DNA from: an uncultured Haloferula sp.
GTDB taxonomy: Bacteria; Verrucomicrobiota; Verrucomicrobiia; Verrucomicrobiales; Akkermansiaceae
Assembly (NCBI GenBank): GCA_965652295.1
Contig: CBFGTS010000022.1
Coordinates: 1 to 52,981, forward strand
Direction: 5' to 3'
Length of the DNA: 52,981 nt
The translations under genes and the position numbers were made by a program. Below, in pieces: positions 1 to 52,981 of the stretch. The stretch's first letter is position 1. Every line of letters starts with the position of its first letter. A model generated the notes under the pieces. The model made no database searches. It was not told the DNA's origin and worked only from the letters and a program-made list of their open reading frames with translations.

Positions 1-266
1 ACTCCTTTCGACACCTTTTTTCAGAAAAATTTTGAGAACACCGAAACGCAGCTTCAGGGGGCCTTCCCACGACATACTATGCCCATCGTAGAAGGCTCCC
101 CGAAACCCTGTATTGGCGGACGGAGCGGGCCCGCAGCCGCCTGATAGCAACGGGCAATACCCCCCGACATCTCCCTGCTGCGCCTCCGCCCGACGCGGCT
201 TCTCCCGGCAGGGGCGGCATTCCTCTTTGCCGCCCGCCAGCCACTGTGCCAGCCTCGATTCCGACG

Positions 267-1055
267 ATGATGGCCGATCTTGAGTTTCTTTTCCTGGGAA
301 CGGGAACCTCCGTGGGGGTGCCGGTCATCGGCTGCCACTGCGAGGTTTGCACGTCGGCGGACCCCCGGAACCGCCGGACCCGCTCCTCCGCCATCGTCCG
401 CACCCGCGACCACTCGCTGCTCATCGATTCCGGGCCGGATCTACGCGAGCAGGCACTGAGGGAGCGGCTCGAGCGCGTCGATGCCGTGCTCTACACCCAC
501 GCGCATGTGGATCACGTGGTGGGTTTCGATGAACTGCGCGCCTTTTGCTGGCGGAGGAACGAACCTCTTCCTCTCCATGCCTGCTCCGAAACCCTTGGCG
601 TGATCCAGAGGATGTTCGCCTGGGCGTTCGATCCCTCCAACCGCTACCCCGGCTATGTGAAGCCGCTGGCGGCACCCTTCGGCGGGTCTTTCCGCTATGG
701 GGATCTTCTCATCACCCCCCTGCCGGTGCTCCATGGATCGGTGGATACGCACGGATTTCTTCTGGACCACCCGCGCGCGCCATCGCTGGCTTACATTCCT
801 GACGTGAAATCCCTGCCCGCGCCGACGGCCGAGCGCCTCCAGGGAATCGACATCCTGATCCTCGACTCCCTCCGCCCCCGCGACCACCCCACCCATCTTT
901 CCAATGACGAAGCGATCGCCTTGATCGACGAGCTGGGGGCGGCACGGGCGTGGTTGACCCACCTCGGCCATGAAAACGACCACTCCCGCTACGAAGCCAG
1001 TCTCCCGAAACACATCCGCGTCGCCCACGATGGGCTGAAGCTCTCCTTTCCATGA
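267..1055 (+). CDS. MBL-fold metallo-hydrolase (PhnP/YcfH-neighbour-like phosphodiesterase)
   Basis: FLGTGTSxGVP-C-x-C-xx-C N-terminus, THAHVDH metal motif, HxTH and THxGH motifs. Start is ATG 267 or 270. Confidence 0.9.
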   Translation: MMADLEFLFLGTGTSVGVPVIGCHCEVCTSADPRNRRTRSSAIVRTRDHSLLIDSGPDLREQALRERLERVDAVLYTHAHVDHVVGFDELRAFCWRRNEPLPLHACSETLGVIQRMFAWAFDPSNRYPGYVKPLAAPFGGSFRYGDLLITPLPVLHGSVDTHGFLLDHPRAPSLAYIPDVKSLPAPTAERLQGIDILILDSLRPRDHPTHLSNDEAIALIDELGAARAWLTHLGHENDHSRYEASLPKHIRVAHDGLKLSFP

Positions 1056-2632
1056 TCCGCTACCCTCTCATCGCTTTCCTGCTCCTCGCCGCCCCGCTCT
1101 GCCAGGCGGCCGAACTCGCGCTCGACCGTATCGCGATCGTCTACAACACCAGCCTTCCCGAGTCCGAGAAGCTCGCCCGCCACTACGCGCAGCAGCGGGG
1201 GATTGAGGAAAAGCAGCTCGTCGGCCTTGAGCTTCCGGACAAGGAACAGATCAGCCGCAAGGAGTTCGACGCGCTTCTCCGTGAGCCGCTCATTGAAGAA
1301 TTCGACCGCCGGCAGTGGTGGCTGAGAAAACCCCTGCCCGATGGCAAAAAGCAGCTCGCCGCGACCAAGGTGCGGGTGGTCGTGTGCATGCGCGGCGTTC
1401 CCAGCCGCATCTACCATGCCGACACCAAGGGGCCCGAGCCCGCCCAAGTAGCAAAATCCGATCCGCAGGCCGGCTTGCGCCGGATGATGAACACTGCCAG
1501 CGCCTCGGTGGATTCCGAGCTCACTCTGCTCGGCATTCCCGACACCCTGCCTCGAGGTCCCTTGGACAACCCGTATTTCAAAAGCATCACCCCGATCGCC
1601 ACCGCGGAAGTCCCGATCCTGCTCGTCGGTCGCATCGACGGGCCCAGCTTCGACGTCTGCCGGCGCATGATCGACGACGCCGTGGCGGTGGAAAAAACCG
1701 GCCTCTGGGGTTTTGCCGTCGTGGACATCGCCAACAAGTCCGACCCGCGTGACCCGAACGGTGACCCGTGGTTCCAAGATGTCGTCAAGGACATCCATTC
1801 GCGCGGGATCCCGGTCATGACCGACCGTTTCGACCAGACCCTTCCCAACGGCTTTCCCCTCCCGCCCACCGCCCTCTATTACGGCTGGTATGCCGGAAAC
1901 GTGAACGGCCCGTTTGTCACCAAGGGCTTTCGTTTCAAGCGGGGCGCGATCGCCGTGCACCTCCACTCCTTCAGTGCCGCGCAGCTCCGCCAGCCCGGGA
2001 AAAACTGGTGCGCTCCCCTCCTCGCCCGCGGGGCCGCCGCCACTCTCGGCAACACCTTCGAGCCCTTCCTTCACCTCACCCACCACCTCGATGTCTTCAA
2101 CGACCGCCTGCTGCGCGGACACACACTCGTCGAAGCCGCCTACATGGCGATGCCCGTCGTTTCCTGGCAGGGCGTCGTGATCGGCGATCCGCTCTACCGG
2201 CCCTTCGCTCATCTCGACGGCTCCGGGGTGAAACAGGACACCGACCGGGTTTTCCGCGCCTTGAGGATCGCCCGCATGAGGTGGCAGGACGACGACCGCG
2301 CGCGCCATGAAGCTCTCAAGGACGCCGCCGAACGGATGCAGAGCGGCCAAATGATGGAAGCCCTCGCCTTGGACCATGCCGAGAGCCTCGCCCCCGATAT
2401 CGCCGGCACCCTGCTGCGCCGGGCCGGCGAACTCTATCGGGACCGCTCCGATCAGCTCCGCACCGAGCTCCTGACGGTGAAACTCGACCGCGAACGCGGC
2501 CTCCGTGCCGCCGCCCTGCAGGGGCTGCGCACCGCCATCGTCCGCTATCCCGACCTTCCGGGAAAACAAGCCGCCGAGCAGTGGCTCAAGGTCCTCGAAC
2601 CACCGCCCGCCTCCGCAAAAGCCAGGAAATGA
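1052..2632 (+). CDS. TIGR03790 family exported protein
   Basis: Signal peptide; motifs VYN...S..LA.HY, ASVDSEL, NPYF, GRIDG, YYGWY, HLHSFSA, GNxxEP, SWQ..IGDPLY. ATGA overlap with the upstream gene. Confidence 0.85.
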   Translation: MIRYPLIAFLLLAAPLCQAAELALDRIAIVYNTSLPESEKLARHYAQQRGIEEKQLVGLELPDKEQISRKEFDALLREPLIEEFDRRQWWLRKPLPDGKKQLAATKVRVVVCMRGVPSRIYHADTKGPEPAQVAKSDPQAGLRRMMNTASASVDSELTLLGIPDTLPRGPLDNPYFKSITPIATAEVPILLVGRIDGPSFDVCRRMIDDAVAVEKTGLWGFAVVDIANKSDPRDPNGDPWFQDVVKDIHSRGIPVMTDRFDQTLPNGFPLPPTALYYGWYAGNVNGPFVTKGFRFKRGAIAVHLHSFSAAQLRQPGKNWCAPLLARGAAATLGNTFEPFLHLTHHLDVFNDRLLRGHTLVEAAYMAMPVVSWQGVVIGDPLYRPFAHLDGSGVKQDTDRVFRALRIARMRWQDDDRARHEALKDAAERMQSGQMMEALALDHAESLAPDIAGTLLRRAGELYRDRSDQLRTELLTVKLDRERGLRAAALQGLRTAIVRYPDLPGKQAAEQWLKVLEPPPASAKARK

Positions 2633-2690
2633 CGCCTCCGGCATTCTTGCATTGCTCATCCGAACAGCCTTCTAACATAGTGGCAGCGTC

Positions 2691-4052
2691 ATGGACGCCT
2701 ATCGGTCCCTTCTCCGGGAAACCCGCAGCCACCTCGCGGAAGGCCCGCCCCTTCCCATTCCGGACGAACTGGAACTCCAGGCGATCTGGTTCGCAGGCGG
2801 GTTCGGCCGCGATCTCCTGACGACCGACCGCCGCAAGGTCCGGATTGTCCAATTCGGCGAGTGGAACCGCTCCGCCGGCCCCGATTTCCTCCACTGCGTC
2901 GTGGAAATCGATGGCGTCTCCCGGCATGGCGCGATCGAGCTCGACCGCGATCCCGCCGACTGGGAAGTGCACGGCCACGGCGCCGACCCCGCCTTCACCT
3001 CGGTCGTCCTGCACGTCGCCTTCCGCCCGCCGCATGCCGATATTTTCGTCCGCGATGCCGGCCACCGGCTGATTCCGCAGGTCATCATCGCGCCCCACGA
3101 GCTTTCCGCCGCGCTCCAGCGGCCCGCCCGCGCCACCGCCATCGGGCGCCCCGGCCGCTGCGTCCATCCCCTCGCCCACCTTCCCGAGGCCTCCGTGCGC
3201 TCCCTGCTCCGCCAATCCGCCGCCCACCGCGCCGCGATCAAGGCCGGCCGTTTCCTCCGCACCGCCGACGCCCACGGCCGTGACGCCGCCCTTTTCCAAG
3301 CCACCGCTGAGGCCCTCGGCTACCGCGCCAACGCCCTGGCCATGCGTCTTCTCGCCCAGCGCGCGCCCATCACCCCGCTCCGGGCTGTCGAGGACCCCGA
3401 CGCCGTGCTCTTCGGCATCGCCGGTTTCCTCGCTCCCGATCTTCACGAATCCGCCCCGCCCGATACCCGCCTCCACCTTCGGGAAATGTGGGACCGCTGG
3501 TGGAAATACCGCGGCCCCTGGGAATGCGCCCACCCCATCCCGTGGCGCATGCACGGCCAGCGCCCCGCGAATCACCCCCACCGCCGCGTCGCCGCCCTCG
3601 CGCAGCTCGTCCGCCAATGGCCCGCGTTCCGAAAACGCGCTCTCGCCCGACCCTTCCATCCGAAGCCCCTCATTGAGTTCCTCGAAACCCTCGCCGATCC
3701 CTTCTGGAACAATCGCCACACCCTCTCCTCCGCCAAGGCGGCACGCCCCATCGCACTCTTCGGCAAAGCCAAGGCCATCGAATTGCTCTCCAACCACCTC
3801 ATTCCCCTCGCCCTCCACGAAGACTCCGTTTTCAACCTCGAAGCCTACCTCCAGCTCCCCGCTGGCGCGAAAAACGAAAACGTCCGCCGCTGCGCGATCC
3901 GCCTTTTCGGCAGCGAGGAAAAGGCCGCTCCCTGGCTGAAAAAAGCCGCCCACCACCAAGCCCTCCTCCAGATTTACCACGACTTCTGCCTCGAAGACCT
4001 CAGCGATTGCCACCGCTGCCCCTTTCCCGAACAACTCGCCCAGTGGCGTTGA
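2691..4052 (+). CDS. DUF2851 family protein
   Basis: GEWN..AGPDF, G.IE.D, W..HGH..DP, VVLHV, RPANHP.RR and a C-terminal C-x6-C-xx-C cluster. Confidence 0.85.
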   Translation: MDAYRSLLRETRSHLAEGPPLPIPDELELQAIWFAGGFGRDLLTTDRRKVRIVQFGEWNRSAGPDFLHCVVEIDGVSRHGAIELDRDPADWEVHGHGADPAFTSVVLHVAFRPPHADIFVRDAGHRLIPQVIIAPHELSAALQRPARATAIGRPGRCVHPLAHLPEASVRSLLRQSAAHRAAIKAGRFLRTADAHGRDAALFQATAEALGYRANALAMRLLAQRAPITPLRAVEDPDAVLFGIAGFLAPDLHESAPPDTRLHLREMWDRWWKYRGPWECAHPIPWRMHGQRPANHPHRRVAALAQLVRQWPAFRKRALARPFHPKPLIEFLETLADPFWNNRHTLSSAKAARPIALFGKAKAIELLSNHLIPLALHEDSVFNLEAYLQLPAGAKNENVRRCAIRLFGSEEKAAPWLKKAAHHQALLQIYHDFCLEDLSDCHRCPFPEQLAQWR

Positions 4053-5173
4053 TGCCTACTGCCATGCACGAAGCCCTCCTCACCCTCAACGCCCTGCCCA
4101 AGATCGGCCCCGTCCGCATCCGCCGGCTGCTCGACCACTTCGGCTCCGCCGACAAAATTCTCGCCGCCCCCAAGGACACGCTCCTCCGCATCAATGGCGT
4201 CGGTCCCGAGCTCGCCGAAATCATCCGCAACCACGCCTCCCTCGCCGATCCCGCCACCGAACTCGCCGAGCTGGCCGAACGCGGACTCTCCATCATCACC
4301 CCCGCCGACCCCGTCTTCCCGCCTGGTCTGCGCGATTCCTACGATTGTCCCATCCTCCTCTACGTCTGGGGCGAGATCCTAGAGCGCGACCGCCACGCCA
4401 TCGCCGTCGTCGGCACCCGCCGTGCCACTCACTACGGGAAAAACAGCACCAAAAAGCTCGCCTACCAGCTCGCCCGCTCCGGTTTCACCATCCTTTCCGG
4501 GCTCGCTCGCGGCATCGATACCACCGCCCACGAGGCCGCCATCGCCGCCACCGGCCGGACCATCGCCGTGATCGGCTCCGGCCTCGCCCGCATCTATCCC
4601 GCCGAGAACCTCGCCCTCGCCGAGAAAATCGCCAATGGCCACGGCGCCGTCGTCAGCGAATTCCCCCTCCACACCAAGCCCGACAAGCAAACCTTCCCCC
4701 AGCGCAACCGGATCGTCGCCGCCTGGTCCCGCGCCCTGATCGTCACCGAGTCCCCCGCCTGGTCCGGCTCCCTCATCACCGCCAACCTCGCCGCCGAATA
4801 CGGCCGCCCCGTCTACGCCGTCCCCGGCCCTATCGACAAACCCACCTCCGGCGGCTGCAACAAGCTCATCCGCGAGGGTGCCACCCTCCTCACCGATGCC
4901 GGCGAACTCCTCGACGACCTCTCCAACCTCGGACTCCCAAAAGCATCGGTCTCCGCCCAGGCCGCCTCCGCGGCCGCGGAAAAGCCCGACATGCCCGAGC
5001 TTCCCGCCGAAGAACAGACCCTCATCGACGCCCTCGGCGACTCCGAATCCGGCATCGACCGCCTCGTCGATCTCACCGGCCTCAGCGCCCCCGTCGTTTC
5101 CACCACCCTCCTCAAGCTCGAAATGAAGCGCCTCGTCCGCGCTCTCCCCGGCTTCCGCTACGTGAGGCGTTAG
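4052..5173 (+). CDS. dprA: DNA-processing protein DprA
   Basis: AVVGTR, SGLARGID, FPQRNRI, GSLITA, VYAVPG and a C-terminal winged helix. TGATG coupling to DUF2851; alternative start 4064. Confidence 0.95.
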   Translation: MPTAMHEALLTLNALPKIGPVRIRRLLDHFGSADKILAAPKDTLLRINGVGPELAEIIRNHASLADPATELAELAERGLSIITPADPVFPPGLRDSYDCPILLYVWGEILERDRHAIAVVGTRRATHYGKNSTKKLAYQLARSGFTILSGLARGIDTTAHEAAIAATGRTIAVIGSGLARIYPAENLALAEKIANGHGAVVSEFPLHTKPDKQTFPQRNRIVAAWSRALIVTESPAWSGSLITANLAAEYGRPVYAVPGPIDKPTSGGCNKLIREGATLLTDAGELLDDLSNLGLPKASVSAQAASAAAEKPDMPELPAEEQTLIDALGDSESGIDRLVDLTGLSAPVVSTTLLKLEMKRLVRALPGFRYVRR

Positions 5174-5183
5174 CCCCCGTGGC

Positions 5184-5200
5184 GGCGGATTTCATCCGCC
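5184..5200. repeat. short REP-like palindrome GGCGGAT-TTC-ATCCGCC
   Basis: Perfect 7-bp inverted repeat between convergent genes, preceded by GTGGC. Confidence 0.4.
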
Positions 5201-5284
5201 ATGCCCCAACCCGCAACCCCGCTTGAAGCGGTTCATCGACCTGATCGAATTTCCCTGAACCAGCGCATCCGAGCACCACCAACT

Positions 5285-7336
5285 TCAAAGCTCCAGCCTC
5301 ACCCGGTAAAATGCCCCGCCCGCCGGCGGCTCCGGGTCCGTGAAACCCGTCTCCGGTGCTTCCCCCGCGACCTCGCCAATCGGCTCCCAGCCTAAAAGAT
5401 CGCCCGATCTCTCAACTCCAAAAGTCACCCCGCTCACCCCCGGCCACCGCAGCTCGTTGGCCGCCAGACGACAGCGGAACGACTCGGAGGAAGACGCAGG
5501 ATCCAGTCCCAGGGCCGCCTCGACCGCATTGATCGAACCATCGCCATCAAAGTCGCCCTGCGGCCCTTCGCGCAGATCTCCAAAAGCGTCGAACTCCCAA
5601 CCGTCAGCAAGGCTGTCACCATCCACATCCGAGCCCGCCGTCACCCGCCTCACTTCCACTCCGCTCACCCCCGTTTCACCGGCGATGCCCTCGATCGAGA
5701 TCTCCTCCGAACTCCCCTCCGCCAGCCACGCCGCATCGATCCATCCCGCCGCCACCACACTCCGCGGCGTTCCACCGAGCCGCACCTCCGAGCTTCCCCC
5801 CACCGGCACCACCGCAACCCGCATATGGTAGCGCTCCCCCGGCACGAAGCCGTCGCAGACCTGCCGGATCGATCCGCCAACTCCGACCCAGCCGCCCTCC
5901 GGCGATGCCCCGGCCGCGCCCGAGAAATCCCACACCATCCCCGCTGGCCGCGTCGCCCGCTGCGACCGCGCCGGTAAGGAGAATCCGGCATTCCCCACCT
6001 CGATCACGTCCCGCTCGAAGCATCCCAGATCCGGCGCTCCGCCTGTAAACGGCGCGCCGACAGCGGTTCCCGCGTCGATCAGATCGCTCCCCTCCTTCAG
6101 CCGCATCAGCGGGATCGCCGGAAGCGCCCCGCTTGCTTGTCGCGGAGTGGTGAGAAGCGATTCGTCGAGGCTTTCGAAATCCGTCGCCGTCACGTTCACG
6201 CTCAGATCAAAGAAGTTGTGGCTCGAGTCGCAGGCCGCCAGGTCCGCGTTGGCCAGCTCCACCAGCGTTGCCGCGTGCCCCAGATCGTTGCGGAGGAAAT
6301 GCCCGTAGCCATCCACGTCCGTCAGGTTGTCCGCCGTCCGGCACAGCAGATTGAAGTTCCGCTTGTTGCGCCACGCGGTGTTTCCCACGAAGTCCACCCC
6401 GCCCGGATGGTGGTTGGAATAAAAACCGCTCTGCTTGTTGCGAACCGCCAGACACCCCCGCACCACATGGCGCGGAACCGGGTCCGGCAGGCTCGCCGCC
6501 CCCGTGCCACCATAGCCTCCGGCTTTGAAACCATTGCCATTGCCCAGGCTCTGGAACGAACTATTGAACCCATTGTAGAACGCCCAGCAGCCCTCGAACG
6601 TCACCGGGCTCGCCGCGCTGATGCAGTCATACCCGTCGTCGCTGTTGAACCACGCCCGGCAGCCCCGGAAGACATTCCCCGGACCGATCCCGTAGTGGCA
6701 GCCGAAGCCATCGACGTTTCCACCCACTCCCCCGTCCGAGGTGAAATCCCAGTTCCGGTATGCATCACAGTTCAGCACCAGATTGTGGCTGCCTCCCCCG
6801 ATCATCATGCCGATCGCCTGATTGTCCCGCATCACCAACCGCTCGAAGACATTGTGGCTGCCGGAATTTTCGAAGCAGATCGACTGCGTGTGCGTCGTGA
6901 TGTTCACCGGCACCCCCGTCACCGTCAGGCCGCGGAAATGCAGCCAGTCTCCGGTGATGTGGAACGTGTAGATCCGGTAGCCTGCCGGATTCACCGCGCT
7001 CAGATCGAACACCGGCTCCTCTCCGGGGTAGGCCCAGTATCGGATCGGCTCCGCCTCCGTGCCGCTCTTACCCAGATCGAACACCCGCGCAAAAATTCCG
7101 CTGTATTGCGCCACCTCCGAAACCTCCACCGCATGGGTTCCGCCGCGGAAATACACCGTCGTCCCCGGCTCCACCTCCTGCTGCGCCCGCCCCAGCGTCG
7201 CGAAGGGCTCCGCCAGCGTCCCCGGGTTTCCATCATCCCCATCCGGAGCCACGTAGAGAAACTCAGCCCCTCCCGCCACCGTCGCCGCCCACAGGCAGCA
7301 AAGCAAAAGCATGGGACCTCGGAGAAACGCCGACAT
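5285..7336 (-). CDS. secreted polysaccharide lyase family 9 (pectate lyase-like beta-helix) with C-terminal accessory domain
   Basis: YVAPDGDDGNPGT..PF.T, GGNVDGFG.H, RAW.NSDDG.D, GNGNGFKAGG, APDLG.FE; C-terminal DxDGDxxxDxWE motifs and FYRV end. Confidence 0.85.
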   Translation of the reverse strand: MSAFLRGPMLLLCCLWAATVAGGAEFLYVAPDGDDGNPGTLAEPFATLGRAQQEVEPGTTVYFRGGTHAVEVSEVAQYSGIFARVFDLGKSGTEAEPIRYWAYPGEEPVFDLSAVNPAGYRIYTFHITGDWLHFRGLTVTGVPVNITTHTQSICFENSGSHNVFERLVMRDNQAIGMMIGGGSHNLVLNCDAYRNWDFTSDGGVGGNVDGFGCHYGIGPGNVFRGCRAWFNSDDGYDCISAASPVTFEGCWAFYNGFNSSFQSLGNGNGFKAGGYGGTGAASLPDPVPRHVVRGCLAVRNKQSGFYSNHHPGGVDFVGNTAWRNKRNFNLLCRTADNLTDVDGYGHFLRNDLGHAATLVELANADLAACDSSHNFFDLSVNVTATDFESLDESLLTTPRQASGALPAIPLMRLKEGSDLIDAGTAVGAPFTGGAPDLGCFERDVIEVGNAGFSLPARSQRATRPAGMVWDFSGAAGASPEGGWVGVGGSIRQVCDGFVPGERYHMRVAVVPVGGSSEVRLGGTPRSVVAAGWIDAAWLAEGSSEEISIEGIAGETGVSGVEVRRVTAGSDVDGDSLADGWEFDAFGDLREGPQGDFDGDGSINAVEAALGLDPASSSESFRCRLAANELRWPGVSGVTFGVERSGDLLGWEPIGEVAGEAPETGFTDPEPPAGGAFYRVRLEL

Positions 7337-7385
7337 CCCCCGACTGTGCAGTATTCTGGAGCCCCGTGAAGATCACCCGGTGCGG

Positions 7386-9404
7386 TTATGGGCCGATCCC
7401 CGCGTCTTCGTTGAGCAGCTCCAACAACTCCTTCCGCCCCTGGGCCACCACCTTTTCCTCGTAGGCCAGAAAGCCGAGACCGCCCTCCGCTCCGCCGCTG
7501 AAAGGATCGAGGCGCACCCAGTGCCTTTCCTCTTGATAAAGCGCCCAGGTCAAAAGCGACACGGCCAGGACACCACCCGCCAAGCCGGCAAGATAAAGCC
7601 GCGCAATCATCAGCCGGTCCAAGGCCGCACCACTTCCCCTCATGAGCGTACGAGCCGTCGTCGCCACGAGCGCGACAAGGCCCAGTCCGCCGAGCAGCCA
7701 TCCGAAATGGTGCCAGGTCGCCCAGCCTTGATCATCCGGCGTCCACGATCCGATCCAAGGAAGCGCCGCTCCCGCGGAAATGGCAGCGAGCAAGGGAATC
7801 CGGCACCGCGCCCTACCGCTCCCGAGGAACCCAAAGCGTTTTGTCATCCTCCACCTCGCCACCGCCAGCACGGCCGCCAGGAGCATCACCACCAGGCAGG
7901 CAATTTGGCTGCCTCCCACTTCCAGCCACGAAACCCTCACACTCCAATCCAAGCCTCCCCACGGCGTCCCATAGCGGACCAACGCGAACCAAGCCAACGG
8001 CACGCACACCGCCGCCACGATCCAGGCGTGGTCAGCAGCAGTCCACCCCCGCCCCACTGAACTGGCCAAGGAGCGGTCCAATCGATTCGTCATCTTGGCC
8101 ACCAAGGCAACCGCACCCGCGACCAGCCCCAGGAGCGCTGCCAACGCGATGAACAGCACTCGAGTCCAAATCGCGTGGTCTGCCCGGCGGCCCGGTAAAA
8201 GGTCCTCGTTTGGGATGGCGGGAGGCGCAGCGACCTGACGCGAAAGCAGGGGAGCCGTCATCGAAGCCAAGATTGGCCCCCTCTCCACGAGCCTGTTTTC
8301 AAAAGCCGAATCGGCCGTATCGCGCGTCGATGCTATGTCCTGGTAGGTTTTCAGCTCGTCACGAAGCCGAACCAATTCGCGCAGATGCTCCGATGACAAG
8401 CCTGCATGGCCTGCCGCACCCACAAGCTCGTCCAGCGTCGATCGGTAGAAAACACGCGCTACCAGGAGGTTTACCAGCGACCCATCTTCCTCGACCAGCA
8501 TCCGACTCAATCGAGTTTGGATCTTTGCCAATTCCCTGATTCCGTCGTGATCGCCAGCTTCCGCGAGTCTCCATGCCTCGACGGACAAGCAATCGCCCAA
8601 TTTCCGCGCGGCAATAACGCCGGATATAGGAAGCTGCGCACCGATGATTGCCTTCTCTATGGAGCTACGGTGATCGTGGACGGGGCTCAGCAGCTCCATC
8701 TGCCGCCGAAGCAGTTCGAGGCTCCGGGAAGAAATGAAATCAGCTTGAGAAGCATTCCGAGCAAAGCGGAGCGCCTCGCTAAAGGCTTCCGAATCCAGCA
8801 TCCGCCATTCCGTCTTCTTTCCAGCTGCCCGTTCCCGGTCAGTGGGAAAATCGGCTTCAACCGCGTCGTTGGCGAAGCGGCCGCCCGCAATCAAATCATA
8901 CCACCCGTTCCTAGGGTCAATTCTCTCAACATCGGCCCAAATCTCATTCGAAAACTCTCGATCCTCCGAAGTCATCGCAGAGGCGTAGCGCGCCAACACT
9001 GCTGGGTCGTCCGGCTCCATTTTTCTCAATGGCAACCAGCGCAAGTCCTCTCTCTCCTGATCCAAATCACCAAACACAAAGATCCGGTCTCCTTCGTCGA
9101 GAGACTTGGCCAACTTCCTCTCCAGATCCCGACCGTCGCCCAACCAAAAGCTCTCCCGAGCTGATCTCAAAAACATCACTTCCTCCACCGGCCTCCACAG
9201 CGCCGCGACGAACGCCCCCAGCGCCAGCAGCCACAGGAGCCACTTCCAGCCCCGTTTCCCGCGCAGCTCCGGATACTCCGCCGGCTCGGGATTTCCCTCC
9301 ATCCTCTCGACCAACCGCGCCCGCGCCAGCAGCTCCAGCTCGGCGTTGGCAGCCATCGGCGCGATCGCCTGACGGATGAATTTCTCCCGCTCCCCATCAC
9401 TCAT
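7386..9404 (-). CDS. hypothetical multi-pass membrane protein with a large extracytoplasmic domain
   Basis: 672-aa ORF with one N-terminal TM segment, about 330 aa soluble region, then 5-6 hydrophobic segments. Confidence 0.7.
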
Positions 9405-9567
9405 CGGTCCGTCCGATAGCAGCCCCCGTTTTTACCTCCAAGCCCGGAAGCCAGGACCGCCCGATTCCCCACCTTCACAATTTCATCCCCTACGGGGATC
9501 GGCCGCCGCGTTCCCGAATGCCCTTGCCAAGGCGGCCCCGCCCCGTCTAGTGCGTCGCCACCGAGCC

Positions 9568-12099
9568 ATGGGCAAAACTCTTATCATCGCCGAAAAACCG
9601 TCCGTCATGACCGACCTCTCGAAGGCCCTCGCCAAGGTCTTCGGGAAGTTCGATAAACAGGGTCAGGGGCGCGATACCTGGTTCGAAAATGACGACGCCA
9701 TCATCACCTCCGCCGTCGGTCACCTCGTCGAGCTGCGCATGCCGACCGGACCGAATGGCAAGAAGCTGCCTTGGAAATTCGACGTCCTGCCGGCCATCCC
9801 GGAGACCTTCGAGCTCGATCCCATCGAGCAATCCGCCAGCCGCCTGCGCCAGGTCGTAAAGCTCGCCAAACGCAAGGACGTCGACCTCATCGTCAATGCC
9901 TGCGACGCCGGCCGCGAGGGCGAACTGATTTTCCGCTATATCATGGACATCGGAAAGATCGACAAGCCTTCCAAGCGCCTCTGGATGCAGTCGATGACCC
10001 AGGGTGCCATCCTCGCCGCGTGGGAAAAGCTCCGTAGCGACGATGAAATGCAGCCGTTGGCCGATGCCGCTCGCTGCCGTTCCGAGTCCGACTGGCTCGT
10101 CGGCCTCAACGCCACCCGCGCCCTCACCTGTTTCCGTTCCCGCCACGGCGGCTTCAACATCACCTCCGCCGGCCGCGTCCAGACGCCCACCCTCGCCATC
10201 CTCGCCAAGCGCGAGGCCGAGATCCAGTCCTTCAAGCCGGAGGGCTACCACGAGGTTCACGGCACTTTCGGCGTCGCCGCCGGCGATTACCTCGGAAAAT
10301 GGATCGATGAAGCGTGGAAGAAGGACCCCGCCCGGCCCCACGGCCGCCCCGAGCGGCTCTGGGACCGCAAGCTCGCCGAGGCCATCAAGGCCCGTTGCGA
10401 GGGGCAGACCGGCGTCATCGAGGAAACCAAGAAGCCGTCCACCCAGATCGCCCCGCAGCTCTACGATCTCACCACCCTCCAGCGCGAAGCCCCCTTCTCC
10501 GCCAAAGGCACCCTGGCCCTCGCCCAGGCGCTCTATGAGAAGCACAAGATGATCACCTACCCACGGACCGACTCCCGCTACCTGCCGGAAGACTACACCG
10601 GCCCGGTCCGCACCACCATGGGCGACATCGCCTCGTCCGATCTCCCCGTCTCCGACTTCGCCCGCAAGGTGCTCGATGAAAAGGACGGCGCGAAACTCGC
10701 GAAATCCAAGCGCGTGTTCGATTCCTCCAAGGTCTCCGATCACTTCGCCATCATCCCCACCGGCCGCGTCGTCAAGCTGACCGAGGCCGAAGAGAAGCTC
10801 TACGACATGATCGTGAAGCGCTTCGTCGCCGTCTTCTACCCGAACGCCGAGTTCGAGCAGACCACCCGCCTGACGAAGATCTCCACTCCCGGCGTCACCG
10901 ATGTTTTCAAAACCGAGGGCCGCGTGCTCGTGAAGCCCGGCTGGCTCGCCGTCTACGGCCGCAAGCCCGGCGTCGCCTCCGGCAAGGACGACCTCACCGC
11001 CGTCCAGCCGGGTGAAAAGGCGGACACCCGCGACATCGAGATCCTCGACGAGGAAACCAAGCCGCCCGCCCGCTACAACGAGTCCACCCTGCTCTCCGCC
11101 ATGGAAGGCGCCGGCAAGCTCGTCGATGATGAGGCGCTCGCCGAAGCCATGTCCGAGCGCGGCCTCGGCACCCCGGCCACCCGCGCAGCCATCATCGAGG
11201 CGCTGATCCGCCAGAAATACATCGCCCGCGATGGCGATGGCGGCCGCTCACCGCTCCACGTCTCGCCCACCGGCATGCGCCTCATCGAAGTCGTCACCGA
11301 GATGGACATCGCCGGCCTTGCCTCACCCCAGATGACCGGCGACTGGGAATACAAGCTGCGCCAGATGGAGCAGGGGCTCCTCGATCGCGACAGCTTCATG
11401 GCCGAGATCAAGAAATACACCACCGAGATCGTCCAAAAGGCCAAGGGGCTCGCCGCCGAAATCAAGAGCCGCCATTTCCCCGACCTCGATACCCCGTGCC
11501 CGGCCTGCGGCGCGCCCTCGCTCAAGCAGACCGACGCCACCTACGAGTGCCGCGAACCCGACTGCAAATTCCAAGCGAAGAAACACATCGCCGGCCGCAT
11601 CCTCACGCCCGAGGAGGCCAAGCAGCTCTTCACCACCAAGTTCATCGGGCCCCTCCAAGGCTTCAAATCGAAGTTCAACCAGCCCTTCGAGGCCGGTCTC
11701 GAACTGACCGACAAATTCAAGGTCAACTTCGTCTTCGACGAGAGCGAGAAGGAAACCGCCGCCGACCTCACCGACGATCAAATCATCGGCACCTTCCCGC
11801 TGACCGATGGCAAACAGGTCAAGGTTTACGAAACCGAGAAGGCCTGGTTCATCCCCGAACTCAAGACCAAGAAGGACGCCGACGGCATCCGCATCGGCCG
11901 CACCATCCTCCAGCGCGAAATCCCTCGGGAGGAGTTCATCAAAATGCTCGCCGAGGGCAAAACCGGCCTGATCAAGGGCTTCATCTCGAACCGCACCAAG
12001 CGCCCGTTCGACGCCTTCCTCACCCTCGATCCCACCACCGGAAAAGTCGGCTTCGAGTTTCCTCCACGCCCCGCCAAGAAGGCAGCGAAGAAATCCTGA
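9568..12099 (+). CDS. topB: DNA topoisomerase III (type IA) with zinc ribbon and C-terminal repeats
   Basis: [34 protein letters not shown], catalytic [23 protein letters not shown] and GFxSK..PF.A.L repeats. Confidence 0.92.
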
Positions 12100-12139
12100 T
12101 TCCACGCCGGGCGGAGCGCGCAAGATTCTGATTGTTAGA

Positions 12140-12159
12140 TATTTAGGAAAACCTAAATA
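12140..12159. promoter_or_regulatory. AT-rich operator-like palindrome TATTTAGG-AAAA-CCTAAATA
   Basis: Perfect 8-4-8 inverted repeat in an AT-rich island of a GC-rich genome. Confidence 0.65.
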
Positions 12160-12192
12160 CTGAAAATATTCTCTTTGAAGCCTCAAATTTGC

Positions 12193-12222
12193 TTGGACCG
12201 CGCCTCCGCATTTGCGTAGGTT
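12193..12222 (+). promoter_or_regulatory. putative sigma-70 promoter (TTGGAC-N18-TAGGTT)
   Basis: -35 and -10-like hexamers placed about 6 nt before a structured, terminator-bounded element. Confidence 0.5.
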
Positions 12223-12227
12223 TCCCC

Positions 12228-12373
12228 GTCCCCCGAAAGGGCGCTTCCCCCGATGAGGTCATCTCCCCCTGACCGAACCTTTGAGAAGCACAGGACACCG
12301 TTTTCCCCCTAACGTGTGTGTGTGTGAGCCGTCCGGCAGGTCGTCCCCCGATCTTCCGGACGGCTTCTTTTTT
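12228..12373 (+). ncRNA. candidate small RNA with repeated UCCCC hairpin loops
   Basis: Hairpins CCC-GAAA-GGG, GGTCA-[TCTCCCCC]-TGACC, ACACCGTT-[TTCCCCCT]-AACGTGTGT and a terminator hairpin with a TCCCC loop; no credible ORF. Confidence 0.6.
12326..12373 (+). terminator. intrinsic terminator
   Basis: GAGCCGTCCGG...CCGGACGGCTT followed by CTTTTTT. Confidence 0.8.
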
Positions 12374-12484
12374 GGGAGTAGGGAGAGCTGCTTTTCAGCT
12401 GACCCGGCGTCCACCCGGACCACCCGCCTCTTCGCCCGACAACTTGTGGATGAGAATCGAAGCGGCTTGAAAAACCCGTTCTCC

Positions 12485-13618
12485 CTACGGAAGCCACGCA
12501 GCCACCGCTTCGGCGGCCTTGCGGTGCGCGCCGGTGCCGCCAAGTGACGCGATCACTTCGGCGAGCCGCTTCTGCAAAGCCGCGACCTCATCGGGTTTCG
12601 TCAGCAGCCGCTCCAGTTCGCGGGAAACATGGCACGGGTCCGCCTCCGATTGGATGAACTCCTCCACCACGGTCTCGCCGGCCAGGATGTTGATCAGGCC
12701 GATGTGGTCGATCTTCACCACCATGCGGGCGATCACATACGTCGGCCACGCGAGCTTGTAGACCAAGCAATAGGGCAGCCCGAAAAACGCCGCCTCCACC
12801 GTGGCCGTGCCACTGGCCACCACGCCGCAGGCCGCTTCCTGCATCAGCCGATGCGCGCCGCCGTCCCGGATCTCAAGAGCATCACCCAACCTCAACGCCG
12901 CCGCCATTTCGCGAATGCGGCTGGCGAGCTTCGCATTGGCCGCCGGCACCGCGAACCGCAGCTCCGGCCGCCGCAAGAGCAGCCTTTCCGCCGTCTCCAA
13001 CATCATGGGGAAAAGCTTCTCCACCTCCGGCAGACGGCTTCCCGGCAGCAGCGCGACCAGCCCGGGATCGCGCGCGATCTCCCCGCTTCCCGTACGCTCA
13101 TGGGTGAGTTCGTCGATGATTGGATTGCCCGCGAAAGTCGCCTTCAGCCCGCTGCCTGCGAAAACCTCCGGCTCGAACGGCAGCAGGCAGAGCACCTCAT
13201 CGAGCACCGCGGCCATCTTCGGGATGCGACCCTTCTTCCACGCCCAGACCTGCGGACAGACGTACTGGACGATCCGCGTCTGCGGCAGCTCGTGCCGCAC
13301 CGCATCCGCGAAGCGCAGGTTGAAGCCCGGGTAGTCGACCAACAGCACCACGTCCGGGTTCCATTCGCGGACTTCCGCCCGCATCTCCTCGAAGCTCTGC
13401 TTGAAAAACGAATAGTGCTTCAGCACCTCCACCACGCCCATCACGGCCGCTCGATCGATCCAATCGCGGACCCCCTCACCGGCCACCTCACGCATTTTCG
13501 GCCCTCCGGCTCCGCGGATTTCCAAGCCCGGCCGCAGGGCCAAGAGTTCGCGCAGCAGGCCCGCCGCGTGCGCGTCGCCACTCATTTCCCCCGCGATGAC
13601 ATACAGCCGGCCGCTCAT
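12485..13618 (-). CDS. lpxB: lipid-A-disaccharide synthase
   Basis: IAGEMSGD.H, VDYPGFN, PQVWAWK.GR, LPFE, LLPGSR..E, SGTAT.E. Confidence 0.95.
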   Translation of the reverse strand: MSGRLYVIAGEMSGDAHAAGLLRELLALRPGLEIRGAGGPKMREVAGEGVRDWIDRAAVMGVVEVLKHYSFFKQSFEEMRAEVREWNPDVVLLVDYPGFNLRFADAVRHELPQTRIVQYVCPQVWAWKKGRIPKMAAVLDEVLCLLPFEPEVFAGSGLKATFAGNPIIDELTHERTGSGEIARDPGLVALLPGSRLPEVEKLFPMMLETAERLLLRRPELRFAVPAANAKLASRIREMAAALRLGDALEIRDGGAHRLMQEAACGVVASGTATVEAAFFGLPYCLVYKLAWPTYVIARMVVKIDHIGLINILAGETVVEEFIQSEADPCHVSRELERLLTKPDEVAALQKRLAEVIASLGGTGAHRKAAEAVAAWLP

Positions 13619-13730
13619 CGGCTGGAAGCTAAGGCTTTTCCGCGCTGCGGATCAACCGCGATGCCACATCCCCATTTGTCATTGATTTCCCTCGCTTGCC
13701 CTCCTTAATCGCCGCCCAACCTCAGCGCTC

Positions 13731-14576
13731 ATGGCCGATTCCAACGCCGATCCGAAACCCATTGCCGAAATCTCCCACGGCCCGTCCGCCTTCGAACAGT
13801 TCCTGGACAAGAACCAGAAGCTGCTCATCGGCCTCGGCGTCGTCCTGGCCATCGCCGCCGGAGCGTGGGTCGTGAAAGATGGCATCGACCGCGGTGCTCG
13901 CGAGGACGGCGGGAACGCCCTCGTCGATGCCGAAACGACCGAGGAACTGAAGGCCGTGGTCGAAAACCACGCCGCCACCCCCGCCGCCGGTTCCGCCGCC
14001 GTGCTGCTCTCCGACCGCCAGTGGGAGGAAGGCCAGCAGAGCGCCTCGCTCGAAACCTTGCGCACCGAGATCGCCGCCCGCCCCGAGCATCCCGCCACCA
14101 TTCCCGCCCGCGCCCGCCTCGCCGCCCGCCTTCGCGAAATGGGAGAGACCGCCGAGGCCACGACTCAGCTCGAACAACTCATCGCCGATCCGACCGCCGA
14201 CTGGATCGCCCCCTACGCGCTCGTTTCCCTCGCCGAGATCGCCCGCGCCGAAGGCGACGCCGCCAAGGCCGAGTCCTACCTCGAGGAAGCCCGTGAGAAG
14301 TATCCCATGACCGCGTTTTCGAACTCGATCCAGGAAGCCGCCCGCTTCGTGGACTTCACCATGCCGACGGAAGTCGAGGCTCCCGCTCCGCCCACCATGG
14401 AAGAACTCCAGCTCCCCGACTCCCCCGGCTCGGAGCCCGGTGCCTCCAATGGCATGAGCAACCCCCTCCTCGACTCCTTCGGCCCCACCGACGAAGCCCC
14501 TGCGGTCCCCGCGGAAGACGCCGAGCCATCGGCCGAAGGCGAAAACGCCGCTGAGCCCGCTCCCGCCGGGGAATGA
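13731..14576 (+). CDS. membrane-anchored tetratricopeptide-repeat protein (YfgM-like)
   Basis: Single N-terminal TM segment, Ala/Leu helical repeats, acidic Pro-rich tail. Confidence 0.7.
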   Translation: MADSNADPKPIAEISHGPSAFEQFLDKNQKLLIGLGVVLAIAAGAWVVKDGIDRGAREDGGNALVDAETTEELKAVVENHAATPAAGSAAVLLSDRQWEEGQQSASLETLRTEIAARPEHPATIPARARLAARLREMGETAEATTQLEQLIADPTADWIAPYALVSLAEIARAEGDAAKAESYLEEAREKYPMTAFSNSIQEAARFVDFTMPTEVEAPAPPTMEELQLPDSPGSEPGASNGMSNPLLDSFGPTDEAPAVPAEDAEPSAEGENAAEPAPAGE

Positions 14577-14626
14577 CATTGACATCGCCCACAGCCCCAT
14601 CTCCTTGTTGAGCCGTGAGCGATAAC

Positions 14627-15157
14627 ATGTTCAAGAAAGTCATCGGCCGCCGCGCCGATGAAACCCCGGAAACTCCTTCCAGCCCACCTGCTTCCGCTCC
14701 TGCGGCGCACAGCTCGACCCCTCCGGTCGCCGGCACCTCCGCAGCGTCCTCGCCTTCGCCCGCCGCCAAACCCAGCTCTCCCGGCGGCCCTTCCCGCAAC
14801 GTCCTCAGCACGGATGTGGACATCAAGGGCACCGTCAAATTCACCAATGACCTCGTGGTCGACGGCAAGATCGAAGGCGAAATCTCCTCCGCCGGCAACC
14901 TGACCGTCGGTGAAAACGCCCGTCTCAAGGCCGAGATCAAGTGCGGCACCGTCGTCGTCTACGGCAAGGTCCACGGCAACATCGCCGCCAGCGACCGCGT
15001 CGACCTCAAGTCGAGCGCCGAAGTCGTGGGCGACATCAAGGCCAAGACCCTCGCCATCGAAGCCGGTGCCATCTTCGTCGGCAAGTCGACCGTCGGCACA
15101 CCTTCCACCCCGGCAGGCACCGACATCAAGAAGCCCGCAGAGCCCGCCAAGGCCTGA
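14627..15157 (+). CDS. bactofilin (polymer-forming cytoskeletal protein)
   Basis: DVDIKGTVKF..L.VDGKIEG.I...GNI.A...V.L...A.V.GDI....L.IEAGA.F.G; Pro/Ser-rich N-tail. TTGACA at 14579; alternative start GTG 14615. Confidence 0.9.
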   Translation: MFKKVIGRRADETPETPSSPPASAPAAHSSTPPVAGTSAASSPSPAAKPSSPGGPSRNVLSTDVDIKGTVKFTNDLVVDGKIEGEISSAGNLTVGENARLKAEIKCGTVVVYGKVHGNIAASDRVDLKSSAEVVGDIKAKTLAIEAGAIFVGKSTVGTPSTPAGTDIKKPAEPAKA

Positions 15158-15179
15158 ATCCGGCTCACCCCACTTTGCG

Positions 15180-15214
15180 AAGCGGCGTCTCCCCCTGCGG
15201 GAGCCGCCGCTTTT
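15180..15214 (+). terminator. intrinsic terminator after bactofilin
   Basis: AAGCGGCG..TCCC/GGGA..CGCCGCTTTT hairpin. Confidence 0.6.
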
Positions 15215-15266
15215 CGTTCCCCTCAAGTTCCTTGAAACTTGAACCTCCAAACTTGAAGCTCCTCTC

Positions 15267-16205
15267 ATGCCCGCCGCCGCCCTCGACCTCAAGGACGCCA
15301 TCCTCCAGCTCAAGCAGGAGCGCAATGCCGTCATCCTGGCCCACAACTACCAGACCGGCGACATCCAGGACCTCGCCGATTACGTCGGCGATTCCCTCGG
15401 CCTCGCCTACAAGGCCAAGGAAACCGAGGCCGACGTCATCGTTTTCTGCGGCGTCCACTTCATGGCGGAAACGGCGAAGATCGTGAATCCCACGAAAACC
15501 GTCGTCCTCCCCGACAAGGACGCCGGCTGCTCGCTTGAGCAATCCTGCCCCGGCCCCGAGCTGGAGGCGTTCCTCAACGCCAACGCCGAGAAGAACTACT
15601 ACGTCATCGCCTACATCAACTGCTCGGCCCACGTGAAATCGCTCTGCGACGTCATCTGCACCTCCGGCAACGCCGTCCGCATCGTCCAGCAGGCTCCGGC
15701 GGACCGCCCGATCCTCTTCGTCCCGGACGCCAACCTCGGTGCCTGGGTCATGGAGCAAACCGGCCGCAAAATGGACCTCTGGCAGGGCTCGTGCTACGTC
15801 CACGTCGAGTTCACCCGCGATTCGATCCAGCGTATCAAGGACGAGTATCCCGACGCCCTCGTCGTCGCCCATCCCGAGTGCACCCAGGCCGTCCGCCTGC
15901 TCGCCGACGAGGTCTGTTCCACCGAAAAAATGATCTCCTGGTGCAAGGCCGCGCCGTCCGACAACCTCATCGTCGTCACCGAGAGCGGAATGCTCCACCG
16001 GCTCAAGAAGGAGGTGCCTGAAAAGAACCTCATTCCCGGACCCACCGACCGTTGCGCCTGTGCCGACTGCAAATACATGAAGCTCAACACCTTGGAAAAG
16101 CTTCACGCCTGCCTCGCCAAGCTCGAACCCGAGGTCGTCCTCCCCGAGGCCATCCGCGCCAAGGCCGAGATCCCGCTCCTGCGCATGCTGGAGCAATCGA
16201 AGTGA
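15267..16205 (+). CDS. nadA: quinolinate synthase
   Basis: ILAHNYQ, VGDSL.L, VFCGVHFMAETAKI, AGCSL, YINCSA, C.VH, AHPEC, C.YMK. Confidence 0.96.
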   Translation: MPAAALDLKDAILQLKQERNAVILAHNYQTGDIQDLADYVGDSLGLAYKAKETEADVIVFCGVHFMAETAKIVNPTKTVVLPDKDAGCSLEQSCPGPELEAFLNANAEKNYYVIAYINCSAHVKSLCDVICTSGNAVRIVQQAPADRPILFVPDANLGAWVMEQTGRKMDLWQGSCYVHVEFTRDSIQRIKDEYPDALVVAHPECTQAVRLLADEVCSTEKMISWCKAAPSDNLIVVTESGMLHRLKKEVPEKNLIPGPTDRCACADCKYMKLNTLEKLHACLAKLEPEVVLPEAIRAKAEIPLLRMLEQSK

Positions 16206-16287
16206 GGGGCACTTCGATACCCAAGTGAGCTGTCTTTGGAACAAGCATTTCTGTCCGATTCCTGCGTCCCCGGGTATTAGGGGTTGA

Positions 16288-17736
16288 GTGAAGACAGCCA
16301 GCGATCAGCAGCTTCTGGAACAGTACGCGGCGACGCGGTCCGACGCCGCTTTCGCCGAACTCGTGCGACGTCACCTCGGTCTCGTGCACTCCGCAGCGCT
16401 GAGGATGACCAGAAATCCGCACACGGCGGAGGACGTAGCGCAGGGAGTGTTCACCGCTCTCGCGAAGAATGCCCGGAAACTCTCCGCTCATCCCGCCCTC
16501 CCCGGCTGGCTCCACCAGACGACACGCAACCTGACAGCCAAAGCCATCCGCACCGACGTCCGCCGCCGGGAGCGCGAACGGCAGGCATTTGCCATGCAGG
16601 ACCACCAAGTCCCCGGAAACTTTTGGGGAGAAATCGCTCCCCACCTCGACGAGGCTATCGGCGAACTCCGCGAGAGAGAGCGTGACGCGCTGATCCTGCG
16701 CTATTTTGAAAAACGCTCCGCGCATGAAATCGCCAAGTTGCTAGACATCACGCCCGAGGCGGCCCAGAAGCGAGTTTCGCGGGCTGTCGAAAGCTTGCGC
16801 GTGGCATTCGCCCGACGCGGGATCACTACCGCCTCCACCGGAGTGACGGCCACCATCGCCTCCCATGCGGTGCAGGCCGCACCGGAGAGCTTCACCGTTG
16901 TCATTGCGAAGCAGGCGGTTTCGACCGCCGCTACCGCGACCCTGTTGCCCCACATGCTCGCTCCGGCGGCGATGGTCTTGATCGCGGGTCTGTGGGTTCT
17001 TCAGCACTCGCGGGCAGACCAGTTGCGGCGGGAAATCCAGGCCGCGGCGAAGACCACATCCCCGGCCTTCCTTCTCGCCGAGGCGGGGAACGAGCCGGAT
17101 AGCGGGCAAGTCGCAACTTCAACGAAGTCCTCCGACCCAAGCGCGGAAAGCGGCGCAACCGTGGTAGCGGGGGCCATGGTGGACGGTGAGTGGCTCGGCT
17201 TCGATCTGGATCCGGATTTCACTCCCATCGATTCTCGTGGCCGCCCGACGACCGACGCGGTGGAACGTTTGGAGCTGACTGACGACGAGATCGATTCCCT
17301 GACCACCGCCGTCTGGCGAGCCCGGGAGGTGGCCGCCGAGGATTTCGTCGCGAGGATCAAGCACATCCGCACCGAACCGACGGAGGCAGAAGGTCAGCGA
17401 TTCGTCTATCAAGTTCCAGCGAGCGCCGACCGGGGTCGGAGTTATTCGAATGCCCTCGCCAAGTCGTTCCGACAGATCCTCGGCAATCAACGGGCCAACT
17501 TGATGCGTCCGGCATGGGAACAAGACGCGGACAGCGGAGGCGTGGACGAGTACCTCGGAGGCGTCGGCCGCTTCGATCTGGCGATCGAGTTCACCCGAAA
17601 CGGGAAGGGCGAGTTGTCGGTGAAGTGGGTGTCCACCCACCCCGAAACCGGAGAACTGAGAGGGTCCTGGGAAGGCTTGATCGACTCGTTCGAAGAATGC
17701 TTCGGCGGAGTTTTCGAGTTCCCAGACAGCCCGTAA
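16288..17736 (+). CDS. ECF RNA polymerase sigma factor with TM segment and C-terminal extension
   Basis: DAAFAELVRRH..LV.S.A, AEDVAQ.VF, GWL; sigma-4 region LRYFE..S..EIA..L...AAQKRVSRA; then a hydrophobic segment and about 230 aa extension. Confidence 0.9.
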   Translation: MKTASDQQLLEQYAATRSDAAFAELVRRHLGLVHSAALRMTRNPHTAEDVAQGVFTALAKNARKLSAHPALPGWLHQTTRNLTAKAIRTDVRRRERERQAFAMQDHQVPGNFWGEIAPHLDEAIGELRERERDALILRYFEKRSAHEIAKLLDITPEAAQKRVSRAVESLRVAFARRGITTASTGVTATIASHAVQAAPESFTVVIAKQAVSTAATATLLPHMLAPAAMVLIAGLWVLQHSRADQLRREIQAAAKTTSPAFLLAEAGNEPDSGQVATSTKSSDPSAESGATVVAGAMVDGEWLGFDLDPDFTPIDSRGRPTTDAVERLELTDDEIDSLTTAVWRAREVAAEDFVARIKHIRTEPTEAEGQRFVYQVPASADRGRSYSNALAKSFRQILGNQRANLMRPAWEQDADSGGVDEYLGGVGRFDLAIEFTRNGKGELSVKWVSTHPETGELRGSWEGLIDSFEECFGGVFEFPDSP

Positions 17737-17748
17737 CCCATTCAATCC

Positions 17749-18474
17749 GTGAAGAGATTCATCATTGCCGCTATCCTTCTGATCCTCGTTTTCGCCGTGA
17801 TCCGGGAGAGCCTTGCGGTGCGCCGATTGACGGCAGAACGCGACGACTTGCTGGGGTCGCGTCCCGCCCAGCAACGCCTCCATCCCCGCACCACCGAAGC
17901 CGAGCCGCCACCCACGACGCCATCCTCTCGTCCGGACATCCCCCATGCGTTTCCAGAAAGTCTGAACCACGCAGACCGGGATCCGTTTTTCGTGAGTATC
18001 TCCGGTGATGGCACCCTCGCCCGACACACCATCCGCGAACTGGGCCTCGACGCCCAACAAACCTCCCGAGTGAATCAAGCGCTCGCCCGAGTCCGCCAAA
18101 AAGCGGCCGAAGATTTCTCAAACCGACTCCGACGCCTCCCGGCCAACCCCGGAGGAACCACCATCCACTATGCCCGTGCTCGGAAAGATCGGGGGAAAGA
18201 GCTTCTCGACTCCCTCGCCGACGACCTCAGCGAGTCGGTCGGTGAGACACTGTCCACCAAGCTGATGAAAAGCTTGGTGGTGGACAGTTTCATTGGCGCG
18301 ATGGGCCGCTTTGACATGGAAATCGAAACGTTTCGCACTGAGCAGGGGATCCGGAGGGTGAAACATCGGTACCTCAGCCCCAAAACCGGAGCGGTTTCCC
18401 GTTTCGGGGAAACCTCTTTGGAGAACTTCGAGAACAAGTTCGGGATCGAGTGGAGCTTTTCAGAAAACAACTGA
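17749..18474 (+). CDS. membrane-anchored hypothetical protein paralogous to the ECF C-terminal extension
   Basis: MKRF plus hydrophobic anchor; shares DP.F..I...G, AAEDF, DRG, GRFD, P.TG and FE..FG with the upstream ECF. Confidence 0.8.
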   Translation: MKRFIIAAILLILVFAVIRESLAVRRLTAERDDLLGSRPAQQRLHPRTTEAEPPPTTPSSRPDIPHAFPESLNHADRDPFFVSISGDGTLARHTIRELGLDAQQTSRVNQALARVRQKAAEDFSNRLRRLPANPGGTTIHYARARKDRGKELLDSLADDLSESVGETLSTKLMKSLVVDSFIGAMGRFDMEIETFRTEQGIRRVKHRYLSPKTGAVSRFGETSLENFENKFGIEWSFSENN

Positions 18475-18538
18475 GGGAGGAGCGCACCAGACACTTGAAT
18501 CTTTGAAGTTGGAACTTCGCGGTCCTAGGCTCCCTCCC

Positions 18539-18793
18539 ATGCCCACCGCCGATCCCCGGTTCCACGATTTCGTCCTGCTCCAGGCCCAGAACGCCGGGCT
18601 TTTCCTCGGCCAACTGCCGAATCCCGCCACCGGTGAGAAATCCGTCAACCTGCGCGCGGCCAAGTCGGTTATCGACTCGCTGGCCATGCTGGAGGCGAAA
18701 ACCACCGGCAACCTCACCGAGACGGAAGCCAAACTGCTCCGGACCGCGCTTGCCAACCTCCGCCCGCTTTACGAGAAAGCGTCACAAGATTGA
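18539..18793 (+). CDS. DUF1844 family protein
   Basis: A..FLG..PNP.TG....NL.AAK..ID.L..LE.KT.GNLT..E..LL...L..LR..Y. Confidence 0.85.
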   Translation: MPTADPRFHDFVLLQAQNAGLFLGQLPNPATGEKSVNLRAAKSVIDSLAMLEAKTTGNLTETEAKLLRTALANLRPLYEKASQD

Positions 18794-18798
18794 CCCTC

Positions 18799-19623
18799 AT
18801 GCACTTCGAACCCTTTCAGATCGGCTCCGTGCCCGTCGGCGGCTCCCTGCCGGTTTTCATCCTCGGTCCCTGCGCCCTCGAAAATGAGGCTTTCGCCTGG
18901 GACATGGCCCGCTCTCTCAAGGAGATCGCCGACAAAACCGGCATCCCTTTCATTTTCAAAGCGTCCTACGACAAGGCCAACCGCACCTCGGTCACGTCGT
19001 TCCGCGGCCCGGGCGTCGAGGAAGGCTGCCGCATCCTCGGTGAAATCGGCAAGGCGCTCAACGTGCCCGTCACCACCGACGTCCACACCGCCGAGCAAGC
19101 CGAGATCGCGTCCGAACACGTCGACCTGCTGCAAATCCCCGCGTTTCTCTGCCGCCAGACGGATCTCCTCGAAGCCGCCGCCAAGACCGGTCGCGCGGTG
19201 AATGTCAAAAAGGGCCAGTTCCTCGCCCCGTGGGACACCGTGAACATCGCCGAAAAGCTGCGGGCCTTCGACTGCCACAGCTTTTTCATCACCGAGCGCG
19301 GCACCACCTTCGGCTACAACAACCTCGTCGCCGACATGCGCTCGCTCTACTGGATCCGCAAGGAAGGCATCCCGGTCATCTTCGACGCCACCCACTCCGT
19401 CCAGCGCCCCGGCGGCCTCGGCGGCACCACCGGTGGCGATGGCGAACTGGCCCCGGTGCTTGCCCGCGCGGCGGTCGCCACCGGCATCGACGGCCTGTTC
19501 ATGGAAACCCACTCGGACCCCGCCAACGCCATGTCCGACGGCCCGAACCAGATTCCGCTCGAATTCATGGAGGATGTGATCGTCCGACTGATCGCCGTGC
19601 ACCACGCTGCCCACGGCGCATGA
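18799..19623 (+). CDS. kdsA: KDO-8-phosphate synthase
   Basis: GPC.LE, KASYDKANRTS, QIPAFLCRQTDLL, KKGQFLAP, ERGTTFGYNNLV.D, FDATHSVQ, SDG. Confidence 0.97.
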   Translation: MHFEPFQIGSVPVGGSLPVFILGPCALENEAFAWDMARSLKEIADKTGIPFIFKASYDKANRTSVTSFRGPGVEEGCRILGEIGKALNVPVTTDVHTAEQAEIASEHVDLLQIPAFLCRQTDLLEAAAKTGRAVNVKKGQFLAPWDTVNIAEKLRAFDCHSFFITERGTTFGYNNLVADMRSLYWIRKEGIPVIFDATHSVQRPGGLGGTTGGDGELAPVLARAAVATGIDGLFMETHSDPANAMSDGPNQIPLEFMEDVIVRLIAVHHAAHGA

Positions 19624-19627
19624 CCGC

Positions 19628-20935
19628 ATGACCCGCCCTCGGAAATCCCTGTCGCTGCCAACCCTCCACCTTGCGGGATGGGTCTGGCTGGGGATTTCAA
19701 CTGCGGCTTCCTCACAGGGACTCGGCTTCGGTCAGCAGAACCAGGACGAATCCCCGATGGCCCTGCCCGGCATGGAAATGCTCGTGGATGGCAGCATTCT
19801 AGAGGACGTCCTCATCCCCCGCTACGACGAGAACCGCAGACTGGCTTCCGCCCTCCGTGCCGAAAAGCTGGTGCTCGTCACCAAGAACCGCATCGACGCC
19901 ACCGAGGCCCGGATCGAGTTCTACCACTCCGACGACGAGACCCTCCGCGGCCGGATCGACCTGGAAACCGCCCTCCTGCGGAATTCGAACATGCTGCGCT
20001 CCAGCGATCCGGTGGAGCTCCGGTCCGACGATCTCACCGCCCACGGCACCGGCCTGGTGTATCAGATCGATCGCAGCCGCGGCTTGCTGCTCGGACCGGC
20101 CACCGCCACCATGATGATCTCAGAAACCCCGAAGGAAACCTCCATGAACACCCGTTCTCCGCTTCTTTCCGCGGCCGGCGCGCTGATGCTGGTCTCGACC
20201 GCCCCCGCGGCGGAAACCCCGGCCCGCCTCACCCCTGAGGAGGTCGAGGGCCTCAACCGCCTCGCTGTTTCGGCGGAGCCGGAAATGGAAGCTCGCCGCC
20301 AGGCCGCGGACGCGGAGATCGAGCGGACGGAAGCCCAGATGGCCGAGGCCGGCGGCTCGCTTGAGTCGTTCCTGAAAAAAGCGGCGGTCGACCTGCCCCA
20401 GGGACCCGCCGCCGACCTGACGAAAGAGGTCGCCGCGCCGGACACCTCGACCCTCAAGAATCCGGCGACCGTGACCGCCCGGGACGGCATCTTTTTCGAT
20501 TCCGAAGAAGGTGTCATGGTCCTGCTCAAGGACGTCGAGTTCGATCACCCGCAGTTCACCCTCAAGGGCGCGGACGAAGTAAAAGTGTTTTTCTCCAAAC
20601 CGCCGGAAGGCGCCAGTGAGGCCAAGGGCGAAAACGAAATGGACGTCGACTTCGGCGAGGCTTCGAAGGTCACCGCCGTCGGGGAACTCGTCCTGGAGAA
20701 GAAAGTCCTCAAACAAGGCGACAAAAGCGCCAAAGCCTCCGGACGGCAGATGATCTACGACGTCGAAAACGACATTTTCATCATCCGCGGAGGTCGGCCG
20801 TGGGTCATTTCGGAAGGCCTCAGCGGCTATGTGACGGACCCGAACGGCTACATCCGAGTGAACGTCAAGACCGGCGACGCCTCGTTCGTCGGAGACTCGA
20901 AGGCGTTTGTGGAAAGCGACCAAGTTGACCAGTGA
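19628..20935 (+). CDS. LptC-like plus LptA/OstA-like LPS export protein (single ORF)
   Basis: Lies between kdsA and lptB; two beta-strand-rich regions (S.DPV.L...L.A.G.GL; A.G.....D......I.GG.P) separated by an internal signal-like segment. Confidence 0.65.
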   Translation: MTRPRKSLSLPTLHLAGWVWLGISTAASSQGLGFGQQNQDESPMALPGMEMLVDGSILEDVLIPRYDENRRLASALRAEKLVLVTKNRIDATEARIEFYHSDDETLRGRIDLETALLRNSNMLRSSDPVELRSDDLTAHGTGLVYQIDRSRGLLLGPATATMMISETPKETSMNTRSPLLSAAGALMLVSTAPAAETPARLTPEEVEGLNRLAVSAEPEMEARRQAADAEIERTEAQMAEAGGSLESFLKKAAVDLPQGPAADLTKEVAAPDTSTLKNPATVTARDGIFFDSEEGVMVLLKDVEFDHPQFTLKGADEVKVFFSKPPEGASEAKGENEMDVDFGEASKVTAVGELVLEKKVLKQGDKSAKASGRQMIYDVENDIFIIRGGRPWVISEGLSGYVTDPNGYIRVNVKTGDASFVGDSKAFVESDQVDQ

Positions 20936-21687
20936 CCCAGCCGCAGATGTCCGTCCCTACCCCGCTTCTCAGCGCCGATTCCCTTCGCAAATGCTACGGC
21001 GGCCGCGCCGTGGTCGATGGCGTCTCGATCAACGTCTCGCCGGGCGAAATCGTCGGCCTCCTCGGACCGAATGGTGCCGGAAAAACCACCTCGTTCTACA
21101 TGATCGCCGGCATCGTCCCGCCCGATGCCGGCTCGGTGAAATTCTCCGGAACCGATATCACCGGGCTGCCGATGCACCGCCGCGCCCGCCTCGGACTCGG
21201 CTACCTGCCCCAGGAAGAGTCGATTTTCCGCAAGCTCTCCGTCACCGACAACCTCCTCGCGGTCCTCGAAACCCGTGGCGATCTCAACCGCCAACAACGG
21301 ATCGAACGAGCCGAACAACTCCTCGAGCGCTTCAAGATCACCAAGGTCCGCAAGTCACAGGCGATCACACTTTCCGGCGGCGAAAAGCGCCGCCTCGCGA
21401 TCGCCCGCACGCTCTGCACCGAGCCTCGCCTGCTGATGCTCGACGAACCGTTCGCCGGCATCGATCCCATCGCCGTCGAGGACATCCAGAGCATCGTCCG
21501 CGAACTGCGCGAGCGCGACGGCCTCGCCATCCTGATCACCGACCACTCGGTGCGGGAAACCCTGTCGATCGTTGACCGCGCATTCCTCATCCACGACGGC
21601 AAGGTCATCCTCGAAGGTGCCTCCGAAGCACTTGTCAACGATCCCACCGCCCGCAAGCACTACCTCGGCGAGGATTTCCGAATGTAG
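20932..21687 (+). CDS. lptB: LPS export ABC transporter ATP-binding protein
   Basis: GLLGPNGAGKTTSFYMI.G, GYLPQE.SIFRKL, LSGGE.RR, LDEPFAG.DP, LITDH.VRETL, YLGE.F; alternative start 20947. Confidence 0.95.
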   Translation: MTQPQMSVPTPLLSADSLRKCYGGRAVVDGVSINVSPGEIVGLLGPNGAGKTTSFYMIAGIVPPDAGSVKFSGTDITGLPMHRRARLGLGYLPQEESIFRKLSVTDNLLAVLETRGDLNRQQRIERAEQLLERFKITKVRKSQAITLSGGEKRRLAIARTLCTEPRLLMLDEPFAGIDPIAVEDIQSIVRELRERDGLAILITDHSVRETLSIVDRAFLIHDGKVILEGASEALVNDPTARKHYLGEDFRM

Positions 21688-21779
21688 CACGCAGGGCTAC
21701 GGAAAGGCCTCATATCCGGGTCCCACTTCCCCATTCCCGAAGCCTTTGCCCTTGTCCGGCGGGCCCGTGGAACCAGAGC

Positions 21780-22481
21780 ATGGGAGCCATGAAGTGCCAT
21801 CACTGTGGCGGCCGCCTCACCGGTGACCTGACCGTTTGCCCCTACTGCGGGGTCAGGACGCAGGTGGATTTCAAGGTCGTGAACCACCGCGACCTCGGAG
21901 ACGGCCGCACCTCGATGCCGTGCCCGCTTTGCGAAGACACATCGCTCAAAACCATCGAGTTCGACACCCGCCCGCCCGTCCACGTGGAAACCTGCGGCAC
22001 CTGCCACGGCATTTTCTTCAATCCCGGCGAACTCGAAACCGTCCTCTCCTCCGAAACCCATCCGACCGTCTGGATGGACACCTTCCGCATCGACGCCATC
22101 GCTTTGGAGCCCGGCCACCGCAGGCTCGATTTCTACCGCGCCTGCCCGATGTGCGACGACCGGATGAGGCGGTTGAACTTCGGCGGGCGCAGCGGCGTGA
22201 TCATCGACTCCTGCGGACTCCACGGCGTCTGGCTCGATGCCGGCGAGCTGAACCGGCTCCTCGGCTGGTGGCACGCCGGCGGCAAGCACATCCACCAAGC
22301 CCATGAACTGGACAAGGCCCGCGCCCTCGAAGAGCTGAGGCGCAGCGCGCCACCCGTGTTTCCCGCCTCCTCGGGCGGCACATGGTCCGCCGGAGAGACC
22401 TCCTGGGACACGACGAACTCCAACCTCTTCCTCGAAGCCCTGGCCATCATCGGACGATTGATCCTGGACCTCGCCCGGTGA
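21780..22481 (+). CDS. multi zinc-ribbon protein (two zf-TFIIB-like domains)
   Basis: Six CxxC/CxxH pairs; C..C.G.FF..GEL and ID.C..HG.WLD.GEL motifs. Confidence 0.8.
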   Translation: MGAMKCHHCGGRLTGDLTVCPYCGVRTQVDFKVVNHRDLGDGRTSMPCPLCEDTSLKTIEFDTRPPVHVETCGTCHGIFFNPGELETVLSSETHPTVWMDTFRIDAIALEPGHRRLDFYRACPMCDDRMRRLNFGGRSGVIIDSCGLHGVWLDAGELNRLLGWWHAGGKHIHQAHELDKARALEELRRSAPPVFPASSGGTWSAGETSWDTTNSNLFLEALAIIGRLILDLAR

Positions 22482-22503
22482 ACTCCATCCCGCGGCACAT
22501 TTT

Positions 22504-22517
22504 TGTTCACACGAACA
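22504..22517. promoter_or_regulatory. LexA (SOS) box, Verrucomicrobia type
   Basis: TGTTC-ACAC-GAACA perfect palindrome just upstream of TTGACG (22528) and recA. Confidence 0.88.
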
Positions 22518-22564
22518 TCTTTTCCATTTGACGGACTCCTTCGCTCCTGCGAGAGATCCACGCC

Positions 22565-23593
22565 ATGGCCAAGACCGCTGACGACTCCTCCAAACTCGCC
22601 GATGCCCGCAAACGCAACCTCGATCTGGCCATCTCCCAGATCCAGAAGGAATTCGGCGAGGCCGCCATCATGCGGATGGGCGACGAGCGCCGCATGGATA
22701 TCGATGTCATCCCCACCGGCAACCTCGTCATCGACCGCGCCCTCGGTGTCGGCGGCTTCCCCCGCGGCCGGATCATTGAAATTTTCGGCCCCGAGTCATC
22801 GGGTAAAACCACCCTCACCCTCACCGCCATCGCCCAGGCCCAGAAAAGAGGCGGCCTGGCGGCCTTCATCGACGTCGAACACGCCCTCGACCCGCAGTAC
22901 GCCAAACGCCTTGGCGTCAATCTCGACGACCTGCTCGTTTCCCAGCCGTCGTCCGGCGAGGAAGCCCTGCAAATCTGCGAAGCCCTCGTCCGCTCGAACG
23001 CCATCGACGTGATCGTGCTCGACTCCGTCGCCGCCCTCGTCACCAAGCAGGAACTCGATGGGGAAATCGGAGACTCCACCGTGGGGGCGCAAGCGCGCCT
23101 GATGAGCGCCGCCATGCGGAAGCTCACCAGCTTCATTTCCAAAGCCCGCACCGTCTGCATTTTCACCAACCAGATCCGGGAGAAGATCGGCGTCATGTTC
23201 GGCAGCCCCGAAACCACGCCCGGAGGTCGCGCCCTGAAGTTCTTCGCCTCCGTCCGCGTCGATATCCGCCGCATCGGCCAGATCAAGGCCACCGACGGCA
23301 CCGTCCAAGGCAACCGCACCAAGATCAAGGTGGTGAAAAACAAGGTCGCCCCGCCGTTCACCGACTGCGAGTTCGACATCATGTACAATGAGGGTATTTC
23401 CTCGACCGGATCGCTGCTCGATCTCGCGCTCGAGTTCGATCTCGTCCAGAAGCGCGGATCCTGGTTCGCCTACAACGGCGAACAACTCGCCCAAGGCCGG
23501 GACGCCGCCAAGCAGGCCCTCAAGGACAACGAGGAACTCTACAACGAACTCGCCGAAAAAGTCCGCGAGAAGCTCGACGAAGGGAAGAAGTAG
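22565..23593 (+). CDS. recA: recombinase RecA
   Basis: [50 protein letters not shown]. Confidence 0.99.
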
Positions 23594-23792
23594 GCGGGAC
23601 GCTGCCGTTTCGCAGAATCACGCAGCGCCGCCGGGCCGACTGCTCGTCGCACGGCCCCCTCCGCCTCCCACCCAAGGTCATGGTCCATGCTTCCAACCAC
23701 CCATCCGATGTGGGGCATCGTGTCGCTCGACATGGTCTGCGCACGCCTGATCACGGTCGTCACAAAGCACTGCCAACAACCTGCGAAGGCAG

Positions 23793-24221
23793 ATGACCCT
23801 CTGGGCCCAGCTTGCAGCGTCGATCGCCCTCGCCACCTTCTTTTCCGTCCTCACTTTTTCGCGCGCCCGGCCCATGGCCATCGCAATGCTCATCCCTCTG
23901 GGCGGAGGCTGGCTGGTGCTCGCCTCGCTGGGGTGGAGCTACCTGGTGATGACCACCTCATACGAGCGCGGCGCAGCCGTATTCCGATTCGGATTCGACC
24001 CTCTACTCCCCGCCCTGATCACCTACGGCTCCATGGCCCTGGCCATGGTTCTCGGAATCTCCATCCTGGCTTCGCTCTTCTGGCAGCGTGACCACTCCCT
24101 TCGCCAACGGATCTCTTACGCCTTCGCCGCCCTGGCGATCATATGGCATTTGAGCATCCTCTCGCTCCTGCCGTGGCGACTTCAGAAATTGCTCGACTGG
24201 ATGGACATCGCACACCCGTGA
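23793..24221 (+). CDS. hypothetical membrane protein (about 4 TM segments)
   Basis: 142-aa hydrophobic ORF with GAAGG upstream. Confidence 0.6.
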   Translation: MTLWAQLAASIALATFFSVLTFSRARPMAIAMLIPLGGGWLVLASLGWSYLVMTTSYERGAAVFRFGFDPLLPALITYGSMALAMVLGISILASLFWQRDHSLRQRISYAFAALAIIWHLSILSLLPWRLQKLLDWMDIAHP

Positions 24222-24248
24222 CCGAACCCGAAGCGGCCACTCACCGCC

Positions 24249-25214
24249 TCACTCGCACAACGGTTTGCAGAGCCTCCGCACCGCCGGGTCCAGCTCGTAC
24301 TTGGAATCGCAGACCTGATGGACGGAGCGGGTGGCATAGGTGCCATCCCGGTAAATCATGATCGAGTCCTTTTCCCCGCGCTCAAGAGCATCCACGGCTC
24401 CCACTGCGAACTTGTAGGCCATGAGGCGGTCCCGCACCGTCGGCGAACCGCCACGCTGGACGTGGCCGAGCACCGTGAGCCGCGCTTCCATGCCGATCGT
24501 GTCGTTGATCCAACGGGTCAGGTAGTCGCCCATCTTGGTCCCTTCGGCGACGATCGCGAGGATGTAGTTGCGACCTTCCTTGAAATCACGCCGCAGGCGT
24601 TCCGCGATCGAGTCCAGATTGTAAGGTAACTCCGGAGTCAGACAGATTTCCGCTCCGCAGGCCAGGGCGCTGACCATCGCCAGATAGCCGCAATGGCGTC
24701 CCATCACCTCGATCACGAACGCGCGTGAAAACGAATCCGCCGTGTCGCGGATCGAATCGACCGACTGGCGGATCATGTTCAGCGCGGTATCGACGCCCAG
24801 GCAGTAGTCGGTTTCCGGAATGTCGTTGTCGATCGTCGCCGGAATTCCCGCGAAGGGGACGCCGAAATCGGCGTAGAACTGGTTCATTGCGCGGAACGAG
24901 CCATCGCCTCCGACAACGATCAGCTTTTCGATGCCCCGCTTCTTCAGGTTTTCGTACGCCTGCCGACGGAACTCGATATCGAAGAACCGCTTCGAGCGCG
25001 ACGACCGCAAAAACGTTCCGCCGCGGTGAAGAATGCCGGACATCAGGGTCTTGTCGGCCTCCGCGAAACGGCCGTCGATCAGCCCCCGCAAGCCGTCGTA
25101 GACGACCCACGGCTTGTAGCCGACGCTGGCGGCGTATTCCGCCGCGCACTTCACGGCGGGGTTCATTCCTGCCGAGTCTCCTCCGGAGGTGAAAATGGCG
25201 AGTCCCTTGCTCAT
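24249..25214 (-). CDS. pfkA: ATP-dependent 6-phosphofructokinase
   Basis: TSGGDSAGMN, GGTFL.SSR, GGDGSF, P.TIDND, EVMGR.CG, AEG, LGHVQRGG. True start is ATG 25214, inside the longer track ORF. Confidence 0.95.
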   Translation of the reverse strand: MSKGLAIFTSGGDSAGMNPAVKCAAEYAASVGYKPWVVYDGLRGLIDGRFAEADKTLMSGILHRGGTFLRSSRSKRFFDIEFRRQAYENLKKRGIEKLIVVGGDGSFRAMNQFYADFGVPFAGIPATIDNDIPETDYCLGVDTALNMIRQSVDSIRDTADSFSRAFVIEVMGRHCGYLAMVSALACGAEICLTPELPYNLDSIAERLRRDFKEGRNYILAIVAEGTKMGDYLTRWINDTIGMEARLTVLGHVQRGGSPTVRDRLMAYKFAVGAVDALERGEKDSIMIYRDGTYATRSVHQVCDSKYELDPAVRRLCKPLCE

Positions 25215-25253
25215 GTTCGGGCGGGAGGGAAAGACGCCATCCCGCCCATGGCA

Positions 25254-25270
25254 AGCATCCCTTGTGCCCG
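25254..25270 (-). promoter_or_regulatory. putative sigma-54 (-24/-12) promoter of pfkA
   Basis: Minus strand cgGGCACAagggaTGCt, GG-N10-GC, about 40 nt upstream of the ATG. Confidence 0.55.
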
Positions 25271-25343
25271 ACCTTCCGTTGGGGGGAAGAAATTCGCTCC
25301 CGGGCTGGCCACCACCGGTGCGGACCGTCATGCTGGCCGCGTC

Positions 25344-26366
25344 ATGGCCATGATTTCCCGGCGCAAACAGCGCTACCCGGTCAGCCCGCCTCTGTGGCAA
25401 TACCTTTACCATTTCGACCGCATGCGGGATATCCCGCAGGTCTACGACGACCTCTTCCATTTCTCCGGCTCGATTCCCTACGAAGACCCCACGGGCACGG
25501 AAACGCTGTGGCTCACCGTCTTTTACGAGCCTCACCACATGGAGGAGCTGCGCCCCAAGCTCACCCAGATCTACACCGAGCTGAAAGTCGGCGGTGCCAC
25601 CGAGCGACACGACCACCTGCTGGTCGACCGCATCGACTTCGGTGAGTTCGGTAACTCCCGCCCGTTCCGCATCCGCATCACCAATCTCGACAACGACAAC
25701 TCGGACTATTTCTACGTCAAACACGCCGATGCCTCGCGCATTTTCGGTCTTGAGCTTGAGCACATCCTTTCCCCCAGCCGGATCAACTATCTCGTCAAGG
25801 GCAACACCCTCATCGAGGAACACATCGCCGGCGTTCCGGGCGATGTCTATCAGCGCGATTACATGAAAGGGAAGGACCTCAACAAGGTCCGCATCGCCAA
25901 GGAATTCACCAAGTTCAACGAGCGCTGCTTCATCCGCCTGTTGGGCGACATGCGCAGCGTCAACTACGTGGTCGAGATCACGCCCGACTTCGAGGAAGTC
26001 CAGTACCGCGTGCGACCGATCGACTTCGACCAGCAGAGCTATCAAGGAAAGGGCAAGATCTACCTGGCCTACCACTTCGACTCGAACCGCGCCGTCACCC
26101 GCCTTGCCTTCGACGTGCTCAACCGCCGTGCCATCGAGCAGTACGTCGCCGAAGAGCACGCCCAGATGACCCGCCGCGCCAAGGTCGAGGGCGGCCGCCT
26201 CAAGGCCCTGTTAGGCGTGATGCAAAGGGAGGAACTCGCCCCGCGCACCCACGTCGCCCGCCTGGCCCAGGATCTGGCGAAGTACCACCACACTGATATT
26301 TTCCGCGACTGCGGAAGCATGGGCGAACTCACCGCCACCCACATCACCCACATGCTGGATCTTTGA
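25344..26366 (+). CDS. conserved hypothetical protein with kinase-like motifs
   Basis: Strong GC3-biased codon usage; motifs FYVK, IEEHIAG, LGDMRSVNY, IDFD. Alternative start 25350. Confidence 0.75.
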   Translation: MAMISRRKQRYPVSPPLWQYLYHFDRMRDIPQVYDDLFHFSGSIPYEDPTGTETLWLTVFYEPHHMEELRPKLTQIYTELKVGGATERHDHLLVDRIDFGEFGNSRPFRIRITNLDNDNSDYFYVKHADASRIFGLELEHILSPSRINYLVKGNTLIEEHIAGVPGDVYQRDYMKGKDLNKVRIAKEFTKFNERCFIRLLGDMRSVNYVVEITPDFEEVQYRVRPIDFDQQSYQGKGKIYLAYHFDSNRAVTRLAFDVLNRRAIEQYVAEEHAQMTRRAKVEGGRLKALLGVMQREELAPRTHVARLAQDLAKYHHTDIFRDCGSMGELTATHITHMLDL

Positions 26367-26391
26367 CCGGAGAGCTCCTGCGGCCACCGCT

Positions 26392-28209
26392 TTAAAACGG
26401 CCAGATCACCGGGATCAGCAGCGAGGCCACCACCCACAGGATCAGGTTGAGCGGCAGGCCGACTTTCACGAAGTCCTTGAACTGATAGCCGCCGGCACCA
26501 AAGACGTAGGTGTTCGTCTGGTAGCCGATCGGTGTGGCGAATGACGCGCTCGCCCCGAACATCACGGCCACCAGAAACGGCGTCGGCGAAACGTCCACCG
26601 CCTCGGCGATCCGGATCACGATCGGGGCCAGCACCACGGCCACCGCGTTGTTGGAAACCATCTCGGTCATGATGCTCGCCAGCAGGTAGATCCCGCAGAG
26701 GATCCCCCACGGCCCCAGAGGCTCCAGGCCGTTCGCCACCAGCTCCGCGAGGGTCTGGGCGGCATGCGTTTTGTCCATCGCCATCCCCAGCACCAGCATC
26801 CCGATGATCAACAGCAGGATTTTCCAATCCACCGCTTCATAGGCCTCCCGCGGGCGCAAGCACTTGGTGAACAGCACGAAAAGCGCCGCGATGAACGCCG
26901 CGCCAAAGGTGTCCAGATCCAGATCGATCCCGATCCAGCGGAAGTTGAACGAAGCGAGAAAGACGAAAAGCACGATGCCCGCGAGAGCGTACGGGGCCTT
27001 CCTTACATTGAACGATTCCGGCCGCGGCTCCGACAGCGTGATGAAGTCCCGCTCCGCCTTGAGTCGCTCGATCCCCTCGCGCGCACCCTCCACCAGCAGC
27101 GTATCGCCGAACTCAAGGGTCAGCGTTTCAAAGTCCCGGGTGATGTTCTGGCCCTCGCGATGGATCGCCAGGATCAAGGCACCGAAGCGCTGGCGGAAGG
27201 CGATCTCCTTGAGCGTCCGGCCAACCAGCGAGGAATTCGGACCGATCATCCCTTCCAGCAGCACCGCTTCCCGCTGCTCCATCGGCTGCAGGTCGCTCTC
27301 GCCGAGACCCACATTCACCCCTTCCGAGCGGTGCAGCTCGGCCACCCCTTTGGTACCGGTGCGGATCAAAAGACGGTCACCGGCCTCCAGCGTGATGTCT
27401 CCGAGCGATTCCTCCAGCACCCGGCCGCGGCGGCGGACTTCCATGACCCGCAGCTTCCGGGACCGATCGCTCATGGCTTCCACCACGCTCTTTCCAATCA
27501 AGGATGACCCCTCCGCGACCGCCGCCTGAATCAAGAATTCCCGCCCCTTCGTGGCATCGAGCAGCGTGGCGAGCGTGTCCCGCGCGGGCAGCAGTTTTTT
27601 CCCGAACAACACCAGATAAGTGCCTCCGACTAACGCATAGACGGCACCCAGTGGCGCGATCGCGAACAATTCGAATGCCGCCACCCCTTTGTCCCTCGCA
27701 ATGCCATCGACGAGGATGTTGGTCGAGGTCCCGGCCATTGAACAGGTTCCGCCGAGGATGGTCGCATAGGACATCGGAATCAGCAGCCGCGAAGGCTTCG
27801 CGCCGCTATCGCGGCAAAACCCGAGGACCACCGGCAACAGGATCACCACCAGCGGGGTGTTGTTGACAAAGGCGGAGCAAACCGTGCATCCGACCAGGAT
27901 CGCCACCAGCGCCCTGGTCTCGCTGCCCCTCGCCACCGTGTTGAAAAGTTCCCCGAGCCGCGCGATCTGCCCGGTTCGCTCCAATGCCGCGCTGATGATG
28001 AAGAGCGCCCCGATCGTCACCGGCGCCGGGTTGGCGAAGGCCGCCAACAGGTCATCGCGGTTCACGATCCCCGTCAGCAGCAACAGGCCGGCACCGCCGA
28101 GCGCCACCAGCTCCACGGACCACCGATCCCACAAGAATGCCGCGAATATCGCGATCGTGAGGGCGAAGACAAACCATTGATGCCAGTCGGGCGACACGCG
28201 CGGGAGCAT
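26392..28209 (-). CDS. SLC13/DASS family permease with two TrkA-C (RCK-C) domains
   Basis: SAFVNNTP.V, LIPMSYATILGG..S..GTSTN, two GD.LL repeats, SNNA.A, ASF.TPIGYQTN..V.G.GGY.F.DF; start 28209 or GTG 28197. Confidence 0.9.
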   Translation of the reverse strand: MLPRVSPDWHQWFVFALTIAIFAAFLWDRWSVELVALGGAGLLLLTGIVNRDDLLAAFANPAPVTIGALFIISAALERTGQIARLGELFNTVARGSETRALVAILVGCTVCSAFVNNTPLVVILLPVVLGFCRDSGAKPSRLLIPMSYATILGGTCSMAGTSTNILVDGIARDKGVAAFELFAIAPLGAVYALVGGTYLVLFGKKLLPARDTLATLLDATKGREFLIQAAVAEGSSLIGKSVVEAMSDRSRKLRVMEVRRRGRVLEESLGDITLEAGDRLLIRTGTKGVAELHRSEGVNVGLGESDLQPMEQREAVLLEGMIGPNSSLVGRTLKEIAFRQRFGALILAIHREGQNITRDFETLTLEFGDTLLVEGAREGIERLKAERDFITLSEPRPESFNVRKAPYALAGIVLFVFLASFNFRWIGIDLDLDTFGAAFIAALFVLFTKCLRPREAYEAVDWKILLLIIGMLVLGMAMDKTHAAQTLAELVANGLEPLGPWGILCGIYLLASIMTEMVSNNAVAVVLAPIVIRIAEAVDVSPTPFLVAVMFGASASFATPIGYQTNTYVFGAGGYQFKDFVKVGLPLNLILWVVASLLIPVIWPF

Positions 28210-28339
28210 CAGCCGCCCCCGCTCCCCGGCCAAGCGCGAAGTGCAATCCGCGAGGCAATGAAGGCCTTGCCCGCCGCACACACGATTCGATTGCCAGAGC
28301 GGCGGCCATCCGTATGCTGTCGCCCCTTTCGCGAAAGCC

Positions 28340-29341
28340 ATGAACGAACCGAAGAACGTCGCCATCGTCGGAGCCACCGGAGCCGTCGGCGTGGAAATGC
28401 TGGAGTGCCTCGAACAACGGAACTTCCCCGTGAAGTCCCTCACCCTGCTCGCATCCGCCCGTTCCGCCGGCAAACGCATGGAGTTCCGGGGCGAATCGAT
28501 CGAGGTGCAGGAACTCACCCACGATTCGTTCACCGGCATCGACATTGCCCTTTTTTCCGCCGGTGGCGGGATTTCGAAGGAGTTCGCGCCGTCCGCCGCC
28601 GCGGCCGGGGCCATCGTGATCGACAACTCCTCCGCCTTCCGGATGGACGACGACGTCCCGCTGGTGGTGCCGGAAATCAACGGTGACCAGGCCCGCAACG
28701 CCCCGCGCGGGATCATCGCCAACCCGAACTGCTCGACCATCATCACCCTGATGGCCCTCGCGCCGCTGCACCAGGCCTTCGGGCTGAAGTCGGTCATCGC
28801 CTCGACCTATCAGGCCGTTTCCGGCTCCGGCGCACAGGGAATCCTCGAGTTGGAAGGCCAGATGAGCGCTCTCGCCAGCGGCTCGCCGGTAGAAAAGAAG
28901 ATTTATCAGCACCAGATCGCCTACAACGTGATCCCCGAAGTCGATGCCTTCACCGACAACGGCTACACCAAGGAGGAACTGAAGATGCTCAACGAGGGTC
29001 GCAAGATCCTCGCCCTCCCCGAGCTGCGCGTTTCCTGCACCTGCGTGCGGGTGCCGGTCGTGCGCTCGCATTCCATCTCCGTCACGGCGCAGTTCGAAAA
29101 GGAAGTCAGCGTCGAAGCCGCCCGCGCCGCCTACGATGGCAAGCCCGGCGTCGCCGTTCGCGATGACCCCACGCAACGCCTTTATCCGGTGCCGCTCGAC
29201 ACCACCGGCAAGGACGACTGCCTCGTCGGCCGAATCCGCCGCAACCTGGTCTTCAACAACGCCCTCGACCTGTGGGTCGTGGGAGATCAGGTCCGCAAGG
29301 GTGCCGCTCTCAATGCGGTCCAGATCGCCGAGCTTCTCTGA
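28340..29341 (+). CDS. asd: aspartate-semialdehyde dehydrogenase
   Basis: VGATGAVG, DNSSAFRM, IANPNCST, TYQAVSG.G, CVRVPV..HS, D..RKGAALNAVQIAE. Confidence 0.97.
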   Translation: MNEPKNVAIVGATGAVGVEMLECLEQRNFPVKSLTLLASARSAGKRMEFRGESIEVQELTHDSFTGIDIALFSAGGGISKEFAPSAAAAGAIVIDNSSAFRMDDDVPLVVPEINGDQARNAPRGIIANPNCSTIITLMALAPLHQAFGLKSVIASTYQAVSGSGAQGILELEGQMSALASGSPVEKKIYQHQIAYNVIPEVDAFTDNGYTKEELKMLNEGRKILALPELRVSCTCVRVPVVRSHSISVTAQFEKEVSVEAARAAYDGKPGVAVRDDPTQRLYPVPLDTTGKDDCLVGRIRRNLVFNNALDLWVVGDQVRKGAALNAVQIAELL

Positions 29342-29367
29342 CTTCCCTTTCAGGCTTTCTCTCCCGC

Positions 29368-30249
29368 ATGGATCTCAAGGAATACCTCGCCGTCACGGCC
29401 GCGGAAATCGACACCGCCCTTGACGAGTTTTTGCCGAAGGCGAAGCAGCAGCCAGCGACCCTCCACGAGGCCATGCGCTACAGCCTCTTCGCCGGTGGCA
29501 AACGCCTGCGCCCCGTCCTGGTATTGGCGGCGGCGGAATCCTGCGGCGGCGGATCCGAAGCGGCCATCCCCGCGGCATGCGCCGTCGAGCTCGTGCATAC
29601 CTACTCTTTGGTTCACGACGACCTGCCGTGCATGGACGACGACGACCTGCGCCGCGGTCGACCGACCTGCCACAAGATCTACGGCGAAGGCATGGCCGTG
29701 CTCACCGGCGACGCCCTGCTGACGGAAGCTTTCCTCATTCTCTCCGAATCCAACCCGACGCCGCGCTATCCCCTCGCAGCCTTCATCGCCGAACTCGCGC
29801 TCACCGGGGGCTCCACCAAGTTGATCGGCGGCCAAGTGCTCGATCTCGAAGGTGAAGGTCGCGATCTGAAAAAGGCCGAACTCGTCCGAATCCACGAGGC
29901 GAAAACCGCGGCACTTCTCACCAGCAGCCTCCGCCTCGGTGCCATGAGCGCCAACGCCACTCCGGCCAAGCTCGAAGCTCTCACCGACTTCGGCTATCAC
30001 CTCGGTCTGGCCTTTCAGGTCATCGACGACATCCTCGACGTCACCCAGACCACCGAAAAGCTCGGCAAGACGGCAGGCAAAGACGAGGCCGTGGCCAAGG
30101 CGACCTACCCCGCCATCCTCGGCTTGGAAAAAGCCCGCAAGGAAGCAGCCAAACTCACCTCAAAGGCAATGGCCGCCCTCCAGCCCCTCGGCAAAAAAGC
30201 CGACCGACTGCGGCAACTCGCGGCCTACCTGCTGGAGCGCGACTACTGA
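29368..30249 (+). CDS. ispA: polyprenyl (farnesyl/geranylgeranyl) diphosphate synthase
   Basis: GGKRLRP, SLVHDDLPCMDDDDLRRG.PT, GDALL, GQ..D, FQVIDDILD, GK..GKD. Confidence 0.92.
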   Translation: MDLKEYLAVTAAEIDTALDEFLPKAKQQPATLHEAMRYSLFAGGKRLRPVLVLAAAESCGGGSEAAIPAACAVELVHTYSLVHDDLPCMDDDDLRRGRPTCHKIYGEGMAVLTGDALLTEAFLILSESNPTPRYPLAAFIAELALTGGSTKLIGGQVLDLEGEGRDLKKAELVRIHEAKTAALLTSSLRLGAMSANATPAKLEALTDFGYHLGLAFQVIDDILDVTQTTEKLGKTAGKDEAVAKATYPAILGLEKARKEAAKLTSKAMAALQPLGKKADRLRQLAAYLLERDY

Positions 30250-30283
30250 CCGCTCCCTCCACACGAGACGTGTGTGAAAAGAA

Positions 30284-30313
30284 GAAACGCATTCCCGGCA
30301 AGGAATGCGTTTC
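30284..30313. terminator. 12-bp hairpin after ispA
   Basis: GAAACGCATTCC-CGGCAA-GGAATGCGTTTC with an A-rich left flank. Confidence 0.6.
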
Positions 30314-30670
30314 CTGAATGCTGAAGCAGAGCGAAATCGAAGCCAGCGTCCAGCGCCGGCGGCGCAGAAGCCCGCCCAACGACAAGACGCCCAGAACATG
30401 GCCACGACGAGTCCGGCTGGCGCCCTGAACGCGGCGAATACGCTGGTCCATGATCCCGCCAAGAGTCAGGAGCTGTTTTTCTCCCTAGCGATGGAGTGGA
30501 AACAACAGCAGCCAGCGGACTTCGCGAGCTGGTTGCAGGACACCTCGCTCGTGAGTTCCCCCCAAAAGCAACGCCTGCTCAACCGGGAGTTCCATGCTGA
30601 CCGCGAAACGCCGGTACCGGCCCCACAGGCAACGGGAGCGGGTCTCATCAACGGCCGCGAGGGGCGCTAA
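30305..30670 (+). CDS. small hypothetical protein or 5'-truncated remnant
   Basis: Protein-like segment EWKQQQPADFASWL, but the ATG lies inside the hairpin. Confidence 0.35.
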   Translation: MRFLNAEAERNRSQRPAPAAQKPAQRQDAQNMATTSPAGALNAANTLVHDPAKSQELFFSLAMEWKQQQPADFASWLQDTSLVSSPQKQRLLNREFHADRETPVPAPQATGAGLINGREGR

Positions 30671-30683
30671 GCGGACGGAAGGA

Positions 30684-30866
30684 TCAGTCCGCCTCGTAAG
30701 CTGCTTCCTCAATCTCTCCGCCGAGCTTTTGCACGTCCCGCCCGGCACCGGCCACCGTGGAGCAGGAGGTCAGGGCGAAGGCGATGAAGTAGAACAGGGC
30801 GAAGAGAAGGCTCATGACCGCGAGCCGACGTCCGGAGTGCGCTTCAAGGTATTGCTTCGAATTCAT
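30684..30866 (-). CDS. entericidin A/B family lipoprotein
   Basis: Lipobox LTSC followed by STVAGAGRDVQK.G..IE.AA; GGAG upstream of the ATG. Confidence 0.88.
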   Translation of the reverse strand: MNSKQYLEAHSGRRLAVMSLLFALFYFIAFALTSCSTVAGAGRDVQKLGGEIEEAAYEAD

Positions 30867-30878
30867 CGACTCACTCCT

Positions 30879-30894
30879 CGCAAACGACGGGCCA
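30879..30894 (-). promoter_or_regulatory. putative sigma-54 promoter of the entericidin gene
   Basis: Minus strand TGGCCCG-TCGT-TTGCG, one mismatch to TGGCACG-N4-TTGC. Confidence 0.65.
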
Positions 30895-31062
30895 TGGGCG
30901 CTTTGCATGAAAAACAAAGGGTCCCGCCTCAGAGGGCATGACCGGATAGTGCAAAAACTAACATCCCACAGATGCATGCTGCATGATTCGGGCGTCCTGA
31001 GCCAGGATGCACGGCCGGCCGCAATCCCCGTTCTATCAGCGTTCCGAGCGCCCCTCTCCCTC

Positions 31063-31078
31063 TGGAGCAGCATGTGCT
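31063..31078 (+). promoter_or_regulatory. possible sigma-54 promoter of dps
   Basis: TGGAGCA-GCAT-GTGCT, GG-N10-GC but a weaker match. Confidence 0.4.
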
Positions 31079-31093
31079 GGTAAGGTCGGGTTT

Positions 31094-31618
31094 ATGAAAT
31101 CCTCCGCTTCTTCCAAAAAATCTTCCTCCTCCGGCTCCAAGGATCAGGTCCAAATCCGTATCGGACTCGACGCCAAGCAGCGGTCGAAATCCACCGACCT
31201 TCTCAAGGCGATTCTCGCCAATCAGCACGTCCTCTACCTCAAAACCCGGAATTTCCACTGGAACCTGATCGGCCCGCGTTTCCACTCCCTCCACGAACTC
31301 TTCGAGAAGCAGTACAACGCGCTGCAGATCGTGATCGACGAAACCGCCGAGCGGATCCGCATGCTGGGCGACGTGAGCCCGGGGTCGATGCAGGAGTTTC
31401 TCGACGCCGCTACCCTCAAGGAATGCTCGGGTGAGTCGATCCACGGCCTCGACGCCATCGGCATCCTCCGGGCCGACCACGAGACGGCGGTGCGGGAGTT
31501 GCGCGGCGCGATTGAGGAACTCTCGGACATCGGCGATGCCGGCACCGAGGACTTCCTCACCGGCCTGCTGCAGAAACATGAGGAAACCGCCTGGATGCTG
31601 CGCAGCTACGAGGGCTGA
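31094..31618 (+). CDS. dps: Dps family DNA starvation/stationary-phase protection protein
   Basis: LYLKT.NFHWN..GP.F..LHELFE.QY.......DE.AERIR.LG; HE..AWML; Ser/Lys-rich N-tail. Confidence 0.95.
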   Translation: MKSSASSKKSSSSGSKDQVQIRIGLDAKQRSKSTDLLKAILANQHVLYLKTRNFHWNLIGPRFHSLHELFEKQYNALQIVIDETAERIRMLGDVSPGSMQEFLDAATLKECSGESIHGLDAIGILRADHETAVRELRGAIEELSDIGDAGTEDFLTGLLQKHEETAWMLRSYEG

Positions 31619-31641
31619 GCCCGCCCTTCCCCGCTCATTGA

Positions 31642-31673
31642 CACCAGCAGCCTCTGGGTCGCTGGTGCTTTTT
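31642..31673 (+). terminator. intrinsic terminator after dps
   Basis: CACCAGC...GCTGGTG followed by CTTTTT. Confidence 0.65.
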
Positions 31674-31822
31674 GCATGGATTCCGCTCCTTTCGTTGCGT
31701 TTTGCTCCATTCACGACAGAGTGATGAGGACACCGGGGTCCCTTCAATGCCCTTAGATCCTAAACTTTGGGTCGTAGAGAGCGAAAGGCACGGTTCATGT
31801 TGGGAAACGCAAACCTTCTTCT

Positions 31823-33202
31823 ATGGATATCCTAATCATCGACGACGAACGCTCCATCCGGATGACCACCACGATGGCGCTGGAGCACGAGGGGCACTAC
31901 GTCGAATCGGTGGACTGCGGCGAAGCAGCGATGAAGCGCCTGCGGGAAGAGAAATTCGAACTCATCTTCCTCGACCTTCGCCTCGGCGACGAAGACGGGC
32001 TGGAGATTCTGGGGCAAATTCTGGAGAAGTACCCTCGCCAGCTCGTGACCATCTTCACCGCCCACGCCTCGATTGAGACGGCGGTGAAAGCCACGCAAGC
32101 CGGAGCGTTCGACTACTTGGAAAAGCCCTTCACGCCGGACCAGCTGCGGGCGATTCTGGTGAAGGCACGCAAAGCCCTCGCCACCGAGGGAGAGGTCGTC
32201 CGCCTTCAGGAAACGGTGCGCGAATTGAAAACCGAGGCCAGTCGCAATAGTCCGCCGGTCGATTTCGCATCGGAAGACACCCGCACTGCGCAGGAGCTCG
32301 ACACGCTCTTCCGCGCCGCGGCATCCCCCGCCTCGGTGTTGATTCTCGGCGAGAGCGGCACGGGGAAAAGCGTCATCGCCCGCGAAGTCCACCACCGCAG
32401 CCATCTTCGGGAAAAACCCTTTGTCACGGTGAGCTGCCCCTCGCTGTCCCGCGAGCTGCTGGAGAGCACGCTCTTCGGTCACGTCAAAGGCTCCTTCACC
32501 GGCGCGGTCAAAGACACCTGGGGCAAGGTCCACGCCGCCGAGGGAGGCACCCTTTTTCTGGATGAGATCGGAGAACTTCCCATGGAGATCCAGCCCAAGC
32601 TCCTCCGCCTGCTTCAGGAGCGGGAGTACGAGCGTCTGGGTGAAAACAAGGTCCGGCCCTCGAATGTACGCGTGATCGCCGCCACCAACCGCGATCTCGC
32701 CGAGCACGTGGTGGCCGGAGAATTCCGAGAGGATCTCTACTACCGCCTCAATGTCATCAGCGTCCGCGTCCCACCGTTGCGCGAGCGTCCCAAGGACCTC
32801 CTCCGTTTCGCGGAGAACTACCTGATTCATTTCTCCAACCAGATCGGCCGCAAGATCCGCGGCTTCAGCCCGGAGGCGATGCGCGTGATCACAACCCACT
32901 CCTGGCCGGGCAACCTGCGCGAGCTCCGCAATGCCATCGAGCGCGCCACCATCCTGGCTCGCACCGAGTTCATCGAGCCCACCGACCTTCCCCGCCCGGA
33001 GGCGTCCGAAGCCATTGTCTCCGGGAAGGCGGCCAACAGTGGTGGCCCCGTGGTCGGAGGCGAATACAGCCTGGAGCAGCTTGAGGAAGCCCACATGCGC
33101 CGGATCCTCGAGTGGGCACCCACGCTGCAGGAGGCCGCCTCCATCCTTGGCATCGACAAGGCCACCCTCTATCGCAAGCGCAAGCGCTTCGGCATTTCCT
33201 GA
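31823..33202 (+). CDS. sigma-54-dependent response regulator (NtrC family, AlgB-like)
   Basis: REC domain, GESGTGK, ESTLFGH.KGSFTGA, LFLDEIGE, RVIAATNRDL, WPGN.REL.N and Fis HTH (AA..LGID.ATLYRKRK). Confidence 0.95.
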   Translation: MDILIIDDERSIRMTTTMALEHEGHYVESVDCGEAAMKRLREEKFELIFLDLRLGDEDGLEILGQILEKYPRQLVTIFTAHASIETAVKATQAGAFDYLEKPFTPDQLRAILVKARKALATEGEVVRLQETVRELKTEASRNSPPVDFASEDTRTAQELDTLFRAAASPASVLILGESGTGKSVIAREVHHRSHLREKPFVTVSCPSLSRELLESTLFGHVKGSFTGAVKDTWGKVHAAEGGTLFLDEIGELPMEIQPKLLRLLQEREYERLGENKVRPSNVRVIAATNRDLAEHVVAGEFREDLYYRLNVISVRVPPLRERPKDLLRFAENYLIHFSNQIGRKIRGFSPEAMRVITTHSWPGNLRELRNAIERATILARTEFIEPTDLPRPEASEAIVSGKAANSGGPVVGGEYSLEQLEEAHMRRILEWAPTLQEAASILGIDKATLYRKRKRFGIS

Positions 33203-33214
33203 CCCTCCCCCACA

Positions 33215-35044
33215 ATGCTCCGGGTTCGACTTCTCCTAGGCCTCCTCACTCTTGTCATCCTGCTCTGCGCAACGGGAGCCGCGGCCCTGATGATCCTCCA
33301 CGACGCTGACGACCGGTTTCAGACGCGGCTGAAACAGGACTATCATGCCATCGGGATCGCTCAGGGCCTGCGCTCGCACACCTCCACCCTCAACACCACC
33401 TACATCACCACGCTCGCCGGGCCGCCCCCCGAGCAGCCGCTCGACCGGGCCCTGTTCGACGAGACGAAGACCCGCCTCACCGACGACGTGAAGGCCCTGC
33501 AGCTCATCGGCATCCGCAACGAACGCTGGATGAGCACCATCAGCACCCTGCAGGACGCGCTCACCCTGTATTTCAGCGATTACGAACGGCTCCTGAGCAA
33601 TGCCGTGACCGACCGCACCGAGCGCGCCGAATTGCTGCGGACCTTCGGAGCCCACACCCAGCGGATCAACGACCTCGGAACGAGCATCATCCACCTCGCC
33701 GAGGAGCGGCTTTTCGGTGCGAGCGAAGCCCTTGCGCAGGAGTCGGGAAAGAACACCGTCTTCATCGCCACCCTGGTCGTACTCGGCACCGCCATCGCCG
33801 TGCTGATCTACTTCCAGCTCCTCCGCCATCTCGTCGAGCCCGTCACCGGTCTGTGCGACTCGATGGAGCAGGTCACCATGGGAAATTTCGAACTCACCCT
33901 GCCCACGCCAACGAGCGGGAGCGAGTTCAGCTCACTCGTCCGGAGCTTCAACTCGATGGCGGAGGAGCTGCGCGTCCGCCGCCGCGAAACCGACGAGCGC
34001 CTGTTCAAGAACAACCTCGTCAACCGCGCACTCCTCTCCGCGATTCCCTCGCCCGTCTACGTCCTCGACACCCATGGCAAGACCGTGCAGCTCAATCCCG
34101 CCGCGGAGGATCTCAACGAGGCGCTCGGTCTCGGCACACGCCTGCCCGGGAAGGTGCTCCGGCTCTTCCACAACTGCCAGGACCAGGGAGCCCACCACCT
34201 GCCGGAGGATCCGCGCGAGGCACTGCTCTTCCGGATCGAGGAAACGGAGCACTACTATCTCCCCCGTATCTTCCGTTTCGCCGCCGGCCAGGGCGAGGGA
34301 AACACCTACTCGGGATGGGCCGTGCTGCTGCACGACGTCACCCGCATCCGCTGGCTCGACGACATGAAGACGAACATGTTGTCCACCGTCAGTCACGAGA
34401 TCAAGACGCCGCTCACCGGCATCCGGATGGTCCTGCACCTGCTTCTGGAAGAGGAAACCGGCCAGCTTACCGACATGCAGCGGACGATGCTCTCCTCCGC
34501 CAACGATGACTGCGAGCGACTGCTCACCACCCTCAACACCTTGCTCGACATCTCCCGCGCGGAAAGCGGCTCCACCCATCTCGATCTGCGTCCCATTTCC
34601 CTGACCGACATCGCCACCCACAGCGCCGGCTTGTTCGAAAGCAAGGCCGCCTCATCGCGCGTATCCATCCGGATCGATGCCGAGGAGAACCTCCCCTTCG
34701 TCATGGCGGACCCCATGAGGATCAGCGAAGTCGTGCACAATCTCATCTCCAACGCCCTCAAGCACAGCCCGTCCGGAGGCAGCATCGACGTCCGGCTCAC
34801 GCGTTCCGGTGCGGATTTTGTTCGGCTTTCCGTACTGGACGACGGCCCCGGCGTGCCCGAGGAGTGCGAGGACCGCATCTTCGAGCGGTTCTACCGCGCC
34901 CCCGACCAAGGCACCGATGGCATCGGCCTCGGACTGTTCATTTCCCGCGAGATCATGCGCGCCCACGAGGGCCGCATCGGCCTCACCGAAAAATCACCCA
35001 AGAACCCAAGAACCGAATTCTTCATCGATGTCCCGAATGCCTGA
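33215..35044 (+). CDS. sensor histidine kinase (2 TM, HAMP, PAS-like, HisKA, HATPase; KinB-like)
   Basis: SHEIKTPLT H-box, NLISNALK, D.GPG, FERFY, G.GLGL. Confidence 0.93.
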   Translation: MLRVRLLLGLLTLVILLCATGAAALMILHDADDRFQTRLKQDYHAIGIAQGLRSHTSTLNTTYITTLAGPPPEQPLDRALFDETKTRLTDDVKALQLIGIRNERWMSTISTLQDALTLYFSDYERLLSNAVTDRTERAELLRTFGAHTQRINDLGTSIIHLAEERLFGASEALAQESGKNTVFIATLVVLGTAIAVLIYFQLLRHLVEPVTGLCDSMEQVTMGNFELTLPTPTSGSEFSSLVRSFNSMAEELRVRRRETDERLFKNNLVNRALLSAIPSPVYVLDTHGKTVQLNPAAEDLNEALGLGTRLPGKVLRLFHNCQDQGAHHLPEDPREALLFRIEETEHYYLPRIFRFAAGQGEGNTYSGWAVLLHDVTRIRWLDDMKTNMLSTVSHEIKTPLTGIRMVLHLLLEEETGQLTDMQRTMLSSANDDCERLLTTLNTLLDISRAESGSTHLDLRPISLTDIATHSAGLFESKAASSRVSIRIDAEENLPFVMADPMRISEVVHNLISNALKHSPSGGSIDVRLTRSGADFVRLSVLDDGPGVPEECEDRIFERFYRAPDQGTDGIGLGLFISREIMRAHEGRIGLTEKSPKNPRTEFFIDVPNA

Positions 35045-35654
35045 CAGCACGCGGGCCACCACCCGCGGCCAGCAAAGGATCCTCGTCGTCGACGACGAGC
35101 CGACCCTCCGGCTCGGGTTTGCCTACGCGCTGACGAACCCCTCGACCCAGGCCGACACCGCGGCGAACGGTGCCGAGGCCCTGGAAATGCTGGAGACCAT
35201 GACCTACGACGCCATCGTGCTGGATCTCCGGATGCCGGAAATCGACGGCCTGTCGGTCATCCGAACCCTGCGGAAAAAGGGCGACTTCACCCCCGTCGTG
35301 CTGTGCAGCGCTTACATCACGGTCCACTCGGCAGTGACCGCCATGCATCACCGGGTGGTCGATTTTCTGATGAAGCCGGTGAAGCCCGACGAGCTGCGTG
35401 GCGCGGTGAAGGCCGTGATCAGTGGCGGCGAAGGCGTTCTTCGACGCTCCCTGGCGCTCGCGCGTCAGGGCCGGCTCGATGCCGCGGTCGCCGAGCTTTC
35501 CCGCCTCCAGCCCGAGCCCGGAACGCGGGAAGCCTCGTGGCTCCGGATTCTCACCGCCATGCACGACCACCCCGGCGAGCTGGAGCGAATCGAGTTCGAA
35601 CTTTCCGAGTCCATGCTTCGACAGCTCGCCCACCGATCGGACCGGCTCCCATGA
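35037..35654 (+). CDS. response regulator receiver protein with short helical tail
   Basis: ILVVDDE, LDLRMPEIDG, SAY, DFL.KP; overlaps the kinase stop. Confidence 0.88.
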   Translation: MPDSTRATTRGQQRILVVDDEPTLRLGFAYALTNPSTQADTAANGAEALEMLETMTYDAIVLDLRMPEIDGLSVIRTLRKKGDFTPVVLCSAYITVHSAVTAMHHRVVDFLMKPVKPDELRGAVKAVISGGEGVLRRSLALARQGRLDAAVAELSRLQPEPGTREASWLRILTAMHDHPGELERIEFELSESMLRQLAHRSDRLP

Positions 35655-37015
35655 GAAATTACCAGCTCATCGTCGTGGGCGGAGGCAGTGCGGGCCATGC
35701 CGCAGCGCGGAAGGGCGTGATGCTCGGTCTGAAGACCGCTCTGGTGGAAAAAGCCGGCACCCTCGGCGGGCTCTGCATCCTCCGCGGTTGCATGCCATCC
35801 AAGACCCTCATCGCCACCGCGGACCGCATGCGCGAAGTACGGCAAGCCTCGGAGTTCGCCGTGCGGGCCGGAGATCCGGAGCTGGATCTCGACGCCCTGA
35901 AGGCCCGGCTGAGCGAGCTGATCGAGGGCTTCCGCAGCTACCGCGAAAAGGAAATGATCACCGCGAGCTACGACCTCATCCGCGATGACGCCTGCTTCGC
36001 GGACGGGCACACGATCCGCCTTGCCGACTCCGGTGAAACGATCCGTGGTGAAGCATTCGTCATCGCCTCCGGCTCCAGGCCCTCCGTGCCCGACATCCCC
36101 GGCCTCGCCGACACACCCTACTGGACCAGCGACGACGTTACCCGCCTGCCCCGCCTCCCGGCATCCGTGGCCATCATCGGCACGGGCGCGGTCGGGATGG
36201 AAAGCGCGCACCTTTTCGAGGGCCTCGGCTCCCAAGTAACGGCCCTCTGCCGGTCCGGACGGATCCTCTCCGGCCTGCATGCCGATCTGGCAAGCACCGT
36301 CGCTAAGGCCGGCAAAGAGCGCGGCGTCGAGATCCTTTTCCACACCGAAGCCTGCCACGTCGCCCACGAGGACGGACGTTTCCGCCTCAACCTTTCCACA
36401 GGCGGCTCGCTCGATGCGGAGGCTCTGATCGTCGCCACCGGGCGCTCCCCGAACACCCGTTCGCTCGGCCTTGAAGCTCTTGGACTGGAGACGGACGACT
36501 CAGGGCGGATTCCCATCGACGACCACACCGCCACGACGCTGCCTCATGTCTTTGCCGCGGGCGATTGCACAGGCGGACCGGCTGTCGTGCACCTGGCGGT
36601 GATGCAGGGTGAGACCGCCGCGCGAAATGCCGCGCTGCACCTCGGCGTGACGCAGGGTTCCCACGCCTCATGGCTGCCGGAGCTTCGCATGCAGGCGATC
36701 TTCACCCGACCGGAAGTCATCTCGTTGGGACACGACCCGGACACCCTGGACGAGCACCATGAAGAGCGCCGCTACCGCTTCGCCGACCAAGGCAAGGGTG
36801 AGATCCTCGGTGCCCGACACGGGCACGTGCGGATCGTTTCTGAAAAGCGATCCAACCGGATCGTCGGTGCCCATGCGGTCGGCCCCGGCGTCATCGACTC
36901 CGCCCACGTGATGCAGATGGCCATCGCCAACCGCATGACCGTGGATCAACTCCGCTCATCCCCGTTCTACCATCCCACACTGGTGGAGATCTGGACCTAC
37001 GCGGCGGAGTCCTGA
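35651..37015 (+). CDS. class I pyridine nucleotide-disulfide oxidoreductase (lipoamide dehydrogenase-like)
   Basis: GGGSAG, GGLCILRGCMPSK, GTGAVG.E, ATGR.PN, FAAGD, YHPTL.E; ATGA coupling. Confidence 0.9.
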   Translation: MRNYQLIVVGGGSAGHAAARKGVMLGLKTALVEKAGTLGGLCILRGCMPSKTLIATADRMREVRQASEFAVRAGDPELDLDALKARLSELIEGFRSYREKEMITASYDLIRDDACFADGHTIRLADSGETIRGEAFVIASGSRPSVPDIPGLADTPYWTSDDVTRLPRLPASVAIIGTGAVGMESAHLFEGLGSQVTALCRSGRILSGLHADLASTVAKAGKERGVEILFHTEACHVAHEDGRFRLNLSTGGSLDAEALIVATGRSPNTRSLGLEALGLETDDSGRIPIDDHTATTLPHVFAAGDCTGGPAVVHLAVMQGETAARNAALHLGVTQGSHASWLPELRMQAIFTRPEVISLGHDPDTLDEHHEERRYRFADQGKGEILGARHGHVRIVSEKRSNRIVGAHAVGPGVIDSAHVMQMAIANRMTVDQLRSSPFYHPTLVEIWTYAAES

Positions 37016-37046
37016 ACCCCTTGGAAGGAACCGCTCGGCGCCCCGT

Positions 37047-38102
37047 TCAGAACCTCAGCTTGATCCCCACCGTACCGATCTGTGCAAGACCGCGCTGCGT
37101 GTCGTACTCCTCCGTCCGCCAAGTGTGCGCGTAGCTGAATTCAACACGACGGTAGCGGACCCCAAAGCCGGCATAGACCTCTGCCACCAATGGCCGGCGA
37201 TCGACCCCGGTGTTGAAATCCTTGAACAGCGGCCCGTCCAGCGTCGCGTCGTGTGCGACTCCCGTGAGGCGCCCGCCGGCCAGCAGGAAGACGGACCAGT
37301 TGCTGTCGTAATCGAAGTCCGCCTCGAAGTACTGGTGCGTGTATGCGGTCGGGGAGAGACGCGGATCCGAGAAGTCCGGCGGCAGGTTGTAGCCGACACG
37401 AAACATTCCGCCGAGGTGCACGTCCGTCCGGAACGTCCCGAGCCGCGCGCCCCACTCGCCGATGCCGTCCACCCTCACCAGCCCGTACCGGACGCCCGCG
37501 AGGTCGAGCCGCCGCTTCTGGATGAAACTCAGGTCGACCGTGACCTCCGAAGGAACCTGGCTGTCCCAGCCGTTGAATTTTTCCACGTCCCGCAAGTCAT
37601 GAATAAAGTCCTGCATAGGCTCTGCAAAGGAGTCGTCCCCGGTCGTGCCGATGCTCAATTCGACCGAGTTCAGGATCTGGTCGTCCTTCGCATGCAGCGA
37701 AAACCCGAGCCCCGCCCACCCCGCGTAGGGTCGCTGGAACGCCGGCTGCGTGTACGGCCGGTGGTCCTGCGGCGTGAACATCAACTGGGTCAAGGAGAAG
37801 CCGTAGTTGTAGACGATCTTGTCCGGCTGCTTGAACCCGGTGATCGTCCGGAAGACGCCGAAGCTTTTGGGGTCACCTGTCAGCCGGCGCAGATAGCGCT
37901 GGATACCCACCACGTCTTCGATCCGCTCGCTGCCGGAAATCCACGCAAGGCGGGCTCCGTTGGTGTAATCCCGGTCCTTCCCGCCGAAGAGATCGTTGTC
38001 CAGATAGAACGTCAGGTAGCCATCGTCATCGAAAGCCGGATCCGGCAAGGCGGCATGACCCGGGCCGACGGCCAGGGCGAGGAGCAGCAAACAGGTTTTC
38101 AT
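37047..38102 (-). CDS. lipid A deacylase LpxR family outer-membrane protein
   Basis: Signal peptide, DNDLF...DRDYTNG, Q.MFTP, RPYAGW, Q..IH, GWD.Q, T.EY..Q, terminal Phe. Confidence 0.88.
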   Translation of the reverse strand: MKTCLLLLALAVGPGHAALPDPAFDDDGYLTFYLDNDLFGGKDRDYTNGARLAWISGSERIEDVVGIQRYLRRLTGDPKSFGVFRTITGFKQPDKIVYNYGFSLTQLMFTPQDHRPYTQPAFQRPYAGWAGLGFSLHAKDDQILNSVELSIGTTGDDSFAEPMQDFIHDLRDVEKFNGWDSQVPSEVTVDLSFIQKRRLDLAGVRYGLVRVDGIGEWGARLGTFRTDVHLGGMFRVGYNLPPDFSDPRLSPTAYTHQYFEADFDYDSNWSVFLLAGGRLTGVAHDATLDGPLFKDFNTGVDRRPLVAEVYAGFGVRYRRVEFSYAHTWRTEEYDTQRGLAQIGTVGIKLRF

Positions 38103-38125
38103 CGGTCTAACAAACAGCATGCGCG

Positions 38126-38154
38126 AAAAACGGGGAGGCGCAAGACCTCCCCGT
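38126..38154 (-). terminator. intrinsic terminator
   Basis: Minus strand ACGGGGAGG-TCTTGCG-CCTCCCCGT-TTTT. Confidence 0.75.
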
Positions 38155-38182
38155 GCTATGGGCCGGGAAAGACTCCTGGGGG

Positions 38183-38341
38183 TTATTCGGCATCGCGCAC
38201 GGCGTCGCCAGCCTCGTCCACGGTTTCTTCAACGGCGTCGCCCACGTCATCGGCGGCATCCTCGGCCGAGTTGCGGGGTTCGCAGGAAACGAGCGGAAAG
38301 ATCGCTCCGACAAGGCCTACAAGAAGGAGTTGGGATTTCAT
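38183..38341 (-). CDS. small acidic lipoprotein (52 aa, LEA/CsbD-like; absent from the ORF track)
   Basis: MKSQLLLVGLVGAIFPLVS-C-EPRNSAEDAADDVGDAVEETVDEAGDAVRDAE; lipobox and 11-mer-like repeats. Confidence 0.8.
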   Translation of the reverse strand: MKSQLLLVGLVGAIFPLVSCEPRNSAEDAADDVGDAVEETVDEAGDAVRDAE

Positions 38342-38392
38342 AATCATCATCATTGGTTTGTTCGGGTTGAGTGGTTGGAGAAAAGACGGGGA

Positions 38393-38563
38393 TCACGGGG
38401 TGCCGCCGCGGAACGCGCGGCTGAGCGCCGAGATCACGAGCAGTACCAGGAAAATCACGAACAGGATCTGCGCGACCTGCGATGCCGCGCCGGCGATGCC
38501 CGTGAAGCCCAAGAGACCGGCAACAAGCGCCAGCACGAGGAAGATAAGTGTCCATTTCAGCAT
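38393..38563 (-). CDS. DUF1328 (YtjA/UPF0391) small membrane protein (absent from the ORF track)
   Basis: [65 protein letters not shown]. Confidence 0.92.
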
Positions 38564-38594
38564 TGAGGTCCTTTCGTTGAATCAACTCCCTCCA

Positions 38595-38610
38595 CGCAGC
38601 CACGGTGCCC
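38595..38610 (-). promoter_or_regulatory. putative sigma-54 promoter of the DUF1328 operon
   Basis: Minus strand gGGCACC-GTGG-CTGCG, GG-N10-GC; predicted start about 20 nt before the ATG, which leaves the RBS intact. Confidence 0.6.
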
Positions 38611-38783
38611 ACCGAATGATTTTCATATAACCACCTTACTTCGAGACCCTTCTGGCAATTCGAGTCGGCCCGTAAAAAGCCCCGTTGCATGCAATTCGCA
38701 TGACCGGCGCTTTTCCCGGCGGGTAACTCGCAATCCGGACCCCTGCACTAGACAGCTCAAGAGCCCGGGTGCATGCTCCGCGC

Positions 38784-39356
38784 ATGTTGCGCTCCGCCCT
38801 CGTCCTCCTCGCCCTCCTGACCACGGCGGTTTCGGCCTCGCCGGGCGTCGCAGGCGTGCGGGTGGCCGAGATCTACCGCCAGCTCGTTTCCGCCCGAGAG
38901 ATCGCCGACCGGGCTGCGGAGTCGAAGGCCGCCATTTCCCAAGACCCCCGTTTTTCGGCTCTGGAGCAAGTGCGCAAAGAGCTTGAGGCGCTTCAGAGCC
39001 AGCTTTCCGCGGCACAAGAGTTCGACCGGCTGACGCGCGAGCGCCTCCAGCAGCAGTTCATCGTGAAGCGGGACGAAGAAGCCTCGCTCCGCCGTGAGGT
39101 GCAGCTCTATCAAGCCGATCAAATGAAGCGCATCAACGCGCGGATGGTCCGCGAAATGAATGAAGAGCTTGAGCGAATCCGTAGCACTGCCGCAGAAATC
39201 GCCGCAGAGAAGGACTACGAACTCCTCCTCGACCTCACCGGGAAAACCAACACCTCGCTGCCCTTCGTCATCTACGCCAAGGACCCGGAGGACATCACCG
39301 GAGAAGTCCTCTCCCACTTCGAGATTGTCGAACCGGCTCCAACGCCCGAACCCTGA
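38784..39356 (+). CDS. OmpH/Skp-like periplasmic chaperone
   Basis: Signal peptide, V.V..IY, long coiled coil, IA.EK.Y.L.LD and DIT.EVL. Confidence 0.75.
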   Translation: MLRSALVLLALLTTAVSASPGVAGVRVAEIYRQLVSAREIADRAAESKAAISQDPRFSALEQVRKELEALQSQLSAAQEFDRLTRERLQQQFIVKRDEEASLRREVQLYQADQMKRINARMVREMNEELERIRSTAAEIAAEKDYELLLDLTGKTNTSLPFVIYAKDPEDITGEVLSHFEIVEPAPTPEP

Positions 39357-39367
39357 CCTCTCCTCCC

Positions 39368-39877
39368 ATGGAAAACTTCGCTGAAATCATCAAACACCCC
39401 TTCGTCTGGGGCTTGGCACTCGGTCTGGTGCTGGCCTTCTTTGCGTGGAAATCCGGCCTCTCCACCAAACTCCGGCTTTCCCGCGATATCCGCCGCCTGG
39501 AGAACGAGCTGCGAGAGCTGCAGGGACACTTGAACACCCAGCTCAAAATCAACGCCCAAGGAAACCAAGCCCTTCAGGACGAACTCAAGGTGCTGCGGGA
39601 GCAGAATGAAAACCTGAGGATTTCCAACGCCACGCTCCAAACGAAGCCAGGACGGGCGGAAGTGAAGCAGTACCAGATCATGGAGGCCGCCGTCCGGCAG
39701 ATGCGGGAGCAGGCACCGGGTTTCGCACCGGCATGGGAAAAGGCGCTGCGCGACGCGGAAAGCGACTTCGAAGCCGCCGAAAACGGCATCCGGCGGCTGG
39801 TCCGCCGGGTGATCCCCTCGATCGGCTATCAAAGCGGATCGTCCCCCTCAGCAGAAGACAAGGACTCGTCCGACTGA
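39368..39877 (+). CDS. hypothetical protein with N-terminal TM segment and coiled coil
   Basis: HPFVWGL.LGL, heptad region, APGFAPAWE.AL. Confidence 0.75.
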   Translation: MENFAEIIKHPFVWGLALGLVLAFFAWKSGLSTKLRLSRDIRRLENELRELQGHLNTQLKINAQGNQALQDELKVLREQNENLRISNATLQTKPGRAEVKQYQIMEAAVRQMREQAPGFAPAWEKALRDAESDFEAAENGIRRLVRRVIPSIGYQSGSSPSAEDKDSSD

Positions 39878-40005
39878 GAGCCCGGAGAAAGCCGCCCATC
39901 CTCGCGGCTCCACTCCCCCGTTTTCCGCACCCTACCAGCCGCCTGGAATGAAAGAAGCCGCGATGGAAAACCATCGCGGCTTGGAGAATCCGGCGCAAAC
40001 CCGCT

Positions 40006-40863
40006 TCAGCCTGCCACCGCACCTTCGACCGGCTTCGGCAGCGGAACTTCCTTCCGGCGCAGCGCCTTGCGCATCTTGGTCAGGGCGACGTTCTGGAGCT
40101 GGCGGATCCGCTCACGGGTGACCCCGAACTCGCGGCCGACTTCTTCCAGAGTCATCGGCTTTTTGCCATTGAGCCCGAATCGTTCATCGATGATCCGACG
40201 CTCCCGCTGATCAAGAATCGCCAGCAAATCGTCCAGCTCGCCATGAAGGTTCTTGTCGGTCAGCGCGTCGAGCGGGTTCTCGGCGCGATCGTCGCCAATG
40301 ATTTCGCCATACTGCGTGGCCTCGCCTTCATTGACCGGCGCGTCGAGCGAGGTCGGCCGTTGGGATGCCTGCTTGAGCATCGCCAACTTCCGGCGTGGCA
40401 GCCCGATTTCGTCGGCCAATTCCTCGTCGGTGGGCTCACGACCCAGCACCTCGGCGAGCATCGTCGAAATCCGGCGCATTTTGGCGATCTTGTCCACCAT
40501 GTGCACGGGCAGGCGGATCGTCTTGCTCTGGTTCGCCAACGCACGCTTGATCGACTGTTTGATCCACCACGCGGCGTACGTCGAGAGCTTGCCGCCCTTG
40601 TTCGGATCGAAGCGCTCGACCGCCTTCATCAGACCGATGTTTCCTTCGGAAATCAGATCGGAGAGAGGCAATCCGTAGCCGGCGTAGTCTTGTGCGATTT
40701 TTACCACCAGCCGCAGGTTGGCGTTGATCATGTGGGTCCGCGCCTGCTTGTCGCCCCGCTTGATGCGGGCGGCCAGCTCCACCTCCTCATCCGGAGTCAG
40801 CAGAGGGGTTTTCGAAATTTCGCGCAGATAAAGCTTCAGATTTGAGTCACTTTCCATGGCCAT
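40006..40863 (-). CDS. sigma-70 family sigma factor lacking region 1.1 (group 2, RpoS-like)
   Basis: YLREI...PLLT..EE, ANLRLVV.IA, DLI.EGN.GL.KAVERFDP, STYA.WWI.Q.I.RA, TIRLPVH, TLEEVG..FGVTRERIRQ; 285 aa; alternative start 40857. Confidence 0.93.
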   Translation of the reverse strand: MAMESDSNLKLYLREISKTPLLTPDEEVELAARIKRGDKQARTHMINANLRLVVKIAQDYAGYGLPLSDLISEGNIGLMKAVERFDPNKGGKLSTYAAWWIKQSIKRALANQSKTIRLPVHMVDKIAKMRRISTMLAEVLGREPTDEELADEIGLPRRKLAMLKQASQRPTSLDAPVNEGEATQYGEIIGDDRAENPLDALTDKNLHGELDDLLAILDQRERRIIDERFGLNGKKPMTLEEVGREFGVTRERIRQLQNVALTKMRKALRRKEVPLPKPVEGAVAG

Positions 40864-41006
40864 TTTTGAGGTTCAGGTTGAAATGCTGAAGAGAGGGTTT
40901 CTATTGGTGAAACGCTACGGAGGCCGGATTTATTCCAAAAATCAGCTCCGTTTTTGTAACTACATTGGAGTGACTAACGTGACCGTCCATGGCTGTCGAA
41001 AACGGC

Positions 41007-41022
41007 AGCAATGCCCGTGCCG
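41007..41022 (-). promoter_or_regulatory. sigma-54 (-24/-12) promoter of the sigma factor gene
   Basis: Minus strand CGGCACG-GGCA-TTGCT, essentially consensus. Confidence 0.8.
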
Positions 41023-41062
41023 CACGGTGTGATGATCGAGCTGTGGGCCCGACCGCTTTGTT

Positions 41063-41075
41063 TATCAATGGATTG
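41063..41075 (+). promoter_or_regulatory. IHF-type binding site
   Basis: TATCAA-TGGA-TTG, exact match to WATCAANNNNTTR. Confidence 0.65.
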
Positions 41076-41124
41076 CCCGGTTCCACGACTTCGCGACCGG
41101 CTAACCATCAGCGTGCCAACCCGT

Positions 41125-41167
41125 CGCGGTGCGGCAATTTGCACCGCGCAATGTGCAATGATGACAC
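41125..41167. promoter_or_regulatory. putative upstream activator sequence
   Basis: CGCGGTGC-N8-GCACCGCG overlapping TGCAC-N8-GTGCA, 105-145 bp upstream of the -24 element. Confidence 0.55.
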
Positions 41168-41260
41168 GTCCGCGGCCGAAAGTTGGCCCTGCGCCTCGAT
41201 TTCCTTCCTTCCCTCCGAAAGATCCGCTTCCTTCGTTGCGAACGTTAAGGGAATCGTATC

Positions 41261-42970
41261 GTGCTGGATCTCCAAGAAGTCTGCTTTTCAATCACCAAGG
41301 ACGGGGAACCGGTACATTTGGTGGACCACGTCTCCGTCCGCGTCCCGAAAGGCCATTTCATGGCGATCGTCGGGCCCTCCGGCTGTGGTAAAACGACGCT
41401 GCTGCGCACCATCGCCGGGCTGAATCCCGAGTCGGCCGGCGCGCTCTTCTGGGAAGGAAGGAACCTGTCCGAGGAGAAGGATTTCGACCCGTCCGAGATC
41501 GGCTACGTCCCCCAGTTCTCCATCGCCTACGAACCGCTTACCGTCGATGAGTCGATTGAGGCCGCCACGCGCCTGCGGGTGCGCACCGGCGATGCCGGCG
41601 AACTCGACCAGCGCATCGACCGGGTTCTGGAGGAAACCGGCCTCACCGCCATCGCCGATCGTCACGTGCGGGTGCTTTCCGGCGGCCAGAAGCGACGGCT
41701 GGGGCTGGCGATGGAGCTGGTCTCGGACCCGAAACTGCTGCTTTGCGATGAGGTCACCAGCGGCCTGGACCCGCGCTCCGAGCGGGAGGTGGTCCGCCTG
41801 CTGCACGACCTTTCGCGGCGCGATGGACGGATCGTGCTTTCCGTCACTCACTCGCTCGCCCATCTGGAACTCTATGATTCCATCCTGGTGCTCCACGAAG
41901 GACGGGTTGCTTATCACGGCCCACCGGGGCATCTGACCCATTATTTTTCCGTCGCGGATACCGAGGAAGTTTATCCCAAGCTCGCCACCCAACCCAGCGA
42001 GCGTTGGCTCAGCTCGTGGATGAAACACCGGGACGCCTACGAGGAAAAAATGATCGCCGCCTCGCCGGACGAGCATCCTCCGGAGGAAGGGCCGGAGGCG
42101 CCGGTCGCGGTGCGGGCACCGGGCTTCCTCACCCAGCTCGGCACTCTGCTTTCACGCCGCTGGCGGATCTTTTTCCGCGACCGAGGGCAGATCTTCCTCC
42201 AACTCGCGATCATTCTTTGTTTCCCGATTCTCGTCACCCTCTTCTCTGACAAGGCGGAGGGGCCCATCGCCAGTCTTTCGGACTCACGCCAGGAAAGCAT
42301 CCAGGCCGAATTGCAGGAGCAACGGATGGTCCGCCAGGAACAGGTAAAGGTCGGTTCGGCGGTCAGCGGGATCATCATGTTCCAGGTGATCCTTCTCTCC
42401 CTGATGGGCTCGAACAACTCGGCACGGGAGATCGCCGGCGAGCGGAACATCTTCGAGAAGGAGAAATTCGGTGGCCTCCGGCCTTCGGCCTATCTGACCA
42501 GCAAGGTCATTTTCCTCGGAGCCTTGGTGCTGGTGCAATCCGTGTGGATGGCGGCATTCGTGAATTTCTTCGGCGGGTTCCGCGGGGATTTCGGCACGCA
42601 CCTGCTGTTTCTCCTGCTGGTCAACGCCGCCATGACCGCGGTGTGCCTCGCCATCTCGGCGCTGATGAAAACCGCCGAGCAGGCGTCGTTGCTTTCCATC
42701 TACCTGGTTGGCTTCCAGCTTCCGCTTTCCGGCGCGGTGCTGGCGCTGCCGGAGCACATCGAGAAATTCACCCGGCCGTTCATTTCCGCCTACTGGTCAT
42801 GGTCGGGCAGCGTCAGCGCGCTCGATGGAAAAGTGCTGAACGCCGTCAAGTCCGTGATCGACACCTCGCTCTCCGGCCGGGAATCCTGCCTTTTCACGCT
42901 GGGGCTTCACGTTCTGGCAGGTCTGCTCGCCGCCTGGATCGGCACGCGCCGCCATCACTGGCAACATTGA
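41261..42970 (+). CDS. ABC transporter, fused NBD-TMD (ABCG/ABC-2 type)
   Basis: GPSGCGKTT, GYVPQ, LSGGQKRR, DE.TSGLDP, VTH; then SAREIA.ER.IF..E and about 6 TM segments. Confidence 0.9.
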   Translation: MLDLQEVCFSITKDGEPVHLVDHVSVRVPKGHFMAIVGPSGCGKTTLLRTIAGLNPESAGALFWEGRNLSEEKDFDPSEIGYVPQFSIAYEPLTVDESIEAATRLRVRTGDAGELDQRIDRVLEETGLTAIADRHVRVLSGGQKRRLGLAMELVSDPKLLLCDEVTSGLDPRSEREVVRLLHDLSRRDGRIVLSVTHSLAHLELYDSILVLHEGRVAYHGPPGHLTHYFSVADTEEVYPKLATQPSERWLSSWMKHRDAYEEKMIAASPDEHPPEEGPEAPVAVRAPGFLTQLGTLLSRRWRIFFRDRGQIFLQLAIILCFPILVTLFSDKAEGPIASLSDSRQESIQAELQEQRMVRQEQVKVGSAVSGIIMFQVILLSLMGSNNSAREIAGERNIFEKEKFGGLRPSAYLTSKVIFLGALVLVQSVWMAAFVNFFGGFRGDFGTHLLFLLLVNAAMTAVCLAISALMKTAEQASLLSIYLVGFQLPLSGAVLALPEHIEKFTRPFISAYWSWSGSVSALDGKVLNAVKSVIDTSLSGRESCLFTLGLHVLAGLLAAWIGTRRHHWQH

Positions 42971-43007
42971 TTTCCCTTTCCATCCCCTGTTTGATTCCCT
43001 CAACGCC

Positions 43008-43415
43008 ATGCCTCGCCGCGCCAGTTCCGGACCCAAGCCCGCCGTCATCATCGGCGTCGTCGTCGTCATCATCGCCGCCTTCCTCGGCGGCAAGCTGCTG
43101 CTCGGTGCCCGCTCGGGAGGGCCGAAGCTGGACGGGGCCCCGCTCGACATGACGATGGTCGAGGAGAACGCCAACTCCCTGCGGGGAAACGCCTACGTCG
43201 TGGACGGAAAAGTCGATGGCAAGCTCACCTGGACCGTGGACCGCGGGCAGGTCATTTCGCTCCAGGTCGGCGACGGACCTTCCGCCCGATTCCTCGGCAT
43301 CGAAGTCCCCGCCAATCTCGCCAGCATCAACATCGAACGCGGCCGCAACTACGCTTTCCGCGTCCGGTTCCGCGATGGCGGCATCGCCGTGGCCGAGGAA
43401 GTCCAGCCGCTCTGA
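43008..43415 (+). CDS. membrane-anchored small beta-rich hypothetical protein
   Basis: N-terminal TM segment; NSLRGN.Y.V.GKV, NIE.G..Y.F.V (possibly OB-fold). Confidence 0.75.
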   Translation: MPRRASSGPKPAVIIGVVVVIIAAFLGGKLLLGARSGGPKLDGAPLDMTMVEENANSLRGNAYVVDGKVDGKLTWTVDRGQVISLQVGDGPSARFLGIEVPANLASINIERGRNYAFRVRFRDGGIAVAEEVQPL

Positions 43416-43429
43416 CCGCCAGCCCTGCC

Positions 43430-45301
43430 ATGAAACACGCTCTCTTTTTCTCCCTCACCGCCACGCTGGCCATCGCCCAGGTCTACGTGCCTCCGCCAGC
43501 CGACGGGCCGCAGGGCGACTCGACGCCGCAGGACACCGTCGTCCGCCGTGAGCCTCGGTCCCAGAACAACGCTCCCGTCGCTGGCAACGAGCTGCCGTTC
43601 CTCGATCCTTCCAGCGAGATGATCACGTGGAACGGCCATAGCTGGTCGGCCACCGACAACCGCCTGCTTTCCGCGCGCTTCGAGCGCTACCTCAACGAGC
43701 CGGCCGACGACTCCGAGGAGGCCACCGAATACCGGGAAACCATCGCCGAAATCCTCGAACACGTCTCGCCCCACCACCCAGGCGGTCCCGATTTTCCTGC
43801 TGCGGTCGCGATGCTCCCCCGCGCTTCCACGTACCCGGGCGACGCGAACCTGTGCGACTCCCTTTCGCAAGCCATCTACGCCGCCGTCCTAGCGAAAAAG
43901 GACGTCCATGCGACCAAGAGCATGATGGAGGCATTGGAGAAGGAGAAACAGCGGATGATCCACAATGCCGATGTGATGGCCGCAAAAACCCGGATCACCC
44001 AGCAACGCGAGGTCAAACAGGGCAATACAACCACCCGGGAGGAACTCGCAAAGGAAGGCACGGGGACCGACTCGCTGGAATACAAGGACACCGTGAAGCG
44101 TGCCGCCGAGATCGATGCGCTGACCAAAGCGAACCGGGCCAAAGGCGAACTCCAGATCGTCCAAGCCAAGGCGCAGTATCAGGCCCTCATGGTCCAGTTT
44201 TTCATCCAGCGGCGTTTCCAGCACGTGCTGATGGCCGCGCGCTTCTACCATCAGATCTTCCGCGACGGCGACAACAAGCTGCGGATCAACAAGGACTCGG
44301 ACATCTCGAAGATGCTGCTTGAGACCTTTGGCACCAGCCCGACGGTCGCTGCGCTCGACTCCCTCGCCAGCGAGGCGATCCGCGACGTCGACAAAGGCGT
44401 CGAAGCATTCCTGTTCCTCTCCGAGCGCGGCGAGTTGGAAAGCGCGGCCAAGCGGCTCAGCGAAGCCTACATGGTCGGCGAGTTCATGCCCTCCATCCAG
44501 ACGCTTCCCCGCGAGAAAAAGCGCCGCGTGCTCGAGTTCGTGCGCGAATCCTACAAGCTGATCGCAGCGCTGGATTCCAAGGACTACGACACCGCCAAGG
44601 AACTCGTCGTCCAGCTCAAGGAGACGGCGGCCGACTTCGATCCGACCAAGGCGGAGGCAGCGATCGCCACCTACACGCGGGTCAGCAACATGCACATCGA
44701 CTCCGCCAAACTCGCAGCCTCGCAGGGTGACAACGACAAGGCGGCGGCTGAGATCAAGAGCGCCATGGAAGTGTGGCCGCAGAACCCGAAGCTGTCCGAG
44801 TTCGACCAACTCGTCGCCCAAGGCAGCGGCCTCGCCCAAGCCCGCAACGACTTCGACCGACTCCTCAGTGAGAGCAATTTCCGCGAGATCCACCGTCGCC
44901 AGTATGAGCTGGCCCCGGCCATTCAAGGCGACGCCACGCGCGAGGACGCTTTCAAGCAGATCATCGGCAATATCTTCCGCATCGACGGCGCGTTGGAGAA
45001 AGCCTCCGAGTTCGAGAAGATGGGCCAATCCTACGCTGCTTGGGAGCAGCTCGCCACCCTGCGTGAGGAGTTTCCCGACGATCCGCAGCTCGGCAGAAAG
45101 CTGGAGCAGCTCGCACCGAACGTCGCGGACTTCACCAAGGCGCTCGACCGTGCCCGCACCTTCGAAAAGCGGTCCGACTCTCAAATCGGCTCCGCCCTGA
45201 GCTGGTATCTCAAGGCCCGCTCGATCTATCCCGACAGCTCGCTCGCCAAAACAGGCATCGAGCGCATGACGGAGAGGATCCTTCCCGGTTCGTCGAACTG
45301 A
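43430..45301 (+). CDS. large exported helical/TPR-like hypothetical protein
   Basis: Signal peptide, coiled-coil and TPR-like segments (WPQNP.L, FPDD..L, IYP.S..A..G). Confidence 0.8.
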   Translation: MKHALFFSLTATLAIAQVYVPPPADGPQGDSTPQDTVVRREPRSQNNAPVAGNELPFLDPSSEMITWNGHSWSATDNRLLSARFERYLNEPADDSEEATEYRETIAEILEHVSPHHPGGPDFPAAVAMLPRASTYPGDANLCDSLSQAIYAAVLAKKDVHATKSMMEALEKEKQRMIHNADVMAAKTRITQQREVKQGNTTTREELAKEGTGTDSLEYKDTVKRAAEIDALTKANRAKGELQIVQAKAQYQALMVQFFIQRRFQHVLMAARFYHQIFRDGDNKLRINKDSDISKMLLETFGTSPTVAALDSLASEAIRDVDKGVEAFLFLSERGELESAAKRLSEAYMVGEFMPSIQTLPREKKRRVLEFVRESYKLIAALDSKDYDTAKELVVQLKETAADFDPTKAEAAIATYTRVSNMHIDSAKLAASQGDNDKAAAEIKSAMEVWPQNPKLSEFDQLVAQGSGLAQARNDFDRLLSESNFREIHRRQYELAPAIQGDATREDAFKQIIGNIFRIDGALEKASEFEKMGQSYAAWEQLATLREEFPDDPQLGRKLEQLAPNVADFTKALDRARTFEKRSDSQIGSALSWYLKARSIYPDSSLAKTGIERMTERILPGSSN

Positions 45302-45308
45302 AGGAGCT

Positions 45309-45614
45309 TCAATTCTCCGTCGCCGCGGCGAGCTGGCGCAGCAGCGGATAACTGTAGATGCCCGTGGCGTGGCCGTCGGCCCAGCGGATCTGGAGGCCAT
45401 AGCCACCCACCGTTTCCATCCCGACGATTTCGCATCCACGCTCGCCGATCCGGCTCTCCGGGACCACCACGCGGCCGAGGGCATCCGGCTCGCCCTGGCA
45501 TGCCGCGCACGGACAGGCACGCCTCAGGAGGAGCAGAGGGATGTAGGCTTCGACGCCGTCATCAAACGCCAGCGCGAGTTCGCCGCCAATGACCGCGGTG
45601 TGTGCAAGTTTCAT
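45309..45614 (-). CDS. DUF971 (GBBH-like N-terminal) domain protein
   Basis: LR.ACPCA.C.G and VG.Y.LQ..W.DGH.TGIYS...LR. Confidence 0.9.
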   Translation of the reverse strand: MKLAHTAVIGGELALAFDDGVEAYIPLLLLRRACPCAACQGEPDALGRVVVPESRIGERGCEIVGMETVGGYGLQIRWADGHATGIYSYPLLRQLAAATEN

Positions 45615-46306
45615 GAGTGAGTGGGATCGCTTCGTTCACCAAAAATCGCGGAGCCGACCCGCACGATGGTGGAGCCTTCGTGGATCGCCGCCTCGAAGTC
45701 TCCGCTCATCCCCATGGACAGATCCGGGAGGTGGATTCCATGACGCTCCTGCAAGTCGTCGCGCAGCCGTCTGATCTCGCGGAACCACCGCGTCGCCTTC
45801 TCCGCATCCTCCTCGTCCGGAGGAATCGCCATCAGGCCACGCAATGCCAGGTTCGGCAAAGCCGCGATTTCACCCGCCGCCTCCCGAATTTCATCAACCG
45901 CAAAGCCGCCCTTGCTCGCTTCGCCTGCGATGTTCACCTCCAGGAAAATTTCCGGCTTCACCCCCATTTCGCCAGCGATCCGATCGATATGGCCAGCCAG
46001 TCGAAGTGAATCGACGCTGTGGATCACCCTGAATTGCGAGAGGACCTTACGGACTTTGTTGCGCTGCAGGTTACCGATGAAATGCCACTCCACGTCGCCC
46101 GGCAGCTCGCCCACCTTGGCCTCCGCCTCCTGCTGTCGACTCTCGCCGAACGCGCGCTGACCGGCATCATACGCCTGCCGGATGCGGGTGGCCTCGACGG
46201 TCTTGGAAACCGCGAGAAGCTTCACGTCCTCGCGTTGCCTCCCGGCGGACCGGCACGCCCGGTCCACCTGCGCTTCGATCTCCGCAAGATTCGAGGCAAC
46301 GTCCAT
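45611..46306 (-). CDS. yggS: YggS family PLP-binding protein
   Basis: LLAVSKT, FGES..QE, WHFIG.LQ.NK, GLM.IP, LSMGMSGD.E.AI..GST.VRVGS.IFG; TGATG coupling. Confidence 0.95.
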   Translation of the reverse strand: MDVASNLAEIEAQVDRACRSAGRQREDVKLLAVSKTVEATRIRQAYDAGQRAFGESRQQEAEAKVGELPGDVEWHFIGNLQRNKVRKVLSQFRVIHSVDSLRLAGHIDRIAGEMGVKPEIFLEVNIAGEASKGGFAVDEIREAAGEIAALPNLALRGLMAIPPDEEDAEKATRWFREIRRLRDDLQERHGIHLPDLSMGMSGDFEAAIHEGSTIVRVGSAIFGERSDPTHS

Positions 46307-48576
46307 CAACGGAGCTTCGACGACTTCAGCATGCCCGCCATCTTGGCGTTGCGCGTCACATCCACCAAATCGCTCATGATCGCGAGAGTTTCGCGCTTGA
46401 GGGGATCCATGCCGCTGGGCCATTCCGGGGTGGTGTCGAGTTCCTCCGTCTTGTCCTTGGCCCGGCGCATGTAGCCGGTGCCCTCTTCAGCGGGGTCATA
46501 CACCGCCAGCGGCTTCTCGGCGATCGCGTCGTCCAAGGTCAACTTATAGAAGGTAAAGGTCTCCTCGTCCTGCTTCTCGATTTCGGCGAAACGCTCGCGT
46601 CGCTCGGCGTTGCGATCGTCCTGAAGCTGATCGGCTTCCGCCAGTTCCTCGCGACGTTCCTCAAGCTGGAGCGAGATCTCGTTCTCCGCCCGGCGCTTTT
46701 TTTCCCGGACCACATCCTCAACGATGTAGCGGAAATCCTGCGACTCCTCCACCCGGGCCTGGCTCTCTTCGCGCAGACGGGGCAGGAACAGATTGTCCTT
46801 CGGCAGCGGATCGAAGCCCGGAGCGGGGCGGATGACATCGTGATCCAGCGCGTGATCCAGATAGGATTCTCCGATTTCCAACGCGTCCATCAGGCTGGGC
46901 AGGACGATGTCGGGAATCACACCCCGGTTCTGAGTGGATGATCCGGAAGGTCGGTAGAACTTCTGGATGGTCACCTTCAGAGTGCCGGCACGCTGACGAT
47001 CCGCGAAGAGCGGCATGTGGCGGCCGATGTCCATCGGCTGCTGCACGGTTCCCTTACCGAACGTGGAGGACTCGCCGACCACCACCGCCCGGTTGTCATC
47101 CTGCAGGGCACCCGCCAGAATCTCGCTGGCCGAGGCACTGCTCTTGTCCGTCAAAACGATCATCGGCCCGTCATAGATCGGCCGGCGGTTCTCCGACTCC
47201 TTCACCTGCACCTGGCCGAGCGTGTTCTTCACCTGCACGACAGGCATCCGGCTGGTGAAAAAGCCCGTCATCCTGCGAACCTCTTCGAGGGCACCACCCC
47301 CGTTTTTGCGCAGGTCCAGAACCAGACCATCGATGTCCTCCTCGATCAGCCTTTCCAGCAAGCGTCTCACGTCCTCCGAGCAACGGGTATCGCCGCCTTC
47401 AAAATCGGCGTAAAACGACGGCAGCGTGATGATTCCGATCCGCTGGCGTTCGTCATCCCCGCTGATCCGATCGATCACCTCGGCCGTGGCCTGCTCGTCC
47501 TTGAGTTCCACCTTGCCGCGCCGGATCACGAGCATTTCGGCTTCTCCCGGCACTCCTCCCGCAGGCTCGACCTTGAGACGCACTTCGGTGCCTTCTTTTC
47601 CGCGGATCAAGTCGACGACCTTGTCGATTTTCATGAACATGATGTCCACCATGTCCGCAGGATCGCCCGAGTTGTTGGGATCCACTCCCACGATCCTGTC
47701 ATTCAACCGAAGCTGCCCGGCGCGGTCGGCCGGACCGTTCACCACGATGCCCATGATCTTGGTGGCACCGTCCTCTTCCGGAGCCAGAAGAGCCCCGATG
47801 CCGACCAGCTGATTCCGCATGTCATCGCGGAAACGCTCCATCTGCTTGTAGCTGAGGTAGTCGGTATGAGGGTCGAAGGTCTTGGCGACCGCGCTGAGGA
47901 AATACGTCGCGACATCCTCGTCATCGACGTCACGCACGGTGTGCAGGAACCGCTCATACCGGAGCTTCAATTTCTCCTCCGGCGTCCTCTCGTCCTTGAA
48001 GAGGTCCTCCTTGTCCTGTTCCTTCGCCAGCTTCAACACCATCTCGCGCCGCAGACGCTCGGACAGCAGGGCTTCCTTGATTTGCTTGCGGAAAAGGTCC
48101 GAAGCCTCCTCTTCGTCGGCCGGCCAAGCCGCATCCTTGCGCGAGCGCATGATTGTTTCCGGCTTGGTGAAATCAAATTCCTCCTCGTCGAGAATCCGGT
48201 TGGCTTGGGCCACCCGCGCCTCCACGCGCTGCACAAAGGTTCCGTAGATGTCCTCGGCCGCCCGCATGCTGTCCTTTTCCAAAAGCATCGACGCCAGCCG
48301 GTCGCCGTACTCCGTCTCGAAGCGATCGACGTCCTTCTGCGTGAAATAGACGCGGCCGTAGTCGAGATCCCGCAGGTAGGTGGCCAGGAAGTCGTCGCTC
48401 AGCTCTTTGAACGACTGGCTCGAGCGATCGAAATGGCTGTTCTGAAGCATGATCGCCATCTGGCAACCCACTTGATTGAAATCGGTCTGTTGGGCGCAGG
48501 CGACGAGAGTTCCAGCCATCGTGACAGCCATGGCGGCGGCGGCTTGGGATTTCATCCGGGACATGCTCTTGAACAT
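46306..48576 (-). CDS. prc: carboxy-terminal processing (tail-specific) protease, S41
   Basis: DPHT.Y, GIGA.L, PDZ domain, LPSFY, LDLR.NGGG.L, SASASEI.AGALQD, TFGKGTVQ, K.TIQKFYR..G.STQ..GV.PDI. Confidence 0.93.
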   Translation of the reverse strand: MFKSMSRMKSQAAAAMAVTMAGTLVACAQQTDFNQVGCQMAIMLQNSHFDRSSQSFKELSDDFLATYLRDLDYGRVYFTQKDVDRFETEYGDRLASMLLEKDSMRAAEDIYGTFVQRVEARVAQANRILDEEEFDFTKPETIMRSRKDAAWPADEEEASDLFRKQIKEALLSERLRREMVLKLAKEQDKEDLFKDERTPEEKLKLRYERFLHTVRDVDDEDVATYFLSAVAKTFDPHTDYLSYKQMERFRDDMRNQLVGIGALLAPEEDGATKIMGIVVNGPADRAGQLRLNDRIVGVDPNNSGDPADMVDIMFMKIDKVVDLIRGKEGTEVRLKVEPAGGVPGEAEMLVIRRGKVELKDEQATAEVIDRISGDDERQRIGIITLPSFYADFEGGDTRCSEDVRRLLERLIEEDIDGLVLDLRKNGGGALEEVRRMTGFFTSRMPVVQVKNTLGQVQVKESENRRPIYDGPMIVLTDKSSASASEILAGALQDDNRAVVVGESSTFGKGTVQQPMDIGRHMPLFADRQRAGTLKVTIQKFYRPSGSSTQNRGVIPDIVLPSLMDALEIGESYLDHALDHDVIRPAPGFDPLPKDNLFLPRLREESQARVEESQDFRYIVEDVVREKKRRAENEISLQLEERREELAEADQLQDDRNAERRERFAEIEKQDEETFTFYKLTLDDAIAEKPLAVYDPAEEGTGYMRRAKDKTEELDTTPEWPSGMDPLKRETLAIMSDLVDVTRNAKMAGMLKSSKLR

Positions 48577-48649
48577 TGTAAGGAGAGTCGGGGCAGCCTC
48601 GCACACCGGACCCGCTTGTCGAATCCAAAACCGGGAGGCCGTCCCCTCA

Positions 48650-49345
48650 CTAGCGGCGCGGCCCGGGCTTTTCTTTCTGAGCCTTTTCTTCAAGCCACTC
48701 GCGGAACAGCCGCTCGCGTTCGGCGGCTTCCAGCGCGGGATCGAGCGTGCCATCCGGCGAAAGCGGGCTCCAAGGCCGCGCCGCCAGTCGCACCCGGAGG
48801 TCGATCACCTCGTCCTGCCTCTTGAGTTTCAGGTGAATTTCTTCACCAGGAGTCTTCGCTCCCACCGTTTCCCCGAACATCTCCCGCGGCGCGGCCACGT
48901 TCAACTCCTGATCATCGACGGAGATGATGACGTCTCCAGCCTTCAACCCGGCCGCCCCGCCGGGCATACCCTCGACCACCCCTCCCACCAACACGCCCTC
49001 CTCGGCGTCCCTCATAAGGATTCCCAGAAATCCCGGGCGTCCCTTTTCCAGCTCGCTCAGGACTTCGTCCTTCACCACCTCCAGCAGAAGCTCTCGAGCT
49101 TCGGGGTCCCCGACTCCCGACGCCACCTTCAACAGCGCTCCCGACACACCGCCACCTGCTTCACCACACCACCCGCGCAACTCATTCTGCGCCGCGACCC
49201 GCTCAGGGTAGCTTTCGCTCCCCAATCGTGCGATCACCCCGGCAGGAGGAGCGGGATCCGCCGCCAACAAAACAGGGATCGCCGCCATCGCGACGATCCC
49301 CTGAAGGACTCGTTCGAAGCACCTGTGTTGGATGCTCCCACTCAT
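48650..49345 (-). CDS. exported PDZ-domain protein
   Basis: GFLGI, V..V..G.P..AAGLK.GDVI..VD; N-terminal LG...Y.ER..AQ..L helix. Start uncertain (49345 or 49288). Confidence 0.75.
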   Translation of the reverse strand: MSGSIQHRCFERVLQGIVAMAAIPVLLAADPAPPAGVIARLGSESYPERVAAQNELRGWCGEAGGGVSGALLKVASGVGDPEARELLLEVVKDEVLSELEKGRPGFLGILMRDAEEGVLVGGVVEGMPGGAAGLKAGDVIISVDDQELNVAAPREMFGETVGAKTPGEEIHLKLKRQDEVIDLRVRLAARPWSPLSPDGTLDPALEAAERERLFREWLEEKAQKEKPGPRR

Positions 49346-49352
49346 CGACAGG

Positions 49353-49910
49353 TCAGCGACCCAGGATGTTCTTCTGCGGAATCGTGATCGTATCGTTCGG
49401 CTCCACAAGGACCGTCTTGGATTGGGTCTCAAACATGTTGTATTGGCGGACCTTGCCGTCGCGCAGCAATTCCACCCGGTACATGCTGCCGAACTCATTG
49501 GCCCCACCCGCCGCCTGGATGGCGTTGTAGAGCGTGAGACCGCGGAAATACTTCACCGGCCCGGGCCGGCGAACATAGCCACCGACAGTGAGCATCAGCT
49601 CGGCAACCGTGTCATCGCTGCTTGAGATCACTTGAACCGTCGGATTCGTGTAAATCTCGGCAGCCCGATAGCTGGCCTCGATGCTTTGGGCGAGCGAGGT
49701 CGGGCTCAGTCCGGCTGCCCGCACGTTGCCGATGTATGGCATGCGCACATGGCCCGCCTCGGAGACCGGGTAAGTGTTGTTGACCCGTGCAGCCTCCTCA
49801 GGAGGGACGCCTTGGATGCGGATCTCGATAGCACGTCCAGCTTGGATCGTGGATTGGCCCTGTGCCTGCAGCGTGAACAGGCAGAGCAGAAGAAGCAGAA
49901 ACGTTTTCAT
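49353..49910 (-). CDS. polysaccharide export OPX protein (short Wza-like: Poly_export plus SLBB)
   Basis: V...G.V.MPYIG.V.AAGL, V.G.V..PG, AI..AGG, D.I.IP. Confidence 0.88.
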   Translation of the reverse strand: MKTFLLLLLCLFTLQAQGQSTIQAGRAIEIRIQGVPPEEAARVNNTYPVSEAGHVRMPYIGNVRAAGLSPTSLAQSIEASYRAAEIYTNPTVQVISSSDDTVAELMLTVGGYVRRPGPVKYFRGLTLYNAIQAAGGANEFGSMYRVELLRDGKVRQYNMFETQSKTVLVEPNDTITIPQKNILGR

Positions 49911-49948
49911 GGTATCAATGGTTTTGGGGTTCGATCACCCGGATCGAC

Positions 49949-52114
49949 TCAATAAAGATCATCGCTTCCGGAACGGCTGGCCGCCTTGGGAGTATCCGAT
50001 TTCGCGGAACTCTTCGGCTTGGAGCTGCTCGTGGGAGCCGGCCCCTCGGAGGGGGCGTAGTAGGTGTAGTAGCTGGTGTAATACTGATACTGGCTGTCGC
50101 TGCGGACATCCACGTTGTTGAGCACCACGCCGATCACGTGGCCGCCCACGCCTTCCACCGTCGTCTTCACGCGTTGAAGCATGTTGCGGGGAAGCTTGCG
50201 GTGCTGGACCACGATCATCGTCAGGTCCACCTCACTCGCCAGAACCGAGGCGTCGCTGACACCGAGGATCGGCGGCGAGTCGATCAGAACGAGATCGAAA
50301 CGCTGCTTCACATCCTGGATCAGTTCCGACATCCGGCGGGAGTTGAGAATGCCCGCCGCATCGGCCGGAAGGATCCCTGAAGGCATGAAATAAAGATTGT
50401 CCACCGGAGTCTGGAGAATCACATCCTCCAGCATCAGATCCGTCGTCAGGTAATTCGTCAGGCCGACGGAATTGTTGATTTCAAAGAACGTGTGCAGCCG
50501 CGGGCGCCGAAGGTCCGCGTCAATCATCAGCGTGGTGTAGCCCCCTTGCGCACAGATGTATGCCAGGTTCACCAAGGTGGTGGACTTGCCCTCACCCGCA
50601 CCGCCGGAGACCACCGTAATGGCGTTGTCCTCGGGATTCTTGCGGTTGAACTCGATGTTCGTTCGGAGAATCCGGTAAGCCTCAGCGTCCGGGCTCATGC
50701 CGCTTTGCTTGTAGAGAACGCCGACATCCTTCGGAATGACCGCCAGAACCGGGACTTGAAGGTAGCGCTCCACGTCCTCAAGCGTCTTCACCGACGTATC
50801 GAGATACTCGAGGAGGAACGCGATACCCACGCCGAAGACCAAACCGACGATGGCCCCGAGCGCGAGGTTCAGCGTGATGTTCGGACTGACAGGCGTCTGC
50901 GATTCCACCGGGTCCTCGTGAACGATCACGGGGTCTTCGGAAATGCGACGCTGCATCTGCTCTCCGATCTCCTTGATTTTGAGGTCTTCCAACAACGCCA
51001 ATGACGTCTCGAAATCCGTCCTCGCATCTTCGAAGCTCTGGCGGGCGATGCCCGTTTTGATCGCTTCCTCTTCCTTCAAATCGGCGTCGACCTTAAGCCG
51101 CTCCGCTTGGGTTTTGGTCAGTTCAAGCTGGGCCCGGAGGGTTTCACGGAGCGCGATCACCCCTTCCTCAAGCTGTTGAAAGAGGTCGGTGACGATCTTC
51201 CGCTGCTGTTTGACGTTCGGGTGCTGCGATCCCAGACCGCCCACCTCCAGTCCATTGAGTGTCCGTTGAGCCTCAAGGTACTGAGGATGAAGGGATCGGA
51301 TCACGTTCTCCGGCAGATTCAGACCCGAGGCGTACGTCATCAGCTGGTCTCCGGAATAGCGCAGAAGGGTTTCAATCTGGCTCTCAAGACGAATCCGATC
51401 CGCCTCAAGCTCAGCGTAACGCTGGGCCGCGTCTCTCGCCTTGTCGAACTCGGTGAAGCCCTCGGAACGAACCCCCGAGCGAGAAGGTTGGTAAATCACC
51501 TTCTCGGTTCGGATCAGGGTCGTCAGCGCTTGGCGCTTCTCCTCCACCAAGTCCTCCTGGGCAACCACCGCGTCGCGAAGCTCAGCAAGGGCTTGATCGG
51601 ATCGCTTGTTCTCCAGTTCGGCCCGCCGCAACCGGTAGGCTTTGGAAACCCGATCCGCGATCATTCGGGCATCCTGCGGATTGGGGGCACGAACCTCGAT
51701 CTCGATCAGGTCGGTGCCGCGGATGTTCTGGGCGTCAATCATCCCCGACAACCGCTCGCGAACTTGTTCACGATCCAGGTTCCAGTGATTCGTGAGATCC
51801 AGCTCATCGATCACGATGTCCAGGGTCTTCTGGGAGGTGATGACTTTGAACTCCGTCTGAAGGAACGATTGAGTAAAGCCTGCGGCGTTGCGAGTCACAA
51901 CCCCAGGCATCACCTCCAACGAGGGAACGCTGGGCCTGACCTGAAGGACCGCAATGGATTCATACCGCTTCGGCATCACGTAGGTGATCACCAACGCGGT
52001 CATGAAAACCAACAGGAACGCCAGGAGGATGATCCCGTAACGGTTTCGGATCACCTGCCAATAGTCGATCGCGTGGAGGCCGGCTTCCGAGTTCTGAGGA
52101 GTGGACGGATTCAT
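49949..52114 (-). CDS. polysaccharide co-polymerase / tyrosine autokinase (Wzc/GumC)
   Basis: Two TM segments around a coiled coil, EAYR.LRTN, GEGKST, IDADLRRP, IDSPP, Tyr cluster YQYYTSYYTYY. Confidence 0.93.
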   Translation of the reverse strand: MNPSTPQNSEAGLHAIDYWQVIRNRYGIILLAFLLVFMTALVITYVMPKRYESIAVLQVRPSVPSLEVMPGVVTRNAAGFTQSFLQTEFKVITSQKTLDIVIDELDLTNHWNLDREQVRERLSGMIDAQNIRGTDLIEIEVRAPNPQDARMIADRVSKAYRLRRAELENKRSDQALAELRDAVVAQEDLVEEKRQALTTLIRTEKVIYQPSRSGVRSEGFTEFDKARDAAQRYAELEADRIRLESQIETLLRYSGDQLMTYASGLNLPENVIRSLHPQYLEAQRTLNGLEVGGLGSQHPNVKQQRKIVTDLFQQLEEGVIALRETLRAQLELTKTQAERLKVDADLKEEEAIKTGIARQSFEDARTDFETSLALLEDLKIKEIGEQMQRRISEDPVIVHEDPVESQTPVSPNITLNLALGAIVGLVFGVGIAFLLEYLDTSVKTLEDVERYLQVPVLAVIPKDVGVLYKQSGMSPDAEAYRILRTNIEFNRKNPEDNAITVVSGGAGEGKSTTLVNLAYICAQGGYTTLMIDADLRRPRLHTFFEINNSVGLTNYLTTDLMLEDVILQTPVDNLYFMPSGILPADAAGILNSRRMSELIQDVKQRFDLVLIDSPPILGVSDASVLASEVDLTMIVVQHRKLPRNMLQRVKTTVEGVGGHVIGVVLNNVDVRSDSQYQYYTSYYTYYAPSEGPAPTSSSKPKSSAKSDTPKAASRSGSDDLY

Positions 52115-52164
52115 GAAGAAAGGAGTGGCTCTTATTTGCGGAGGGCGCGGGGTCTTTTCAAACG

Positions 52165-52197
52165 AAAACTCCCGCAATGGTCACCATTGCGGGAGTT
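52165..52197 (-). terminator. 14-bp hairpin between the beta-barrel gene and wzc
   Basis: AACTCCCGCAATGG-TCA-CCATTGCGGGAGTT, with a T-run downstream on the minus strand. Confidence 0.7.
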
Positions 52198-52268
52198 CTT
52201 TGAAATTTCGACAAGAAGAGGAGAGCTTGGATCAGTGGATGAAGAGCATCTCCCCTTGATCGTCAGGA

Positions 52269-52981
52269 TCAGAATTCAGCACGGACGCCGACGCTGACGC
52301 GGTTCCGATCGTAGGAGTAACCCACGAAGTCCGAATCGCTGTCGGTGTAGTTGTAGCTGAGCGTGCCGTAGAGATACTCGGTGAACTTGACGGAGAGCCC
52401 GAGGTGAGCGTTCCACACGTTCTCATCGATCCCACCAGCGGTCAAAGCACCGGCACCGCCGACGAGGCGACCTTCGTCAAACTGAGCCGCGATGTAATCG
52501 ACGCCACCGAAGAGGCTGAGCATCGGGGAAATCACATACTCACCGGAAACTCCGACACGAAGCGTGCGCCGATCATCGAAGTCATACAGTGGTCCCGCCG
52601 GAACGAGCTGGCGAACGGTGTCAAACGGCTCGGATCCGTAGCGGATGAAGCTGCGGAGCGAAAACACGTCGCTGACGCGGGAGCGCAGGGCCAGTTCGGC
52701 GTAGGGATTCGTTCCGTCGTTGCCGTTCAGGGCATCCGACTCGCGAACCTGGGCACCAGCCTTGGCAACCAAGATGGTGTTCGGGCTGAAACGATGTTCG
52801 AGACCGAGGAGGAAGAAGTGGGATTCCGAATCCGCAGCGAGACCATCGGCATTGGATTGGCGGTAACGGTAATCGAAGGTCACAACGGACTGCGGCGTGA
52901 GCTGGTAACGGAACTGCTGGTAAAGCCCAAAGATCGTCCGATCGGAGTGAGCGACCGCGTCGTCGTAGTCGAGACCCGTGA
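52269..52981 (-). CDS. outer-membrane beta-barrel protein of the polysaccharide export locus (5' end outside window)
   Basis: Alternating beta strands, C-terminal Y.RNRVS.G...EF; frame stays open to the window edge. Confidence 0.8.
   Translation of the reverse strand, partial: TGLDYDDAVAHSDRTIFGLYQQFRYQLTPQSVVTFDYRYRQSNADGLAADSESHFFLLGLEHRFSPNTILVAKAGAQVRESDALNGNDGTNPYAELALRSRVSDVFSLRSFIRYGSEPFDTVRQLVPAGPLYDFDDRRTLRVGVSGEYVISPMLSLFGGVDYIAAQFDEGRLVGGAGALTAGGIDENVWNAHLGLSVKFTEYLYGTLSYNYTDSDSDFVGYSYDRNRVSVGVRAEF

Follow-up and report, generated by a model that had tools for sequence, protein, structure and literature searches.

The window, a 52,981-nt stretch of DNA from an uncultured Haloferula sp., carries on its reverse strand a sigma-70 gene (40006–40863) whose 285-aa product is group-2-like and belongs to a Verrucomicrobiota lineage. 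The initial annotation had described a sigma-70 paralog without region 1.1, and Pfam searches agree, detecting regions 1.2, 2, 3, and 4. This domain content, together with a separate long RpoD encoded in the same genome, matches the features of group 2 sigma-70 factors; the long RpoD is the only other group 1/2 sigma that the genome encodes. The top named match of the protein is from Haloferula sargassicola (97%), and the proteins of its relatives are annotated as RpoD/SigA-family. The gene is common across the class; it was not found in genus g3, either in one search (12/12 genomes) or in another (16/16). Its genomic neighbors are not conserved, with the adjacent ABC transporter gene matched in 10 of 110 loci and the other two neighbors in 2 of 110. 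A 12-bp terminator-like hairpin (39955–39982, reverse strand), of a kind whose number in the region is at chance level, lies directly 3′ of the stop codon, and the gene is likely monocistronic.

The initial annotation had also labeled the protein RpoS-like, and here our results disagree. It scores below the cut-off of both RpoS models (310.6 against 378.7 for TIGR02394; 297.9 against 394 for PRK05657). The position of E. coli RpoS K173, a residue in region 3.0 that we take to be an RpoS hallmark, is occupied by D in 175 of 178 homologs, and the position of RpoD T440 by K in 177 of 178, which predicts an altered −10 preference. In a FastTree phylogeny of 155 sequences (midpoint root), the homologs form a separate clade, with E. 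coli RpoS on the RpoD side. Searches of the PDB returned SigA and SigB as the best matches, not RpoS. The likeness to RpoS consists of the best NCBIfam E-value, which goes to rpoS_proteo, and of a few residues (FDP in region 2.3, the L in RLP, and a Q in region 4.2). We also rejected an assignment to RpoH (TIGR02392, 185.7 against a cut-off of 323.1).

Upstream of the gene, the −24/−12 match reported by the initial annotation, CGGCACGGGCATTGCT, is present exactly at 41022–41007 on the reverse strand. In this putative sigma-54 promoter (41007–41022), the GG lies at 41021–41020 (−25/−24) and the GC at 41009–41008 (−13/−12), which predicts a transcription start at 40996. A sigma-54 match with at most one mismatch was also found in 71 of 100 shuffles of the window and is, alone, not above chance. 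Since single motifs in the window are at chance level, the support for the promoter comes from conservation. Across 105 homologous sigma loci with 600 bp of upstream sequence, the pattern GG[ACT]A[CT]-N6-TGC, which was relaxed after inspection of the loci, occurs 70–200 nt upstream in 43 of the 53 loci with at least 80% protein identity (reverse strand, 0; shuffles, 0.5), in two of the 13 at 75%–80% identity, and in four of the 39 below 75%. Two positions outside the pattern, G at −20 and T at −11, are also kept (34/46 each). The strict form YGGCAY-N5-TTGC was correctly placed in just four of 110 loci and is thus too strict for this lineage. A second sigma-54-like string, TGGCACG near 41118, was rejected: it is a half-site of the first activator site described below and is absent in the closest relative.

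The initial annotation had named conservation of the motif in orthologs and the presence of rpoN in the genome as checks of its proposal, and both bear out the promoter: the −24/−12 core is kept in the close loci counted above, and one rpoN was found. Among family genomes, 119 of 121 have rpoN. A consensus scan of 39800–41300 found no sigma-70 consensus, and the 5′ leader of the sigma gene folds no better than shuffles (z = −1.07). The RNA matches were small-share contigs of mixed soil metatranscriptomes; among those listed, two, each from another study, stop at 40875, and 40920–41324 is covered by none. Such contigs cannot show a transcription start and so speak neither for nor against the promoter.

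A de novo motif search of the upstream regions recovered a 17-bp palindrome, tGnGnCA-N3-TGnCnCa, with an EM score of 255 versus 25 on shuffles. Three sites of the form TGNGNCA-N3-TGNCNCA stand in the window, and we consider them candidate activator sites: site 1 at 41112–41128 (center −124; 8.0 bits, 9.6 bits with a dnaK-trained model), site 2 at 41130–41146 (center −142; 12.8 and 5.3 bits), and site 3 at 41152–41168 (center −164; 13.3 and 11.2 bits). All three centers fall in the range of activator sites, ∼80–170 bp upstream, and the closest relative has site 1 at the same position (6.6 bits). The TGCAC-containing palindromes that the initial annotation had placed at 41125–41167 do correspond to two 17-bp sites (41130–41146 and 41152–41168), which are really part of a three-site array with 41112–41128.

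Between promoter and enhancer, an exact match to the IHF consensus, TATCAATGGATTG, lies at 41063–41075 (−67 to −79) and is a candidate DNA-bending site. This match had been reported on the strand of the gene; its position stands, and its strand does not, as it reads on the forward strand and is inverted relative to the gene. An exact match also occurred in 28 of 100 shuffles of the window, which alone is not above chance. The closest relative has an exact match in the same place. Among the 58 positive loci, the consensus lies between promoter and enhancer as an exact match in seven and with at most one mismatch in 24 (shuffles, 0.3 and 4.0), usually at −54 in forward orientation, as opposed to the inverted match at −67 to −79 of the window. 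Of the IHF/HU family (PF00216), the genome encodes two proteins, neither of which reaches the IHF or HU cut-offs, and a clear IHF alpha/beta pair was not found among its proteins. The IHF site is only partly supported. Judged by these alignments and counts, a conserved, predicted sigma-54 promoter with a defined enhancer precedes this lineage-specific, group-2-like sigma gene.

Nearer to the gene than the sigma-54 promoter, we noted a promoter-like element that the initial annotation had missed, GGAAT-N17-CGTT (40911–40936, reverse strand), with a predicted start near 40904. We take it to resemble the promoters of ECF sigmas. The corresponding pattern GAAY-N16/18-CGYT occurs in 44 of 57 sigma loci with at least 80% identity (reverse strand, 1; shuffles, 1.4). 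Between both promoters lies a TGT-N4-ACA palindrome (40955–40964, reverse strand), the best such site of the genome, found in 27 of the same 57 loci versus 2.3 in shuffles. Genome scans with the two elements yielded no coherent regulon. Lineages that have no sigma-54 promoter likewise conserve both. In a Luteolibacter-like subclade (L004, L007, L017, L097, and L104), another gene ends close upstream of the sigma gene; the sigma-54 promoter is lost there, GGAATAA is kept, and most members have a CGCT-type −10.

We scored the wider phylum with the dnaK-trained models at a threshold of 16 (shuffles: 99th percentile 12.9, maximum 24.7). Among 176 sigma loci, which are kin and include three identical pairs counted twice, 58 had the full layout of promoter and palindrome, 26 had a sigma-54-like site only, and 92 had neither. 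The full layout was present in 10 of 12 loci of the genus itself (g1), in six of 10 in g5, and in all loci of g12 and g14 (4/4 each); none was found in g11 (0/3), g15 (0/5), f5 (0/11), or f8 (0/4). In family f6 it was detected in eight of 14 loci, with a degenerate −12 box. Some of the layout-negative loci may be paralogs. Because the ECF-type element is equally conserved and the full layout is found in just these 58 loci of the phylum, sigma-54 is probably not the sole input of the sigma gene; it is likely one of at least two, to go by the upstream elements.

Some of these lineages show variants of the layout. Several f6 orthologs (L184–L186, L188, L192, L196, and L201) are N-terminally extended; their palindromes are strong, but their −12 box (TGGAAC-N6-NGCT) is degenerate, as it also is in Opitutaceae-like loci. 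Prosthecobacter-like orthologs (L048, L050, L051, L053, and L180) have TGGCA-N7-TGCT ∼100–125 nt upstream without the palindrome, and another activator possibly acts on them.

The same two elements stand before chaperone genes. Models trained on the sigma loci ranked dnaK second in a whole-genome scan. Both elements were present at all 30 dnaK loci from the genus, and a sigma-54 promoter with the palindrome precedes dnaK in 83 of 89 loci, drawn from the genus, the family, the class, and two genomes of other classes, versus 0 of 89 coding controls. With dnaK-trained models, the three best-ranked among 1391 candidate sites of the genome were dnaK, the sigma gene of the window in second place, and an Hsp20 gene; these models had started from the sigma-trained ones, which makes the two tests partly dependent on each other. 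The centers of the dnaK sites cluster near −111, −122, −134, −145, and −155, approximately one helical turn apart.

A scan of 10 whole genomes with the exact pattern gave 10 matches (six dnaK, groES, a ClpB-type gene, an Hsp20 gene, and one other AAA ATPase) and two control matches; the exact patterns missed the sigma promoters of three genomes (G055, G057, and G085). A looser, longer-spaced pattern matched two dnaK and three unrelated sites in five genomes. In the genome of the window (G000), the dnaK to groEL region (C14:99610, L144) has a sigma-54 promoter with tandem palindromes, and the Hsp20 gene (C4:189595, L393), third in the genome, has one with two palindromes. In this genome, clpB, grpE, and dnaJ have no such palindrome. 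Further sigma-54-like sites lack the palindrome and stand before what we take to be rpoN itself, a P-II gene, clpX, tpiA, and a Ku-like gene; before a presumed ferritin-like gene, such a site is accompanied by a weak palindrome (these six at C11:94179, C19:47116, C7:116138, C11:103566, C11:115909, and C10:9189).

The two textbook regulators of heat shock did not turn up in the genomes searched. HrcA was found in none of 121 class genomes, RpoH above its cut-off in none of 101, and a regular expression for CIRCE had no match in the genome of the window and one match in 59 dnaK loci. Sequence comparison across genomes thus establishes the predicted promoter core and the palindromes, both of which recur at dnaK, Hsp20, groES, and clpB; it also shows that HrcA and RpoH are lacking within the sets searched.

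We then considered which protein may bind the palindromes. Three full bEBPs are encoded in the genome, on contigs C6, C9, and C22, each with a GAFTGA-type loop and an HTH-like end. The C9 protein is an AtoC-like bEBP of REC-AAA-HTH architecture (about 106274–107692) whose gene adjoins that of a PAS histidine kinase (about 105064–106230) with no obvious membrane anchor. The strongest palindrome of the genome (C9:104951–104967, L146) lies ∼100 bp before this kinase–bEBP operon. It falls within the coding part of cutA, a divergent gene, has no sigma-54 site next to it, and is likely autoregulatory. In 26 of 30 loci, a palindrome of 15–20 bits stands upstream of the kinase or the bEBP gene, and three of the remaining four are without upstream DNA. 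Where the site overlaps cutA, rare codons are kept (CGA in 19/20, ATT in 20/20, and GCG in 20/20, versus a genome usage of 6%, 12%, and 34%). In a wider set, the palindrome precedes the kinase in seven of eight loci of the same order and in 0 of 22 of other orders.

Small genomes were informative about the activator. Four of the five tested (G002, G005, G092, and G223) encode a single PF00158 protein, and these lone bEBPs share 56%–61% identity with the C9 protein versus 35%–39% with the other two. Both elements are present at dnaK in the three of these genomes whose dnaK was fetched (G002, G005, and G223). A match to the C9 bEBP at E 1e-117 or better was found in 120 of 121 family genomes, and the PAS kinase in all 35 genomes, including one of 0.9 Mb; the recognition helix of the bEBP, GISRRTLQRKL, is almost invariant. 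A search for kinase homologs returned close relatives only, and in the Atlas, Spirochaetota clusters are among the nearest non-Verrucomicrobiota look-alikes, which we regard as a lead only. The 0.9-Mb genome (G223; L251, L303, and L371) is without the sigma gene but retains the dnaK enhancer along with the kinase and one bEBP, which suggests that the core circuit is hard to lose; its kinase and bEBP genes are ∼30 kb apart. The window itself encodes, at 31823–35044, a GSFTGA-bearing bEBP and, after it, a membrane kinase, presumably an AlgB/KinB-like pair; this bEBP is not a likely activator of the sigma promoter.

Since the same promoter and palindromes stand at sigma and dnaK, one two-component activator likely switches on both. 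Our main reading, to which we assign a probability of roughly 0.7, is that the sigma gene, with its conserved sigma-54 promoter and three dnaK-type palindromes, is co-activated with chaperone genes by a single AtoC-like two-component activator. The PAS histidine kinase on C9 would phosphorylate the adjoining REC-AAA-HTH protein, which would then bind the sites at −124, −142, and −164. From there, the bound activator would loop to the sigma-54 holoenzyme, possibly aided by an IHF/HU-type bend, and the promoter would open near 40996. The sigma factor may then drive a second tier of genes, with the ECF-type promoter nearer the gene as a putative second input. The trigger may be heat or unfolded protein, a suggestion derived solely from the targets.

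A wider claim builds on the same elements and is, in our view, doubtful as it stands. Heat shock in Verrucomicrobia would be a two-tier circuit without RpoH or HrcA, in which a near-universal PAS kinase and bEBP drive chaperones through sigma-54 and a lineage-specific sigma serves tier two, the kinase–activator pair being the counterpart of Borrelia Hk2-Rrp2. If that counterpart were real, the Lyme cascade would be what is left, in derived form, of an ancient proteostasis circuit.

Among the rivals to co-activation with the chaperone genes, the one that fares best holds that the sigma-54 promoter is real but minor, with the main drive supplied by the ECF-type promoter downstream of it, or by one of sigma-70 type, as in enterobacterial rpoH, and with no functional cascade. 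The conserved ECF-type element speaks for it, as it is kept in eight of the 13 close loci without the sigma-54 layout, and the genome encodes ∼32 other ECF-type sigmas above the cut-off. There is also a precedent in the part of the Salmonella literature available to us, where rpoH has a sigma-54 site yet is not rpoN-dependent in reporters (PMC3844500). We nevertheless find it unlikely: several genera retain the three activator sites along with the core, and the sigma promoter ranks second in the genome, which would be costly upkeep for a negligible promoter.

The dedicated, Borrelia-type RpoN-to-RpoS cascade that the initial annotation had proposed, serving stationary-phase or general-stress genes, now appears quite improbable. 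In its favor are the missing region 1.1, the rpoS_proteo E-value, and the few RpoS-like residues noted above, as well as a PAS kinase and bEBP whose architecture resembles Hk2-Rrp2 as outlined in part of PMC7649798. Against it stand the scores below the RpoS cut-offs, the D at the K173 position, the separate clade, and the SigA and SigB matches in the PDB; Borrelia rpoS, moreover, requires just a minimal −24/−12 promoter, according to the accessible portion of PMC11109971. The picture of a dedicated cascade fails because the core targets of the enhancer appear to be chaperones: it is common to dnaK, Hsp20, groES, and clpB, including in a lineage without the sigma gene.

It is more improbable still that the palindromes are bound by a protein other than the C9 activator, be it the NtrC-like bEBP of C6, the AlgB-like bEBP of C22, or a regulator that is not a bEBP. 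All three activators do have the loop and the HTH-like end, and the site upstream of the C9 operon is in many cases located within cutA. Yet genomes with the C9 ortholog as their sole bEBP keep both elements at dnaK, the site precedes the operon also where cutA is absent, and synonymous codons under it are constrained. Finally, the reading that the elements are chance matches, or belong to the divergent ABC transporter gene, from whose start the sites are 90–150 bp away, agrees with the chance level of single matches in the window and is largely refuted by the conservation and ABC-gene counts, as the elements travel with the sigma gene and not with its neighbor.

The most plausible reading of the sigma gene is therefore that it forms one branch of a sigma-54 chaperone regulon and is not part of an RpoS cascade. 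To our knowledge, few sigma-54-to-sigma-70 cascades have a named enhancer. With the proposal, chaperone control gains an activator, a DNA site, and a target set that can be tested, in a class whose searched genomes have neither HrcA nor RpoH; the small-genome lineage g3 is covered as well. It further offers a first handle on a conserved, unstudied clade of Verrucomicrobia sigma factors by placing it under the same putative switch as dnaK. A literature search that covered subscription journals thinly turned up nothing on the promoter, the sigma factor, or the activator in Verrucomicrobia; aRpoNDB could bear on the point.

Several known systems share parts of this arrangement. In Borrelia burgdorferi, the Hk2-Rrp2-RpoN-RpoS pathway likewise has a sigma-54 promoter before an alternative sigma-70 gene and a receiver-activation-HTH activator encoded beside a PAS kinase; in the sections of these reports at hand, no sigma-54 target other than rpoS is known, and the minimal promoter is enough (PMC7649798, PMC11109971). 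Unlike in Borrelia, the locus described here has conserved upstream sites, chaperones as its probable main targets, and a sigma factor outside the RpoS family. Flavobacterium psychrophilum comes close on the side of the targets, with mapped sigma-54 (SM4) promoters at groES-groEL, dnaK, clpB, and other quality-control genes; the available part of that report assigns no activator or site (three PF00158 proteins are candidates) and lists no sigma gene (PMC9723704). For the locus described here, by contrast, we can name a site, a candidate activator, and a sigma-70 target, and the start is only predicted.

A similar target set was predicted for a cluster in Planctomycetota and Bacteroidota, in which GroEL, GroES, IbpA, GrpE, DnaJ, and DnaK are enriched under sigma-54 (PMC12316311). 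The same source, as far as its accessible text goes, associates COG0568 sigmas in general with sigma-54; it does not mention Verrucomicrobiota in connection with the chaperone cluster, and neither COG0568 nor COG0443 occurs in the 11 of its supplements that were term-searched. Enterobacterial rpoH, as portrayed in the portion of PMC3844500 consulted, is likewise a stress-sigma gene with a sigma-54 site and further promoters. There, RpoH drives the chaperones (PMC3844500), whereas here the protein is not RpoH, and the chaperones and the sigma factor appear to be parallel targets.
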